Origin: an uncultured Candidatus Binatia bacterium
GTDB lineage: Bacteria; Desulfobacterota; Binatia; UBA9968; JAJDTQ01
DNA length: 64,000 nt
Assembly (NCBI GenBank): GCA_965242525.1
Contig: OZ251459.1
Coordinates: 512,001-576,000 of the forward strand
Reading direction: 5' to 3'
Under the pieces are notes generated by a model. That model did no database searches and was not told the DNA's origin. It saw only the letters and a program-made list of their open reading frames with translations. Both the position numbers and the translations under genes were made by a program. Shown here one piece after another: positions 1 through 64,000 of the stretch. Each line of letters starts with the position of its first letter. Positions within the stretch are counted from its first letter, which is position 1.

Positions 1-1
1 G

Positions 2-310
2 GTGTCCGTGACCGAACGCACCCGGGAGATCGGCGTGCGCCTGGCGGTGGGCGCGAGGAAGCGGGACATCCGCCGCCAGTTCCTCACCGAGGCCCTGGTG
101 CTGAGCCTGCTGGGCGGGGTCGCGGGAATCCTGGCCGGCTCGCTGGCCTCCCTGGGACTCTCCTGGTTCGGCGGCTGGCAGATCGTCGTCTCCACCGGCT
201 CCGTCCTGCTGGCCTTCCTCTTTGCCGCGGCCATCGGCGTCTTCTTCGGCTTCCAGCCGGCCAACCGGGCCGCGCGCCTCAACCCCATCGAAGCGCTGCG
301 CTACGAGTAG
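2..310 (+). CDS. ABC transporter permease, MacB/FtsX family (C-terminal part, truncated by window edge)
   Basis: [17 protein letters not shown]...QFLTEA and the terminal [16 protein letters not shown] are typical of MacB-type permeases. Confidence 0.9.
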
Positions 311-356
311 GCCGCAGGTCCGGGGAGCCGGCCCCGGCGCCACTGGGATCCGTATG

Positions 357-487
357 GGAACCTCTGAACAATCGGGAGAGAGCGTCCTTCGACTTCGCTT
401 CGCTACGCTCAGGACGAACGGGGATAGGGGCGTCAGGGTGAGGGAATCGGGAATCCATCCCGGGTGTCTCGATTGTTCAGAGGTTCC
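357..487. mobile_element. MITE family A, complete copy
   Basis: TIRs GGAACCTCTGAACAATC...GATTGTTCAGAGGTTCC, flanking 4-bp duplication TATG (353-356 and 488-491), internal CTTCGACTTCGCTTCGCTACGCTCAGGACGAACG core. Confidence 0.85.
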
Positions 488-563
488 TATGGAAAGAAAG
501 ACGAGACGCCGGCCCGCCGCGGGCGGCCTCACCGGGGAGCCGAGGCCCCACTGGGGACGCCGG

Positions 564-593
564 TTGACAGCCTGCCGGGACCTCGCATAGATT
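564..593 (+). promoter_or_regulatory. Putative sigma-70 promoter for the VOC/DoxX/apaH genes
   Basis: TTGACA-18 nt-TAGATT. Confidence 0.55.
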
Positions 594-727
594 GGCTTTT
601 CCGGCTTTCGTGTGGCAGGAGGGGCAAGATATTACGGCTTGTCGTCCCCTCCCCTCAAGGCGGGAGGGAATCGGAGGCCTTCGCGTGGGAGGGGAGTGTC
701 ACAACCCACACGAATTCCTGAAGCGCC
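594..727. mobile_element. MITE family B, short copy
   Basis: Imperfect 22-bp TIRs GGCTTTTCCGGCTTTCGTGTGG and CCACACGAATTCCTGAAGCGCC; the same ends occur at 34921 and 38370. Confidence 0.65.
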
Positions 728-729
728 AA

Positions 730-828
730 GGAAATCATCTCCGTTCGTCCTGAGCGTAGCGAAGCGGAGTCGAAGGACGCGCTTTCCCGCAGCGAGAGGG
801 ATTCGAGCCGGGATCGACCGGACGTTCC
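730..828. repeat. MITE family A copy ending just before the SD of the VOC gene
   Basis: Core CGTTCGTCCTGAGCGTAGCGAAGCGGAGTCGAAGG, right TIR-like GGACGTTCC. Confidence 0.7.
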
Positions 829-845
829 CGGAAGGAGGTTTGCCC

Positions 846-1244
846 ATGGACGCCGCCAAACACGGCGCTTTCGGTTGGTGCGAGCTCATGACCACGGACG
901 TGGAAGCCGCCAAGCGGTTCTACTCCGAGCTCTTCGGTTGGACCACCCAAACCGTGACCCACGATTGCGTCGAGGGCATGGGGAAGGTGGAATACAACCT
1001 GATCAAGATGGGCGAGACCGAGGTCGGCGGGATGATGGCGTGGCCGCCGGAAGCCCGGGGGAACCCGCCGTACTGGGGCGTGTACGTGACCGTGGACGAT
1101 GTGGACGCGGCCGCGGACAAGGCCCGGGAGCTGGGCGGGAGCATGGTGGTTCCGCTGACGGACATCCCGGGGGTCGGGCGTTTCTGCGTCATCCGGGACC
1201 CACAGGGCGCGGTGATCTCCATGATCACCGAGAAGCACGAATAG
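846..1244 (+). CDS. VOC (glyoxalase/bleomycin resistance) family protein
   Basis: HGAFGWCELMTTDVEAAKRFYSELFGW...WGVYVTVDDVDA...IPGVGRF..IRDPQGA; AAGGAGG SD. Confidence 0.9.
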   Translation: MDAAKHGAFGWCELMTTDVEAAKRFYSELFGWTTQTVTHDCVEGMGKVEYNLIKMGETEVGGMMAWPPEARGNPPYWGVYVTVDDVDAAADKARELGGSMVVPLTDIPGVGRFCVIRDPQGAVISMITEKHE

Positions 1245-1343
1245 GCGGTCGCTCCGGCGCGTTCGCGCCGACCTCCCGGTGGCCGCAGGGAAGGCCGGAC
1301 CGGGAGCCGGGCGCGGGCTTCCGGAGCGGAGGAGGGACGGGTC

Positions 1344-1727
1344 ATGGGACGTTTGCTCGAAGGTATTTCCAACTACGCCTACGCGGCCATGCGGATCGTG
1401 GCCGGGGCGGCTTTCGCCCAGCACGGCGCCCAGAAGCTGTTCGGCGTCTTCGGCGGCGACGCGCCGGTGGAGTGGCTCTCGCTCATGGGCCTTGCGGGCG
1501 CCATCGAGCTTTGCGGCGGCGTGCTGGTGGCCGCGGGGCTTCTCACGAGGTACGCCGCCTTCGTCAGCAGCGGTCTCATGGCCGCAGCCTATTTCATGGC
1601 CCACGCGCGCCGGGGGTTCTGGCCCATCGAGAACGAGGGCGAGCTCGCGATGCTCTTCTGCTTCCTGTTCCTCTACATCGCGACCCGGGGCAGCGGCCCG
1701 TTGGGCCTCGACCGATCCCGCGGTTAG
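1344..1727 (+). CDS. DoxX family membrane protein
   Basis: RIVAG..F.QHGAQKLFG, ELCGGVL...GLLTR, G.GPLGLD. Confidence 0.88.
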   Translation: MGRLLEGISNYAYAAMRIVAGAAFAQHGAQKLFGVFGGDAPVEWLSLMGLAGAIELCGGVLVAAGLLTRYAAFVSSGLMAAAYFMAHARRGFWPIENEGELAMLFCFLFLYIATRGSGPLGLDRSRG

Positions 1728-1886
1728 CCCGCGGCCGCCGAGGGCGCAAGGCCCCGGGCCCGGCGTTCGCCCAGGATCTACCTGGACCTGTCCGGGACCC
1801 GTCTGGCGGCCGCCGAGGGCGCAAGGCCGCGGCCGCGCCGCCCGGAACGCGCCGGCGCCGGGCAACGCCTCGGCCGAAACCCATCC

Positions 1887-2687
1887 ATGGCAACCTACGC
1901 CATCGGTGACCTGCAAGGTTGTTACGACCCGCTCCGGCGCTTGCTGGACCGGGTGGGGTTCGATCCGGGGGCCGACGGGCTGTGGCTCACCGGCGACCTG
2001 GTGAACCGCGGCCCCCGCTCCCTGGAGGCGCTGCGCTTCGTCAAGGGGCTCGGGGCTTCCGCGGTGACGGTGCTGGGGAACCACGACCTGCACCTCCTGC
2101 GCCGGGCGGAGGGTCTCGCGCCCGGGAAACGGCTGGACACGCTGGGCCCGGTGTTGTCGGCCCCCGACCGCGACGAGTTGACGGGCTGGCTGCGCCGCCG
2201 GCCGCTCCTGCACCGGGACCGGGGGTACGTGCTGGTCCACGCCGGCCTGCTGCCCCAATGGAGCGCGGACAAGGCCGCGGCCCTGGCCCGGGAGGCCGAA
2301 TCCCGCCTGCGCGCGCCGGACTACCGGGACTTCCTGCGGGACACCCTCGCCCACGAAGCCGTCCCCTGGTCCGAGGACCTGGACGGACCGGCGCGCGGGA
2401 GTTGCGCGGTCGGCGTGCTCACGCGGCTGCGCTGCTGCACCGCCCGGGGCGAGGCGGAGGCGTCGTTCTCCGGCCCGCCTAGGGACGCCCCCGAAGGGTT
2501 CCGCCCCTGGTTCGACCTGCGCCGGGAGCCCCAAGCGGAGACCATCCTGTTCGGCCACTGGTCGGCCCTGGGCCTGCATTTCGCCGACCGCGCGGTCTGC
2601 CTCGACAGCGGCTGCGTGTGGGGCGGTTCGCTGACGGCGCTGCGGTTGGATGACGGCCAAGTCTTTCAGGTCCCTCGCGACGAGTGA
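1887..2687 (+). CDS. apaH: Symmetrical bis(5'-nucleosyl)-tetraphosphatase
   Basis: MATYAIGDLQGC, GDLVNRGP, LGNHDLH, VHAG, FGHWSALG, LDSGCVWG. Confidence 0.93.
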   Translation: MATYAIGDLQGCYDPLRRLLDRVGFDPGADGLWLTGDLVNRGPRSLEALRFVKGLGASAVTVLGNHDLHLLRRAEGLAPGKRLDTLGPVLSAPDRDELTGWLRRRPLLHRDRGYVLVHAGLLPQWSADKAAALAREAESRLRAPDYRDFLRDTLAHEAVPWSEDLDGPARGSCAVGVLTRLRCCTARGEAEASFSGPPRDAPEGFRPWFDLRREPQAETILFGHWSALGLHFADRAVCLDSGCVWGGSLTALRLDDGQVFQVPRDE

Positions 2688-3769
2688 GGGGCGGCGCGCC
2701 GTTTGCGGTCCTGTTGCGCCAGCGCCCATGCCGCGTGCTCCCGCACCAGCGGCGACGGGTCTCTGCTGCGCTGCCGCAAGGCCTCGACCACGAGGGGGTC
2801 GTAGGGCGCGTTGCCCAGCGCCACCGCCACGTTCCGCAGCCAGCACTCGTAGCCGATGCGGCGGACGGCGCTGCCCCGGGTGCAGCGGAGGAAGTCCGCC
2901 TCGCTCCAGCGAAAGAGCGCGAGCAGCTCCGGCGCGTCGAGCCCGTGCCGGGGCAGGAAGTCGGCTTCCCGCGTGGACTTGGCGTAACGGTTCCAGGGAC
3001 AGACCAGTTGGCAGTCGTCGCACCCGTAGATGCGGTTGCCCATGAGCGGCCGGAGCTCCACCGGGATGGAGCCGCGGAGCTCGATGGTGAGGTAGGAGAC
3101 GCAGCGGCGGGCGTCCAGGCGGTACGGTCCGGTGATGGCCCCGGTGGGGCAGACGTCCATGCAGGCGCGGCACGAGCCGCACCGGTCCTCCGCGGCCCGG
3201 TCCGCGGGCAGCGCCAGGTCGGTGTAGATCTCGCCCAGGAAGAACCACGAGCCCGCCTCGGTGTGGATCAGGTTGGTGTGCTTGCCGATCCAGCCCAGGC
3301 CGGCGTTGCGCGCCAGCGGCTTCTCCAGCACCGGCGCGCTGTCCGCGAACACCCGGTAGCCGAACGGCCCCGCGGCCGACTCGACGCGGTCCGCCAGGGC
3401 TTGCAGTCGCTTGCGCACCAGCCGGTGGTAGTCCCGCCCCAGGGCATAGCGGGAGACGTAGCCCAGCCGGGGGTCGCCCAGCACCCGCCAGGGGTCCGCG
3501 GCCGCTTCCGGGAGGTAGTCCATGCGGGCGGAGATGACCCGGACGGTTCCCGGAACCAGCTCCGCGGGCCGCGAGCGCCGGGTCCCGTGCCGCGCCATGT
3601 ACGCCATCTCTCCGTGCCGTCCGTGGGCGAGCCAGCGGTCCAGCAGCGCCTCGTCCGCTCCCAGGCCCACGCCGGCGATGCCTACCTGCCGGAAGCCGAG
3701 CTCGCGCCCCCACGCCTTGATGCGCTCGGCCAGACGGCCGAGCCCCGCCTCGGTCATCGCGGAGGACAT
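2666..3769 (-). CDS. queG: Epoxyqueuosine reductase
   Basis: SRYALGRDYH, DSAPVLEK, CGSCRACMDVCPT, RCVSYLTIE, GCDDCQLVCPWN, RNVAVALGN. Confidence 0.95.
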   Translation of the reverse strand: MSSAMTEAGLGRLAERIKAWGRELGFRQVGIAGVGLGADEALLDRWLAHGRHGEMAYMARHGTRRSRPAELVPGTVRVISARMDYLPEAAADPWRVLGDPRLGYVSRYALGRDYHRLVRKRLQALADRVESAAGPFGYRVFADSAPVLEKPLARNAGLGWIGKHTNLIHTEAGSWFFLGEIYTDLALPADRAAEDRCGSCRACMDVCPTGAITGPYRLDARRCVSYLTIELRGSIPVELRPLMGNRIYGCDDCQLVCPWNRYAKSTREADFLPRHGLDAPELLALFRWSEADFLRCTRGSAVRRIGYECWLRNVAVALGNAPYDPLVVEALRQRSRDPSPLVREHAAWALAQQDRKRRAAPHSSRGT

Positions 3770-3772
3770 GGC

Positions 3773-4861
3773 CTACGAGGCCGGCGAGTAACCCCGGGCG
3801 AACCAGGGTTCCAGGTCCGCGGAGAACCACTCGCCCGGGACCTCCCGGCCCGCGCCCTTGCTCCGGGCCTTGTCCAGCACCGCCTTGCCCATGGCGGCGA
3901 ACTGGATCGCCATGCCGGAGTTGTTCTTGTAATAGACGATGTCCGAGTCGCGCCGGCGCCCGGGGACGGCCCGGTTCACCACCTGGCCGAGCTCCGCCAC
4001 CCGGTCCCAGGAGGTCTCGCCGGCCTCGATGGGGTCCAGCAACTCCTTCTGGCGGTTGGCGTGGACGCTTTCCCGGTCGTTGACCACGATCAGGTCGCTG
4101 CGCCGGAAGGTCTCCCGGTCCACCTCGTGGCGCTCGAACACCACGTCGCTGTTGACGATGGACACGACGGTCTGGCCCGGCTCCAGGTCCCTGCCGTCGA
4201 ACACCGGCCCCGACGAGTTGGTGGCGCAACAGACCACGTCCGCTCCCCGGACCACCTGGTGCGGCTCGTCGGCGCCCACCACCGGGATTCCCAACTCGGT
4301 TGCGAACCTCCGGCAGAAGTCTTCCCGGTGGGCCCGGGACGGGCTATGGACCGTCAGGCGTTCCAGGGGGAGGGCTTCGGCCAGCGCCCGGGCGTGCAGT
4401 TCGGCCTGGTGGCCGGTGCCGAAGAGGCCGGCCGTCCGGGAGTCCGCCCGCGCCAGCAGACGGACCGCGGCGCCGCTGGTGGCCCCCACCCGCAAGGGCG
4501 AGATGGTTCCGTCCACGATGATCCCCAGGAGTTCCGCGGTCTCCAGGCTGTAGATCAGGAAATGGCCCCAGTAGCGCCGGGTGGGGTGCCGGAACTCCAC
4601 GCGCCGGGTCGCGTGGTCCTTCTCCCGGGCCAGCCGGGAGTTCAGGCGCAGCGCGGCCACGCCGTACTTGGGCAGGGCGCCGGCGTGGACGTTGGCGAAG
4701 TACCGGGCCTCCGGGTCGGGCGTCGGGCACGAGTAGCGCAGCCGCGGCCGGTTGACCCCGTTGCCCCGGCCGATCTCCCGGAACACGTCCTCCATGAGGT
4801 CGATGCACTCGCGCATGGCGAGCAGGTCCCTGCCCTCATCCTCGTTGACGATCATCACCAT
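3773..4861 (-). CDS. Ornithine cyclodeaminase/mu-crystallin family protein
   Basis: LRVGATSG, GLFGTGHQA, ADVVCCATNS, YKNNSGMAIQ. Confidence 0.85.
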   Translation of the reverse strand: MVMIVNEDEGRDLLAMRECIDLMEDVFREIGRGNGVNRPRLRYSCPTPDPEARYFANVHAGALPKYGVAALRLNSRLAREKDHATRRVEFRHPTRRYWGHFLIYSLETAELLGIIVDGTISPLRVGATSGAAVRLLARADSRTAGLFGTGHQAELHARALAEALPLERLTVHSPSRAHREDFCRRFATELGIPVVGADEPHQVVRGADVVCCATNSSGPVFDGRDLEPGQTVVSIVNSDVVFERHEVDRETFRRSDLIVVNDRESVHANRQKELLDPIEAGETSWDRVAELGQVVNRAVPGRRRDSDIVYYKNNSGMAIQFAAMGKAVLDKARSKGAGREVPGEWFSADLEPWFARGYSPAS

Positions 4862-4906
4862 GGAACCCGCTCCTTTCCCCGATGCGGCGCTTGGCGGGGA
4901 ACTTGC

Positions 4907-5262
4907 GGAACCCCTGGACCATCGGACATCCGGGATGGATTCCCTCCCCCCGATCCGCTATCCCCGTTCGTCCCGAGCGTAGCGAAGCGAAGTCGAAGGA
5001 AGCGTAGCGGAGCGGAGACCTCCGTTCATCCTGAGCGTAGCGAAGCGGAGTCGAAGGACGCGCTCACGCCTCCTGTCCCGATTGTCCGGAGGGAACTTAC
5101 TACGAAACCCTCGGACAGGTACAGTAGGAAACCCTGAACGATTTGTCCCCGTTCGTCCTGAGCGTAGCGGAGCGAAGTCGAAGGAAGCGTAGTGGAGCGG
5201 AGTCGAAGGAAGCGCTTTCCCACGGGGAGGCGGGGTTCGAGCCGGAATCGTCCGGGGTTTCC
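4907..5262. repeat. Cluster of two adjacent MITE family A elements with 3-4 core palindromes
   Basis: TIR-like starts at 4907 (GGAACCCCTGGACCAT) and 5127 (GGAAACCCTGAACGAT), end GGGTTTCC at 5262; cores at about 4965, 5021 and 5149. Confidence 0.75.
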
Positions 5263-5334
5263 GGCAGGAGGACGGCAGCGGCGAGGGGGCGCCCCGGCCC
5301 CGGCCTGCGGCGCGCCCCCGGCCAGGAGGGGTCC

Positions 5335-6951
5335 ATGTCCGACGAGCGCAGGGCGTTGCGGGAGGCGGTGTCGCGGTTCATGCCGCCCAGGACCGCGGCC
5401 GACTTCTGCGACGACAACGCGCGCCGCGCGGGCGCGAAGGAGGCGCTGGTGGACTCCCGCCGCCGCCTCACCTGGGAGCGGACCGCGGAGTTCTCCGACG
5501 CCCTCGCCCTGGGGCTGCTGGACCTGGGGCTGGAACGCGACTCCCGCGTGCTCATCCAGATGCCCAACTCCGCGGAGCTCTTCCTCGCCCGGCTGGCGTG
5601 CGAGAAGGCGGGGCTGAAGCTGGTCACCGCGGCCCCGAGCCTGCGGCGGGCGGAGCTCGGCCCCATCGTCCGCTTCACCCGCCCCGAGGCCGCCATCGTC
5701 CCCGCCGCGTACCGTGGGTTCGACCACCTGGAGCTGCTGGAGCAGGTCCGCGTGCCCGAGCTGCGCCACGTGCTGGCGGCGTGGGACGAGGTCCCCCGGG
5801 GCTGCCTTTCGCTGGAGCGGGTCCTGTCCGCCGCGGTTTCGGACCACGGCCGGCGGCGCCTGTCCGCCACCCGGTACGGCGTCGAGGACGTGTGCCAACT
5901 GGCCACCACCAGCGGCTCCACCGGCCGGCCCAAGTGCGCCGCGGTGCCCCTCTACACCCGGCTGCTCACCGCCTGGAGCCACCTCCGGCGGTTCCGCGTG
6001 GACGGGGGCGACACCCTGTGCGCGGTCACCGCCATCATCTCCGGCGTCGCCGACGGGTTGATCTACAACGGCGTTTGCCAGGCGGGGGCGCGGGTGGTGC
6101 TCATGGACCGCTTCGACCCGCGCCGGACCTGCGAGACCGTGGCGCGGGAGCGGGTGGACGTGCTCCCGTTGGTCCCCACCATGATCTCCCGGCTGCTGGC
6201 CCTGGACGACCTCGACGGCCGCGACCTGGGTTCCCTGCGCATGGTGGTGAGCCACGGGTCGCTGCTGCCCCACGAGCTGGGGGTCGAGGCCGAGGCGCGG
6301 CTGGGTTGCCGGATCATGCAGGGCTACGGCAGCGTGGACTGCGGCGGCCTGTGCGCCACCTCCTGGGACGACCCCCCCGACGTCCGCATCCGGTCCGTGG
6401 GCCGGCCCCTGGAGGGCAACGAGTTGCGCGTGCTGGACGAGAGCGGCAACCAGGCGCGTCCGGGAGAGCCGGGCCGCCTGTGGGTCCGGGGCCTGCCCTC
6501 GGACGCGCGGTTCTTCGACGCCCCGGAGCTCGACGCCCGGCGGCGGCCCGACGGCTTCCTGGACCTGCAGGAGTGGGGCCGCATGGACCGCGGGGGCAAC
6601 GTCTATCTCATGGGCCGGGACCAGGACCTCATCATCCGCGGCGGACGGAACGTCTTTCCCGCGGACCTGGAGAACCTGCTGCTGCGCTGCCCCGGGGTGA
6701 AGGACGCGGCAGTGGTGGGCTACGCCCACGCGGACCTGGGCGAGGGCATCGCCGCCTGCGTGGTGCCGCAGCAAGGCGCGCGGCCGACCCTGGAGCAGGT
6801 GAGGGAGTTCCTCCGGCAACAGGGGCTGGCCCCGTTCAAGCGCCCCGACCGGCTGGAGTCGATGGACGGGTTCCCCAGGGTCGCGTCGGGAGACAAGGTG
6901 GACAAGCGGGCGCTGCGGGAGCGGGTGGAGGCGCCGAAGGCCGGGGACTGA
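5335..6951 (+). CDS. AMP-binding enzyme (acyl/aryl-CoA ligase-like)
   Basis: TTSGSTGRPK P-loop, QGYGS, GR..DLIIRGGRNVFP, SGDKVDK; AGGAGG SD. Confidence 0.88.
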   Translation: MSDERRALREAVSRFMPPRTAADFCDDNARRAGAKEALVDSRRRLTWERTAEFSDALALGLLDLGLERDSRVLIQMPNSAELFLARLACEKAGLKLVTAAPSLRRAELGPIVRFTRPEAAIVPAAYRGFDHLELLEQVRVPELRHVLAAWDEVPRGCLSLERVLSAAVSDHGRRRLSATRYGVEDVCQLATTSGSTGRPKCAAVPLYTRLLTAWSHLRRFRVDGGDTLCAVTAIISGVADGLIYNGVCQAGARVVLMDRFDPRRTCETVARERVDVLPLVPTMISRLLALDDLDGRDLGSLRMVVSHGSLLPHELGVEAEARLGCRIMQGYGSVDCGGLCATSWDDPPDVRIRSVGRPLEGNELRVLDESGNQARPGEPGRLWVRGLPSDARFFDAPELDARRRPDGFLDLQEWGRMDRGGNVYLMGRDQDLIIRGGRNVFPADLENLLLRCPGVKDAAVVGYAHADLGEGIAACVVPQQGARPTLEQVREFLRQQGLAPFKRPDRLESMDGFPRVASGDKVDKRALRERVEAPKAGD

Positions 6952-6997
6952 AGGGCCGCGGTTCGAGAGGCGGGAACCGCGGCGGAAACCGCACCAG

Positions 6998-7190
6998 GGA
7001 AAACCCTGAACGATCATCCCCGTTCGTCCTGAGCGTAGCGAAGCGAAGTCGAAGGACGCGCTTGTTTGCTCGCAAGGTCTGGATTCCCGCTTTCGCGGGA
7101 ATGACGGGATGGGGAGTGTCGCAACCCACACGAATTCCGGAAGCGCCGCTTTCCCGCAGGTGAGGGACTTCGAACCGGAATGGACCGGGC
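6998..7190. repeat. Composite repeat: family A core + GGATTCCCGCTTTCGCGGGAATGAC palindrome + family B end
   Basis: Direct sequence match to the other copies; lies between convergent genes. Confidence 0.75.
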
Positions 7191-7203
7191 GGGGCGCCGG
7201 GCG

Positions 7204-7398
7204 TCAGCCCTCGTTGACGTGGACGCGGATGGCTCCGTAGGCGCAGTCCCACTGGCAGACGAAGCATCCCTGGCAGTCCTGGGGGTAGGCCATGCGGGCC
7301 TTGCGGTCGGGGTCCAGGCGCAGGACGTCGGTGGGGCAGGTCTCGACGCAGACGCCGCAGCCGGTGCACGCCCGCTCGTTGACTTCAACCCGCGGCAT
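7204..7398 (-). CDS. Dicluster 4Fe-4S ferredoxin (AprB-like)
   Basis: CTGCGVCVETCP and CQGCFVCQWDC. Confidence 0.88.
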   Translation of the reverse strand: MPRVEVNERACTGCGVCVETCPTDVLRLDPDRKARMAYPQDCQGCFVCQWDCAYGAIRVHVNEG

Positions 7399-9115
7399 GG
7401 GACGGCTCCCGGTTGCGGAAGACCAGGTGCAGGTTCCGGGTGGGCCGCACCGGGATGGGGTCGTGCCAGGAGTCGGGCAGGGGCTCGTCCCACAGCTTGA
7501 GGTCCCCGTCCTCGCGCTTGACCACCACCATCCTCACCCAGTCCACGTTGTCGATGACCGGATAGTCCTCGCGGATGAACGCCACGCGGCTTTCCGTCCG
7601 GCGCCGGTAGGCGCGCAAGGTGGCCTCCAGCACCTGCAAGTACTGCTTGAGGCCCCAGGCCTTGGCGAGCTCGTGGGGGTCCCGGGCCATGAGCCGGGGC
7701 GCGTCGTGGGCGCGTATCTCCGCGAGCTCGTCCAGCGCGGCGTCGATGCGGTCGGCGTGGAGCACCAGCCCGACCTTCTCCATGAGCAGCCGTCCGAGGC
7801 GCCGGTGCACGCGGTCGAAAGCCGCTCCGTCCCGTTGCCGGAGGGGCCCATGGATATCTTCCGCCACCCGTCGGAGCTGGTCCGGTTGCGGCGGGACGGG
7901 GTTCTCCGGACGCGGCTCCCGGCCCGCGGCCCGTCCGGTCCAGTCGCCGGTGACCGAGCAGAAGGGGAGGTGGCCGCCCGGCAGCCAGGTCATGTCGGTG
8001 CAGGTGCCCGCGGCGTAGAGCCCCGGCACGGTGGTCTCGCCGCGCTCGTTGACCCGGGCGCCGGCCCCGAAGATGCCGCTGGTGCCCGCCACCTGGTAGG
8101 TATAGGGCACCGGCGTCTCCGTGAGGTCGCCGGCCACCGCCTCCTGGTTCGCCGCCACGATGGGGATCACCCGCCGGATGATCTCCATCCGTTCGGGCGG
8201 CACGTCCCGCAGGTCCATGGCCGGGACCCGGCCCCGTTCCTTCTGGTGGGCGACGGCGAAGTAGAGCAGCGCCCGGCTGGTCATCTCCATGCGCTTGGGG
8301 TCGTAGTCTTCCAGGAACCGGCGGCCGTCCCGGTCCACCCACTTGGCCCCCGAAGGCATCAGCGACTCCAGGCCCGGCGCGGACAGGGCATGGTCGGGGT
8401 TCAGGTTGATGCCCCCCAGCTCCAGCCGCGACAGCTCCGCGCCCGCGCGCATCATCATGGCGATGCCGTCGCCGGAAAGGTCGATGGGCATGTAGCCCAG
8501 GGTGCTTCCGGGCCACGGGTACGGGAACTTGTAGGGGCCGGTGCAGACCACGGTGGCGTGGGCCGCGAACTCGTGGACCTCCCCGGTGCGGGTGTGGAAC
8601 CCCGCGGCGCCCACGACCCGCCCGCGGGTGGGCAGGCGCCCGTCCGACGTGAGCAACTCTGTGAGGGCCACGCGGTTCACCACCTCCACGCCGCTGCCCA
8701 CCACCCCCGAGCGCACCGCCATCATCATCTGCGGGCCGCCTTCGGCCATCCACACGCCGTTGGCGAAGGAACGCCCCGGGGCCCCCATGCGGACGATCTT
8801 CCGGCCCTGCTTGAGCCACTTGACGCCCCAGCCGTCCATGAGCATCACGTGCTCGTGCATCACCGGCAGGGACTTGGCCAGCAGGGGCTGGTTCACCAGC
8901 GGGCCGCCGAAGGCCCGCATCCAGGCGTCCACGTCGTCCCCCGGCATGTACGACGGATAGACCCCCGACGCCAGAGCGCTGCACCCGCTGCGGCCGAAGT
9001 ACGAGCGGTCCACCAGCAGCACCCGCGCCCCGGCCTCCCGCGCCCGGTAGGCCGCAAACGCCCCGGCGATGCCGCCGCCGACCACCAGCACGTCCGTTTC
9101 CAGGCGAACCGCCAT
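7385..9115 (-). CDS. FAD-dependent oxidoreductase, SdhA/FrdA/AprA superfamily
   Basis: DVLVVGGGIAG, GRSGCS, SGDGIAM, TTVPGLYAAG, RTESR..FIREDYP. Confidence 0.88.
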   Translation of the reverse strand: MAVRLETDVLVVGGGIAGAFAAYRAREAGARVLLVDRSYFGRSGCSALASGVYPSYMPGDDVDAWMRAFGGPLVNQPLLAKSLPVMHEHVMLMDGWGVKWLKQGRKIVRMGAPGRSFANGVWMAEGGPQMMMAVRSGVVGSGVEVVNRVALTELLTSDGRLPTRGRVVGAAGFHTRTGEVHEFAAHATVVCTGPYKFPYPWPGSTLGYMPIDLSGDGIAMMMRAGAELSRLELGGINLNPDHALSAPGLESLMPSGAKWVDRDGRRFLEDYDPKRMEMTSRALLYFAVAHQKERGRVPAMDLRDVPPERMEIIRRVIPIVAANQEAVAGDLTETPVPYTYQVAGTSGIFGAGARVNERGETTVPGLYAAGTCTDMTWLPGGHLPFCSVTGDWTGRAAGREPRPENPVPPQPDQLRRVAEDIHGPLRQRDGAAFDRVHRRLGRLLMEKVGLVLHADRIDAALDELAEIRAHDAPRLMARDPHELAKAWGLKQYLQVLEATLRAYRRRTESRVAFIREDYPVIDNVDWVRMVVVKREDGDLKLWDEPLPDSWHDPIPVRPTRNLHLVFRNREPSHAAG

Positions 9116-9211
9116 CGCGCGATCTTAGACGGGCGCGGACGATTGTTCAAGCCGGGTTCCGCGGGCCATCCCCTTTGACGGACGCGCCCCCGGGCAGTAG
9201 AACAGTGCAGA

Positions 9212-9540
9212 GGAACCTCTGGACGATCGAGCCGTGGATGGGGGTATTCCCTCACGCGACCTTCCTGTCCCCGTTCGTCCTGAGCGTAGCGAAGCGGGAC
9301 CTCCGTTCATCCTGAGCGTAGCGAAGCGGAGTCGAAGGACGCGCTCATGCTCCCTCCGATTGTTCAGGGTTTCCCGGAGTCCATGGATTCCCGCTTTCGC
9401 GGGAATGACGTGGGTGGGGCGTCCGCGACGCCAACCGATGACGGCATGGTCGGAATGGGAGGGAGCAGCCTCATTGCGGGGGCGGGGAGTGCCACTACCC
9501 ACACGAATGCCTGAAGAGCCGGACCGTTCCGGGTTTCCCG
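9212..9540. repeat. Composite repeat: MITE A (9212-9374) + ATTCCC...GGGAAT palindrome + family B end
   Basis: TIRs GGAACCTCTGGACGATC / GATTGTTCAGGGTTTCC, two cores, family B terminus at about 9485-9520. Confidence 0.75.
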
Positions 9541-9585
9541 GAGGCCCGGACGGGCAAGCATACGGACAGGGGAGGGGGACGTTTC

Positions 9586-10539
9586 ATGGGCGCGATACTG
9601 GGAAAGGGCGCGTTTCGCTACGAGGTCCGGGAGGGGTGGGCCAGGCTGCCGGACGGCATGGCCTTCAGGGAGGTGGCGGGAGTCGGCGTGGACAAGGCCG
9701 ACAACGTGTACTGCTTCACCCGGGGCGACCACCCGGTGATCGTGTTCGACCGGGACGGCCGCTTCCTGCGGACCTGGGGGGAAGGGGTCTTCACCCGCGC
9801 CCACGGCGTCACCATGGGGCCGGACGACACCATCTTCCTCACCGACGACGGCGACCACACGGTGCGCAAGTGCACACTGGACGGCAAGGTGCTGATGACG
9901 CTGGGGGTCCCGGGCAAGGCCGCGGCCTTCCAGGGAGGCGAGCCCTTCAACCGCTGCACCCACGTGGCCTTCTCGCCGCAAGGCGACATCTACGTCTCGG
10001 ACGGCTACGGCAACTCCCGGGTGCACAAGTACTCCCCGGACGGCAGGCTGCTGTTCTCCTGGGGCGAGCCCGGCACCGACCCGGGCCAGTTCAACCTGGT
10101 GCACAACGTCTGCACCGACGCGGACGGCTGGGTCTATGTGGCGGACCGGGAGAACCACCGCATCCAGGTGTTCGACGGCAAGGGCCGGTTCGAGACCCAG
10201 TGGTGCGACAACCTGCACCGCCCCTGCGCGCTGTACATGGAGGCCGGCCCCAACCCCGTCTGCTACATCGGCGAGCTGGGTCCGGGGGCGTCGCAGAACG
10301 CGGCCTACCCGAACATCGGCCACCGCATCGTGGTCCGCAGCGCCGACGGCGTGGAGCTGGCGCGCTTCGGCCATCCGGTCATGGGCGAGGGGCCGGGCCA
10401 GTTCATCGCTCCCCACGGCCTGTGCCTGGACTCGCGCAGGAACCTCTACGTGGCGGAGGTCTCCTGGACCATCATGGGACGCCGGCTGGACCCGCCCCGG
10501 GAGATGCGCAGCCTGCAGAAGCTGGTCAGGCTGGACTGA
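9586..10539 (+). CDS. NHL-repeat beta-propeller (peptidyl-alpha-hydroxyglycine lyase-like)
   Basis: Repeated FxxPH/G.IYVSDGYGNSRV/YVADRENHRIQVFD motifs. Confidence 0.88.
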   Translation: MGAILGKGAFRYEVREGWARLPDGMAFREVAGVGVDKADNVYCFTRGDHPVIVFDRDGRFLRTWGEGVFTRAHGVTMGPDDTIFLTDDGDHTVRKCTLDGKVLMTLGVPGKAAAFQGGEPFNRCTHVAFSPQGDIYVSDGYGNSRVHKYSPDGRLLFSWGEPGTDPGQFNLVHNVCTDADGWVYVADRENHRIQVFDGKGRFETQWCDNLHRPCALYMEAGPNPVCYIGELGPGASQNAAYPNIGHRIVVRSADGVELARFGHPVMGEGPGQFIAPHGLCLDSRRNLYVAEVSWTIMGRRLDPPREMRSLQKLVRLD

Positions 10540-11752
10540 CCGGGTCCGCGTCCTCCCGCTCCGCCCGGGGCAGGAGCCAGGGGAGCGCCAGCCCCACGGC
10601 CAGGGCGCCGGCGCCGCCAATGAGGTAGGGCGCCCGGGCGCCCGCGCGGTCGAGGATCCAGCCGGACGCGGTGTTGGAGGCGATGCCCCCGAGCCCGAGT
10701 CCCACCATGGCCACCAGGGACTGGGCGGTGGAGCGCAGCCGCCCGGGAGCCACGCTATCGACGTACAACGGGCCGCCCATCATCAGGCCCGTGACCATCA
10801 CGCCGTGCAGGGTCTGCACCGGGTAGATCCAGTAGGGGTTGGCGGTGAGTCCGCACACCGTCCAGCGGACGCCGCCGGCCAGCACGCCCGCGGCCAGCAG
10901 CCCCCGGGAGCCCACGCGCTTGAGGCCCATGCCGGTGCACAGGATGAGCGGGACCTCCACCACCAGCATCAGGATCCACATGTGCTGCACGGTCTCCAGT
11001 GTGCCCCCTTGGGAGCGGACGTACACCGGCAGCAGCCCCATGGGGCCGGTGACGAACAGGTAGGCGCTGAACGAGACCAGGAGCAGGCGGCGCATGGGGC
11101 GGTTGCGGAGGAGGACGCGCCACTCCCCCCGTGCGGCCCGCAGCGCCGCGACCCCCTCCCGGGGCAGGGCGAGGGCCAGGACCCCGGCCAGCAGCACGAT
11201 GCCGGCGGCGCCCTGGAACATCACCCCCAGGCCCGGCTCCGACGGCCCTCCCGGCGCCGGGGCCAGCCCCTGCCAGCGCTGCACCGCGTCCAGCGCCCCG
11301 GGGAAGGCCAGCACCGCGGCCAGGAAGCCCACGGTGCCCCAGGCCCGGGCGAAGCCGTACGCGTGGGGTCCGGAAAAACGGAAGGCCGCCAGTGCGACGG
11401 ACACCGAAAGCGGGATCACCGGGGTCGAGAACGACGCCAGGAAGACCGCGGCCAGGAGGATGAACGCGAACCCCCGGGCCAGCCCCAGCAGCGCGAAACC
11501 CGACGCGGACGCCAGGGTCAGGAAGGCCACGAGCCGGCCCCGGGCGCCGGTCCGGTCCGCCACCTGGCCCCAGAACGGCTGCGCCGCGATCCCCACCAGG
11601 GGCATGACCGAGAGGACCATGCCCAGTTGGGCGCCGCTCAACCCGGCGTTCTCCTTGAGGTAGAGGCTGTAGTAGGGGAAGAAGACCCCCAGGGCCCCGA
11701 AGAAAGTGAACCAGAACAGGGAGATGGACAGGCCGTGGCGCCGGAAGCTCAT
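10526..11752 (-). CDS. MFS transporter (HcaT/nucleoside symporter-like)
   Basis: About 12 hydrophobic segments, PFWGQVADR, YGFARAWGT. Confidence 0.85.
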   Translation of the reverse strand: MSFRRHGLSISLFWFTFFGALGVFFPYYSLYLKENAGLSGAQLGMVLSVMPLVGIAAQPFWGQVADRTGARGRLVAFLTLASASGFALLGLARGFAFILLAAVFLASFSTPVIPLSVSVALAAFRFSGPHAYGFARAWGTVGFLAAVLAFPGALDAVQRWQGLAPAPGGPSEPGLGVMFQGAAGIVLLAGVLALALPREGVAALRAARGEWRVLLRNRPMRRLLLVSFSAYLFVTGPMGLLPVYVRSQGGTLETVQHMWILMLVVEVPLILCTGMGLKRVGSRGLLAAGVLAGGVRWTVCGLTANPYWIYPVQTLHGVMVTGLMMGGPLYVDSVAPGRLRSTAQSLVAMVGLGLGGIASNTASGWILDRAGARAPYLIGGAGALAVGLALPWLLPRAEREDADPVSPA

Positions 11753-11889
11753 GGAGCCTCAAGTCTATCCCAACGCGCCGGCAATGGACACCCGGCCGTC
11801 GGGAATGAAACTTGCACCGTTATGCGATAGAGTATTCCCGGGAAGGCGGGAGTCCCGCCCGTGCGCCGGCGAAGGCCGCTTCGCCCGAA

Positions 11890-11998
11890 GGGAACCCGGA
11901 ACGATTGCCTCCGTTCGTCCTGAGCGTAGCGAAGCGAAGTCGAAGGACGCGCTTTCCCGCAGCGGGATGGCGTTCGAACCGGAATGGGACAGACGTCC
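11890..11998. mobile_element. MITE family A copy
   Basis: TIR-like ends, CGAA duplicated on both sides, core palindrome; abuts the AAGGAGG of the next gene. Confidence 0.7.
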
Positions 11999-12013
11999 CG
12001 AAGGAGGGTTGGA

Positions 12014-12403
12014 ATGGCAAGACTCAAGCACGTTGCGATCAGGACCGGAGACGTGGCGAAGACCGCGGCCTTCTACAAGGAGGCGTTCGACCTCCGGGAG
12101 GTCGGCAAGGGCCGGGCCGGCGTCTATCTCTCCGACGGCCACGTGAACTTCGCGATCCTGGACCTCAAGACCCCCTCATCTCCCGCGGGGGTGGACCATT
12201 TCGGTTTCCAGGTGGACGACCTGGAGAAGACGGTGGAGCGGGTGTCCGAGCTCGGCGGCGGGCGGCTCACGGATCTGGCGCGGCTGACCCCCGGCGACCC
12301 GTCCCATCCCCAGTCCTACTTCGAGGTCAAGGTGACCGGCCCCGACGACCAGGAGATCGACGTGTCCGACACCGGATGGGTGGGCGCTCCCCGTGGAACC
12401 TAG
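12014..12403 (+). CDS. VOC family protein
   Basis: LKHVAIRT.D...A.FY, YLSDGHVNFAIL, GVDHFGFQVDDL. Confidence 0.85.
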   Translation: MARLKHVAIRTGDVAKTAAFYKEAFDLREVGKGRAGVYLSDGHVNFAILDLKTPSSPAGVDHFGFQVDDLEKTVERVSELGGGRLTDLARLTPGDPSHPQSYFEVKVTGPDDQEIDVSDTGWVGAPRGT

Positions 12404-12433
12404 CGGCCGTTGCGGCGGCCGGACGGAGGTCTC

Positions 12434-13252
12434 GTGAGCCGCGGCAAGGACGGGAGCGCCGGGGAGTTGTTCGAAGAGCTCGTGGGGGTCATGGCCCGTC
12501 TGCGGGGCGAAGGCGGGTGCCCCTGGGACCGGGAGCAGACCCACGCGTCGTTGAAGCGCTACGCGCTGGAGGAAACCTACGAGCTCCTGGAGGCCATCGA
12601 CGGGGGCGACGACGACGCCATCCGGGAAGAGCTGGGCGACGTGCTGCTGCAAGTGCTGTTCCATTCCCGGATTGCGGAGGAGGAGCGGCGGTTCGCGGTC
12701 GAGGGGGTGATGGCCGGCCTGCGGGACAAGCTGGTGCGGCGGCATCCCCACGTGTTCGGCGGCGAGCGCGCCGAGGACGCCGACGCGGTGCTGCGGAACT
12801 GGGAGAAGATCAAGGCCATGGAGAAGCAGCCCGGGAGCCGCGGGCAGGGGCGCTCCCTCTTCACTTCCGTGCCCCGGGCCATGCCGGCCCTGGCCCGGGC
12901 CCAGCGGACCGGCGACAAGGCCGCGGGCGCGGGGTTCGACTGGCCCGACGCGGAGCCGGTCTGGCGCAAGGTCGAGGAAGAGCTGGAGGAGCTCCGGGAG
13001 GCGGCGGGGAGCGGCGAGGCCGGGCGCGTGGAGGCGGAGCTCGGGGACCTGCTGTTCTCTGTGGTCAACCTGGGCCGGTTCCTGGAGGTGCAGGCGGAAG
13101 AGGCCCTGGCCGGCGCGGTCGAACGGTTCCAGCAGCGCTGCGCCCGGGTCGAGCGCGAGCTCGCGGGCCGGGGCAGGACGGTGGGCGAGGCGTCGCCGGA
13201 GGAGCTAGACCGGGCGTGGGAACGGGCCAAGGCTCCCGGGGGGCCGCGGTGA
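12434..13252 (+). CDS. mazG: Nucleoside triphosphate pyrophosphohydrolase
   Basis: GCPWDREQTH.SL, EETYE, EELGDVLLQ, RRHPHVF, second ELGDLLF domain. Confidence 0.93.
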   Translation: MSRGKDGSAGELFEELVGVMARLRGEGGCPWDREQTHASLKRYALEETYELLEAIDGGDDDAIREELGDVLLQVLFHSRIAEEERRFAVEGVMAGLRDKLVRRHPHVFGGERAEDADAVLRNWEKIKAMEKQPGSRGQGRSLFTSVPRAMPALARAQRTGDKAAGAGFDWPDAEPVWRKVEEELEELREAAGSGEAGRVEAELGDLLFSVVNLGRFLEVQAEEALAGAVERFQQRCARVERELAGRGRTVGEASPEELDRAWERAKAPGGPR

Positions 13253-14217
13253 GGGCGCTCCGCACGGCTTTCCTGGACGCGGCCACTTTCGGCGTCGTCT
13301 CCCTCGCCCGGTTCGAGGAAGCCGGCGAGTGCGCGGCGCACGAGCTGACGGACGCGGCCGAGTTGCCCGAACGGCTCGCCGGTTGCGAGGTCGTGGTGGT
13401 GAACAAGTTCGTCCTCGACCGGGAACGGTTGGAGCATCCTTCGGCCCGGGGTCTCCGGCTCATCGCGGTGGGGGCCACGGGCACCGACAACGTGGACGTC
13501 GGGTGCGCCCGGGAACTCGGGATCGCGGTGTGCAACGTGCCGGGCTACGCCGCCGCGGCGGTGGCGCAGTTCACCCTGGCGCTGATCCTGGAGTTGGCCA
13601 CCCAGGCGGCCCGGTACGCCCAGGGCACGCGCATGGGCCGCTGGCAGGAGAGCACGACCTTCACGCGGCACGACTACCCGAGCTTCGAGCTGCGGGGGCG
13701 CGTGCTGGGGATCGTCGGGTACGGCGCCATCGGGCGCAAGGTGGCGGAGACGGCCCGGGTCCTCGGCATGAAGGTGGCGCTGGCCGACCGGGTGGGGGAC
13801 CGACGGCGCCGGCCGGACCGCCTGCCCCTGGAGGAAGTGCTGGGGCAGGCCGATTTCGTGAGCCTGCATTGCCCGCTGACGCCGCTCACCGCGGAGCTCG
13901 TCAACCGGCGCACCCTGGCGCTGATGAAGCCCACCGCCTACCTGGTCAACACCGCCCGCGGCGGCCTGGTGGATGAGGCGGCGTTGATCGAGGCGCTGGA
14001 GCAGGGCCGGCTCGCGGGCGCGGCCCTCGACGTCATCTCGCAGGAGCCGCCGGACGAAGGCCATCCGATGATGGCCGCGGCGGCCCGGCTGGACAACCTC
14101 CTGGTAACCCCCCACTGCGCCTGGGCCGCGCGGGAGACGCGCCAGCGGCTGATGGACGAAGTGTTCGAGAACGTCCAGGCGTTCCGCCGCGGCCACAGGC
14201 GGAACCGCGTGGACTAG
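13249..14217 (+). CDS. D-2-hydroxyacid dehydrogenase (glycerate dehydrogenase/hydroxypyruvate reductase-like)
   Basis: ATGTDNVD, GIVGYGAIG, SLHCPLT, NTARGGLVD, TPHCAW; GTG start overlaps the mazG stop. Confidence 0.9.
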   Translation: MRALRTAFLDAATFGVVSLARFEEAGECAAHELTDAAELPERLAGCEVVVVNKFVLDRERLEHPSARGLRLIAVGATGTDNVDVGCARELGIAVCNVPGYAAAAVAQFTLALILELATQAARYAQGTRMGRWQESTTFTRHDYPSFELRGRVLGIVGYGAIGRKVAETARVLGMKVALADRVGDRRRRPDRLPLEEVLGQADFVSLHCPLTPLTAELVNRRTLALMKPTAYLVNTARGGLVDEAALIEALEQGRLAGAALDVISQEPPDEGHPMMAAAARLDNLLVTPHCAWAARETRQRLMDEVFENVQAFRRGHRRNRVD

Positions 14218-14235
14218 TTGCGGGACCGTCTCCCC

Positions 14236-14427
14236 TTACGCCCGGCTGCCTCGGATCTCCCCTCGCAGTTCGGAAAACTCCCGCGCCAGGTTGTGGATGT
14301 CCTTCCGCAACTCGTTGACCTGTTCCTGGAGCCGGTCGATCCTGGTGTCGAGTCGTCCGGTGATTCGCCAGACGAACAGGCCGAGGGCGATTCCGAGGCC
14401 GATCATGGTCAGTATCTCGCTGCTCAT
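14236..14427 (-). CDS. Small N-anchored coiled-coil protein, copy 3 (63 aa)
   Basis: Hydrophobic N-terminal helix ILTMIGLGIALGLFVW followed by heptads; AAGGGAAGG SD; paralogous to its neighbours. Confidence 0.75.
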   Translation of the reverse strand: MSSEILTMIGLGIALGLFVWRITGRLDTRIDRLQEQVNELRKDIHNLAREFSELRGEIRGSRA

Positions 14428-14544
14428 CTTCGGGGCCTTCCCTTCATGCGTCCTGTTTCGTCCGTTCGATCCGGCCCGGCCCGTGGAGACGTTCCGGCGC
14501 CGCGGAAGACGGAACCGCGCGGCCCGGTTTCCGACCGCCTTTCG

Positions 14545-14757
14545 TCACGCGTGGCTGCCTCGGATCTCCCCTCGCAGTTCGGAAAACTCCCGCGCCAGGT
14601 TGTGGACGTCCTTCCGCAACTCGTTGACCTGTTCCTGGAGCCGGTCGATCCGGTTGTCGAGCCGGTCGATCCTGGTGTCGAGTCGTCCGGTGATTCGCCA
14701 GACGAACAGGCCGAGGGCGATTCCGAGGCCGATCATGGTCAGTATCTCGCTGCTCAT
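14545..14757 (-). CDS. Small N-anchored coiled-coil protein, copy 2 (70 aa)
   Basis: Same as copy 3 plus one extra heptad (DNRIDRL); same SD/ATG context. Confidence 0.75.
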   Translation of the reverse strand: MSSEILTMIGLGIALGLFVWRITGRLDTRIDRLDNRIDRLQEQVNELRKDVHNLAREFSELRGEIRGSHA

Positions 14758-14875
14758 CTTCGGGGCCTTCCCTTCATGCGTCCGGCTTCGTCCCCTCGAC
14801 CCGGCCCGGCCCGCGGAGGCGTTCCGGCGCCGCGGGAGACCGGAACCGCGCGGCCCGGTTTCCGACCGCCTTTCG

Positions 14876-15130
14876 TCACGCGTGGCTGCCTCGGATCTCC
14901 CCTCGCAGTTCGGAGAACTCCCGCGCCAGGTTGTGGACGTCCTTCCGCAACTCGTTGACCTGTTCCTGGAGCCGGTCGATCCTGTTGTCGATCCGGTCGA
15001 TGCGGGTATCGAGTCGGTCGATGCGGGTATCGAGTCGGTCGATCCTGGTATCGAGTCGTCCGGTAATTCGCCAGAGGAACAGGCCAAGGGCGATTCCGAG
15101 GCCGATCATGGTCAGTATCTCGTTGCTCAT
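14876..15130 (-). CDS. Small N-anchored coiled-coil protein, copy 1 (84 aa)
   Basis: Same scaffold with three extra 21-bp heptad units. Confidence 0.75.
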   Translation of the reverse strand: MSNEILTMIGLGIALGLFLWRITGRLDTRIDRLDTRIDRLDTRIDRIDNRIDRLQEQVNELRKDVHNLAREFSELRGEIRGSHA

Positions 15131-15234
15131 CTTCGGGGCCTTCCCTTCATGCGTCCTGTTTCGTCCTCTTGACCTTGATCGGTACTTTTTCCCGTGACTT
15201 TAGTCCATGTCGTGGATTTTCTCTGTTCAAGGGG

Positions 15235-15264
15235 AAGTTAACCCAAGGATTTCGGCCCTGTCAA
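15235..15264 (-). promoter_or_regulatory. Putative sigma-70 promoter of the mini-gene array
   Basis: TTGACA-18 nt-TAACTT on the minus strand within an AT-rich patch. Confidence 0.45.
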
Positions 15265-15355
15265 TCGAGTCCGCGGAACGACGCGACGGACCGCGGCCCC
15301 CGGCGGGCGTGGCGGCGTCGGCGGTTGCGCGCCCTTGCCGGCCGGGCGCGAGCCG

Positions 15356-16219
15356 CTACCGGCCGGTGATGAGGACGGCGCCGCCGAGGAGGGACAGGGC
15401 CCCGAGGACGACGTTGAGTGTGACCTTCTCCAGGTCCCGGAGGAAGACGAGGCTGAAGAAGAGCGAGAAGAGGGGCGTGGTATTGAGCAGGGGGACCATG
15501 ACCGAGACCTCGCCCAGGCTCAGGGAGACGAACACGAGGAGTTGCGAGCCGGCCGAGACGAACGCCGCGGGCAGGAAGTAGGGCATGCTTTCCCGGCTCG
15601 GCGCCACCACCGGGAACTGCCGCTTGATCCAGAGGTACAGGGCAAAGATGGTGAGGGAGGTCCCCGTGGTCACCGCGCCCCCGACGAACGGGTTGGGCAG
15701 GATGAGCAGCCCCGCCCTGCGGAAGTTCTGGGACACCCCGGCCAGCAACCCCCCGGCCATGGGATAGAGCGCGTCCACGAGCCGCCAGTCGCCCGCGGCG
15801 GCGCCCCTCCGGTAGAGGACCATCCACCCTCCGGCGACGATGAGCAGCGCTCCGAGATAGACCGGCGCGGTGGGCCGCTCGTGCAGGAAGAGCACCGCGA
15901 CCGCCACGGAGAAGAGCGGTCCGGTGCCGCGAAGGGGCATGGCCCGGGCCACCCCCAGGCGTTCGATGCCGATGTAGAGCAGTATCCGCGCCAGCAGGGG
16001 CTGGAGCGTGCCGCTGGCCATGAAGTAGAAGGCCGCGGGGGACCGGACCACGGACAAGGGGTAGCGGAGCGCCACGTAGGACCACATCAGCACGGCGGTG
16101 GCCACGTAGCTGAGGAAAGCCGCGCTGAGGACGCTGGAGGCGCGCGCGCCCCGGCGCACCAAGATGGAGTCCACGGCCCAGCCCATGGCCGAGATGATGG
16201 GGACGATTTCGGGGCGCAT
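15356..16219 (-). CDS. DMT/EamA family transporter
   Basis: Two hydrophobic repeats, GTGPLFS...LHER, NTTPLFS. Confidence 0.85.
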   Translation of the reverse strand: MRPEIVPIISAMGWAVDSILVRRGARASSVLSAAFLSYVATAVLMWSYVALRYPLSVVRSPAAFYFMASGTLQPLLARILLYIGIERLGVARAMPLRGTGPLFSVAVAVLFLHERPTAPVYLGALLIVAGGWMVLYRRGAAAGDWRLVDALYPMAGGLLAGVSQNFRRAGLLILPNPFVGGAVTTGTSLTIFALYLWIKRQFPVVAPSRESMPYFLPAAFVSAGSQLLVFVSLSLGEVSVMVPLLNTTPLFSLFFSLVFLRDLEKVTLNVVLGALSLLGGAVLITGR

Positions 16220-16398
16220 CGCTTCGGGTCTCGGGAGGATGCAGTCCGCTGTAGCCGATACCGCCCGGATAGGCAAACCGGACAGGCGAACGAGGGGCTG
16301 CGGCCCCGGCGTTTCGGGCGCCGCTTGACGACCGTTGCCGCGGGACGCTACGGTAGCTTCCCGTACCCGGCGCCGCCGCACGCGCCCCGGCACCCGTC

Positions 16399-17364
16399 AT
16401 GAAACCGCCGCCCTTCCGTTACCACTCCCCCCGGTCGCTGCCCGAGGCTCTGGATCTCCTGCGGGACCTGTCCGGGGACGTCCGGGTGCTCGCCGGCGGA
16501 CAGAGCCTTGCGCCGCTGCTCAACCTGCGCCTTGCCCGTCCGGATGCGCTGGTGGACCTCAACCGGGTGGAGGGGCTGTCCTACATCCGCGAAGCGGACC
16601 CTCACGAAGCGGACCCTCACGAAGCGGACCCTCACGACGGAGGCGCTCACGAAGGGGGCGTCCACGAAGCGGGGGGCGCACGGCTTCGCCTGGGCGCCAT
16701 GACCCGGCAGCGCGAGGCCGAGTTCTCGCCCCTGCTGGCGGAGCGCTGCCCGCTCCTGGTGGAGGCCCTGGTCCAGGTGGGCCATCCCGCGGTCCGCAAC
16801 CGCGGCACCATCGGCGGCAGCCTCGCCCATGCCGACCCGGTGGCCGAGCTCCCCTGCGCCATGACCGCGCTGGAGGCCGAGTTCGTGCTGGCCGGCCCCC
16901 GGGGCGAGCGGGTGGCGCGGGCCCGGGACTTCTTCCTGGCCCCCTACGAGACCGCGCTGGCCCCCGGCGAGCTGCTCGTGGAGGTCAGGGTCCCGGCGGC
17001 CGCGGCGCCGCGGGGCGCCAGCTTCGTGGAGTTCAGCCGCCGGCACGGCGACTTCGCCCTGGCCGCGGCCGCGGTGGTGCTGGACGGCGACCGCCGCTGC
17101 ACCGGCGCGCGGGTGGCCGCGGCCGGTCCGGCGTGGACGCCCTCGCGGCTCGACGCGGTGGAGCGGCTGGTGGCCGGGTCCCGGGTGGCCCGCACGGACC
17201 GGGCCGCGCAGCGCGAGCTGGCGGAAGAGGCGGGCCGGGCCGCGGAAACCGAGGCCGCGGCCCTGGCGACCCGTGACGACGCCACCGACTACCAGCGGCG
17301 CCTGGCCGGGGTGCTGGTGAAGCGCGGGGTGGCCAAGGCGCTGGAGCGATGGAGCAGCCGGTGA
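16399..17364 (+). CDS. Molybdenum hydroxylase FAD-binding subunit (CoxM/XdhB-like)
   Basis: MKPPPFRY, LAGGQSL, RNRGTIGGSLAHADP, RRHGDFA. Confidence 0.9.
   Translation: MKPPPFRYHSPRSLPEALDLLRDLSGDVRVLAGGQSLAPLLNLRLARPDALVDLNRVEGLSYIREADPHEADPHEADPHDGGAHEGGVHEAGGARLRLGAMTRQREAEFSPLLAERCPLLVEALVQVGHPAVRNRGTIGGSLAHADPVAELPCAMTALEAEFVLAGPRGERVARARDFFLAPYETALAPGELLVEVRVPAAAAPRGASFVEFSRRHGDFALAAAAVVLDGDRRCTGARVAAAGPAWTPSRLDAVERLVAGSRVARTDRAAQRELAEEAGRAAETEAAALATRDDATDYQRRLAGVLVKRGVAKALERWSSR
16591..16665 (+). repeat. In-frame 15-bp tandem repeat inside the CoxM-like gene
   Basis: GAAGCGGACCCTCAC x3 plus two degenerate units (EADPH EADPH EADPH DGGAH EGGVH). Confidence 0.85.
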
Positions 17365-17861
17365 CGGACCCGACCCGCAGACGCGCCGTCTCGGTGACGG
17401 TCAACGGAGCGCCCTGCGCCGCGGAGGTGGACGTGCGCAAGACCCTCGCCGACTTCCTGCGGGAGGACGCGGGCTTCACCGGCGTCCACGTGGGCTGCGA
17501 GCACGGCGTGTGCGGCGCCTGCTCCGTGTTGATGGACGGCGAGGTGGTGCGGTCGTGCATCCTGTTCGCGGTGCAGGCGGACGGCCACGAGGTCGTCACG
17601 GTCGAAGGCCTCGGCAGCGGCGAGGGGATCAGTCCGCTGCAACAGGCGTTCGTGGACCATCACGCGCTCCAGTGCGGTTTCTGCACTCCGGGCATGCTGC
17701 TGGCCGCGGTGGACCTGCTGAAGCGCTGTCCGGACCCCACCGAGGCGCAGGTCCGCGAGGCCCTGTCCGGCAACCTGTGCATGTGCACCGGCTACACGGG
17801 CATCGTCCGGGCGGTGCGCGCCGCGGCGCCGCAAATCGCCGCGAACGAAAGGAGACGCTGA
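17349..17861 (+). CDS. Molybdenum hydroxylase 2Fe-2S subunit (CoxS-like)
   Basis: [27 protein letters not shown]. Confidence 0.92.
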
Positions 17862-17942
17862 ACGACCGTTCGGTTCGTCCCGAGGGTAGCGAAGTCGAAG
17901 GACGCGCTTTCCCGGGGAGGGCCGGCATCGTGCAGACGTTCC
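17851..17942. mobile_element. MITE family A copy inserted at the coxS-coxL junction
   Basis: TIR-like GGAGACGCTGAACGA...CAGACGTTCC, GAAA duplicated at 17847-17850 and 17943-17946. Confidence 0.7.
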
Positions 17943-17961
17943 GAAAGGCTGACCTTCGGGC

Positions 17962-20376
17962 ATGGAAACGGCATCGAGGCAATGGAAGGGCCGGCGGGTC
18001 CCGCTGCGCGAGGACCTGAGGTTCGCCACCGGCAAGGGGACCTACATCGACGACATGAAGTTCCCCGACATGCTCCACGTGGCGATGCTGCGCAGCGTCC
18101 ACGCCCACGCGCGCATCCTGCGGGTCGATATGGGCGAGGCGCTGCGGGCCCCCGGGGTGGCGTGCGGCCTCACCGGGGAGGACGCACGCCGCATGACCGA
18201 GCCGCTGCGCTCCCTGGTCCCCATCCCCGCCCGGCTCGACGCCTATTGCCTGGCCTACCGCAAGGTGACCCACGTGGGCGAGCCCGTGGCCGCGGTGGCC
18301 GCGGCGAGCCGTTACCTGGCGGAAGACGCGCTGGAGAAGGTCCGGGTCGAGTACGAGCCCCTGCCCGCGGCGGTGGACCCCGAGGCGGCCATGGAGCCGG
18401 ACGCGCCGCTGCTGTTCGAGTCCATGGGGACCAACCTCATGTGGCGGGACCGTTTCGACTACGGCGACGTGGAAGGGGCCTTCCGCGCCGCGGACCGGGT
18501 AATCGGGAAGCGCTTCCACATCCAGCGGTACTCTTCCACCGCGCTGGAGACCTTCGGCTGCACCGCGGTGTACGACCACCGCCGCGGGCAGCTCACCGTC
18601 TGGTCCAACGACCAGCGGCCGGGACAGGCCATGCCTATCGTGGCCCACAGCCTGGGCCTCACCCACGCCCAGATCCGTTTCGTCACCCCGGACGTGGGCG
18701 GCGGCTTCGGCAACAAGCGCAAGGCCCAGTACCTGATCGTCGCGGCCCTGTTGTCCAGGCTGAGCGGCGGCCGGCCGGTGCAGTACCTGGAGGACCGCCG
18801 CGAGAACCTCATGGCGCTGGTCCACGCGTGCAACGGCGTGATGGACCTGGAGGCCGCCCTGGACCGGGACGGCCGCATACTCGGCCTGAAGGTGCGGGAC
18901 GTGGCCGACGAAGGGGCCAACGTCCTCAACCCCACGGTCCATTCGATCCTCAAGCTCGGCAACCTGACCAACTGCTACCGCATCCCGGTGGCCCGCTACG
19001 AGGTCAACTCGGTGATGACCCACAAGTGTCCGTCCGGGGCCAACCGGGGCATCGGCAAGCCCTTCATGTGCCTGGCCATGGAGCGGATGATGGACTACCT
19101 GGCCCGGGAGACCGGAGTGGATCGCATCGAGTTGCGGCGGCGGAACCTGGTGCCGCCGGAGGCCATGCCCTACACCGGACCCAGCGGCGCGTTGATCGAC
19201 AGCGGCGACTTCGGCGGCTCCCTGGACAAGCTGCTGCCGCTCATCGGCTACGAGGAGTTCCTGCGGGAGCAGCGGGAGGCCCGGGACCGGGGCCGGTTCC
19301 TCGGCCTGGGTCTCGCCCTGGGCCTGGAGCCCAGCACTTCCAACGCGTCGGCGTACATCCTCTCCTCGGGCAAGCGGAACGCTTCGGGCGCGGCCGAAGC
19401 CGCCATGGTGCGGGTGGAGCACGACGGCAGCATCCTGGTGCTGCTGGGCGACGTGGGCAGCGGCCAGGGGCACGAGACCGCCGCGGCCCAGATCGTCGCC
19501 GACGAGCTGGGCGTGCCCATGGACCTGGTCCGGGTGTCGCCGTTCTTCGACTCCCAGGCCGGCCCGTGGCTCTACGCCACCGGCAACTACTCCAACAAGT
19601 TCGCCGGCACCGACGTGGGCGCCATCCTCGGGGCCGCCCGCAAGGTCCGGAGCAAGCTCCTGGAGCTCGGGGCGCACCTGCTGCAGGCGCCCGCGGACGC
19701 CCTGGAGCTGGCGGACGGGGGCGTGCGCTCCCGCGCCCGTCCCGAGGACGGCAAGACCCTGGCCGAGCTCGCCTTCGTGGCCTACCGCGACCTGCTGTCG
19801 CTCCCCCCGGGGATGGAGCCCGGGCTGGAGGGGCGGTTCTACTACAAGCCGGACATCGCCAACGTCCCGGACGAGCAGCGGCGGGTGCGGAACCAGTTGT
19901 TCGCCAGCAACGCCGCCCACGCGGTCACGGTGGAGGTGGACCCCGACACCGGCGGCGTCGCCATCCTCAAGTACGCGGTGGTGCACGACTGCGGCACGGT
20001 GCTCAACCCGGCCATCGTGGAAGGACTGGTGCAGGGCGCCACCGCCCACGGCATCGGTGCGGCGTTGTACGAGGAGTTCGACTACGACGAGCAGGGGAAC
20101 CTGAAGGCCACCACCTTCGTGGACTACCTCAAGCCCACCGCGGTGGAGATCCCGGACGTGCGCATGGACCACCTGGTGACGCCGTCGCCGTACACGCCCC
20201 TGGGCATGAAGGGGGTGGGGGAGGGGGGCGCCATCCCCGCGCCCGCGGCCATCGTCAACGCGGTGGAGGACGCGCTGGCGCCCCTGGGCTGCACCTTCGA
20301 CCACCTGCCGCTCACCCCCGAGCGGGTGTGGGAGGCGATGGAGAAGGCCCGGGCGTCACGGCCCGCCCAGCCCTGA
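17962..20376 (+). CDS. Molybdenum hydroxylase molybdopterin-binding subunit (CoxL/XdhA family)
   Basis: REDLRF.TG.G.YIDD, VGGGFGNK, GQGHET, DCG.VLNP.IVEG, GMKGVGEGG. Confidence 0.92.
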   Translation: METASRQWKGRRVPLREDLRFATGKGTYIDDMKFPDMLHVAMLRSVHAHARILRVDMGEALRAPGVACGLTGEDARRMTEPLRSLVPIPARLDAYCLAYRKVTHVGEPVAAVAAASRYLAEDALEKVRVEYEPLPAAVDPEAAMEPDAPLLFESMGTNLMWRDRFDYGDVEGAFRAADRVIGKRFHIQRYSSTALETFGCTAVYDHRRGQLTVWSNDQRPGQAMPIVAHSLGLTHAQIRFVTPDVGGGFGNKRKAQYLIVAALLSRLSGGRPVQYLEDRRENLMALVHACNGVMDLEAALDRDGRILGLKVRDVADEGANVLNPTVHSILKLGNLTNCYRIPVARYEVNSVMTHKCPSGANRGIGKPFMCLAMERMMDYLARETGVDRIELRRRNLVPPEAMPYTGPSGALIDSGDFGGSLDKLLPLIGYEEFLREQREARDRGRFLGLGLALGLEPSTSNASAYILSSGKRNASGAAEAAMVRVEHDGSILVLLGDVGSGQGHETAAAQIVADELGVPMDLVRVSPFFDSQAGPWLYATGNYSNKFAGTDVGAILGAARKVRSKLLELGAHLLQAPADALELADGGVRSRARPEDGKTLAELAFVAYRDLLSLPPGMEPGLEGRFYYKPDIANVPDEQRRVRNQLFASNAAHAVTVEVDPDTGGVAILKYAVVHDCGTVLNPAIVEGLVQGATAHGIGAALYEEFDYDEQGNLKATTFVDYLKPTAVEIPDVRMDHLVTPSPYTPLGMKGVGEGGAIPAPAAIVNAVEDALAPLGCTFDHLPLTPERVWEAMEKARASRPAQP

Positions 20377-20401
20377 CGCCCGGGCCCGCGGTTCCGCCCG
20401 C

Positions 20402-21313
20402 CTACACGGTGACGTTGCACACCAGCTCGCCGTACTCCGCGTCCCGGGGGATCAGGTCCCAGGTCAGCATCCACTTGTACTGGCGCTCGAACTCTTCCTC
20501 GGTGTAGGGCTCCGGGTCCACGTAGCGCAGCCGCGGCAGGTAGAAGTCGTCCGGCGCGAGCTCCCTGGCGTAGCGCTCGGGGATCTCGGCCAGCAGGTGC
20601 TTGATGTACTTCTTCGGGTTCCGGTTGATGTAGGCCACCGACTTCCGGATGGCCCGCAGCATGCCCTTGAGCAGGTCGGGGTCCATGTCCGCGGGGCCGT
20701 TCTCCACCCCCAGGTAGTGGCCCTCCACGAGCTTCTTGTACCCGCGTTTCTCGGCCAGCGCGATCCACGGCTCCATGAGCGTGGCCGCTTCCACCTCGCG
20801 GTTCTCCAGCGCCTCGAACCGTTCCCGTACCGTGCCCGCGTGGACCACGTTCATCTCGTCCCGGCCGAGGAAGCCTTCGAGCATGGACAGCGTGTGGTAG
20901 TGGGATCCCTGGTGGTACTGGACCCCGACGCTCTTGCCCGCGAGCTGCATGGGCGCGTTCACCGGGGAGTCCGGGAGGACGTAAACGCCCTGGCACACCA
21001 CCGCCGGGCGCTTGGTCCAGATGGGGCTGCGCCGCTCGCTGTCGTAGGCCCGCCGCACCTGCCCCCACGAGCACGCGCGGTAGATGTCCACCTTCTTCTG
21101 CTCGTACAGGAACTGGTAGTTGGTGGATTTCACCAGCCGGTGGTCGGTCCTGCGCGGGTCGTCCCGGTCGAACCGGGTCTCGCGGACCCCGGGCAGGAAG
21201 ATCTCCACCTCCATGCCCTCTTCCTCGAAGAGCCCCTCTTCCTGCGCCACGAACCAGTGCAGCCCGAGCACCGCCTCGGCGCTCTCCACGTTGATCTTGA
21301 CCCTTTCCGTCAT
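20402..21313 (-). CDS. NMT1/SsuA-like substrate-binding-fold protein
   Basis: VAQEEGLFEEEGMEVE, LAGKSVGV, ATLMEPW; no obvious signal peptide. Confidence 0.7.
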   Translation of the reverse strand: MTERVKINVESAEAVLGLHWFVAQEEGLFEEEGMEVEIFLPGVRETRFDRDDPRRTDHRLVKSTNYQFLYEQKKVDIYRACSWGQVRRAYDSERRSPIWTKRPAVVCQGVYVLPDSPVNAPMQLAGKSVGVQYHQGSHYHTLSMLEGFLGRDEMNVVHAGTVRERFEALENREVEAATLMEPWIALAEKRGYKKLVEGHYLGVENGPADMDPDLLKGMLRAIRKSVAYINRNPKKYIKHLLAEIPERYARELAPDDFYLPRLRYVDPEPYTEEEFERQYKWMLTWDLIPRDAEYGELVCNVTV

Positions 21314-21408
21314 CTGTCCGGTCTCCTTTCCACTTTCGAGCGTTGCTTACAACCGAAAAGCACCCAGGGTCAAGGAACCGGAAAGTCCCGGCTGCCTGCC
21401 CGCCGCCG

Positions 21409-22773
21409 CTACCCGGCGTAGCGCGGCACGATGTTGACCGGCGTGTACTCCGCGGGCGCCTCGGTCACGAACAGTTCCGGCTCGATGCCGTAGAGCCGTC
21501 GGGCGTTGCCGCCAAGCAGCTTTTCCTGCGCTTCCCGGGGGACCCCGTGGCGGTTCATGTTGTCCACCGCCTCCCAGGTGTCGGAGGCGTCGTGGTGCGG
21601 CATGTCCGACGACCACAGGCCGATGTCCTCGAAGAGGTCCCACAGCCGGAGGGTGACGTCCTCGTCGCTCTCGAAGGCGATGAAGCACTGCCGGGCAAAG
21701 GTCTCCCGCGGGTCGGCCACCTTCTGGGGCGGCTTGGCCTGCTCCCGCACGAAGCGGTAGAGGTCCAGGTAGGTCTCGGCTTTCTCCAGGACCAGGGGCA
21801 GCCAACTGGAGTTGGATTCCAGGATGGCAACCCGGAGGCGGGGGAACTTCTCCAGCCATCCCGTGAGCAGCGCCACCATGGTCCAGGTCTGGGCCTCGCT
21901 GATGAAGCTCAGGGACTCGGAGCCCGGTTGCACCGATCCCATGCTCCGCATGATGTTCTCCACGAATTGTCCCGGCGAATAGACGTGCACGTCGTGGGCG
22001 GTAAAGGGCGAGCGCCGGGCGCTGCTCTGGCCCCGGGTGCCGGACGACATGCGTTCCGCCATGGCCTCGGTCACCGCCTCGCCGCCGGACGGGAAGGTGT
22101 GCATGCCCAGGGCCATGCCCAACTCCTCGAACTCCTTCCACAGGGGGTCGAACTCGGGGAACGTGGGGTAGCGGTCGTTGACGATCACCGGCCGGACCAC
22201 CGCGGACTTGAAGCCCATCTTGGCCGCCCGGCGGAGCTCCCGGACCGAGTGCCCCACGTCCTGGACGGGCAGCACCGCGCACGGAAACAGCCGCCTGCGG
22301 TCCGCGGCGCAATAGTCGTTGACCCAGTCGTTGTAGGCGGCGGCGCAGATGCGCGCCGCTTCCGCGTTCCTCACCAGGGGCATGCGCACGAAGGTGGAGG
22401 GGAACACCATGACCTGGTCGATGCCCGACGCGTCCATGTCCCGGAGGCGCACCTGGGGGTCGCGCTGGCTGGCGTTGCGGCCGACCTCCCGGTCCCATCG
22501 GGGGTCGCTGGGCGGGATGGACCCCAGGATCTTCTTGTTCATTCCCGGGTGCCAGCCTTGTCCGGGATAGGTGTAGGTCTTGGGGTTGCCGTAGCTGACG
22601 CGGCCGTTCAGGACCATCACGAGCCGGTCCATGTCCCGGTAGAAGTGCTGCTTGGCGAACGCCCGCTGCTTCTCCGGTATGTACTCGTCCCAGACCTCCC
22701 GGGGTTCGTGGATGTGGCTGTCGCAGTCGAAGACCGGAAAGTCCTTGGTGCGCCCCTGCGCCGTATAAGCCAT
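21409..22773 (-). CDS. Amidohydrolase_2 family protein (decarboxylase/hydratase-like)
   Basis: DCDSHIHEP, AYNDW, FPRLRVAILE, SSDMPHHD, NARRLY. Confidence 0.85.
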   Translation of the reverse strand: MAYTAQGRTKDFPVFDCDSHIHEPREVWDEYIPEKQRAFAKQHFYRDMDRLVMVLNGRVSYGNPKTYTYPGQGWHPGMNKKILGSIPPSDPRWDREVGRNASQRDPQVRLRDMDASGIDQVMVFPSTFVRMPLVRNAEAARICAAAYNDWVNDYCAADRRRLFPCAVLPVQDVGHSVRELRRAAKMGFKSAVVRPVIVNDRYPTFPEFDPLWKEFEELGMALGMHTFPSGGEAVTEAMAERMSSGTRGQSSARRSPFTAHDVHVYSPGQFVENIMRSMGSVQPGSESLSFISEAQTWTMVALLTGWLEKFPRLRVAILESNSSWLPLVLEKAETYLDLYRFVREQAKPPQKVADPRETFARQCFIAFESDEDVTLRLWDLFEDIGLWSSDMPHHDASDTWEAVDNMNRHGVPREAQEKLLGGNARRLYGIEPELFVTEAPAEYTPVNIVPRYAG

Positions 22774-22859
22774 GGTTCCCTCCATGTGTGGGAATGCGCC
22801 GCGCCGGCCCGCTCCGCGGCCCGGACGCCGCGGCTCCGGTCCGGCCGAGCCCCGGGCGG

Positions 22860-23306
22860 CTAGGACCTCGGCCTGAACTTCGGCAGCGTGTACTCTTCGT
22901 GGTCCTCGAAGACCACCTCCACCGCCATGCCGACCTTCACGTCTTCCGGCGCCATGTCCACCACGTTGCTCACCAGCCGGGGTCCCTCTTCCAGGTCGAT
23001 GAGCGACACGTTGTAGGGGATCCGGTCCTGGTAGTCTGGGTGCCACGCGCGATGGTAGGTGACGAAGGAATAGACCGTGCCCCTGCCGCTCACCGGGACC
23101 CATTCGTTGTCGGACGAAAGGCACTTGGCGCACAGGGCCTGGGGCGGGAAGTGGAAGTACGTCCGGCACGAGTTGCACTGCTGCGCGGTGAGCCTGTGCT
23201 CCTTCAGGTTGTCCCAGAAGGGCTTGGCCTCCACCTCCGCGAGGAACGGTTCGTTGCGCGGCGCCGCGCGCCCGCGCTTGTCGTGCGCCTGCTGTGGCTT
23301 GCTCAT
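22860..23306 (-). CDS. DUF35 Zn-ribbon/OB-fold protein
   Basis: QQCNSC...PPQALCAKC, GRGTVYSF, LEEGPRLVSN. Confidence 0.9.
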   Translation of the reverse strand: MSKPQQAHDKRGRAAPRNEPFLAEVEAKPFWDNLKEHRLTAQQCNSCRTYFHFPPQALCAKCLSSDNEWVPVSGRGTVYSFVTYHRAWHPDYQDRIPYNVSLIDLEEGPRLVSNVVDMAPEDVKVGMAVEVVFEDHEEYTLPKFRPRS

Positions 23307-24457
23307 TGTACCCCCAGTACCAGTGAGGCGTGCATGCACAGGCTGCCGCCGTGGCCGCTGATGATGCCCGTTCGGGCGCCATGCACCTGCCGCTCGGGCT
23401 CCACCTCGTTGCCGCGTAGCTGCTTGACGCCTTCGGTGACGTGCATGATCCCCTCCAGGTGGGCCTGGGAAAGCAGCCCGCCGTGGGTGTTGACCGGGAT
23501 CTCGCCGCCCACCTCGATGCGGCCGTCCTTGACGAAGTCCTTGCCCTCGCCCTTGCCGCAGAAACCGTAGTCCTCGATGGTGATCATCGTGGTGATGGTG
23601 AAGCAGTCGTAGATCTGGGCGAAGTCCATGTCCCCGGGTCCGAGGCCCGCCATGCCGTAGGCCAGCTCGGACGATTTCCGGCTTCCCAACGTGGTGAGGG
23701 TGGGCGCGTCCATGACGCTGGAATGGGGGTGGTGCTGCCCCATGCCCAACACCAGCACCGGCTTCCTGGGCAGGTCCCTGGCCCGCTCCAGGCTGGTCAC
23801 CAGCAGGGCGGCCCCGCCGTCCGACTCCAGCGAGCAGTCGAACAGGTGCAGCGGCGCCACGATCATGCGCGACGCTTGGTGGTCCTCGATGGTCATGGGC
23901 TTCTGCATGGCGGCGTTCCGGTTCATGCACGCGTGCTTGCGCGTGGACACCGCGATCTGGCCCAGGTCCTCGCTGGTGGTGCCGAACTCGTGCATGTGGC
24001 GCGTGGCCGCGAACGCGTGGTTGGCCACCGCGGAGAAATGGCCCCAGGGCTGCTCCCAGTGCTCATCGCCGCTGCGGATGGGGTACCCGGGCGTGGGGTC
24101 CGGCGTCGCCCGCTTGCGCGCGTGGACGCACACCACGTAGTTGGCCATGCCCGACTCGATGGCCATGACCGCGTTCTGGATCATGGCGATGGGCGTGGCG
24201 CCCCCCAGGGCCAGGTCCGTGGCGTAGCTGGGATCGATGCCGGCCATGTGCGCCAGGCGCACCGCATAGCTCCGATGGGCGTCCGTGAGCGGCTGGTTGG
24301 TAAGGAAACCGTCCACCTGCGAGGCCCGGACTCCGGCGTCCTCCAGGCAGGCGCGAATCGCTTCCAGGTGAAGCGAGTTGGTGGTGGCCTCGGGCCGCTT
24401 GCCCACCCTGGTCTCGCCCACGCCGACGATGGCGTACTTCCCCGACAGGTTCGACAT
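23303..24457 (-). CDS. Thiolase-fold lipid-transfer protein (SCP-x/Ltp2-like)
   Basis: DCSLESDGG, IYDCFT, VNTHGGLLS; coupled to the DUF35 gene. Confidence 0.88.
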   Translation of the reverse strand: MSNLSGKYAIVGVGETRVGKRPEATTNSLHLEAIRACLEDAGVRASQVDGFLTNQPLTDAHRSYAVRLAHMAGIDPSYATDLALGGATPIAMIQNAVMAIESGMANYVVCVHARKRATPDPTPGYPIRSGDEHWEQPWGHFSAVANHAFAATRHMHEFGTTSEDLGQIAVSTRKHACMNRNAAMQKPMTIEDHQASRMIVAPLHLFDCSLESDGGAALLVTSLERARDLPRKPVLVLGMGQHHPHSSVMDAPTLTTLGSRKSSELAYGMAGLGPGDMDFAQIYDCFTITTMITIEDYGFCGKGEGKDFVKDGRIEVGGEIPVNTHGGLLSQAHLEGIMHVTEGVKQLRGNEVEPERQVHGARTGIISGHGGSLCMHASLVLGVQ

Positions 24458-24466
24458 GACCGCCTC

Positions 24467-25507
24467 CTACTTGTCCAGGCCGATGATCTTCCGCGTGCGG
24501 CTCACCACCTCCGGCGTCATCTGCGTCTTCATGTTGGCGATGAGGTCGGTGAGGTACTTGCCGCTCCTGGGGTTGATGTCCAGGCGCGTCCGCTTGGCGT
24601 CGGCCAGGAACTCGGGGTCCTCCAGCGTGGCCTCGAAGGCCTTCCGCAGGACCGCCACCCTGTCGCCGGGCGTCTTCGGGGGCACGGCCCAGGGCCGCAG
24701 CATGGCCGCGGGCAGGAGCAGGACCTTCATGAACGCGATGTCCGCGGGCTTGGTGATCCTCTCGTTCAGGAACGGCACTTTTCGTTCCTCCAATTCCGGG
24801 TGGCGGTTGTAGTCCAGGTAGGCGATGATCTTCGCTTCGCCGTCGTCGAGCAGGGACATGCCGGTGGACTTCACCGAGTCCCAGCTCCATCCGGTGAGGC
24901 CGTCCACCTCGTTCTGCAGCAGCGCTGCGCGGATGGGCGCGGTGCCCTTGTAGCCGGCCACGATCTCGGATGTCTTGCCGAAGATGTCGTTCATGGCCAA
25001 GGGGATGCTGCAGGTCAGGCTGTTGCGCGACGTGCAGCCGAAGATCAACGGCTTGGTCTTGGGGTCGAGCCACTGGTCCATGGTCCGGATGGGGGAGTCC
25101 TTGCGCACCACCGCGGTGATGGGGCCGCTGTTGGCCAGTCCCAGCCAGATGAACTTGGTGACGTCGTACTTGATCCCGGGGAAGTCCAGGTACTGGGCCT
25201 GGGCCACGCCCCAACTGGGCTGCACCAGCGCGAGGCCGTCCGGCTTGGTCACGTTATAGACGTAGTTGGTGCCGATGAGACCGCTGGCCCCCGGGATGTT
25301 GATGACGATGACGTTGGGCTTGCCGGGGATGTGCTTGCCCAGGTGGCGCGCGAAGAGGCGGGAGTAGGTGTCGTAGCCGCCCCCCGGCGAGTGTACCGAC
25401 ACGATCTTGACCGTCTTGCCTTCGTAGAACGACTTCGCTCCGGCCGCGCTCCCGACCGCCAGCAACGCCGCCATGAAGAGTCCCATCCATGCCATTCGTC
25501 GAGCCAT
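24467..25507 (-). CDS. Tripartite tricarboxylate transporter-type (Bug/TctC) substrate-binding protein
   Basis: Signal peptide, FYEGKTV, PGGGYD.Y.R, GY.G...I..AL...EVDG. Confidence 0.88.
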   Translation of the reverse strand: MARRMAWMGLFMAALLAVGSAAGAKSFYEGKTVKIVSVHSPGGGYDTYSRLFARHLGKHIPGKPNVIVINIPGASGLIGTNYVYNVTKPDGLALVQPSWGVAQAQYLDFPGIKYDVTKFIWLGLANSGPITAVVRKDSPIRTMDQWLDPKTKPLIFGCTSRNSLTCSIPLAMNDIFGKTSEIVAGYKGTAPIRAALLQNEVDGLTGWSWDSVKSTGMSLLDDGEAKIIAYLDYNRHPELEERKVPFLNERITKPADIAFMKVLLLPAAMLRPWAVPPKTPGDRVAVLRKAFEATLEDPEFLADAKRTRLDINPRSGKYLTDLIANMKTQMTPEVVSRTRKIIGLDK

Positions 25508-25710
25508 TTCCGTTCTCCTTCCTCGTTGGACAGAAAGACCTTCCCGTTTGCCGGACGCTACGATAGACCAGCGGGCGGGCCATTTCAACAGGGAAACGGG
25601 CGCCGCTCCCCGGTTGAACGGACCTTGCGATTGGAGTAGCTTTCCGGTAGCGAGTCCAGCGGAACGGAGCGCCGGAACGCCAACCGGGCGGGCATCCTCG
25701 GGGAGGAACC

Positions 25711-26835
25711 ATGTCAGAGGTCAAGGCCGGACTGGAAGGGGTGGTGGCGGGTGAGACGGCCATCTGTGCGCTGCGCGTCGAGGAGGGCCGGCTGCTCTAC
25801 CGCGGCTACGACGTGCACGAGCTCGCAGAGCAGGCGGCCTTCGAGGAGGCGGCGCACTTGGTGCTCTTCGGCCGGCTTCCCACCCGGGCGGAGCTGGATT
25901 CCTTCGATGCGGAGTTGAAGTCCAACCGGGCGTTGCCCGCGGGCGTGATGGACGGCCTCGCGCTGCTCCCGTCGGACGCCGTCCCCATGGACGCGCTGCG
26001 CACCGCGGTATCGGCGCTGGCCCTCCACGACCCCGATGCAGGGGATGATTCGCGCCCTGCCAACCTGCGCAAGGCCACCCGCCTGCTCGCCCGGACGGCC
26101 ACGGCGGTGGCGGCGCTCCACCGGCTCTCCCGGGGTCTCGACCCGGTTGCGCCGGACCCGGCGCTCGACCATGCGGCCAACTTCCTCTACATGCTGCGGG
26201 GGGAGCGTCCGGACGAGTTCGAAGCCAGAGTGCTGGAGGTGACGCTGATCCTCTACATGGAGCACGAGTTCAACGCCTCCACCTTCACGGCCCGGGTCAT
26301 CGCCTCCACCCTGTCCGACCTCTACGGCGCGGTGGTGGGCGCGGTCGCCGCGCTCAAGGGGCCGCTCCACGGAGGCGCCAACGAAAAGGCCATGGAGGTG
26401 CTCCTCGAGATCGGCGACCCCGCCCGGGCCGAAGCGTGGGTGCAGGAGAGCCTGCGGCGGAAGGAGCGCGTCATGGGGTTCGGCCACCGCATCTACAAGA
26501 CCGCGGACTCCCGGGTGGAGTTGGCGAAGAAGTGGGGCGGGTTGCTCGGCCGGCATATCGACGACAGCCGGTGGAGCGACGTCTGCGCCACAGTGGAGGA
26601 CGTCATGCGGCGGGAGAAGAACCTGTTCCCCAACGTCGATTTCTACGCCGCTCCCATCTACTACATGATGAAGATCCCGGTGGGCCTCAACACGCCCATT
26701 TTCGCCATGAGCCGGGTGGCGGGCTGGTGCGCCCACGTCATGGAGCAGATGGAGCACAACCGCCTGTTCCGGCCCAACTCCCGGTACGTGGGCCCGGAGG
26801 GTCTCGCGTTCGAGCCGCTGGACCGGCGCGGCTGA
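25711..26835 (+). CDS. Citrate/2-methylcitrate synthase
   Basis: EHEFNASTF, GPLHGGANE, MGFGHRIYK, FPNVDFY. Confidence 0.92.
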   Translation: MSEVKAGLEGVVAGETAICALRVEEGRLLYRGYDVHELAEQAAFEEAAHLVLFGRLPTRAELDSFDAELKSNRALPAGVMDGLALLPSDAVPMDALRTAVSALALHDPDAGDDSRPANLRKATRLLARTATAVAALHRLSRGLDPVAPDPALDHAANFLYMLRGERPDEFEARVLEVTLILYMEHEFNASTFTARVIASTLSDLYGAVVGAVAALKGPLHGGANEKAMEVLLEIGDPARAEAWVQESLRRKERVMGFGHRIYKTADSRVELAKKWGGLLGRHIDDSRWSDVCATVEDVMRREKNLFPNVDFYAAPIYYMMKIPVGLNTPIFAMSRVAGWCAHVMEQMEHNRLFRPNSRYVGPEGLAFEPLDRRG

Positions 26836-26869
26836 TCCGGAGACCGTGCGGACAGGATCGAGGAGGACC

Positions 26870-27655
26870 ATGGACTACCAAGCCATCGAGTTCGAGAGGA
26901 AGGACGGCATCGCCTACGTGACCCTCAACCGGCCCGAGGCGCTGAACGCCCGCAACCGGCGCATGCGCGAGGAGCTCATCGACGCGGTGACGGTGGTTCG
27001 GGCGGACCCGGAAGTGCGGGCGGTGATCCTGACCGGCGCCGGCGAGAGGGCGTTCTCGGCCGGACGCGACCTGAAGGAGGCGGCCCGGGAGAAGACCGGC
27101 GTGGTGGCCGCCCGGCAGCAGAAGCTGGAGGTCAGCGACACGGAGATGATCGCCCGGCTCCCCAAGCCCGTCATCGCGGCCATCAACGGCTACGCCCTGG
27201 GCGGCGGCTGCGAGTTGGCGCTGGCCTGCGACATCCGGGTGGCGGTGGAAGGCGCCAGGCTGGGTCTGCCGGAGGTGTCCCGGGGCATGATCCCCGGAAG
27301 CGGCGGGACCCAGCGCCTGTCCCGGGTGGTGGGGCTCGGCAAGGCCCTGGAGCTGATCCTCACGGGCGGGGTCATCGACGCCGAAGAAGCCCTCCGCATC
27401 GGGCTGGTCAACCGGGTGGCGCCCCGGGAAGGGCTCATGGCCGCGGCCGAGGAATACGCCCGGGCCATCGCGCGCCAAGCGCCGGTGGCGGTGGTGTTCG
27501 CCAAGGAGGCGGTGCGCGAGGGCTACGAGATGTCCCTGGACGACGGCCTGCGGCTGGAGACCGACCTGTCGGCGCTGCTCAGGACCACCGAGGACATCAA
27601 GGAAGGGGCCCGGGCCTTCGTGGAGAAGCGCCCGCCCCAATGGCGCGGACAGTGA
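26870..27655 (+). CDS. Enoyl-CoA hydratase/isomerase family
   Basis: LNRPEALNA, AFSAGRD, GYALGGGCE, PE...G.IPG.GGTQRL. Confidence 0.92.
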   Translation: MDYQAIEFERKDGIAYVTLNRPEALNARNRRMREELIDAVTVVRADPEVRAVILTGAGERAFSAGRDLKEAAREKTGVVAARQQKLEVSDTEMIARLPKPVIAAINGYALGGGCELALACDIRVAVEGARLGLPEVSRGMIPGSGGTQRLSRVVGLGKALELILTGGVIDAEEALRIGLVNRVAPREGLMAAAEEYARAIARQAPVAVVFAKEAVREGYEMSLDDGLRLETDLSALLRTTEDIKEGARAFVEKRPPQWRGQ

Positions 27656-27687
27656 CCGGCTGCCGCTGAAGCGGAAGGGGAGGGGAC

Positions 27688-29427
27688 ATGGCGGAATACG
27701 GCTCCGACGTGATCGTCGAACTGCTCAAGGCCCTGGGCGTCAAGTACGCGGCCTTGAACCCGGGGGCGAGCTTTCGCGGCATCCACGATTCCCTGGTGAA
27801 CTACAACCGCAACAAGGACCCGGAGATCATCGTCTGCTGCCACGAGGAGATCGCCGTGTCCCTGGCCCACGGCTACGCCAAGGCCACGGGCGAGCCCATG
27901 GCCGCCATCGTGCACGACGTGGTGGGTTTGCAGCACGCGGCCATGGCCATCTACAACGCGTGGTGCGACAAGGTCCCGGTGCTGGTGCTGGGGGGCACCG
28001 GACCCATGGACGCCACCCGGAGGCGGCCGTGGATCGACTGGATCCACACCGCGCTGGTGCAGGGCAACTTCGTCCGGGACATCGTCAAGCTGGACGACCA
28101 GCCCATGAGCCTGGGAGCGCTGTCCAACTCCATCCTGCGCGGGTACCGGGTGGCCATGACCGAGCCCAGGGGGCCGGTCTATCTCTGCTTCGACCTGGAC
28201 CTGCAGGAGGCCCGGCTGCCGGAGGCCATGGAGGTCCCCGCGCCGGACCGTTACCGGCCGCCGGCGCCGCTCCAGGCGGAGCAGGGCGCCATCGAGGAGG
28301 CCGCGGCGTGGTTGTCCGAAGCCGAGAACCCGGTGATCATCGCCGACTACCTGGGACGGCGCCCGCAGGCCATGCTGTCGCTGGTGGATTTGGCGGAGAC
28401 CCTGGGCGCGGCGGTGGTGGACCGGGGTGCGCGCCACAACTTCCCCAACACCCATCCCCTGGACCTGACCGGGAAGGAGAAGGAACTGGTGGCCGAGGCC
28501 GACGTCATCCTGGGTCTCGACGTCATGGACCTGTTCGGCGCGCTGTACCGCCACGACCCACGCACCCAGACCTCCGCGCCGGCCTTCCGTCCCGGCTGCC
28601 GGATCGTCAACGTGACCTTGGCCGACTTCGCCATCAAGAGCTGGTCCACCGAGTACATGGAGCTGGCGCCCGTGGACCTGCCCATCCTGGCCGATACCCA
28701 TGTGTTCGTGCCGGCCCTCACCGAAGCGGTCCGGCGCCGGGGCGGCCCTGCGCGGTCGGTGGTGGAAGACCGCAGCCGGGCCCTGGAGCGGCGCCACCGG
28801 GCCATCCGGGAGGAAAGCCAGGCGGTGCTCCGGAAGCGCTGGGACGAAAGCCCCATCTCGCCGCCGCGCCTGGCCCGGGAGGTCTGGGAGGTCATCGAGG
28901 ACGAGGACTGGACCCTGGTGGCCGGAGCCTTTCGCGGCTGGCCGCGGCGGCTGTGGACCTGGGAGAAGCCCAACGCGTTCCTGGGCGGATACGGCGGGGG
29001 CGGCCTCGGCTATGCCCCGGGCGCGTCCGTGGGCGCCGCCCTGGGGCTTCGGGACACGGGCACGGTGTGCATCGACCTGCAGCGCGACGGCGACCTGCTC
29101 TTCACCAACTCCGCCTTGTGGACCGCGGCCAGCTACGGCGTGCCGCTGCTCATGATCATGACCAACAACCGCACCTACTACAACGACGAGGAACACCAGG
29201 AGCGGGTGGCGCTGGCGCGCCGCCGCCCGGTGGAGAACAAGGGCGTGGGCATGCGCATGGAAACGCCCCCGGTGGACTTCGCGGCCCTGGCCCGGTCCTT
29301 CGGGGTGTACGGCGAAGGACCCATCGAGGATCCCGCGGATATCCAGCCCGCGGTCCGGCGGGCCTTGGCGATGGTCAAGGAGGAGCGCAAGCCGGCCCTG
29401 GTGGACGTGGTCATACAGGCCATCTGA
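27688..29427 (+). CDS. Thiamine-diphosphate-dependent enzyme (ALS/benzoylformate decarboxylase-like)
   Basis: NPGASFRG.HDS, HEE.AV..AHGYAK, DGD...NN ThDP motif. Confidence 0.88.
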   Translation: MAEYGSDVIVELLKALGVKYAALNPGASFRGIHDSLVNYNRNKDPEIIVCCHEEIAVSLAHGYAKATGEPMAAIVHDVVGLQHAAMAIYNAWCDKVPVLVLGGTGPMDATRRRPWIDWIHTALVQGNFVRDIVKLDDQPMSLGALSNSILRGYRVAMTEPRGPVYLCFDLDLQEARLPEAMEVPAPDRYRPPAPLQAEQGAIEEAAAWLSEAENPVIIADYLGRRPQAMLSLVDLAETLGAAVVDRGARHNFPNTHPLDLTGKEKELVAEADVILGLDVMDLFGALYRHDPRTQTSAPAFRPGCRIVNVTLADFAIKSWSTEYMELAPVDLPILADTHVFVPALTEAVRRRGGPARSVVEDRSRALERRHRAIREESQAVLRKRWDESPISPPRLAREVWEVIEDEDWTLVAGAFRGWPRRLWTWEKPNAFLGGYGGGGLGYAPGASVGAALGLRDTGTVCIDLQRDGDLLFTNSALWTAASYGVPLLMIMTNNRTYYNDEEHQERVALARRRPVENKGVGMRMETPPVDFAALARSFGVYGEGPIEDPADIQPAVRRALAMVKEERKPALVDVVIQAI

Positions 29428-29482
29428 AACGGACGCCCTGCGGCGGACCAACCGTCGGCAGGCCGCCGGATAAATATCGTAA

Positions 29483-29622
29483 GGAACCTCTGAACAATCA
29501 GGCAGAGGGCATGAGCGCGTCCTTCGACTTCGCTTCGCTACGCTCAGGACGAACGGAAATAGGGGCGTCAGGGTGAGGGAATCGGGAATCCATCCCGGAT
29601 GTCTTGATTGTTCAGAGGTTCC
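29483..29622. mobile_element. MITE family A, complete copy (followed by a second partial copy to about 29700)
   Basis: Perfect 17-bp TIRs GGAACCTCTGAACAATC, GTAA duplicated at 29479-29482 and 29623-29626; near-identical to 357-487. Confidence 0.85.
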
Positions 29623-29704
29623 GTAAGGAAACTCTGAACAATTACCCCGTTCGTCCTGAGCGTAGCGAAGCGAAGTCGAAGGACGCGCTTACGGAGGGTT
29701 CGTC

Positions 29705-31396
29705 ATGGCTTACGACCTGGTCATTCGCGGCGCCGCCATCTGCGACGGTTCGGGAAGCCCCGGCTACACCGGGGACGTGGCCGTCCAGGGGGAGACGCTG
29801 AGTCAGGTGGGGGGCAAGGCCGGCCCCGCTCGCCGCGAGGTGGACGGCGCGGGCCTGGTGGCGGCCCCCGGCTTCATCGACGGCCACACGCACATGGACG
29901 CGCAGTTGCTGTGGGACCCCCAGGTGACGAGCTCGTGCTACCACGGCGTCACCAGCATCGTCACCGGCAACTGCGGGCTGAGCCTCGCCCCGTGCAAGCC
30001 CGAGGACCGGGACGTCCTGCTCCAGACCTTCTCCCACGTGGAGGGCATGGACATCGAGCTCCTGCGGCGCGCAGTGGCGTGGAGTTGGACCGACATGGCC
30101 GGTTACATGCGCGCGGTGGAGGCGGCGCGCCCGGCCCTGAACGTGGGCATGCTGGTGGGCCACTGCCCGCTGCGCCAATACGTCATGGGAGACGACGCCG
30201 TAAGGCGGGCGGCCACCGCGGACGAGGTGGCCTCCATGCAGGCGTTGCTGCAAGAGGCCCTGGAGGCGGGGCTGCTGGGGTTTTCCACCAACCGCAACGA
30301 GCGCCATTTTCGTGAGGACGGCGAGCCGTTGCCGAGCCGGTTGGCGGAGTGGGAAGAGGTGGAAGCCCTGGGGCAGGTGCTGGCGGAGCTCGGGCGCGGG
30401 GTGATCCAGATGAGCTCGGCCTCCCAGAGCGCGGAACGGGTGGCGGCGTTGGCGGATTTCTCCCTGCGCACCGGCCGTCCGGTGGTGTGGAACTCCATCC
30501 TGCACCGGTGGTCCAAGCCGGACGAGTGGCGCGAGCTGCTGGAGGCCGCCGCGGCGGGTTTCGAGCGCGGCGCGCGGGCCTGGCCCAACACCAACGTCCG
30601 GCCCTTCAACAACCGCTTCAACCTCATCGACGGACAGGAGTTCGACGAGTTCCCCACTTGGCGCGGCCTCATGTTCAGCCCCGTGGAGGAGCGCCGGGCC
30701 GCGTTCCGGGACCCCGAAGTGCGGAAGAAGCTGCGCTGGGAAGTCGTGGAGGACCCCACGCCGGCCGCCTTCCACAAGCGCTGGGAGCTGGTCTATATCG
30801 TCAAGCCGGCGCGCGAGGAGAACGCCCGTCTTCGGGGCGAGAACGTGGCCGACTACGCACGTTCCCAGGGCAAGGACGTGCTGGACGCCTTCCTGGACCT
30901 GTGCCTGTCGGAGGACCTGGAGACCGGCTTCCAGACCGCCCACACCAACGGCGACCCCGACGCCGTGGGCGCCATCGTGTCGAGCCCCTACACCGTGCTG
31001 GGGCAGTCGGACGCCGGCGCCCACGTGGCCATCGACGCGGGCTTCGGCTACTGCACGATGCTGTTGTCCCGGTACGTGAGGGAGCGCGGCGACCTCACCC
31101 TGGAAGAGGGCGTCCGCAAGCTCACCTCCATGCAGGCCGAGATCTGCGGCATCGCCGACCGCGGCCTGCTCCGGCCCGGCATGGCCGCGGACGTGGTGCT
31201 GTTCGACCCCGATACGGTGGGTCCGCAGGAACCCGAGCTCGCGCACGACTTCCCCGGCGGCGCCGCCCGATTGGTGCAACGGGCGGACGGCATCCGCACC
31301 GTCCTCGTCAACGGACAGGTGGCGTTGGAGGACGGCGCCCCCACCGGGGAGCGTTCGGGCAGGCTGCTGCGCAGCCGCGGTGCGGAAGTGTCGTAG
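29705..31396 (+). CDS. N-acyl-D-amino-acid deacylase-like amidohydrolase
   Basis: APGFIDGHTHMD, HGVTS..GNCG, SDAGAHV, DRGLLRPG.AADVVLFD. Confidence 0.88.
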   Translation: MAYDLVIRGAAICDGSGSPGYTGDVAVQGETLSQVGGKAGPARREVDGAGLVAAPGFIDGHTHMDAQLLWDPQVTSSCYHGVTSIVTGNCGLSLAPCKPEDRDVLLQTFSHVEGMDIELLRRAVAWSWTDMAGYMRAVEAARPALNVGMLVGHCPLRQYVMGDDAVRRAATADEVASMQALLQEALEAGLLGFSTNRNERHFREDGEPLPSRLAEWEEVEALGQVLAELGRGVIQMSSASQSAERVAALADFSLRTGRPVVWNSILHRWSKPDEWRELLEAAAAGFERGARAWPNTNVRPFNNRFNLIDGQEFDEFPTWRGLMFSPVEERRAAFRDPEVRKKLRWEVVEDPTPAAFHKRWELVYIVKPAREENARLRGENVADYARSQGKDVLDAFLDLCLSEDLETGFQTAHTNGDPDAVGAIVSSPYTVLGQSDAGAHVAIDAGFGYCTMLLSRYVRERGDLTLEEGVRKLTSMQAEICGIADRGLLRPGMAADVVLFDPDTVGPQEPELAHDFPGGAARLVQRADGIRTVLVNGQVALEDGAPTGERSGRLLRSRGAEVS

Positions 31397-31502
31397 CGGA
31401 ATCGGTTCCGTCGATAGGCAGTAGTCCGAATGGCTTCTCACTCGAAACGTCGAACAGCGGGTAGCGCTGGCATGTGGCGCCTAGGCAACATGTGGGGGTG
31501 AT

Positions 31503-31760
31503 ATGGGAAACATACGCAAGACCATTACACTGACCGATCAGCAGGATGAGTGGATCAAGGCGCAGGCGACGGCTGGCAAATTCGCTGACGACAGCGAGTA
31601 CATCCGTGAACTGATCCGTCGCGATCAGGAGGAATCCGCCAGGGTTCAAGCCCTCGAGGCTGCGATTCAAGAGGGTTTGGACAGCGGGGTGAGCGATAAA
31701 ACCGTACCTGCGATTATGGAGGAAGTCGAAGCTCGGCTTCGAAAAGATGGCCGCCTATAG
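31503..31760 (+). CDS. ParD-type ribbon-helix-helix antitoxin (CC2985-like)
   Basis: KTITLT, G.F...SEYIRELIR, AIQEGLDSG. Confidence 0.85.
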   Translation: MGNIRKTITLTDQQDEWIKAQATAGKFADDSEYIRELIRRDQEESARVQALEAAIQEGLDSGVSDKTVPAIMEEVEARLRKDGRL

Positions 31761-31914
31761 GTTGTCGAGGAAGGCGGCCGACCTCGATGGAATCCAGGAG
31801 GACACTCTGAACAATTACGGATACCCTGAACGACCATCCCCGTTCGTCCTGAGCGTAGCGAAGCGAAGTCGAAGGGCGCGCTTTCCCCCGGGGAGAAGGA
31901 ACAAGGCGCCGTGA
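31747..31914 (+). pseudogene. Truncated ParE-family toxin fused to family A repeat
   Basis: MAAYRLSRKAADLDGI... overlaps the antitoxin stop; after about 25 codons the frame runs into the repeat core (PFVLSVAKRSRR). Confidence 0.7.
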
Positions 31915-34724
31915 GGCTTTCCTGGAACGAGGTTCGGGCGCGGGCCGCGGACTTCGCCCGTGAGTGGGCGGACGCGGCTTACGAGAAGGGCGAGACCCAC
32001 AGTTTCTACAACGACTTCTTCGAGATCTTCGGCGTCAAGCGGCGCACGGTGGCGCGCTACGAAGAGCACGTCCGACGCCTCGACGACACCCGCGGCTTCA
32101 TCGACCTGTTCTGGCCGGGGGTGCTCCTGGTGGAGCAGAAGAGCGCCGGCCGCGGCTTGGCTGCGGCGCGGGAGCAGGCGGGCGCCTACTTCGACGCGCT
32201 CCCGGAGCGGGACCGTCCGCGCTACCAGCTCCTCTGCGACTTTCGGACGTTCGAGCTCCTCGACCGGGACGAGGGCGAGGAATATCGCTTCGCCTTGGCC
32301 GACCTGCCCGCCAACGTGGAGAAGTTCGGCTTCATCCTCGGGGTGCAGCGGCGCACGTTCCGGGACCAGGACCCGGTGAACGTCGAAGCGTCCGAGTTGG
32401 TGGCGCGGCTGCACGACGCCCTCAAGGCATCAGGTTACGACGGCCACGACCTGGAACTGTTCCTGGTGCGCACGGTCTTCTGCCTCTTCGCCGACGATAC
32501 CGGCATCTTCGAGCCCCGGGACATCTTCCTCGACTTCGTGGAGGAACGCACGGCTGCGGACGGCATCGACCTCGGCCCCTGGCTGGCCCGGCTGTTCCAG
32601 GTGCTGCACACACCCGAGGACCGGCGGCAGGCGAAGCTGGACGAGGATTTGGCCCGCTTTCCCTACGTCAACGGCGACCTTTTCGCCGAGCCGCTCCGCA
32701 TCCCGGACTTCGACGCCGCCATGCGCCAAGCCCTGCTCGACGCCGGGCGGTTCGACTGGACGGCGATTTCTCCGGCCATCTTCGGGGCGCTGTTCCAGTC
32801 GGTGATGGAGCCGGTGGAGCGTCGCGCCGCGGGGGCGCACTACACCACGGAGAAGAACATCCTGAAGGTGATCGAGCCGCTGTTCCTGGACGACTTGCGG
32901 GCGGAGTTCGCGCAACTCAAGGCAAGACGCGACAGCCGCCGGGTTCCCGACCTCCACGTCTTTCAACGGAAGCTCGGCGCGCTGCGGTTCTTCGACCCCG
33001 CATGCGGGTGCGGCAACTTCCTCATCATCGCGTACCGGGAGTTGCGCGCCCTGGAGATCGAAGTGCTGCGGGAACTGAATCCGGGCCAGCGCCAGTTCGA
33101 GATGCTTGCGGACGTGCTGTCGGTGGTGGACGTGGACCAGTTCCACGGCGTCGAGATCGGGGAGTTCCCTGCCCGCATTGCGAGCACTGCGCTGTGGATG
33201 ATGGACCACATCATGAACAACCGTCTGAGCCTGGAGTTCGGACGGACCTACGCGCGGATACCCATCGAGAAGTCACCGAACGTCCGCAACGCGGACGCCC
33301 TGGAGACGGACTGGGCCGAGGTGCTGCCGCCGGAGGAATGTTCGTACGTGTTCGGCAACCCGCCCTTCGGCGGGTCCAAGTACCAATCGCCGGAGCAGCG
33401 GGCGCAGGTGCGGCGCATCGCGGCCTTGGGCGGCAGCGGGGGCACGCTGGACTACGTGGCGGCGTGGTTCATCCTGGCCGGCGAGTACGTCCGTCGCGTG
33501 GAGCCGGGAGGACTCCCTCCCCGCATCGGCTTCGTGGCCACCAACTCGATCACGCAGGGCGAACAGGCGGCGCAGCTCTGGCCGATCCTGTTAGATCGCC
33601 ATGGCCTGGAGGTCGCCTTCGCCCACCGCACCTTCGCCTGGGGTTCGGACGCCCGGGGCATGGCGCACGTCCACGTGACGATCATCGGCCTGGACGCCGC
33701 GGAACGCGGGTCAACCCAAAAGCGCCTCTTTTCCTACGAGGACGTGAAGGGCGAGCCCCTCGAAAGCCGCCACGCGGTGATCACGCCGTACCTGTTCGAC
33801 GGCGGCGGGCTGGCGAACCCGCACCTGGTGGTGCGGGAGGAAGGACGGCCGGTCAACGGGCTGCCGCGGCTCGTCATCGGATCGAAACCGATCGATGGCG
33901 GTCACTACATACTGGACGCCGAGGCGCGCGCCGCGCTGCTCGATGACTGCCCGGCCGCGGAACCGTACATCCGCCCCTACGTCGGCGCCTATGAGTACAT
34001 CAACGGCAAGAACCGCTGGATCCTGTGGCTCGGGGATGCGCCGCCGGAGTTGCTGCGGCGTGAGCCGGCGCTCCGCGAACGCGTGGCCGCGGTGCGCGGG
34101 TTGCGCCAGCGGAGCAAGAGCGCGCCGACCCGCGCCCTGGCGGAGACCCCGACGCTGTACCACGTCAACGTCATCCCCGACGCCCCGTTCCTGGTCATCC
34201 CCAAGGTGAGTTCCGAACGGCGCGAGTACGTTCCCATTGGCTGGTTGCAACCGCCGACCATTCCCAGCGACCTCGTTTTCGTCCTCGAAGGCGCCACCAA
34301 GTCGACGTTCGCCCTCCTGACCTCCGCCATGCACATGTCGTGGCTGCGGCACATCGGCGGACGCCTGAAAAGCGACTACCGCTACTCCATCGGACTCGTC
34401 TATAACACCTTCCCGCTCCCGTCCGTTCCGGAAGCGGACCTCGAAGCCCTGACGCCCCACGCGGACGCCGTACTCGCCGCACGCGCCAACCATCCCGGCG
34501 CCGCACCGGCCGACCTCTACGCCCCGGACCTGACGCCGCCCGACCTTCGCCGCGCCCACAGGCAACTCGACCGCGCTGTCGATCGTCTCTACCGCAGAGC
34601 CGCGTTCGCGTCCGAACGGGAGCGAGTCGAGCACCTCTTCACCCTCTACGAGCGTCTCCGGGGCCCCCTTGTCGCAGAAGCCGCAAAGCGGCCAAAGCGC
34701 AAACGCCGCGGCACGGGACCATGA
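31911..34724 (+). CDS. MmeI/YeeA-like type IIL restriction-modification enzyme (nuclease + N6-adenine MTase + TRD)
   Basis: GFIDLFWPG.LL.EQKS nuclease motif, GAHYT, FFDPACGCGNF, GNPPF, GRLKSDYRYS...YNTFP. Confidence 0.92.
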   Translation: MRLSWNEVRARAADFAREWADAAYEKGETHSFYNDFFEIFGVKRRTVARYEEHVRRLDDTRGFIDLFWPGVLLVEQKSAGRGLAAAREQAGAYFDALPERDRPRYQLLCDFRTFELLDRDEGEEYRFALADLPANVEKFGFILGVQRRTFRDQDPVNVEASELVARLHDALKASGYDGHDLELFLVRTVFCLFADDTGIFEPRDIFLDFVEERTAADGIDLGPWLARLFQVLHTPEDRRQAKLDEDLARFPYVNGDLFAEPLRIPDFDAAMRQALLDAGRFDWTAISPAIFGALFQSVMEPVERRAAGAHYTTEKNILKVIEPLFLDDLRAEFAQLKARRDSRRVPDLHVFQRKLGALRFFDPACGCGNFLIIAYRELRALEIEVLRELNPGQRQFEMLADVLSVVDVDQFHGVEIGEFPARIASTALWMMDHIMNNRLSLEFGRTYARIPIEKSPNVRNADALETDWAEVLPPEECSYVFGNPPFGGSKYQSPEQRAQVRRIAALGGSGGTLDYVAAWFILAGEYVRRVEPGGLPPRIGFVATNSITQGEQAAQLWPILLDRHGLEVAFAHRTFAWGSDARGMAHVHVTIIGLDAAERGSTQKRLFSYEDVKGEPLESRHAVITPYLFDGGGLANPHLVVREEGRPVNGLPRLVIGSKPIDGGHYILDAEARAALLDDCPAAEPYIRPYVGAYEYINGKNRWILWLGDAPPELLRREPALRERVAAVRGLRQRSKSAPTRALAETPTLYHVNVIPDAPFLVIPKVSSERREYVPIGWLQPPTIPSDLVFVLEGATKSTFALLTSAMHMSWLRHIGGRLKSDYRYSIGLVYNTFPLPSVPEADLEALTPHADAVLAARANHPGAAPADLYAPDLTPPDLRRAHRQLDRAVDRLYRRAAFASERERVEHLFTLYERLRGPLVAEAAKRPKRKRRGTGP

Positions 34725-34920
34725 GACCCTGCAAACCCTCCCGACGCCTGTGGAACGTCCGGCCCGTTCCGGCTCGAGTTCCCTCTCCACATGGGAAAGC
34801 GCTCCTTCGGAAAACGGGTCCTTCGACTTCGCTTCTCTACGCTCAGGACGAACGGGGATAGGAGGGTCAGGGTGATGGAGTCCATCCTGGATGTCTCGAT
34901 TGTCCAGAGGTTCCTTGTGA

Positions 34921-35316
34921 GGCGCTTCAGGAATTCGTGTGGGTTGCGACACTCCCCATCCCTTCATCCCCGCGAAAGCCCCGTCTCGTCATTCCCGCGA
35001 AAGCGGGAATCCAGACCTTGTGAGAAAACTCCATGGCGCCCTGTATGAGAGGTTTGTACAACGAGGGCGATGAAACTGGATGGATTCCCGCTTTCGCGGG
35101 AATGACGGGGGGTGGGCTTCTGCGGGAATGACAGGGTGGGCGTCTGCGGGAATGACAGGGTGGGCGTCTGCAGGAATGACAGGGTGGGCGTCTGCAGGAA
35201 TGACAGGGTGGGCGTCTGCAGGAATGACGGAGTGGGCGTCTGCGGAGCAATGACGGCGTGGTCCCTTTCGCTCTCCCTTTCCCTCCTACCTTACCCACAC
35301 GAAGGCTGGAAGAGCA
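34921..35316. mobile_element. MITE family B, long copy with palindromes and 24-bp VNTR
   Basis: Ends GGCGCTTCAGGAATTCGTGTGGG and CCCACACGAAGGCTGGAAGAGCA; inverted pair of GTCATTCCCGCGAAAGCGGGAATCC; near-identical direct copy at 38370. Confidence 0.75.
35096..35255 (+). repeat. 24-bp tandem repeat GC(G/A)GGAATGACAGGGTGGGCGTCT, about 6 units
   Basis: Directly visible tandem units. Confidence 0.85.
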
Positions 35317-35323
35317 GGAAAGG

Positions 35324-36264
35324 AGCATATTCCAATCGGAGAATGCCCTGAAGGTGTAGGAGTCAGGCCCTTTTGAACTCCCGTTGAGAGATGGTTTGGA
35401 ACAACAGTGATCGGGCCTGGTTCATTTTTTCGGCAGCCTCGTTGTCGGTGATCTCTTGTGCCAGAGCGTCGAGCTTCTCGAAGGTGACCCCGGGCTTGAG
35501 GAAGGAGTGAGCGTGGGGGAGGGACTTGAGCTTGTCGTAGGGGGTCATGGAGAGGCGGTAGGGGTATCGTTTCCGTTGCTTGCCCCTGGGGTCGGTGAGG
35601 GTTTCGGAGAACAGGCAGGGGCGATGGTAGTTGTGGTAGGGGTTGGTGTGGAGGCGGTGGAAGTCGTTGAGGGTGAAGGGGAAGCTGTCCACGAGTTGCT
35701 CCAGGACCGGAACCAGGTAATGCCCGCTGATCTTCTCCACGCTCACCACCACCTCGAAACACGTGGCAGGCCCGCTCGCACAGCTTCTTGACCGCCAAGC
35801 CGTTGGGGGTGTTGTGCCGCTCGTCCATGGCCGCCAACAGCCGGATGTCCGAAGCAGTGTAGCGCCGGGTGAACTTCTGCCCCTGGCTCCGGGGCCGAAG
35901 GTCTAGCCGTCCGGTCTTCCCGTACTGCCGGATCAGCCGAAACACCTGCTCCCGGGAATACCCCGTCACCTTCGTCAGGTAGCGCACCACCGTCCCCTTG
36001 TCCCTCCGCCCCAGGGTGGGATACAGGAACCGGGCCAGCACCTGCCGCACCCACTCATACCGCTCCGCCTTCCCTCCCGGAACCTCGAAGGCCACCGCCC
36101 GGACCCCTTCCAGAAACTCCCGAAACTGCTCCACCGTCCGCAAATCCCTGGCGTTCCCAAGCGTCTTCATCCTTGCAGTATGAACCGAAGTCCGCCCCTG
36201 TCCAGTGTCATTCCCCTTTGGAATCACGCACCCCCTTCAGTGCCATCCTGCATTGGACAATCCT
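35324..36264 (-). mobile_element. Degenerate IS (rve/DDE integrase-like transposase) with internal deletions
   Basis: Imperfect IRs AGCATATTCCAAT..CTGAAG / AGGATTGTCCAAT..CTGAAG; transposase N-terminus (GYSREQVFRL, RRYTASDI) and C-terminus (NPYHNYHRPC, TPYDKLKSLP) lie in different frames and the catalytic core is missing. Confidence 0.75.
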
Positions 36265-36345
36265 CAAGATGGTTTCGTGCGACGAGTTGTGGTAGGCTGT
36301 GCCGATCGTTTGGAGGCCCACGCCCCGGACGACTGCCGACCAGCG

Positions 36346-37482
36346 ATGCCCTACGAACTGTCCGACCAGAAACGTGAATGGTACCGTCTCGTCTCGGCGT
36401 GGTCGCGGCTGCGCAAGCAGGCGGCGAGTTGCGGGAAGCTCGCGGCGGGCGCGAAGGGCGTCAATGTTCCGACCCTCGACCCGGCGCGCCTGATGCCGCA
36501 ACAGGAGCTGCATGGCTTGCGTGCGCTGTCGCTGTTCTCCGGCGGCGGCGGGCTCGACTTGGCCTTCGAGCGCGCCGGATTCGAGCATGTCGCCAGCTTC
36601 GACATCCTGGACATCTGCGGCGCGACGTTGCGGCGAAGCCGTCCCGGGTGGCGCGTGTTCAGCGGGTTGGCGGGCGACGTCCGCCAAGTTGACGGGGCCT
36701 CGTTCGAAGGCGGTGTGGACATCGTTCACGGCGGCCCGCCCTGCCAACCTTTCTCCACCGCCGGAAAGCGAAAGGGCGGCGAAGACGGCCGCGACATGTG
36801 GCCCGCGTTCACGGCCGCGGTCCTGAAGCTCAGGCCGTGCGCTTTCGTGGCCGAGAACGTCCCTGGCTTGCTGGACGCGAAATTCAACGGCTACGTCGGC
36901 AACAGGATTCTCCAACCGCTGGCGCCCCGATACCACATCGTCAAGTTCCGGCTCCTGGCGTCGGATTTCGGCGTTCCCCAGGTGCGCAAGCGCGTTTTCT
37001 TCGTCGGCTTCCGGTCCCGGAAAGCCGCCCGCGCCTTTCGCGTCCCCTCGCCGACGCACGGCAGGTGCGACGACTTGTTTGCGCCCGGAAACAGAACCCT
37101 CGGCGCCCGCGCGGCGCTGGGGTTGCCGGACATCGGTTTCGACAGCTTCGCGCCGACGCTTCGTTCCGGCTTCACGGGGCCGCGAAAATCCACCAGCATC
37201 CTGAACAGCAGGGCCAGCCAAGCGGTATGGGAGCGGCTACATATCTGGCCGAACGGAGTGCAGAGGAGTCGCGGCGACGCAGCGAGGTTTCCCCCCGAGA
37301 ACGGACACTTCCGTTTGTCCGTGCAGGATTGCGCCGTACTTCAGGGCTTTCCGGAAGACTGGCGCTTCGAGGGCGCCGCATACCAGGTCATTGGACAGAT
37401 CGGCAACTCCGTGTGTCCGCCGGTCGGCTACGCCCTCGCGAAGTCGGTGGCGCAAGCGCTGGGTGTCTCACGCCTTGCTTGA
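36346..37482 (+). CDS. DNA (cytosine-5)-methyltransferase
   Basis: LFSGGGG, GGPPCQPFS, ENVPG, PQVRKRVFFVG, QGFP, IGNSV. Confidence 0.93.
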   Translation: MPYELSDQKREWYRLVSAWSRLRKQAASCGKLAAGAKGVNVPTLDPARLMPQQELHGLRALSLFSGGGGLDLAFERAGFEHVASFDILDICGATLRRSRPGWRVFSGLAGDVRQVDGASFEGGVDIVHGGPPCQPFSTAGKRKGGEDGRDMWPAFTAAVLKLRPCAFVAENVPGLLDAKFNGYVGNRILQPLAPRYHIVKFRLLASDFGVPQVRKRVFFVGFRSRKAARAFRVPSPTHGRCDDLFAPGNRTLGARAALGLPDIGFDSFAPTLRSGFTGPRKSTSILNSRASQAVWERLHIWPNGVQRSRGDAARFPPENGHFRLSVQDCAVLQGFPEDWRFEGAAYQVIGQIGNSVCPPVGYALAKSVAQALGVSRLA

Positions 37483-37514
37483 CGCCCAAGGCAATCTGTG
37501 GATGGGAACGCGAG

Positions 37515-38234
37515 ATGGCCGTTCAGGATGACAGGCGTGAGGTGGAGCTGCGCGAACTCATCGAGCTGAGATCCGGCGAATCCCGCTCCGGAGTGGACGC
37601 CTACTTCGATTTCTCGGATGGGAACCGGCGCTATGCCGTACCCGTGGAACTGAAATCGACAACGAACAGAACCGTCTCGACAGCCCGCGACGTTGGCCTC
37701 GCGCACATTCGGAAGTGGCGATCGCGCTTGTGGGTATTCGGGTTCTATGATTCGTCGGGCGCCACCATGGAGAGCCTGCTGGTCTTGGGCCCGGACGATA
37801 TGGAAGGCTGGATCGCCCGAGTCGAACGGTACATCGCCCTGGATTTCCTGATTGGAGAACGGGCCGCGGAACGCCTCACGTTGGAGGACCTCCACATCAT
37901 CTGCGGCGAAAAGAGTGTGTACAGTCCGCGCGATGCGCGGGCATTGCACAAGAGGCAATGGCCGGAAGCCAGGTACGAGTCCGAGATGGATGTCACGGAC
38001 GGATACAGTCCGGGCAAGATGCTCGAAATACTACGGCTGCGGGCGAAGTACCTGAACGCGCGCGGGGCTACGCTGAACAACCCACACATTCCCAAACGGT
38101 TCTTCTCGGGGTTCCGCGATTCCGAGATGAACGCCCGGGGCGCCGCAATCGAGATCCGGCAGGCCGCCCGGCGCCGCATGCGCTCCATCGTTCTGGGATC
38201 TTCCAAGCTTCGGAGAACCACAGCCGACGTATAA
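37515..38234 (+). CDS. Putative type II restriction endonuclease (PD-(D/E)xK)
   Basis: Directly downstream of the C5 MTase; VDAY...VELKST motif; lower GC. Confidence 0.65.
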   Translation: MAVQDDRREVELRELIELRSGESRSGVDAYFDFSDGNRRYAVPVELKSTTNRTVSTARDVGLAHIRKWRSRLWVFGFYDSSGATMESLLVLGPDDMEGWIARVERYIALDFLIGERAAERLTLEDLHIICGEKSVYSPRDARALHKRQWPEARYESEMDVTDGYSPGKMLEILRLRAKYLNARGATLNNPHIPKRFFSGFRDSEMNARGAAIEIRQAARRRMRSIVLGSSKLRRTTADV

Positions 38235-38271
38235 CGGCCTACAGCTTCGGAACCGACATGGAACGTATCTG

Positions 38272-38370
38272 ATGAGGCTTTCCTGGAACGAGGTTCGGGC
38301 GCGGGCCGCGAACTTCGCCCGTGAGTGGGCGGACGCAGCTTACGAGAAGGGCGAGACCCACAGTTTCTAG
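38272..38370 (+). pseudogene. Duplicated 5' end (32 codons) of the MmeI-like gene, cut off by MITE B
   Basis: 95/98 nt identical to 31911-32008; the TAG stop is created at the MITE junction. Confidence 0.85.
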
Positions 38371-38720
38371 GCGCTTCAGGAATTCGTGCGGGTTGCGACA
38401 CTCCCCATCCCGTCATCCCCGCGAAAGCCCCGTCTCGTCATTCCCGCGAAAGCGGGAATCCAGACTTTGTGAGCAAACTCCATGGTGCCCTGTATGAGAG
38501 GTTTGTACAACGAGGGCGAGGAAAGTGGATGGATTCCCGCTTTCGCGGGAATGACGAGGGGTGGGCGTCTGCGAGAATGACAGAGGGTGGGCTTCTGCGG
38601 GAATGACGGGGGGTGGGCGTCTGCAGGAATGACAGAGTGGGCGTCTGTGGAGCAATGACGGCGTGGTCCCTTTCGCTCTCCCTTCCCTCCTACCTTACCC
38701 GCACGAAGGCCGGAAGAGCA
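38370..38720. mobile_element. MITE family B, long copy (direct repeat of 34921-35316)
   Basis: Same ends and palindromes, fewer VNTR units. Confidence 0.75.
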
Positions 38721-38727
38721 GGAAAGG

Positions 38728-38757
38728 TTGACAACGCTCCTCCGTCGGCCATAGAGT
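38728..38757 (+). promoter_or_regulatory. Putative sigma-70 promoter
   Basis: TTGACA-18 nt-TAGAGT. Confidence 0.5.
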
Positions 38758-38860
38758 CGGCAGGGGCAGCATGAGCACTCGGGAAACGGCTCCGCGTGAG
38801 CGGAGCGGACATGCAGGGCGGCGCTGCCGGCGCCTGCAACCGGCGTTCGAGGAGGCAGTC

Positions 38861-39895
38861 ATGGCAAGGGACATCGAAGTCATCGATGCGGACGGGCACA
38901 TCACCGAGACCGACGAGCAGCTCAAGAAGTACATGGAGGCTCCGTGGGTGGACCGGACCGCGACCCTCTACCCGGTGGACAACTGGGACCGCTCGCTGGG
39001 CGGGACCCTGGGGACCCGGGCGGCTGACGCGCGCACCTGGCTCGACGCCATGGACGAGGGAGGGCTGACCACCGCCTACCTCTATCCTACCGCGGGCCTG
39101 GGCATCGGCTGGATCCGCGAGCCCGACCTCGCGGTGGCGCTGTGCAAGGCCTGGAACGACTTCGTCTCCGAGGAGTTCCAGAAGGTCAGCCCCAGGCTGA
39201 AGGGCGTCGCGCTGGTCTCCTTCCAGGACGTGCCCGAGGCGGTCAAGGAGTTGCGCCGGGCGGTTCGGGAGTTGAAGCTCCCGGGGTTGATGCTGCCGGC
39301 CGTGGGGCTGCGGCTGCCGCTGGGGCACAGGGACTACTGGCCCATCTACGAGGAGGCGGAGAAACTGGACTGCATGGTGGGCGTGCACGCCACGGTTCGG
39401 GGGCCGCAGTACTTCGCCGCGGACCAGTTCGACCAGTTCATCGAGGTGCACACCCTGTCCCATGCCTTCGCCCAGATGATGCAGATGACCAGCATGATCT
39501 TCCAGGGCGTGCTGGACCGGTTCCCGAACCTTCGGGTGGCCTTCATGGAGGCGGGCTGCTCATGGGCGCCCTACTGGGCCGGGCGCATGGACGAGGAATG
39601 GGAGAAGCGCGGCGCGGCGGAGGCGCCTCTGTGCAGGAAGAAACCCAGCGAATACGTGCGCAGCGGCAACGTCTATTTCCACGCCGAGGACTACGAGCCC
39701 TTCATCGGCGAGACGTCCAAGTTCCTGAGCCCGGACGTGCTCTACTACGCGTCCGACTATCCGCACTGGGACATGGAGTTCCCGGAGAACATCGACCACC
39801 TGGGCAGGCGCGAGGACCTGTCCCCCGAGGACAAGAAGTGGCTGCTCGCCGATTCGGCCAAGCGGCTGTACGGCGTCACGATCAGAACTCCGTGA
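38861..39895 (+). CDS. Amidohydrolase_2 family protein
   Basis: IDADGHITE, AWNDF, FPNLRVAFMEAG, ASDYPHWD; GAGGAGG SD. Confidence 0.87.
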   Translation: MARDIEVIDADGHITETDEQLKKYMEAPWVDRTATLYPVDNWDRSLGGTLGTRAADARTWLDAMDEGGLTTAYLYPTAGLGIGWIREPDLAVALCKAWNDFVSEEFQKVSPRLKGVALVSFQDVPEAVKELRRAVRELKLPGLMLPAVGLRLPLGHRDYWPIYEEAEKLDCMVGVHATVRGPQYFAADQFDQFIEVHTLSHAFAQMMQMTSMIFQGVLDRFPNLRVAFMEAGCSWAPYWAGRMDEEWEKRGAAEAPLCRKKPSEYVRSGNVYFHAEDYEPFIGETSKFLSPDVLYYASDYPHWDMEFPENIDHLGRREDLSPEDKKWLLADSAKRLYGVTIRTP

Positions 39896-40820
39896 TCTCC
39901 CGCAGCGGCAGCTTCTTCCGCAGGGCTTGGCGCAGTACGTAGGCGCCCACCGCCAAGTCCTCGTCCGGGATGCCGTTGGACTGGAACAGCGCCTTGCGGG
40001 GCCGCTCCCGGACCCCGCGGGCGACGACGGTCTCCAGCGGCGCGACATCGCGCCAGCGCAGGCGCCGCGCGGCGCAGGCGGCGATGAGGTCGCCGCTGTC
40101 GTTCTGCGCGGTGGCGAGGTCGTCGGTGACCACCAAGTCCATGGACTTGACGAGCCGCCCGGACACTTCGTGCTTCGAGGGCTGGTTGGCGCCGATGGTG
40201 GCCACGAGGACGTCGTCCTTGAGCCGCCGGCCGTCGATGATGGGCGTGGTCGAGTCGGTGGCGACCACCAGGACGTCCGACTCGCTCTCCATCTCGTCCA
40301 GGGAGTCCGCGGTCCGGAAGGGCGTGGGCACCGCCTTGCTCATGGCTTCGATGAAGCCGCGGCGCCGCTCGGCGTTGCGCCCGTACACCAGCACCTGCTT
40401 CGGCCGACATGCCTTGACCACGGCCTCCACCTGGAACGCGCCCTGCCATCCCGGTCCGATGAGGCCCAGCACCGACGGTTTCGGTGGCGCGAGGTACTTG
40501 GCCGCGACCCCGGTGGCGGCGCCGGTGCGCAGGCTGCTGAGGTAGGCGGCGCTCATGACGGCCTTGAGCGCGCCGGAACCGCCGTCGTACAGGGTGATGG
40601 TGTTGGCCTTGGCCGCGTAGCTGCGCAGCGCGATCAGGTCCGAGTCCTGGTGCCACGCGGCCATCACGTTGAGCTGCTTGCCGCTTCCGCTGAGCCGCCG
40701 CCGCGGCACGTTCCGCATCTTCCCCGCGGCCCGGTCCCGGAACATCCGGTCCAGCAAGCGGATGGCGGCGCCCATGTCGATGAGCTCGCGGGTCTGCTCC
40801 GCACTGATGATCGAGGCCAT
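39882..40820 (-). CDS. Ornithine cyclodeaminase/mu-crystallin family protein
   Basis: LRTGAATG, GLIGPGWQG, VATIGAN, FQSNG...EDLA. Confidence 0.85.
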   Translation of the reverse strand: MASIISAEQTRELIDMGAAIRLLDRMFRDRAAGKMRNVPRRRLSGSGKQLNVMAAWHQDSDLIALRSYAAKANTITLYDGGSGALKAVMSAAYLSSLRTGAATGVAAKYLAPPKPSVLGLIGPGWQGAFQVEAVVKACRPKQVLVYGRNAERRRGFIEAMSKAVPTPFRTADSLDEMESESDVLVVATDSTTPIIDGRRLKDDVLVATIGANQPSKHEVSGRLVKSMDLVVTDDLATAQNDSGDLIAACAARRLRWRDVAPLETVVARGVRERPRKALFQSNGIPDEDLAVGAYVLRQALRKKLPLREITEF

Positions 40821-40874
40821 GGGCGTTTCCTCCCTTTCCATGCGGTGCCCGCGGCAGGCCGGGGGCGCCGCGTC

Positions 40875-42710
<1,836 letters not shown>

Positions 42711-42869
42711 GCCGCCGCTCTAACACACCCTGTCGGCTAATTCCATCGGACTTGCGGCGGCGCGGCCGCGTGCATCCTCGGACCGGGTCTTGTGCTAAGA
42801 TGCTTCGGGTTCCGGGAGCTGGGCCGGAAAGCGGGGGGACCGGAGGAGATGTCGAGGGAAGCCCGTATG

Positions 42870-43050
42870 GGAACGTCTGGACAACCGGGGCAGGGAGGAT
42901 GGATTCCCCCACCCTGACCCTTCCGTCCCCGTTCGTCCCTGGGTCCCTGACACTTCCACCCCCGTTCGTCCTGGGCGTAGCGTAGCGGAGTCGAAGGACG
43001 CGCTTTCCCACGGGGAGAGGGAGTTCGAGCCGGAATCGACCGGAGGTTCC
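42870..43050. repeat. MITE family A copy upstream of gnd
   Basis: GGAACGTCTGGACAA...GGAGGTTCC ends with core palindromes; ends 2 nt before AAGGAGG. Confidence 0.7.
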
Positions 43051-43064
43051 AGAAGGAGGTCCGT

Positions 43065-44084
43065 ATGCAGTTGGGCATGATCGGTTTGGGAAGGATGGGC
43101 GCCAACATGGCCAAGCGGCTGATCCGGGCGGGGCACGAGTTGGTGGTCTTCGACAGGAGCGCCGACGCGGTACGGGGAATGGCGGGAGAGGGCGCGGCGG
43201 GCAGCGCTTCGCCGGCCGAGTTCGCGGCGAAGCTGCGGAAGCCTCGGGCGGTGTGGATGATGGTGCCCGCGGCCGCGGTGGACCAGACCATCGACGCGTT
43301 CGCGGAGCACATGGAGGGAGGCGACATCCTCATCGACGGCGGCAACTCCCATTACATCGACGACATCCGCCGGGCCCGGGATCTCGCGCCCCGGGGCATC
43401 CACTACGTGGACGTGGGCACCAGCGGCGGCGTCTGGGGCCTGGAGCGGGGCTACTGCCAGATGATCGGCGGCGAGCCGGGACCGGTGGGCCGCCTGGACC
43501 CGGTCTTTGCGGCGCTGGCGCCCGACATGGCTACGGCGCCGCCCACCCCGGGCCGGGCCTCGGGCAAGGGCACCGCGGAGCGGGGCTACCTTCACTGCGG
43601 CCCACACGGCGCCGGCCACTTCGTGAAGATGGTCCACAACGGTATCGAGTACGGCCTCATGGCGGCCTACGCCGAGGGGTTCAACATCCTGAAGCACGCC
43701 AACGTGGGCAAGCAGGGAAACGCCGCCAGCGCGGAGCAGACGCCGTTGCGGGATCCGGAGCACTACCGGTACGACTTCGACCTGGGAGAGGTGGCCGAGC
43801 TGTGGCGCCGGGGCAGCGTGGTCACCTCCTGGCTGCTGGACCTCACCGCCAACGCGCTGCTGGAAGACCCGGACCTGGGACGGTTCGGCGGCCGGGTGTC
43901 CGACTCCGGCGAAGGGCGCTGGACCATCCACGCGGCCGTGGACGAAGCGGTGCCGGCCCACGTCCTGACCGCGGCCCTGTTCGAGCGGTTCAGTTCCCGC
44001 GGGGAAGCCGACTTCGCCGACAAGCTGCTTTCGGCCATGCGCTTCCAGTTCGGCGGACACGAGGAGCTCCCCGGCAAGGAGTAG
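43065..44084 (+). CDS. gnd: Decarboxylating 6-phosphogluconate dehydrogenase (short YqeC type)
   Basis: [47 protein letters not shown]. Confidence 0.93.
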
Positions 44085-44099
44085 CCGGAAGGGCGGTCC

Positions 44100-44798
44100 A
44101 TGGACGTCCGGGTGTTTCCCGACGCGGACGCGGCGGCGCGGCAGGCCGCGGCCTTCATCGCCGCGGCCGCGCGCTCCGCGGTCAACCGCCGGGGCCGGTT
44201 CGTCTTCGCGGTGAGCGGCGGCCGGACCCCCTGGGTCATGCTGCGCGCCCTCACGCAGGAAGACGTTCCCTGGCAGGCGGTGGAGGTCTTCCAGGTGGAC
44301 GAGCGGGTGGCTCCCGAAGGGCATCCGGACCGGAACCTCACGCGGTTGCGGGAGAGCCTGCTGGAGCAGGCGCCGCTCGCCCCCGGGCAGGTGCACGCCA
44401 TGCCGGTGGAGGCCCATGACCTCCAGGCAGCGGCGCAGCGGTACGCCCGCCGCCTGGCGCGGTTGACGGCGCCGTCGGGCCGCCTGGACCTCGTCCACCT
44501 GGGACTGGGTCCGGACGGCCACACCGCGTCCCTGGTCCCGGGCCAGCCGACGCTGGACGTCCGCGATGCGCAGGCGGCGGTGACCGGCCCCTACCAGGGC
44601 CGCCGCCGCATGACCCTGACCTTCCCGGTCCTGGACCGGGCGCGGCAGGTCCTCTGGGTGGTGACGGGCGAAGACAAGCGGGAGATGCTGTTGCGCCTGA
44701 GCCGCGGCGACGCCGCCATTCCCGCGGGCCGCGTGGCCTCCCGCGCCGCCGTGGTCATGGCCGACCGCGCGGCCGCGGCGCTGCTCCCGCGCCCTTAG
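44100..44798 (+). CDS. pgl: 6-phosphogluconolactonase
   Basis: SGGRTP, QVDERV, LGLGPDGHTASL, RMTLT. Confidence 0.9.
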   Translation: MDVRVFPDADAAARQAAAFIAAAARSAVNRRGRFVFAVSGGRTPWVMLRALTQEDVPWQAVEVFQVDERVAPEGHPDRNLTRLRESLLEQAPLAPGQVHAMPVEAHDLQAAAQRYARRLARLTAPSGRLDLVHLGLGPDGHTASLVPGQPTLDVRDAQAAVTGPYQGRRRMTLTFPVLDRARQVLWVVTGEDKREMLLRLSRGDAAIPAGRVASRAAVVMADRAAAALLPRP

Positions 44799-46219
44799 GC
44801 GGGGGAAGTCGGGGGAGGAGGCGCTTTCAGCACTGCCAGCATGTCCTCGGTGCGCGTGAGCTTGACCCGCACCCGTCCCGCCTCCCTGCCCCGGGCGGTC
44901 TCCAGGCGGTCGAGACGCAGCCAGTCCTCGTAGGACACGTAATCGGGTTGCCGCTCCCGCACCAGCCGTTGGGCTGCGGCCACCTCGGGATGGGCCGGCT
45001 CCATGACCGCGCCGGCCCGCAGGTCCTCCAGCATGCGTTCGACGGTCTCCGCGGCGTCGGGCTTGTTGGTGCCGATGACGCCGGTGGGACCGCGCTTGAT
45101 CCATCCCGCGGCATAGAGACCGGCCAGCGGCTTACCGCCCTTCTCCGCCAGCACTCGCCCCCGGTGGTTGGGGATCACGCCCCGGGACTGGTCGAAGGGG
45201 ATGTCGGGCAGGGCCACGCCCTGATAGCCCACGGAGCGGAAGACGATGTCCGCGGGGATGGTTTCGCACTCTTCGGTGGCGCGCGCCCGCAAGGCGCCGT
45301 TGTCGCCGGCGTAGAGTTCGTTCCTCGCCAGGCGGACGGCGCTCACCCGGCCGCGGCCGTCGCCGATGATCTCCGTCGGGGAAAGCAGGAAACGGACCAT
45401 GAGCCGCCGGGCCCTGCCCGCGGGTCGGCGGGCGGCATAGCCTTGCAGGATCTCGACCTTGCGGTTGACCGCCTTGCGGGGATTGGCCTCGACCTCTGCT
45501 TGGCTCAGGGGGTCGAGCCGCGCCTCTTCCGGCAGCACCACCACGTCGGCGCCGGGCAGCTCCCCCATCTCCTTGATCTCGGGGTCGGTGAAGGCGGCCT
45601 GGGCCGGGCCCCGGCGCCCGACCAGATAGACGTTCCGGATCCGGCTCCGTCCCAGCGCTTCCAGGGCGTAGTCGGCCATGTCGGTGACGGCCAGCTCTTC
45701 GTAGGTACGGCACAGGATGCGGGCCACGTCGATGGCGACGTTGCCGACCCCGATGACCACCGCGTTGGTCCCCGACAGGTCGAAGCGGCGCTCCCGGTAG
45801 TCCGGATGGCCGTTGTACCAGGCAACGAATTCCGTGGCCGCGTGGCTGCCGTCGAGGTCTTCCCCCGAGACGCCGAGACTGCGGTCGGTCTGCGCGCCGG
45901 TGGTGAAGCAGATCTGGTGGTAGTGGGCCTTCAGGTCGTCCAGATGGACGTCCCGGCCGTAGCGCACGTTGCCGTAGAAGCGGAAGTTGGGTCTCCGGGC
46001 GATGCGGTCGTAAGCCCGCGCCACCGCCTTGATCTTCTGGTGGTCCGGCGCGACGCCTCCCCGCACCAGGCCGAAGGGCGTGGCGAGCTCGTCGAACACG
46101 TCGATCTCGACGCGCAAGCCGGGTTCGCGGAAGAATCGTTCGACGACGTAGAATCCTGCGGGTCCCGAACCGATGACGGCGACCCGAAGGGGAACGTCGT
46201 CGGTCCCTGCGTTGGGCAT
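44795..46219 (-). CDS. Ferredoxin-NADP+ reductase (FprA/adrenodoxin reductase-like)
   Basis: IGSGPAG, PFGLVR.GVAPDH, GVGNVA.DVAR, GWIKRGPTGVIGTN. Confidence 0.92.
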   Translation of the reverse strand: MPNAGTDDVPLRVAVIGSGPAGFYVVERFFREPGLRVEIDVFDELATPFGLVRGGVAPDHQKIKAVARAYDRIARRPNFRFYGNVRYGRDVHLDDLKAHYHQICFTTGAQTDRSLGVSGEDLDGSHAATEFVAWYNGHPDYRERRFDLSGTNAVVIGVGNVAIDVARILCRTYEELAVTDMADYALEALGRSRIRNVYLVGRRGPAQAAFTDPEIKEMGELPGADVVVLPEEARLDPLSQAEVEANPRKAVNRKVEILQGYAARRPAGRARRLMVRFLLSPTEIIGDGRGRVSAVRLARNELYAGDNGALRARATEECETIPADIVFRSVGYQGVALPDIPFDQSRGVIPNHRGRVLAEKGGKPLAGLYAAGWIKRGPTGVIGTNKPDAAETVERMLEDLRAGAVMEPAHPEVAAAQRLVRERQPDYVSYEDWLRLDRLETARGREAGRVRVKLTRTEDMLAVLKAPPPPTSPA

Positions 46220-46359
46220 GGAAGTCTCCCGGCTGGTCCCCGACGGAACGGGGACAGCGGTTTGACCGCTCCGAAACTGGCCGATGTCGTCAATCTACCG
46301 GATTCCCCGTGTGCTTGCCAATGGCCTTTCCGGGGCGTGCCGAGTCCGTTCGTCTCGAA

Positions 46360-46478
46360 GGACCTCGGAACGGTCCCGGAGGAAAGGCGCGTCCTTCGAC
46401 TTCGCTTCGCTACGCTCAGGACGAACGGGGACGGGAAGGCACGTGAGGGAAAACCCCCTGTCCACGTCCAGGGTTTCC
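46360..46478. repeat. MITE family A copy
   Basis: Reverse core at about 46389-46430, right end GTCCAGGGTTTCC. Confidence 0.65.
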
Positions 46479-46638
46479 TTGAAGGGTCCAGGGTTTTCAT
46501 GCTACTGGTTTTCCAGCCTCGGACCGGTTCGCGCGGCGCCCTTCGACCGCAGCGACTCGGAAAGCCATGGGAATTCGGCGGCCTTCCGGGTATAGGCGGG
46601 GCGCCGAAGGGCGCGAACCGCGGGTCGGGAACGAAACC

Positions 46639-47304
46639 ATGCGCATCATCGTGTTGGGTCCGCCTGGAGCGGGCAAGGGAACGCAAGCCGGCGCCATTGC
46701 CGCGGCCTTCGGCATCCCGCAGATCTCCACCGGCGACATGCTGAGGGCGGCGGTGGAGGAGGGCACGGAGTTGGGGCTCCGCTGCAAGGCGGTGATGGAA
46801 GCGGGCGGGCTCGTGTCCGACGACGTCATGGTGGCCCTCGTCAAGGAGCGCATACGGGCCGAGGACTGCCGCCGGGGCTTCCTCTTCGACGGTTTTCCGC
46901 GGACCTTGGCCCAGGCGGAGGCCATGAGGGACAACGACGTCCGGGTGACCCACGTGGTGGAGATCCACGCGCCTCCCGAAGAGGTGGTGGCGAGGCTCAG
47001 CGGCCGGCGCGTGCATCCCGGGTCCGGGCGCACCTACCACGTGGCGTTCCACCCGCCGAAGGTGGAAGGCAGGGACGACGTCACCGGCGAAGCCCTGGCG
47101 CAGCGCGACGACGACAGGGAGGAGACCGTGCGCCGCCGGCTGGAGGTTTACGCTGCGCAGACCGCTCCGTTGGTGGACTACTACACCCGCTGGCAGGCCG
47201 ACGGAGACCCGGCCGCGCCCCGGTACGTCAAGGTGTCGGGGGTGGGGCGGGTGGAGGACGTGCGGAACGCGATTCTGGAGCAACTGGACGGGGGCTCGCC
47301 TTGA
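46639..47304 (+). CDS. adk: Adenylate kinase
   Basis: [25 protein letters not shown], zinc-free LID ([12 protein letters not shown]...DDVTGE), QRDDD. Confidence 0.95.
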
Positions 47305-47321
47305 CCGCCGGAGGACTCGGC

Positions 47322-48116
47322 ATGGCCCGTCGCCGTCCTCGCGTGACCGTGGACCACTTCGACGCGGTGCTCTTCGACCTGGACGGCGTCCTGACCTCCA
47401 CGGCCCGGGTCCATTCCGTGTGCTGGAAGAAGATGTTCGACGCCTTCCTGCGGCAGCGCGCCGCGGAAACCGGCGGGGAGTTCACGCCCTTCGACCCGGA
47501 CGCCGACTACAAGCGCTACGTGGACGGCAAGCCCCGCTACGACGGGGTCCGGAGCTTCCTGGAGTCCAGGGGCATCGAGTTGCCCTACGGGGACCCCGGC
47601 GACCCACCCGGAACGTTGAGCGTCTGCGGCCTCGGCAACCGCAAGGACCGGCTGTTCCACGAGGTGCTGAGGGCGGAAGGGGTGGAGGCCTACGAGGGCA
47701 CCGTGCGCTGGGCGCGGGACCTCCGCAGCCGGGGCATGAAGACCGCGGTGGTGTCGTCGAGCAAGAACTGCAAGGCCATCATGGAGGCCGCGGCCATCGA
47801 CCGCCTGTTCGACGCCCGCATGGACGGAGAGGTGGCCGCACGGCTGGGGATCCCGGGCAAGCCGGCCCCGGACACCTACCTCAAGGCCGCACGGGATCTG
47901 GGCGTGAGTCCGGAAAGGGCTGTGGTGGTGGAAGACGCCCTTTCCGGCGTGCAGGCGGGCCGCCGAGGCGGCTTCGGGCTGGTCATCGGGGTGGACCGCC
48001 ACGACGACGCCGACGCCCTCCGCGACCACGGCGCGGACATGGTGGTGGCCGACCTGGCCGAGATGCTGGACGGCGGACCCGACCGTCACCCGGCGTCGGG
48101 AAAGGCCCTCTCGTAA
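47322..48116 (+). CDS. Beta-phosphoglucomutase-family HAD hydrolase
   Basis: FDLDGVLT, DGKPRYDGVRSFL, SSSKN, GKPAPD, VEDA. Confidence 0.9.
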   Translation: MARRRPRVTVDHFDAVLFDLDGVLTSTARVHSVCWKKMFDAFLRQRAAETGGEFTPFDPDADYKRYVDGKPRYDGVRSFLESRGIELPYGDPGDPPGTLSVCGLGNRKDRLFHEVLRAEGVEAYEGTVRWARDLRSRGMKTAVVSSSKNCKAIMEAAAIDRLFDARMDGEVAARLGIPGKPAPDTYLKAARDLGVSPERAVVVEDALSGVQAGRRGGFGLVIGVDRHDDADALRDHGADMVVADLAEMLDGGPDRHPASGKALS

Positions 48117-48184
48117 TTGCGCGCCCGGACCCGAGACGATAAGAAGGAAAAGGAAGGGAGAGACGAGGAGAAGGGAGGGGATCG

Positions 48185-48739
48185 ATGAAGCTCGAGGTTC
48201 AAGTCACGTTTCGGGACATGGAGCCCTCTCGCGGCGTCGAGCAGGCCATACGCGAGAAGGCGGCCAAGCTCGACCAGTTCCATGACCGCATCACCGGGTG
48301 CCGCGTGGTGGTGGCCGCTCCCCATCGCCACCATCACAAGGGCAGGCTCTACAACGTCCGCATCGACATGACGGTGCCCGGCGGCGAGCTGGTGGTGAAC
48401 CGCGACAACAGCCGGGCCGCCGCGCACCACGACGTCCACGTGGCCGTCCGTGACGCCTTCAACGCCGCCAAGCGGCAGCTACAGGACTATGCGCGCCGCC
48501 GCCGCGGCGAGGTGAAGACGCATCCCGCGGGGGACGCGGCGCGGGTCAGCAAGCTGTTCTCCGCCAAGGGTTACGGCTTCATCGAGACCAGCGACGGTCG
48601 TGAGATCTATTTCCACGAGAACAGCGTGGTGGAGGGGTTCCAGCACCTGACGCTGGGCACGCGAGTCCGCTTCACCGAAGAGGAAGGCCAGAAGGGGCCT
48701 CAGGCCAGCACCGTCCGCCTGGCCCACGGATCGGTCTAG
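48185..48739 (+). CDS. HPF/RaiA-like protein fused to a cold-shock domain
   Basis: QVTFR.M..S, HRHHHKG, AVRDAF; C-terminal GYGFI...GREIYFH...GPQA. Confidence 0.88.
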   Translation: MKLEVQVTFRDMEPSRGVEQAIREKAAKLDQFHDRITGCRVVVAAPHRHHHKGRLYNVRIDMTVPGGELVVNRDNSRAAAHHDVHVAVRDAFNAAKRQLQDYARRRRGEVKTHPAGDAARVSKLFSAKGYGFIETSDGREIYFHENSVVEGFQHLTLGTRVRFTEEEGQKGPQASTVRLAHGSV

Positions 48740-48753
48740 GAGGGTCCGGGAGA

Positions 48754-48790
48754 CGGGAAGGGGGCCGTTGCGCCGACGGCCCCCTTCCCG
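48754..48790. terminator. 15-bp perfect hairpin between convergent genes
   Basis: CGGGAAGGGGGCCGT-7 nt-ACGGCCCCCTTCCCG; no U-tract. Confidence 0.55.
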
Positions 48791-48823
48791 GTCCCGCAGC
48801 GCAGGCGTTTCCGGCCGCTTGCG

Positions 48824-50344
48824 CTACTCCTGGAGGTTCAGTCCCGTTACCGTGCTCCGGAGCTTCCTCAGGGCGCGCTGCTCGATCTGGCGAATGCGTT
48901 CCCTCGTGAGGGAGAAACGCTCGCCAAGCTCCTCCAGCGTATAGTCCCGCACCTCGCCGATGCCGAAGCGGAACCGGAGCACCGCTTCCTCCCGCGGCGG
49001 CAGCGTCGCCAGCACCTTCTTGACCTTGTCGCGCAGGTTGGCGTGGATGGTCTGCTCCAGGGGCTTGGGGATGTGCTTGTCCTCCACGAAGTCCCCGAGG
49101 CGGCTTTCCTCGTCGTCCCCCATGGGGGTTTCCAGGGAGACCGGCTCCTTGACGATGCGCATCAGCCTGCGGATCTCGTCCGTGGTCAGTCCCATTTCCT
49201 CGGCGACTTCGTCCGGCTGCGGCTCCCTTCCCAGCTTGCGGTGAAGCGACCGGTGCGCGCGGATGAGCTTGTTCCGGGTCTCGATCATGTGGACCGGGAT
49301 GCGTATGGTGGGCGCGGAGTCGATGATGCCCCGGGTGATGCTCTGGCGAATCCACCAGCCCGCGTAGGTGGAGAAGCGGTAGCCCAGCCGGTAGTCGAAC
49401 TTCTCCGCGGCCCGCATCAGGCCCACGTTGCCCTCCTGGATGAGGTCGAGGAACTGGAGGCCGCGGTTGCCGTACTTCTTCGCCAGGCTCACCACCAGCC
49501 GCAGGTTGGCCTCGATGAGGATCTTCTTGGCCGACGAAGCCTTGAACTCGGCCGCGTTGATGGCCGCCGCGTGGCGCGCGATCTCCACCGCGGACGACCC
49601 CATGGCCTTCTCGACAGCCTTCACCTCGGCCGCGGCCCGCTCCGCGGCGTTCCCGCGGGCATGGCTCCGGATCCGTTCCTGGAGCGCGACGATGGTCCGG
49701 TGCGATTCCTTGAGGCTGGCGCCCACGTCGTCGATCCATTCCTTGGACAGGCGCAGCCCTTTCATGGCCCCGGCGATGCGCGCGTGCTTCTTGCCCAGTG
49801 CGGTTTCCAGCTCCTTCCGGCGCTTCTGGGAGGTCCTCTTTCGGGCCAGCTCCGCCTGCATGCGCTCTCGTTCCCTGACCAAGCGGCGCAGGTCCGTGAC
49901 GCCCTTGCGGAACCGGGGGCGTTCGACCGCCATGTCGAAGGCTTCCCCGTCGTCCCCCGTCATGAGCACGCGTTCCAGCGGCGTTTCGTTCTTCTTGATC
50001 TCCTCGGCCAAGTCGAGCACCCGGCGAAGGGCGAGAGGGGAGGCGATGACGCTGTCGATGTACTCCTCCTGGCCCTGCTCCATCTGCTTGCCGAGATGCA
50101 CCTCGCGTTCCCTCGTCAACAACGGGGTGGAGCCGATGTCCCGAAGGTACAGCGATACCGGGTCGGTCTTCTCGTCCATCCGGTCGCTGTCCACCGGAAC
50201 GGGACTCTGCGAGGTTTCCTCGGAAAGGGACGCCGCCTGCTCTTCGTCCTCGACCGCCCCCTCCCCCATGGCGATATCGTCAAGCTCGTCGATTGAGTCG
50301 TCCATCGCATCCTCGGTGCATTCGATGTTCAAGGCTCTCTCCAT
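48824..50344 (-). CDS. RpoD-family sigma-70 factor (likely non-primary paralog)
   Basis: [46 protein letters not shown]. Confidence 0.9.
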
Positions 50345-50586
50345 CGTCCTTGCCTTTGCGGTGGTTCGCCACGCCGTCCCTCGAGGGGCCAAGCCCTCTC
50401 GGGTCATCCGCCGGTCCACCCGTCCGATGACGGAACGCAACGACGCGAAACCGTTGGTGCTCCCGCTTGCCTGGCAGGCGGAAGCGTCACCGGAGAATCG
50501 ACGGAACGGGCACGATGTTGTACTTGTGCGTTGGGACAGTCCCTGCAGACCCGGCAGTGGTCCTTGAGGAAAATCAGCAACAACCT

Positions 50587-50615
50587 ACGCTATCACCGGC
50601 AATGTCCTTTGTCAA
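50587..50615 (-). promoter_or_regulatory. Putative sigma-70 promoter of the sigma factor gene
   Basis: TTGACA-17 nt-TAGCGT. Confidence 0.6.
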
Positions 50616-50641
50616 GCACAAGTTGCCGGTTCGAGGCGGTG

Positions 50642-52066
50642 TCACTTGTCGTCGCGGAGGCCGTATTTCCGAAGTTTGTACCGGAGGGCGCGCTCGCTGA
50701 TGCCGAGGCTTTCCGCGGCCCTGGTCTGCACGCCGCCGGCGGCGCTGAGGGCATCGACGATCATGCGGCGCTCCATCCCTTCGACCATCGCCGCAAGGTT
50801 GGTCCGGTCCCCCCCGGCCGCGCGCGTCTCCTTGATGGTGAGGGGCAGTTCCCCCAGGCTGACGACGTCGTGGCGGGTGAGCACGATGGCTCGCTCCACC
50901 AGGTTCTCCAGCTCGCGGACGTTGCCGGGGTAATCGTAGCGCAGCAGCGCATCCCGGGCCTCGTGGGCAAACCCCCGGATGGTCTTGTCGTTCTTGTCCG
51001 CAAACTTCCGGAGGAAGTGGTCGATGAGCGCGGGGAGGTCCTGCCGGCGCTCCCGCAAGGGCGGCAGGATGATGGTGACGACGTTCAGGCGATAGTAGAG
51101 GTCTTCGCGGAAGCTCCCGTCCCGCATGAGTTGCTCCAGGTCCCGGTGGGTCGCGGTGATGATGCGCACGTCGGTGGTGATGGCGCGGTTCGATCCCACG
51201 CGCTCGAATTCCTTCTCCTGCAGCACGCGCAGGAGCTTCGCCTGCAAGTGGGCGGGCAGGTCGCCGATCTCGTCCAGGAACAGGGTGCCCTTGTCGGCGA
51301 TCTCGAAACGGCCCTTGCGCATGGCGAAGGCGCCCGTGAACGCCCCCTTCTCGTGCCCGAACAGCTCCGATTCCAGCAGCGTTTCCGGCAACGCCGCGCA
51401 GTTCACCTTCACCAGCGGCCCGTTCTTGCGGCCGCTGGCGTAGTGGATGGCCTTGGCGATGAGTTCCTTGCCGGTGCCGCTCTCGCCCCGAAGCAGGACC
51501 GTGGCGTCGCTGGGAGCCACCCTTCGCACCAGGTCCAGGACTTCCTGCATCTGGCCGCTCTCGCCGATGACGCCCTCGATGCGGTGGCGCTCCTGCAGCG
51601 CCTCCCGGAGCTCCGTGTTCTCCCGGAGCAGTTGGTGGCTGCGTTTGACCCGCTCGATGCGGAGCAGGATCTCTTCCAGGTTGAGGGGCTTGGTGAGGTA
51701 GTCGGTGGCGCCGTCCTTCATGGCGGAGACCGCGGTCTCGATGCTGCCGTAGGCGGTCATGACGATGACGGCCACCTCCGGGTCCACCGCGCGGCATTGC
51801 TTCAGCAGGTCCAGGCCCGACATCTCGGGCATCCGCTGGTCCGTGAGCACCAGGTCGAAGGGTTCCATGCGAAACCGCTCCATCGCGTGGACGGCGCTCT
51901 CCATCAGCGCCACCTCGAACCCGTTCTTGCGCAGGAAGCCGCCGACGAGTTCGAGCTGGGTGCTCTCGTCGTCCACCACCATGACGTGGAAGCGGTCGCC
52001 GCGCGCGGCCTCCCGGTGGCCCGGGGTCCGCGTTCGGACGTCCTCCTGGTATGCCTGCTCGGTCAT
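50642..52066 (-). CDS. Sigma-54-dependent response regulator (NtrC/ZraR family)
   Basis: REC domain, GESGTGKE, GAFTGA, FLDEIG, FREDLYYRL, PGNVREL, Fis-type HTH. Confidence 0.93.
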   Translation of the reverse strand: MTEQAYQEDVRTRTPGHREAARGDRFHVMVVDDESTQLELVGGFLRKNGFEVALMESAVHAMERFRMEPFDLVLTDQRMPEMSGLDLLKQCRAVDPEVAVIVMTAYGSIETAVSAMKDGATDYLTKPLNLEEILLRIERVKRSHQLLRENTELREALQERHRIEGVIGESGQMQEVLDLVRRVAPSDATVLLRGESGTGKELIAKAIHYASGRKNGPLVKVNCAALPETLLESELFGHEKGAFTGAFAMRKGRFEIADKGTLFLDEIGDLPAHLQAKLLRVLQEKEFERVGSNRAITTDVRIITATHRDLEQLMRDGSFREDLYYRLNVVTIILPPLRERRQDLPALIDHFLRKFADKNDKTIRGFAHEARDALLRYDYPGNVRELENLVERAIVLTRHDVVSLGELPLTIKETRAAGGDRTNLAAMVEGMERRMIVDALSAAGGVQTRAAESLGISERALRYKLRKYGLRDDK

Positions 52067-52158
52067 GTGGCGTCGCCGCTCGGGGTATCTCCCATCCGGG
52101 CCGGGCGCATCCGCGGAACCTTCGGGCCGCCGGGCGGATCGCCCGGCTGCCGGGGGGC

Positions 52159-53868
52159 TCACCCCGGCGTGTGGTCCAACGGCAGGATGATCTCGAAGCG
52201 GCTGCCGTTCCCCGCCTTGCTGGTCACGTGGATGGTCCCGCCGTGTCCTTCGACGATCCTGCGCGCAATGGCCAGACCCAGCCCCGAACCGTCGGTCCTG
52301 GTGGTAAAGTAGGGCTCGAAGATGCGCTCCAGGTTCTCCTGCGCGATTCCCACCCCGGTGTCGCTGACCGAAAGCCGCATCCTGCCGTCCCGCACCGAGG
52401 TCTCGATGGCCAGCCTGCCTCCCTGGGGCATGGCCTGGAGGCCGTTCAGGACGAGGTTCAGCAACACCTGCTTGAGGTAGGCGGGGTCCGCCTCCACCAC
52501 CGGTGGCGGCCCGTGGTGCGCCACCTCGACCTCCACCCCGGCCGCGGCGGCGTCGCCCCGGGTCAACGTGGTCAGCTCGTTCAGCAACCGATCGACCTTC
52601 ACCGTGTCCGGTTTCATGCTCAGCGGGCGGGCGAGGGTCAGGAACTCCTCCACGATGGCGTTCAGCCGGTGGACCTCTCCCCGCATCAACTCGATGAAGT
52701 GGCTGTACTCACCCTCTTCCCGGGTCGGCCGGAACTCCGCCTTGAGACGTTGCAGCCCCATGGAGATGGCGTTGAGGGGGTTCCTGACCTCGTGGGCCAC
52801 GGTGGCCGCCAGGTTGCCCATCATCGAAAGGTGCTCCCGGCGTTCGACTTCCGCCTCCAGTGCCTTGATCTCCTGCATGTGGGACCGCTGGTTGTAGAGG
52901 ATCGCGGTGAACCCGAGCATGCCCAGCGCCAGGATGCCGCCGCCGAGGCCCACCATGGACCAGAGGCTCTGCCTCCACGCCGCGTCCACCGACTCCATGG
53001 ACAGGCCGATCCTCAGGAACCCCATGGGAGCGTCGTCCAGGGTGATGGGCTTCACGAGGTCGTAACGCCGGCCCGCTTCGCCCGTATCCACGATGCGATG
53101 GGCCGAACGCTCGGTGGACCGGGCCCGGGCGGTCAGGTCGTCGGCCATCCGGGTCCCCACCAGCCTGGGGCTGGTATGGGCGAGCACCGTGAAGTCGTTG
53201 TCGAGCAGCGCGAGCCGATGGATGTCGTCCTGTCGTCCGAGGTCCTGGATCTGGCGCTGGACGCCGATCTCGCTCTGCAGCTTCAGCATGTAGGAAGCGT
53301 CCGCGTGGACCGCGATGAAGCCGGGGAAGCTCCGGGCTTCGAGGGCCACGCCGAAGACGCTGTCCTCCCAGAACCTGTGCTCGGGAAGCGCCGGCGGCTG
53401 CCCCGGAGTCTGTGACCAGAGCCGGCCCCAGATGTGGACCGCGGCCTTGCGGCCGGAGAACGGGTCCTGGAACTCGGCGATGAAACCGCTGATGCGCGGC
53501 TGTCCGCCTTCGGTGTGGGAGACCAGGGGGCGGCCCTGGCGGTCCAGGATCTCCACCTTGTGAAGCCCGTTCAGGTCGCTGATGCGCTGCACCAGCCGGG
53601 CAGGGGAGTTGGAGGTCAGGAGCCGGTCGATGAGCCGCGCGTTGTCGAGCAGGCGCTGCCGGACCAGGGTCTCGATCAGCGCGTTCCCCTTGATGGACTT
53701 CTTGGCGCTGGTCTCCATGCTCTTGGTCAGGGCCAGCGCCTTGACCTCCACCTGCCGCACCAGCTCCTCCTCCAGCCAGCGGCTCTCGTAGAAGACGTAG
53801 AGCGAGAAGAGGACCAGCAGCAGCAGGACCGAGGCCAGGAAGTAGGGAACTAGGGAAGCTCGTTTCAT
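52159..53868 (-). CDS. Membrane sensor histidine kinase
   Basis: Two TM segments, VAHEVRNPL, NLVLN, DTGVGI, IFEPYFTT, GSGLGL. Confidence 0.92.
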   Translation of the reverse strand: MKRASLVPYFLASVLLLLVLFSLYVFYESRWLEEELVRQVEVKALALTKSMETSAKKSIKGNALIETLVRQRLLDNARLIDRLLTSNSPARLVQRISDLNGLHKVEILDRQGRPLVSHTEGGQPRISGFIAEFQDPFSGRKAAVHIWGRLWSQTPGQPPALPEHRFWEDSVFGVALEARSFPGFIAVHADASYMLKLQSEIGVQRQIQDLGRQDDIHRLALLDNDFTVLAHTSPRLVGTRMADDLTARARSTERSAHRIVDTGEAGRRYDLVKPITLDDAPMGFLRIGLSMESVDAAWRQSLWSMVGLGGGILALGMLGFTAILYNQRSHMQEIKALEAEVERREHLSMMGNLAATVAHEVRNPLNAISMGLQRLKAEFRPTREEGEYSHFIELMRGEVHRLNAIVEEFLTLARPLSMKPDTVKVDRLLNELTTLTRGDAAAAGVEVEVAHHGPPPVVEADPAYLKQVLLNLVLNGLQAMPQGGRLAIETSVRDGRMRLSVSDTGVGIAQENLERIFEPYFTTRTDGSGLGLAIARRIVEGHGGTIHVTSKAGNGSRFEIILPLDHTPG

Positions 53869-53923
53869 GCCGGTGCGTACCCCGTCTTCGAATCTTTCTC
53901 CGAACCTCGTTCCGCTCCCGGGG

Positions 53924-55405
53924 TCAGCTCTTGGCAACGAAGAAGCGCGTGGTTTCGCCCCGCTGCACGAGGAACAGGGTGTTCCGGCCCTCGTCCCTCT
54001 GCCGCAGCGCCTGCTGGTATGCGCTCAGCGTCGCCGCGGGCTTCCGGTTGACCTCCAGGATGACGTCGCCCTGGCGCAGCCCGGCCTCGTCCGCGGGGCT
54101 CCCCGGCTCCACCTCGGTGACGAGGACCCCTTCCGTCCGCTTGAGGGAGAGCTTGTCCGCGGTGTCCGGGGTGATCTCCCGTACCGTCAGGCCAAGGCCG
54201 GAGGCGTCTTCTTCCGCGGTTGCGACGGTCTCCTCATCCTCGAGCTTGCCGATGCGGACCGTCAGCGTCCGTTCGCCGCGGTCGCGCAGCACCTTGACTT
54301 CCACCTCCTTGCCCACCGGCGTCCGGGCCACGATCATGGGGAGGTCCCTGTGCTGCTCGACCGGCTCGTTGTCGAACTCCACGATGACGTCCCCGGCCCG
54401 GAACCCTCCTTCGTCCGCGGGGGTGTCGGGCAACACCTCGGACACCAGCGCCCCTCGCGGTTCGTCCACGCCCAGGGACTCGGCCAGGAGCGGCGTCACC
54501 TGCTGGAAGGCCACGCCCAGCCAGCCTCGGGTGACGTGGCCGTCGTTCCGGAGTTGCGGCAGCAACTCCTTGACGAGGTTGATGGGGATGGCGAACCCGA
54601 TGCCGACGTTGCCTCCGCCTCGACTGTAGATGGCGGTGTTCACCCCCACGACCTCGCCGCGATGGTTGATGAGCGGGCCGCCGGAGTTGCCCGGGTTGAT
54701 GGATGCGTCGGTCTGGATGAAGTTGTCGTAGGGCCCGGCGCCGATACGGCGTCCCTTGGCGCTGACGATCCCGGAAGTGACCGTGCGGTCCAGTCCGAAC
54801 GGGTTGCCGATGGCCAACACCCCTTCGCCGATCTCCAGCCTGTCCGAGTCTCCCAGGGGCGCGGTGGGCAGCGCATAGCCCGCGTCGATCCGCACCAGCG
54901 CGATGTCGGTCTTCTCGTCCGTGCCGATGACCTTCCCCTCGAACTCGTTCTCGTCGGACAGGGTGACGGTGATGACGCCGTTCTCATGGCTCGTCACCAC
55001 GTGGTGGTTGGTCAGGATCAAGCCTTCGGGATCGATGATCACGCCCGACCCGAACGCCTGGGTCCTTCGGCGAGGCCTGGAGGGAGCGCCCGGGGGTCCG
55101 AAGGGACTCGGCATGCCGAAGTCCTCGAAGAACTTCCGCCACGTATCGGGCAAGGGATGGCCGAACCGTTGGGACCATTGGGTCGTCCTGGCTTCGCCCT
55201 TGGTGGTGATGTTGACCACCGCGGGGCTGACCGCCTTGACCAGCTCCACGATGTGGTTGACCGGCCTCTCGTCCGTGACCGCGGGTTTGGTGGACGCGTC
55301 GAGGTTCCGTTGGCCGAAACCCGCGGCGAGGACGGTCAGGGCCAGCAACAGGGCGCAGGCCCCCAGGGCTTTCACGGTCTTGCGACGAGATGGATGACGA
55401 AGCAT
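53924..55405 (-). CDS. degP: DegP/HtrA (Do) serine protease
   Basis: Signal peptide, GSGVII, TNHHV, D.ALV, QTDASINPGNSGGPL, two PDZ domains. Confidence 0.9.
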   Translation of the reverse strand: MLRHPSRRKTVKALGACALLLALTVLAAGFGQRNLDASTKPAVTDERPVNHIVELVKAVSPAVVNITTKGEARTTQWSQRFGHPLPDTWRKFFEDFGMPSPFGPPGAPSRPRRRTQAFGSGVIIDPEGLILTNHHVVTSHENGVITVTLSDENEFEGKVIGTDEKTDIALVRIDAGYALPTAPLGDSDRLEIGEGVLAIGNPFGLDRTVTSGIVSAKGRRIGAGPYDNFIQTDASINPGNSGGPLINHRGEVVGVNTAIYSRGGGNVGIGFAIPINLVKELLPQLRNDGHVTRGWLGVAFQQVTPLLAESLGVDEPRGALVSEVLPDTPADEGGFRAGDVIVEFDNEPVEQHRDLPMIVARTPVGKEVEVKVLRDRGERTLTVRIGKLEDEETVATAEEDASGLGLTVREITPDTADKLSLKRTEGVLVTEVEPGSPADEAGLRQGDVILEVNRKPAATLSAYQQALRQRDEGRNTLFLVQRGETTRFFVAKS

Positions 55406-55443
55406 GGAGCTACCTCCTGGCAGAATGGGTTGACCCTATGGAA

Positions 55444-55459
55444 AGCATATTTCGTGCCA
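55444..55459 (-). promoter_or_regulatory. Sigma-54 (-24/-12) promoter of the degP operon
   Basis: TGGCACGAAATATGCT = GG-N10-GC, about 40 nt upstream of the degP ATG. Confidence 0.75.
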
Positions 55460-55590
55460 CTCCTCGGCCATGGCCGGAACGCTGCCTTTTCAAGGGGTTA
55501 TCCCGGGATCCTCCTCCCGGATGGCGTCCAAAGGGTCGAACGTCTTCGACCATTCCGTCGAACCTCGGAGGGAAACGAACCGGGGGCCGA

Positions 55591-56634
55591 CTACATGCCC
55601 CGGAACCAGACGTTGCCGGCATCCAGGCTGAGGAGCGTCGGCGTGATGTCCGGGATGGCGGGGGTCCCGGTCATGATCATCACGCGCCTCAGTTCCTCGG
55701 TGAAGATCGACAGCACCCGATCGACTCCCGCGGGTCCCGCGGCCCCGAGTCCCCAGCAGACGGGCCGTCCCAGCAGGACCGCCCTGGCGCCCAAAGCCAG
55801 CGCCTTGGCCACGTCGCCGCCCCTTCGGGCGCCGCTGTCGAGCAGCACCGGGACCCGGTCGCCCGCGGCGTCCGCCACTTCCGGGAGGACTTCGATGGCC
55901 GCGCGGTTGAAATCGAGGATCCGGCCTCCGTGGTTGGACACCACCAGGCAGTCCGCGCCCGCGTCGATGGCCGTGCGCGCGTCGTCGGGGTTCATGATCC
56001 CCTTCACCACCACGGGGACGGACACCTCGTTCTTGAGCCAAGCCACGTCGTCCGGCGACGACAGGTGCACCGTGCGGGGCTTCCCGTCCGATGACAGGGG
56101 GACCCGGTCCCTCAGCTTGGTGGGTTGCAGCGTGTCCATGGTGAGCCCCACCGCGGCGTAACCGATCTCGTCCGCCCTGCGCACCGCGCGCAACACCGTC
56201 TCCCGTCCCTTGCTCAGGTACGCCATATAGACCAGGGGGGACGAGATCCCCTCCGCCCACTGGTCCACGGTGGACTGGGTCGCGCCGCTGATGAACACCA
56301 TGGTCCCGGACCGGCTGGCCCCTTCCGCCACTTCGTGCTCGCCGTTCTTGCGCAACAGCCGGAAGCTTCCCACCGGCCCGACCAGGGCGGGCGAGGGCAG
56401 CCTGCGGCCGAACAGCTCGATGGAGGTGTCCGGGTCGGTCACGTCGTGGAAGATCCGCTGGCGGAACAGGAGGCGGTCCAGCGCGGCGCGGTTCCGCTTC
56501 ATGGTCGATTCGCTCTCCGCGGCCCCCATGACGTGCTCGATGGCCTCGGGCCTGACCCGGAGGCGAAAGAGCTCGTGGATCTCCGCCAGGCTCAGCTCCC
56601 CGAGGGGTTTCCGTTCCGGTGGTTGGATGCTCAT
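55591..56634 (-). CDS. FMN-dependent alpha-hydroxy acid oxidase/dehydrogenase family
   Basis: VVKGI, VSNHGGR.LD, DSG.RRG.DV.KALALGA, GRP. Confidence 0.87.
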   Translation of the reverse strand: MSIQPPERKPLGELSLAEIHELFRLRVRPEAIEHVMGAAESESTMKRNRAALDRLLFRQRIFHDVTDPDTSIELFGRRLPSPALVGPVGSFRLLRKNGEHEVAEGASRSGTMVFISGATQSTVDQWAEGISSPLVYMAYLSKGRETVLRAVRRADEIGYAAVGLTMDTLQPTKLRDRVPLSSDGKPRTVHLSSPDDVAWLKNEVSVPVVVKGIMNPDDARTAIDAGADCLVVSNHGGRILDFNRAAIEVLPEVADAAGDRVPVLLDSGARRGGDVAKALALGARAVLLGRPVCWGLGAAGPAGVDRVLSIFTEELRRVMIMTGTPAIPDITPTLLSLDAGNVWFRGM

Positions 56635-56680
56635 GGCCGGAATCCTAGATCATCCGTCGTCGTTCATCAATCGTCAGCGG

Positions 56681-57664
56681 TCATCCGGACAGGCGGAACT
56701 GGAGCAACAGCGTCCTCTGGAACGGCAGGAAGTTGTCGTCGGAAACCAGGTAGAGAAGGGTCCGTCCCTCCGGGTCCCGTCGGACCGACAGTCCCTCGAA
56801 GTTGTCCAGCGGCAACGGATGCCGGAGGGCGGCTACGATGCTTCCGCGGACCTTCGCCCCCGCGCTCAGGCCGGCTTTCCCGATCCGCACGACCCGGGTG
56901 TGCTTCCTCACCAAGTCGAACTGCCGTTCGAGCAGGAGCACGTCGCCGTCGGGCAGGGTCGCGAGTCCCGTGGGACTGAACCCGTCCGCGGGAACGTAGG
57001 AGATGGCCTCGGCCGCGCCGTTCTTCATGAGCCAGCCCTTGAGGCTGTGGTCCCGGTTGGCGTGGTCCTCGGTGATGCCGAAGACCGTGCCGTCGGCCAG
57101 GACCGTGATGGCTTCGATGCCCCCGTTGTTGGGCGCGTTGGCCAGGTCGAGGGGGGTTGGCGTCGGTTGGGGAGGGGCGTCGAGGCCGCCCGGATACCTC
57201 CAGATCCGGTGGGGGTACTCGAACGAGACCAGGAAGGAGCCGTCGAGGTCCCGCACCAGGCCTTCGGCGTCCCGCTGCAACCGGTTGACCGCGTGGCCCG
57301 CGGGAGTCAGGAGGGGAACGGAGCGCCATGAGCCCGCGGCGACGAGACGTCCGTTCGCGTCGTGGGCCAGGTTCGCGGTGACCCAGCGGCCGCGGTCGGA
57401 CACCGCGTAGAGGCGCGCGCCGTCCGGGCTCACGTCCAGGCCCGAAAGCCCGCCGAAACGCCGGTCGTTCGACGATAACTCGAAGCCGCCGAGGAACACC
57501 AGCCCTCCCATCCGCGGCCCGTCGGTCCACTCCGGTTCGACCGGCTGCGCCCGGACCTCGATCCGCCCGGCGACGCCTTCGCCGCCGGCCGCAGAGCACA
57601 GCAGCGCCAGGGCGGCCAGGCAGGCGAGCGCAACCCGCGGCGGGTACGGGCGTCCGCGCCTCAC
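56681..57664 (-). CDS. Esterase-like activity of phytase family protein
   Basis: FGGLSG, AVSDRG, DAEGL, NGGIEA, DNFEGL, VSDDNF. Confidence 0.82.
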   Translation of the reverse strand: MRRGRPYPPRVALACLAALALLCSAAGGEGVAGRIEVRAQPVEPEWTDGPRMGGLVFLGGFELSSNDRRFGGLSGLDVSPDGARLYAVSDRGRWVTANLAHDANGRLVAAGSWRSVPLLTPAGHAVNRLQRDAEGLVRDLDGSFLVSFEYPHRIWRYPGGLDAPPQPTPTPLDLANAPNNGGIEAITVLADGTVFGITEDHANRDHSLKGWLMKNGAAEAISYVPADGFSPTGLATLPDGDVLLLERQFDLVRKHTRVVRIGKAGLSAGAKVRGSIVAALRHPLPLDNFEGLSVRRDPEGRTLLYLVSDDNFLPFQRTLLLQFRLSG

Positions 57665-58044
57665 AACTGCAACTCCGGCAGCACCGCCAGCACCGCATCG
57701 CGCAGGAAGTCGCGGGTGTAGAGGGTGCGGTCGATGACCTCGCCGTTCCACACGACGATGTCGAGGTCGATGGTGCGGGGTCCGTACCGGTTCGGTCCGC
57801 GGCGCCGTCCGAGTATGAACTCGATGGTCTTGAGCTCGGACCTGAGCCGCTCCCGTCCCACGCGGGTCTCCACCAACAGCGTGCCGTTGATGAAGTTCGG
57901 CTGGTGGACGTAGCCCACCGGCCCGGTTTCCACCAGCGGCGATTCGGCGACGATGACGTGCCTGTGGGCGATCTGCCGCCGCGCGCTGGCGATGTTGCGT
58001 CCGGGCTCGATATTGGAGCCGACGCCGACCACGGCCCGGTTCAT
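57661..58044 (-). CDS. folK: 2-amino-4-hydroxy-6-hydroxymethyldihydropteridine diphosphokinase
   Basis: GVGSNI, QPNFING, IE..LGR.R, GPRTIDLDI. Confidence 0.92.
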   Translation of the reverse strand: MNRAVVGVGSNIEPGRNIASARRQIAHRHVIVAESPLVETGPVGYVHQPNFINGTLLVETRVGRERLRSELKTIEFILGRRRGPNRYGPRTIDLDIVVWNGEVIDRTLYTRDFLRDAVLAVLPELQL

Positions 58045-58424
58045 TCCGTTCCCGCTCTCGTCCTTTCCGCGGAGCGCTCCACCGAGACCGAGTCCGCGAA
58101 CCGGAGGGCGGAGGGCTTGGCGACCCGGACCCGGGCCCGTTCCACCCGGAGGTCTTCCATGACCAGCGTCAGCAGGTGGTCGCAGAGCTTTTCCACCAGA
58201 AAGAACGACGACCCCTCCACCGCCTCGATGATGCGCTTGTTGAGCCGCTTGTAATCGACGGTCTCGTCGATGGCGTCGCGGGCGAAGACGGTGCTTGCGG
58301 GGAGCTCCAGCTCGACGTGGAGCACCACGTCCTGCTTCGTCTCGCGCTCCCAGTCGTTGACGCCGATGACGGTCCTGAGGCGCAGGTTCTCGATGGCGAT
58401 CTTGACCGGGTTCCGTTGGATCAT
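58041..58424 (-). CDS. FolB/FolX family (dihydroneopterin aldolase or triphosphate epimerase)
   Basis: LRLRTVIG..DWER...Q, VDY, F.LVEKL, KP.ALRFADSV. Confidence 0.85.
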   Translation of the reverse strand: MIQRNPVKIAIENLRLRTVIGVNDWERETKQDVVLHVELELPASTVFARDAIDETVDYKRLNKRIIEAVEGSSFFLVEKLCDHLLTLVMEDLRVERARVRVAKPSALRFADSVSVERSAERTRAGTE

Positions 58425-58628
58425 GGGACCTTGGCCGGCTGCGCAGGACCCCCGGAGAGGACCTGTCCGCGGGGCCTCCGGGCGGGAAGTGCGCGAGCGG
58501 CGTCCGGGAGCCGCGTGACGGGGCTTGCATCGAGGTTCCGCTCGCTCCCCCCGAACGGGAGGAGCCTGCACGGGCTGCACCGCCCGGGAACGGCCGGAGC
58601 TTCCGCGAAAGGCCGCGGGAGCTTGCGG

Positions 58629-59348
58629 CTACAGGTGCTCGCCGCCATCGACGTAGATGCACTCGCCCGTGACGAACGGGTTGTCCAGCAGAAACAGCAC
58701 GGCGGCGATCAGGTTATCCGTGTTGCCGGTGCGTTGCAAGGGCAGGGCGGCGCTGCGCCGCTCCAACTCGTCGGCCACTCCTCCCGCGGGCGCCAGTATC
58801 ATGCCGGGACAGACGCCGTTGACCCGGATGGCGGGGCCGAGCTCCCGGGCCGCCATGCGCGTCAGTTCCCACAGCGCCTTCTTGGACAGGGTGTAGGCCG
58901 CGTGCTGCGGCTCCGACTTGCGCACCCGGGTGTCGAGCACGTTGACGATCTGGCCGCGCGCGCAGCCCTCGGCGAACGCCCGGGTGAGGAAGAACGGCGC
59001 CCGGAAGTTGACGTGGAAATGGCGCTCGAACAGGTGGAGGTCGGTGTCCCGGATGCCTCCCCGCTCGAAGACGGAGGCGTTGTTCACCAGCACGTTCAGG
59101 TGCGGGAAGCGTTCCCGGACCCGGGGCGCCAGCGACAGGGTCTCTTCATGGTCGTCCAGGTCGCAGCGGAACAGCCCGCACTTTCCCCCGGCGTCCTCCA
59201 CCTCCCGCGCCGTCCGTTCCGCGTCCTCCTCCGAGTCGAGGTAGTGCAGCGCCACGTCGTAGCCTTCCCGCGCCAGCGCCAGCGCCAGCGCCGCTCCGAT
59301 GCGCCTGGCCCCCCCGGTGACCAGCGCCGCTCCCCTGGGTGCAGCCAT
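58629..59348 (-). CDS. Pteridine reductase-like SDR (FolM/PTR1 type)
   Basis: TGGARRIG (Arg-type GxxxxG variant), NNAS.F, YxxSK. Confidence 0.85.
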   Translation of the reverse strand: MAAPRGAALVTGGARRIGAALALALAREGYDVALHYLDSEEDAERTAREVEDAGGKCGLFRCDLDDHEETLSLAPRVRERFPHLNVLVNNASVFERGGIRDTDLHLFERHFHVNFRAPFFLTRAFAEGCARGQIVNVLDTRVRKSEPQHAAYTLSKKALWELTRMAARELGPAIRVNGVCPGMILAPAGGVADELERRSAALPLQRTGNTDNLIAAVLFLLDNPFVTGECIYVDGGEHL

Positions 59349-59470
59349 GTCCGGCATCATACCGATTTTTCCACGCCCTTTCGATCCGCATCGTCGGTAG
59401 TCGGTGTCGGAGCAACCGGCTTTCTGCAAGCCCCCTGGCAGTCCCCCGGATGTGCTGCGGTGGGTTCAGG

Positions 59471-60924
59471 TCATCGAACGGGCTTGACGCCTCCCTTGCG
59501 ACCCAGGCCATAGCCCACCCTGAAAACGTCTGGGACATTGACCCGACCGTCGTACAGGCGTTGGAAGACCCCCAGGGCTTCGAGGTCCTCACGGATGCCG
59601 TCGGGGCCATGATGGCGGGGGGACAGCTTGACGTGGTGTCGTTGTGCTTCCGCGGCAAGACAGTTGAGAACGCCTTCCGTGTTCCAACGGTCGGCAACGT
59701 CTTCGAATTCACAAGGCACGGTTACGCCGGCAAGGGATTTCAGAACTTGGTTCACCCACGGATAATCCTCTCGAAGCTCTTCGATTCGTGTTCGTGATGC
59801 GGCTTGCACGCCAAATTTGATTGCTTTGGGATGCAACACATGATGGTGGTCGGCGTGCTCGATACGGGTATTTTCCGCAGCCTCCCGCAACGCCGTGAGA
59901 AACGAACGAGGGCTTAGCCTTCCTTGGGTATCGGCCAGGTGCTTGGGGATCCAGGTGTAGGGGAAACCGCGCCTTCGATTCGTTCCCATCCATGGGCCTG
60001 CAACGTCGTGAAACTTCTCGCGCTGGTAATCTTCATCGAGGATCAGGCGCCGCGGGACCGGGTACAGACATCGCTGGCCAACTCGTATCGGCGACCAGTT
60101 CTCTTTCCTCAAAAATTTCCGAAAGACTTCGCCATTCGGTCCATTGGCCGAGTGGTGCCACAGGAGGCCGTAGAGTTCTCGGGCAGGCCAACTCAACTCG
60201 ACGGCCGAAGCAAGGACCTTCGAAGCATCGGGGAAGTCGCCGATCTCGGTCTCGTCGTTCTGGTCGGACCGCAAGAACACTTGATCCGTATCCTCCGATA
60301 GGAGCGCATGTCGATGGCGGTTTGCATCAAGCCGCGAACCAGTTTGTACATCACTCTCCGGTCGTCGGAGCAACGGTCGAGTGCGTCGAACAAAAGCAGA
60401 AAGAACACCCCTTTATGATCGAACTCGTCATCGCGCATGCCGAACAAACGGTCGATCACCTCAGGATGATCGTCCACGTATCCTGTTCGCTTGCTCCAAT
60501 CATCCTGTTTTCGAAAGGGATGGTCGTGCGGTGCGAGCTGCCAAGCCTGTACTGTTCGCCAGATAATCCTCGGCTCAACACCGGCGTGCTGAATGAGGTG
60601 TAGCAACACGTCCTTGCTGGGGTAATGATCGGGTGCTGGTCTTACACCGAATCCTGTTCTCACCTCGGTGTTTTCACCCAACGTAGATAGGTTATTGTAT
60701 AATCCCAACAGTTGGCGAACGCTGGATTGCTGCAGAGCGCTCCACCAGAACGTCTTTCCCGCGCCGCGCATGCCGGTCACCAGCATTGTGTCGGGATCCA
60801 TGGCCTTGAGGTGGGGACTCGGTACGTACACGTGTTCGGGAGGGGGCGGCTCGCCGTAACTCGTCTCTGCCGGTAGTGAAGCGAGCGCTTCCCGTGCTCG
60901 CTGGATGTCTATGGTCCCTGTCAT
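59471..60924 (-). pseudogene. P-loop ATPase (Sll1717-like) with a 1-nt frameshift near 60280
   Basis: Walker A TGMRGAGKT and Walker B LLFDALD in one frame; continuation VFLRSDQ...LSPRSFL...VNVPDVFRVGYGLGRKGG in another; restoring one G gives IKVFLR. Confidence 0.75.
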
Positions 60925-62201
60925 GGCGTGTCTCGGTTGTCGTTGACTTCGCCATCGAACCATTTCAGGAACTCTGCGTATGCCTGGTACACGGCTGCCC
61001 GGTCCAGAAAGCGCAAGGATGTACCGGCGGCGAGCCCGCGGTTCCAGTGGATGGGGATTGGGTGATGGGGGGCTTCTTCGTCGTCCAGCCCGAACGAAAA
61101 TTCATCGCCGGTGTTGGCGGGAGCAATTTCATCGTACAGGTGGTCTCGAAACAGGCTCCATGCCTGTTGCCGGAACCGCTGCAGGTAAAGTTCGGTATCG
61201 AGTTCGGGGGTCAGTGCGGACACGATGAACAGGCGTTCCCTGATGCTCGTCGCCAGGTCGTGATCCCGCCAATGACGGAAGAGGATACCGTAATCGGTCC
61301 AGGTGCTCTCCGAGTCGGCGGCGAAAAGCAGGACCCGTGCTTTGAGGTCGGTGACCGTGGCCGCAGCAATGTCGTGAAGGCCGCTACGGCTCTCCAGCAG
61401 CGCCACTGTGGGTTTGTGGGTGTCTTCGAGTCGGGACAACAGGCCACCAAGGCGCTCGGCCCATGTAGTACCGGCGCCCACATGGACACGCCCCAACTTG
61501 GCAAGATACTCGCCGGGTTCGCTGCCATGAGCCGGCACGACCCGGACGTCGCCTTCCAGTTCTCGTGACCACGATGGATGAGCGGACATCCGTCCGATTA
61601 CCCGTTCACCTTGTCCGACCAGGTCCTCCACGAACCAGTCGGTGACGCCAAACTCCGGCTGTGTTCGCGCATCGAGCATCGCCGACGACAATCCCGGGGA
61701 CTCCAGATCCAGATCGACCACCAGAACCCGTTCACCGCTACGCGCCAAGTGCCACGCAAGAACGGCGGCAGTAGTACTCCGACCCACCCCGCCCTTCACG
61801 GAAAAGAGGGTGTAACGACGCGGACCGTCTTTCGGAGGAGGCGGGCTTACCGTCGACCAGTCGCCGCCGGTCATCAGGCGGTCCACCCAATATACGTTGG
61901 ACTCGATTGTGGAAGCGTCTTCCCGTAGGGTGTTCAGTCGTTCGGAATCCACGAACAGAACGGCGGTTTCTTCAGGGTAGGCATACGCACCCAGTTTTTC
62001 CTGCAGGCGGACTGCAAGACCTCTCACAGCGTTGCGTCGCTCTTCGTCTTCCCGTACTGCCTCCGATACGGCTATACGTAACTTCCCGTACAGGTTCCGT
62101 ACCAGATAGACTTCACCGAGACCGTGTAGTTCCTCCGGTGATCCCTTCAACACGTCCACCACTCGAGAGCGCACGGAGTCAAACGGAACGAATCCGACCA
62201 T
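60921..62201 (-). CDS. ParA/MinD-like ATPase with KGGVGR variant Walker A
   Basis: FSVKGGVGRST, VDLDLESPG, LESRSG; about 125-aa N-terminal extension; stop overlaps the next ATG (ATGA). Confidence 0.85.
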   Translation of the reverse strand: MVGFVPFDSVRSRVVDVLKGSPEELHGLGEVYLVRNLYGKLRIAVSEAVREDEERRNAVRGLAVRLQEKLGAYAYPEETAVLFVDSERLNTLREDASTIESNVYWVDRLMTGGDWSTVSPPPPKDGPRRYTLFSVKGGVGRSTTAAVLAWHLARSGERVLVVDLDLESPGLSSAMLDARTQPEFGVTDWFVEDLVGQGERVIGRMSAHPSWSRELEGDVRVVPAHGSEPGEYLAKLGRVHVGAGTTWAERLGGLLSRLEDTHKPTVALLESRSGLHDIAAATVTDLKARVLLFAADSESTWTDYGILFRHWRDHDLATSIRERLFIVSALTPELDTELYLQRFRQQAWSLFRDHLYDEIAPANTGDEFSFGLDDEEAPHHPIPIHWNRGLAAGTSLRFLDRAAVYQAYAEFLKWFDGEVNDNRDTP

Positions 62202-62202
62202 C

Positions 62203-62292
62203 TCAAGGACCGTCCTCGATTACGAGGTTCACCGTTGCGCGATCCTCCCAGTGACGGCGGTGGGCATCGAAGAAATCAGCGGGGTGCGGCAT
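62203..62292 (-). pseudogene. 29-codon remnant of a small (HEPN-like?) first gene of the operon
   Basis: Hand translation MPHPADFFDAHRRHWEDRATVNLVIEDGP*; GAAGGAA SD; stop 1 nt before the ParA ATG. Confidence 0.5.
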
Positions 62293-62571
62293 TTCCTTCT
62301 CGTATCCCTTCGGTGTCGTCGCTTCCATATGCCGGTTGCCTACGGCTGCGACGAAGCGGACGCCTGTCCGAGGGAGGTTTCGGTCCCGTCCCGGTTCAGG
62401 GAGGCTTCAAGCCTAACGCAGGGACCGCAGGGAAGGCAAGCTCACCGCGGGCCGTGCATCATTCCGGTTCCCGTGGTATAGGTAAGGATCTCCAGGGCGC
62501 CTCGTCCTGGAGGTCTGGTCCGAACGGGGTCGTCGAGCGGGAAGGTCGGCGGTCCATCCATCGAGGGTTCC

Positions 62572-63432
62572 ATGACGGTCGAAAGCGTGACGTTGTTGCA
62601 TCCGGGCAGCATGGGCGCCGCGGTCGGCGCCGCCTTGAGGGGCGTCCGCGTGCTGTGGGTGTCCGACGGGCGCAGTCGGGCGAGCGCGGACAGGGCGCGT
62701 CGGGCCGGGCTGACGGAGGCGGCCACGCTGGCCGAAGCCGTGGGCGCCAGCGACGCGGTCCTTTCCGTGTGCCCGCCCCATGCCGCTGAGGAGGTCGCGC
62801 GGAGCGTGGCCGACCTGGGCTTCGCCGGGCTCTACGTGGACGCCAACGCGGTCTCGCGGGCCACCGCCGAGCGCGTGGGGGCCGCGGTCCGCAAGGCCGG
62901 GGCCGGCTTCGTGGACGGCGGCATCATCGGCCCGCCGGTGGAGCGGCCCGGAACCACGCGCCTCTACCTTTCCGGGGAGCGGGCCGCGGAAGTGGCCCGA
63001 CTGTTCTCCGGCGGTCCCCTGGACGCACGAGTCGTGGGGGCGCAGCCCGGGGCCGCCTCCGCCCTCAAGATGGCTTACGCCGGCTGGACCAAGGGCAGCG
63101 ATGCGCTGATCCTCGCCATCCGGGCGCTGGCGGCCCGGGAAGGCGTGGACGAGGCGCTGCTTGCGGAATGGTCCGAGTCCCGTCCCGACTTGGTGGGTCG
63201 GAGCGCGCGGGCGGCCGCTTCGGCTGCGCCCAAGGGTTGGCGTTACGTGGGCGAAATGGAGGAAGTCGCCGCCAGCTTCGACGCCGCGGGGCTCCCTTCG
63301 GGCTTCCACGAGGCCGCGGCCGACCTCTACCAGCGGCTCGCGCCGTTCAAGGGCCATTCCGGGCCCGAGGTCACCGAAGTCCTCGACACGCTCTGCGGAC
63401 CGACCGGGAAACGTAGCGCCGCCGATGGCTGA
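62572..63432 (+). CDS. NAD(P)-dependent oxidoreductase, 6PGD-like with DUF1932
   Basis: LLHPGSMG, SVCPP, YVDANA, DGGIIGPP, ASALKMAYA. Confidence 0.85.
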   Translation: MTVESVTLLHPGSMGAAVGAALRGVRVLWVSDGRSRASADRARRAGLTEAATLAEAVGASDAVLSVCPPHAAEEVARSVADLGFAGLYVDANAVSRATAERVGAAVRKAGAGFVDGGIIGPPVERPGTTRLYLSGERAAEVARLFSGGPLDARVVGAQPGAASALKMAYAGWTKGSDALILAIRALAAREGVDEALLAEWSESRPDLVGRSARAAASAAPKGWRYVGEMEEVAASFDAAGLPSGFHEAAADLYQRLAPFKGHSGPEVTEVLDTLCGPTGKRSAADG

Positions 63433-63463
63433 TCCTGTAAGCGTGGAGACGGAGGAAACAGCG

Positions 63464-64000
63464 ATGCAAGAGTCCGAAGGACGCGGTTCTCCCTACCGCG
63501 GTTTCCGCCGTCGTCTGGCGGCCGTTGCGGGTCTCGTCGGCGTGCTGCTGCTCGCTTCCTGCGGGGGCGGCGGCCCGACGACCCGTTCCATGCCTTCGTC
63601 CACGCCGGGGGGGACCCCTTCGCCCCCGGAGGACCTCGCGAAGCATCGGGAATACAGGAACAACTTCGCGGACCATCGGGAATACAGGCCGGAGATATCG
63701 AACCCTGGTGTTCGATATCGTTGGGGGCTCGCCGAAGTCCGCGCGGCGGACGCCTATGCGCGCATTGCCCAGCGGGAAGGCCCCTCGGTCGCCCCCGGCG
63801 CCGGCGTGACGGTGGGGGTCATGGACACGGGCATCGACGAGGGTCACTGGGAGTTCCATCCCAAGTCCGGTCCCTCCCTGGTGAGCGAGGAGATCCTGGA
63901 AGGGGACGGCGATGCGACAGACCCGACAGGCATGTGGAGTCACGGCACCTTGGTGGCGAGCGTCATCGTCGCGCAACGCGATGGCAGGCCGCGGGATACT
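63464..64000 (+). CDS. S8 (subtilisin-like) peptidase lipoprotein, partial at window end
   Basis: Hand translation: lipobox LLASC, catalytic VMDTGID and SHGTLVAS motifs; open to the window edge; GGAGG SD. Confidence 0.8.
   Translation, partial: MQESEGRGSPYRGFRRRLAAVAGLVGVLLLASCGGGGPTTRSMPSSTPGGTPSPPEDLAKHREYRNNFADHREYRPEISNPGVRYRWGLAEVRAADAYARIAQREGPSVAPGAGVTVGVMDTGIDEGHWEFHPKSGPSLVSEEILEGDGDATDPTGMWSHGTLVASVIVAQRDGRPRDT

Follow-up and report, generated by a model that had tools for sequence, protein, structure and literature searches.

Does the low-GC, three-gene locus in the genome of an uncultured 'Candidatus Binatia' bacterium encode a working conflict operon that still awaits a name? 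A sequence-only reading of the 64,000-nucleotide stretch analysed here (the window) had proposed so. It saw a small effector gene followed by two ATPase genes, could match them to no named, experimentally described system, and held that a match to a system already named would speak against its proposal. Our analysis gives a different answer. We think, with a probability of about 0.85, that the genes are what pseudogenisation has left of the candidate system called HINPO or PDC-M28: its first gene (A) lost 110 codons in frame and its third gene (C) later lost one base. With A deleted and C frameshifted, only the middle gene (B) can still be made whole. With two of its three genes broken, the window's copy cannot be the working operon that had been supposed.

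Two housekeeping genes enclose the variable site at which the locus lies. The drop in GC noticed from the sequence is real: 0.54-0.635 across about 59400-62400, against 0.66-0.73 on the left and 0.71-0.78 on the right. Coordinates 59471-62292 span the entire operon remnant (Table 1). The tight coupling of the reading frames is also as had been described: on the minus strand, the TGA of the A remnant is followed after 1 nt by the ATG of the 426-aa ORF of gene B, and the TGA of B overlaps the ATG of C as ATGA (60921-60924). No ParB gene adjoins the island, both flanks being ordinary genes, and no defence genes lie beside the window's copy. A search for repeats, direct or inverted, at the borders of the island was negative. 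Upstream of A, a sigma-70 scan of the minus strand gave nothing promoter-like, and a scan for terminators after C was negative too; the counts of both are uninformative for this phylum. In the other genomes of the genus the distance between the same two flanking genes ranges from 95 bp to about 20 kb, and among 28 genomes the island occupies the site between them only in G000 and G023. In G023 this site carries an intact syntenic copy, and the left flank is shared with the window.

Table 1. Coordinates of the features of the locus within the window.
Feature	Position	Strand	Description and basis
Short-chain dehydrogenase gene	58629-59429	-	Left flank of the island
Low-GC accessory island	59430-62570	.	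Between the short-chain dehydrogenase gene and the oxidoreductase gene; GC
Gene C, C-terminal part, frame 2	59471-60280	-	Helical and winged-helix-like; ends in the GYGLGRKGGVKP tail
1-nt deletion in gene C	60279-60281	-	Alignment to G023
Gene C, N-terminal part, frame 1, to the frameshift	60281-60924	-	P-loop GMRGAGKT, Walker B LLLFDALDR
Gene B, intact, 426 aa	60921-62201	-	NF047398, PDC-M28B, alignment to G023
Gene A remnant (HEPN, PA-HEPN1 / PDC-M28A)	62203-62292	-	29 codons and stop; ORF, profile match, alignment to G023
330-bp in-frame deletion junction in gene A	62240-62243	-	blastn, MAFFT, metagenome contigs
Oxidoreductase gene	62572-63432	+	Right flank of the island

Gene B joins an N-terminal domain of about 126 aa to a ParA/SIMIBI ATPase domain. 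The sequence-only description of a ParA-like protein with an Arg substitution in Walker A, a long N-terminal domain and no adjacent parB is borne out. B reads KGGVGRS, with Arg at the position of the Walker A Lys, and carries ESPG after DLD (DLDLESPG). The PDC-M28B profile matches it with 454.8 bits over positions 3-434 of 438, and residues G137, G138, G140, R141, P169 and G170 are invariant across 60 aligned B sequences. It shares 86% amino acid identity with its G023 counterpart, with a dN/dS of 0.23. A profile search of PDB sequences with B returned matches around the P-loop only (ArsA/Get3, Soj, Mrp, MinD, BcsQ). The N-terminal domain is conserved in the B alignment and no DxD pair is visible there. 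In hhalign, its profile scored a probability of 0.6% against a minimal PF01909 profile built from 20 relatives' proteins, and a protein-atlas search with residues 1-126 gave no usable match.

In gene C, the P-loop GMRGAGKT seen by the sequence-only reading is present and the C-terminal end of the product does read ...PDVFRVGYGLGRKGGVKP; the single ORF assumed there does not exist, a frameshift having been overlooked. The gene is split into overlapping frames at 60193-60924 (243 aa) and 59471-60373 (300 aa), the first of which continues out of frame past the lesion to a stop at 60193. The two halves match positions 2-213 (189.8 bits) and 212-479 (335.9 bits) of the 480-position PDC-M28C profile. 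At the lesion, the coding strand reads AAGGTG in the homologues and AAGTG in the window, and both halves share one frame in the intact homologues of G023, G012 and G009. A profile search of the window's own genome, which is 98.96% complete, recovered the N-terminal part (profile 3-214, 301 bits) and no second gene C.

The G023 homologue of C was modelled by AF2 with a pLDDT of 92.0, and Foldseek aligned this model best with Orc1/Cdc6 (E about 3e-5), BrxC (2e-4), 2qen and CED-4, and also with NRC chains. Pfam gave weak AAA_16 and NPHP3_N matches to C, none above threshold, and a profile search of PDB sequences with C found nothing below E 0.3. The NCBIfam profile NF047389 (P-loop ATPase, Sll1717 family; cut-off 75 bits) scored the halves of the window's C at 21 and 26.3 bits and the intact homologues at 57.8, 64.8 and 47.9 bits (E 1e-12 to 8e-18). 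Judged by these scores, the C-type proteins are relatives of the Sll1717 family and not members of it.

The 29-codon ORF at the head of the operon had been suspected to be a small HEPN-like gene collapsed by an in-frame deletion, and both parts of this suspicion hold. Using blastn and MAFFT alignment against the intact G023 copy, by which both lesions were mapped, we found 332 bp of G023 swapped for 2 bp in the window, a net loss of 330 bp that takes the gene from 139 to 29 codons. The blastn blocks pair window 59395-62240 with 5400-8245 of locus L019, and window 62243-62446 with 8578-8781. What survives of the gene is its beginning, from the native start to about codon 17, and its final ~10 codons with the native stop; an upstream ATG at 62328 would extend the small ORF to 41 codons. 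Because only the gene ends survive, its match to the PDC-M28A profile reaches just E=0.017 (13.6 bits, positions 3-17 of 138). The search of the window's own genome for a second gene A gave profile positions 1-18 only, at window 62239-62292.

The 139-aa orthologue in G023 tells what was lost. From its AF2 model (pLDDT 86.8), the full-length product is predicted to have a HEPN fold: HEPN domains take the first six places among its VIA matches, at Z of 10.7-12.8 in a tool which warns that chance helical-bundle matches can reach about 13. Foldseek E-values for the model are weak (0.07-0.4). Pfam gave nothing above threshold for A, with weak HEPN_AbiV matches in 18 of 41 family members, and a profile search of PDB sequences returned one chance cyclophilin match (E 0.14). 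R105 is invariant in all 187 A sequences; a His stands at +6 from it in 115 of the 187 and is replaced by Pro in G023. H67 is also invariant, elsewhere in the protein from the Rx4-6H site. As the canonical HEPN Rx4-6H motif is incomplete in A, RNase activity is uncertain.

The order of the two lesions is given by metagenome contigs. The contigs of runs X1 and X10 pass gap-free through the deletion junction in gene A, and the X1 contig carries one extra base after 60279 that restores the frame of gene C; since contigs of another study thus have the HEPN deletion without the frameshift, the deletion came first. X10 does not cover the frameshift site, and X11 has uncovered parts of the stretch. 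The X1 population is ~97% identical to the window and has a gene B without indel. Its gene C and its A junction lie on two separate contigs, with depths of 14.2 and 12.3; that both belong to one strain is assumed. Over 59400-61638, a 6967-bp contig of run X7 (word depth 227) matches the window exactly, gap-free and with the frameshift included; X7 may be the sample behind the assembly, and is then no independent proof of the frameshift. Two 'joints' seen in X7 trace back to a 12.9-kb contig with a match of only 48 bases, and were treated as unrelated sequence. The window's lineage can no longer produce a complete C, and a related population with a whole C holds an A-less B-C pair.

In other genomes the set of three genes is strongly conserved. 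All three are open in 64 of 80 A-anchored loci, with 4-nt overlaps between A and B in 55/64 and between B and C in 40/60; in four of the 80 (L054, L059, L060 and L067) B and C are fused in frame. The expectation that a small gene is conserved before such ATPase pairs is confirmed by the B-anchored loci, where A is complete in 65 of the 73 that could be evaluated, and C is complete in 61 of 64; B-C pairs without A make up 3 of the 73. Most of the collected relatives come from metagenome-assembled genomes, of Vicinamibacterales, Binatia, Latescibacterota, Longimicrobiales and Proteobacteria. Within the genus the system is patchy, occurring in 4 of the 28 genomes and at three different sites. G023 has a second, divergent copy, which adjoins a tyrosine-recombinase-like ORF. 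The idea that homologous loci sit near defence genes holds in part: a minority lie within DISARM-type or other modification-based defence loci, some being flanked by DrmMI/DrmA or DUF1156_MTase/PLD_Helicase genes, while most immediate neighbours of the relatives' systems have no PADLOC match at 1e-10. B relatives occur at three loci only in IMG/VR viral contigs, which gives no sign of a typically phage-borne system.

How the two lesions are to be read depends first on whether the one in C is genuine. A sequencing or assembly error, leaving C intact in the strain and A still deleted, is highly unlikely in our judgement. Such an error would concern a single base in a GG dinucleotide of a genome that, judged from its relatives, is metagenome-assembled, and the base is present in the ~97%-identical X1 population; against this, GG is no long homopolymer and the independently built X7 contig shows the same sequence without a gap, with the reservation about its source given above. 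That the missing nucleotide marks a programmed -1 ribosomal frameshift yielding full-length C is vanishingly improbable. In its favour, the two frames share about 180 nt, with their junction immediately behind ...CGGATCAAG. The proposal was rejected on the continuity of C in G023, G012, G009 and all 61 aligned C sequences, and is further disfavoured by the extra base in X1 and by the site itself, where no X XXY YYZ slippery heptamer is evident by eye.

If the frameshift is real, it could be very recent and strain-specific, and the B-C pair could have remained the primary interference module by itself after the loss of the HEPN gene; being in frame, the deletion would have preserved the translational coupling that drives B-C expression. 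We regard this as unlikely. It is consistent with a deletion that kept the start and stop of A and the stop-1 nt-ATG junction, with the state of X1 (A deleted, C base restored, B without indel), with the existence of A-less pairs elsewhere and with the preprint naming HINPO, which in the text available proposes the HEPN protein merely as a 'backup effector' (bioRxiv 10.64898/2026.10.19.760177). The listed differences between X1 and the window in C, 25 synonymous against 15 nonsynonymous, suggest purifying selection, but only these 40 of the 113 differences could be scored. The dN/dS of B and C against G023 (0.20-0.34) is in the range of the flanking genes (0.29-0.33), but most of that divergence is probably older than the deletion. 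Moreover, the link of the two X1 contigs to a single strain is assumed and recombination could have spread the deletion, the loss rates of A and C do not differ significantly (A broken or absent in 8/73 loci, C in 3/64; Fisher p=0.22), and with C now broken here the proposal describes the recent past at best. A more general form of the proposal, which we likewise regard as unlikely, makes the ParA-like and ORC/Cdc6-like proteins the functional core of HINPO and the HEPN protein dispensable; purifying selection would then have maintained the pair, in at least one related population, until the lesion in C arose in this strain. If true, HINPO would interfere mainly via ATP-driven ParA assembly on ORC-sensed DNA and not via RNA cleavage. 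A different view of the whole family, as a toxin-antitoxin or addiction-type module that stabilises mobile islands, with the HEPN toxin neutralised by B and/or C, seems to us distinctly unlikely. HEPN proteins are the toxins of HEPN-MNT pairs, members of which (8xdj, 7ae2, 5yep) are among the structural matches of A; the preprint places the N-terminal domain of its ParA in the nucleotidyltransferase superfamily, whose fold MNT antitoxins have; and the patchy distribution and the recombinase-like neighbour in G023 would suit such a module. The same preprint calls the domain catalytically inactive, the B N-terminal domain lacks a DxD pair, and the loci between DrmMI/DrmA or DUF1156_MTase/PLD_Helicase genes fit defence. 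The observed order of loss does not discriminate here, since losing A first would be the safe order for a toxin curbed by B or C.

A pseudogenised HINPO / PDC-M28 copy is thus the reading that we prefer. An intact system would consist of three translationally coupled genes, encoding a ~139-aa HEPN protein (A), a ParA/SIMIBI ATPase (B) and an ORC/Cdc6-STAND-like AAA+ protein (C). Following the published proposal, as far as the available text of the preprint sets it out, C would sense invader DNA or another infection cue and nucleate an assembly of B that depends on ATP, while dormancy or death would be caused by the HEPN protein as an RNA-targeting effector. The 'dual-NTPase-regulated toxin' of the sequence-only reading is likewise to be taken as a model. 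No new kind of system is found here, the 'unnamed' operon being the HINPO / PDC-M28 candidate. The domain readings, HEPN for A and ORC/Cdc6-like for C, were reached independently of the preprint. What we add are figures on the tightness of the three-gene association and a natural decay series, HEPN first and ORC-like gene second; this order and the in-frame nature of the first deletion hint at which parts of HINPO are essential.

Among known families and systems, B belongs to the NCBIfam family NF047398 ('KGGVGR-motif variant AAA ATPase'; 163.9 bits, cut-off 90). The locus recalls HEPN-MNT (HepT/MntA, type VII) in having a small HEPN-fold protein beside a reported nucleotidyltransferase-fold domain, and the A model matches 8xdj (Z 8.9), 7ae2 (7.8), 5yep (7.6) and the AbiV structure 9bj5 (6.6). 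It differs in that the best matches of A are classical small HEPN domains (1ufb, 2hsb, 1wol, sacsin), family A lacks the RX4HXY motif, the nucleotidyltransferase-like domain is, in the available preprint text, inactive and fused to a ParA ATPase, and a third, AAA+ gene is obligatory in the window's family. The DefensePredictor preprint, in the text available, left out PDC systems because they lacked validation, and the HEPN systems that it describes are built differently. As for STAND/Avs-type and ORC/Cdc6-like ATPases such as BrxC of BREX, the predicted C structure resembles Orc1/Cdc6, BrxC, CED-4 and NRC, but C is short (~485 aa), has no repeat-type sensor domain or fused effector and is paired with a separate ParA-like partner.

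The closest counterparts are PDC-M28 and HINPO, so that the failure to match a named system does not stand. By profile, the locus matches the PADLOC candidate PDC-M28 in all three genes, very strongly in B and C, in one co-directional cluster; a strict PADLOC run on the window would probably not call a complete system. PADLOC-DB v2 holds PDC-M28 (A, B, C), in the material available, as profiles without a mechanism or domain reading. HINPO was named by Li, Burroughs & Aravind (bioRxiv 10.64898/2026.10.19.760177, 22 Oct 2026). In the available text of that preprint, it comprises an upstream, previously uncharacterised HEPN gene (PA-HEPN1), a ConB2-clade ParA in which Arg replaces the Walker A Lys, a PG motif follows sensor-1 and a catalytically inactive Pol-beta-like nucleotidyltransferase forms the N-terminal domain, and a downstream ORC-CDC6/STAND AAA+ gene, with occasional ParA-ORC fusions and an enrichment in multicellular bacteria. 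Both descriptions, as far as these sources go, are computational and present a candidate, neither name being based on experiment, and our literature search found no experiments on any family member. We infer that the locus is HINPO from the preprint's text, and not from its accession lists. Gene order and parts are the same, KGGVGR and ESPG in the window's B corresponding to the Arg substitution and the PG motif; both ParA proteins carry an extra N-terminal domain, which in B may be the nucleotidyltransferase that the preprint describes. The upstream HEPN gene is present in the family and in the ancestral locus, with a 29-codon remnant in the window; and the ORC-like gene and the fusions agree with the fold predicted for the G023 C protein and with the four fused loci. 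The window's copy differs from HINPO as described in being broken, with A shortened and C present but frameshifted, and it should be annotated as one intact gene and two pseudogenes rather than as a defence system.

The locus at 59471-62292 of the window is a decayed member of a family known from computation alone, in which a HEPN gene (A), a KGGVGR ParA-like ATPase gene (B) and an ORC/Cdc6-like AAA+ ATPase gene (C) follow one another. A sequence-only reading had proposed an unnamed three-gene conflict operon. We judge the conflict-system character to be right. The system does have names, as it matches the PADLOC candidate defence system PDC-M28 and an architecture published as HINPO. B matches PADLOC-DB profile PDC-M28B over positions 3-434 of 438 (454.8 bits), and the A remnant matches positions 3-17 of the 138 positions of PDC-M28A (E=0.017). 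C is present as two ORFs, both matching PDC-M28C (243-aa ORF, positions 2-213, 189.8 bits; 300-aa ORF, positions 212-479, 335.9 bits). B also scores 163.9 bits, over residues 127-312, against NCBIfam NF047398 'KGGVGR-motif variant AAA ATPase' (cut-off 90), and it is the only KGGVGR protein above that cut-off in its own genome; ParA, MinD, BcsQ and ArsA families give short P-loop matches only. The name PDC-M28 is absent from the main text of the PADLOC candidate-system paper.

Features of the window locus and of the second copy in the same-genus genome G023
Feature	Position	Strand	Remarks
Short-chain dehydrogenase gene	window 58629-59429	minus	left flank of island
C, second frame, 300-aa ORF	window 59471-60373	minus	frame differs from that of the 243-aa ORF
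C, first frame, 243-aa ORF	window, down to 60193	minus	opened by ATGA overlap with B at 60921-60924
B, 426-aa ORF	window 60921-62201	minus	starts after the small ORF's TGA plus one nucleotide
A remnant, small ORF, 29 codons	window 62203-62292	minus	
Oxidoreductase gene	window 62572-63432	plus	right flank of island
G023 second copy, C-type gene	L022 5127-6647	minus	same ...RRKGGVK tail
G023 second copy, KGGVGR ParA-like gene	L022 6644-8041	minus	about 30% identity to window's B
G023 second copy, HEPN-like ORF, 99 aa	L022 7972-8271	minus	
ORF adjoining G023 second copy, 401 aa	L022 3880-5085	plus	tyrosine-recombinase-like by eye

The low-GC island between housekeeping genes (0.54-0.635, against about 0.67-0.78 around it) and the tight coupling of its ORFs were correctly described from the sequence. 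The small ORF would reach 41 codons from an alternative upstream ATG at 62328. The second ATPase had been taken for one gene and the frameshift missed: the 243-aa and 300-aa ORFs are two frames of a single broken C. Full-length PDC-M28B matches occur in four of 61 related genomes, all of one genus: the window's own genome, G023, G012 and G009. At the window's site, G023 carries the system with every gene intact (A of 139-151 aa, according to which start is used; B of 425 aa; C of 486 aa), and the left side there likewise has the dehydrogenase and folB/folK genes. By blastn, window 59395-62240 is 87.5% identical to G023, after which 332 bp of G023 stand opposite 2 bp of the window. Relative to G023, A carries a net in-frame deletion of 330 bp, or 110 codons, as had been supposed for a collapsed HEPN gene; in the alignment it retains its start with about 17 codons of the N-terminus, and its stop with about 10 of the C-terminus. 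C has one base fewer where G023 reads AAGGTG, and its halves are in frame with each other in G023, G012 and G009. With A mostly deleted, C frameshifted and no second copy of either found by profile search in the genome (98.96% complete), the window does not hold the working three-gene system first proposed.

Both lesions were followed in Logan contigs of four public runs over window 59400-62500. In run X7, a 6967-bp contig (word depth 227) matches the window without a difference over 59400-61638, frameshift included; this run, in which 97% of the sampled words occur, is possibly the sample behind the assembly and hence not independent of it. A contig of X1, a run of another study labelled as sponge metagenome, is about 97% identical over 59458-61635 (72 differences), and its sole indel, one base added after 60279, restores the frame of C. 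The deletion junction of A is spanned gap-free by contigs of X1 (61613-62500) and X10 (61706-62497), the X1 contigs over C and over the junction being placed in one strain by similar depth only. On these contigs the HEPN deletion is common to several populations and the C frameshift is limited to the window's lineage, so the loss of A preceded that of C. Within C, 25 of the 40 differences listed between X1 and the window (of 113 in all) are synonymous and 15 are not, and dN/dS against G023 is 0.23 for B, 0.20 and 0.34 for the C halves, and 0.29 and 0.33 for the flanking genes; together these values suggest that C was under constraint until recently. How A and C decayed, and in which order, is compatible with, though no proof of, a ParA-like and ORC-like pair acting without the HEPN protein, and it is the one lead worth following here.

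Across the genus the distance between the flanking dehydrogenase and oxidoreductase genes ranges from 95 bp to about 20 kb, and among 28 genomes only the window's genome and G023 carry the system between them; G012 and G009 have it at other sites. By this variable spacing and patchy presence, the system is an accessory cassette and its site a variable one. A repeat search found no repeats bounding the island. Among 27 genomes of the genus, the gap matching window 59430-62570 measures 95 bp in G002, about 270 bp in G011, 0.4-1.8 kb in many and 6.8-20 kb in G016 and G025, with the two genes inverted relative to each other in several. In G023, about 2.4 kb beyond the window's content lies between A and the right flank (L019:8782-11144), including a 512-aa ORF whose N-terminus resembles that of a lipoprotein and which has no evident family; conversely, about 172 bp between the folB-like and dehydrogenase genes of the window (58439-58610) are missing in G023. 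Between the window (59471-62201) and G023, synonymous sites have diverged more in the genes of the island (dS 0.29-0.42) than in those flanking it (0.17), so the history of the cassette may be partly separate from that of its flanks, e.g. via recombination.

A conserved small gene does stand upstream of such ATPase pairs, contrary to one of the outcomes named as refuting the first reading, and the triad is real. Relatives were collected by A (one genome per species; best 80 of 188) and by B (best 80 of 527 from metagenome contigs, plus three viral contigs). The best 80 loci collected by A come from Binatia, Vicinamibacterales and other Acidobacteriota, Latescibacterota, Longimicrobiales, Palauibacter, Alpha- and Gammaproteobacteria, Spirochaetia, Dehalococcoidia, Magnetococcus and others. 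A, B and C are in order in 66 of these 80, or 64 fully open triads once two with internal stops (L057 in A, L064 in B) are dropped; among the rest, five run off their contigs and the remaining ones show visible decay. With start codons chosen heuristically by us, 4-nt overlaps join A to B at 55/64 loci and B to C at 40/60, and B and C share one frame in L054, L059, L060 and L067 (proteins of 911-941 aa). At the loci collected by B, A lies directly upstream complete in 65 of 73 evaluable cases (partial in 5, absent in 3) and C is complete in 61 of 64 (partial in 2, absent in 1); the loss rates of A (8/73) and C (3/64) do not differ significantly (p=0.22).

Among 66 relatives, the nearest neighbours include DrmMI (3/56), DUF1156_MTase (2/56) and PDC-M50A (at least 1) upstream, and DrmA and PLD_Helicase (3/59 each) downstream. 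In L092 and L101 the triad has DUF1156_MTase on one side and PLD_Helicase on the other; in L094 PLD_Helicase follows it, and in L055 DrmMI is upstream. Most nearest neighbours have no PADLOC match at 1e-10, and no defence genes lie beside the window's own copy. These counts, taken without background control, are consistent with the embedding origin of PDC-M28 and are not a measure of enrichment.

Erosion of the system is common in these uncultured lineages. Decayed copies occur in genomes (L053, L061, L064, L079, L082, L093, L095) and metagenomes (L112, L119, L125, L164, L169, L176): L053 has B interrupted by about 1.3 kb and L064 a TAG within B, L082 and L093 have a truncated A, and in L061, L079, L095 and L125 only part of C or none of it is present. 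The A-B unit is in tandem at some loci (L069:6750-12635, L068, L070); L069 has three B and two A matches with no C within reach, and L070 a second, partial unit upstream of a complete triad. G023 also has a second, divergent triad on the minus strand (L022:5127-8271, from G023 C1:489000-503000). In all four runs, summed contig depth peaks at window 60648-60855 (P-loop of C) and 61584-61687 (DLDLESPG of B); the peaks are built from short pieces of other contigs, which points to many related systems in the same communities.

The A family comprises 376 protein clusters at E<=0.001, typically of about 140 aa and with no Pfam domain on record. For an AF2 model of the G023 protein (41-sequence alignment, pLDDT 86.8), the best Foldseek matches in the PDB are HEPN proteins (1o3u, 2q00, 4nqf, 1wol, 1ufb, 2hsb; probability near 1, E 0.07-0.4). 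VIA-align against 48,161 chains ranks six HEPN structures first (1ufb Z 12.8, rmsd 2.6 over 115 residues; 2hsb 12.8; 1wol 12.4; sacsin HEPN 12.1; 4nqf 11.9; 2jpu 10.7), followed by Roquin, an AMPylated HEPN toxin, Csm6, AbiA, HepT and AbiV, although helical bundles may reach comparable Z by chance. Pfam HEPN_AbiV matches 18 of the 41 members weakly (best E 0.0024, none above threshold). The uniform identity of the top structural matches, with the weak Pfam ones, makes the case for A as HEPN. D17, E39, K43, H67, W72, F97, W100 and R105 are invariant among 187 distinct sequences; the His expected 4-6 residues after R105 occurs in 115 of them, G023 having Pro, so that nuclease activity is plausible but not assured.

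The KGGVGR Arg never varies among 60 homologues of B, nor do P and G in the ESPG after DLD. Ahead of its P-loop, B has an N-terminal domain of about 126 residues that is likewise conserved. The model of the G023 C protein (61 sequences; pLDDT 92.0, pTM 0.91) best matches archaeal Orc1/Cdc6 (1w5t, 1fnn; E about 3-4e-5) and BREX BrxC (2e-4), then Pyrococcus ATPase 2qen, CED-4 and plant NRC chains, with ten matches at E<=0.001 overall. Pfam AAA_16 and NPHP3_N match C weakly, and the Sll1717 family NF047389 gives 47.9-64.8 bits, below its 75-bit cut-off.

HINPO was described computationally (Li, Burroughs & Aravind, bioRxiv 10.64898/2026.10.19.760177, 22 Oct 2026), and no experiments on the family were found in the literature accessible to us. 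According to the preprint, its ParA, of the ConB2 clade (Arg in place of the second Walker A Lys, PG motif after sensor-1), has a rapidly evolving, catalytically inactive N-terminal nucleotidyltransferase domain of Pol-beta type; the upstream gene encodes a previously uncharacterised HEPN, PA-HEPN1, and the downstream one an ORC-CDC6/STAND AAA+ protein at times fused to ParA. In the model proposed by its authors, invader DNA is sensed by the ORC-like protein, which directs ParA multimerisation; HEPN is a backup effector leading to death or dormancy, and the NTase-like domain possibly senses nucleotides. In our hands, the N-terminal domain of B reached an hhalign probability of 0.6% against nucleotidyltransferase (minimal PF01909 profile), and a protein Atlas search with residues 1-126 gave no usable match. 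Our analysis arrives independently at HEPN for A and ORC/Cdc6 for C, as well as at the Arg and PG features and the ParA-ORC fusions.
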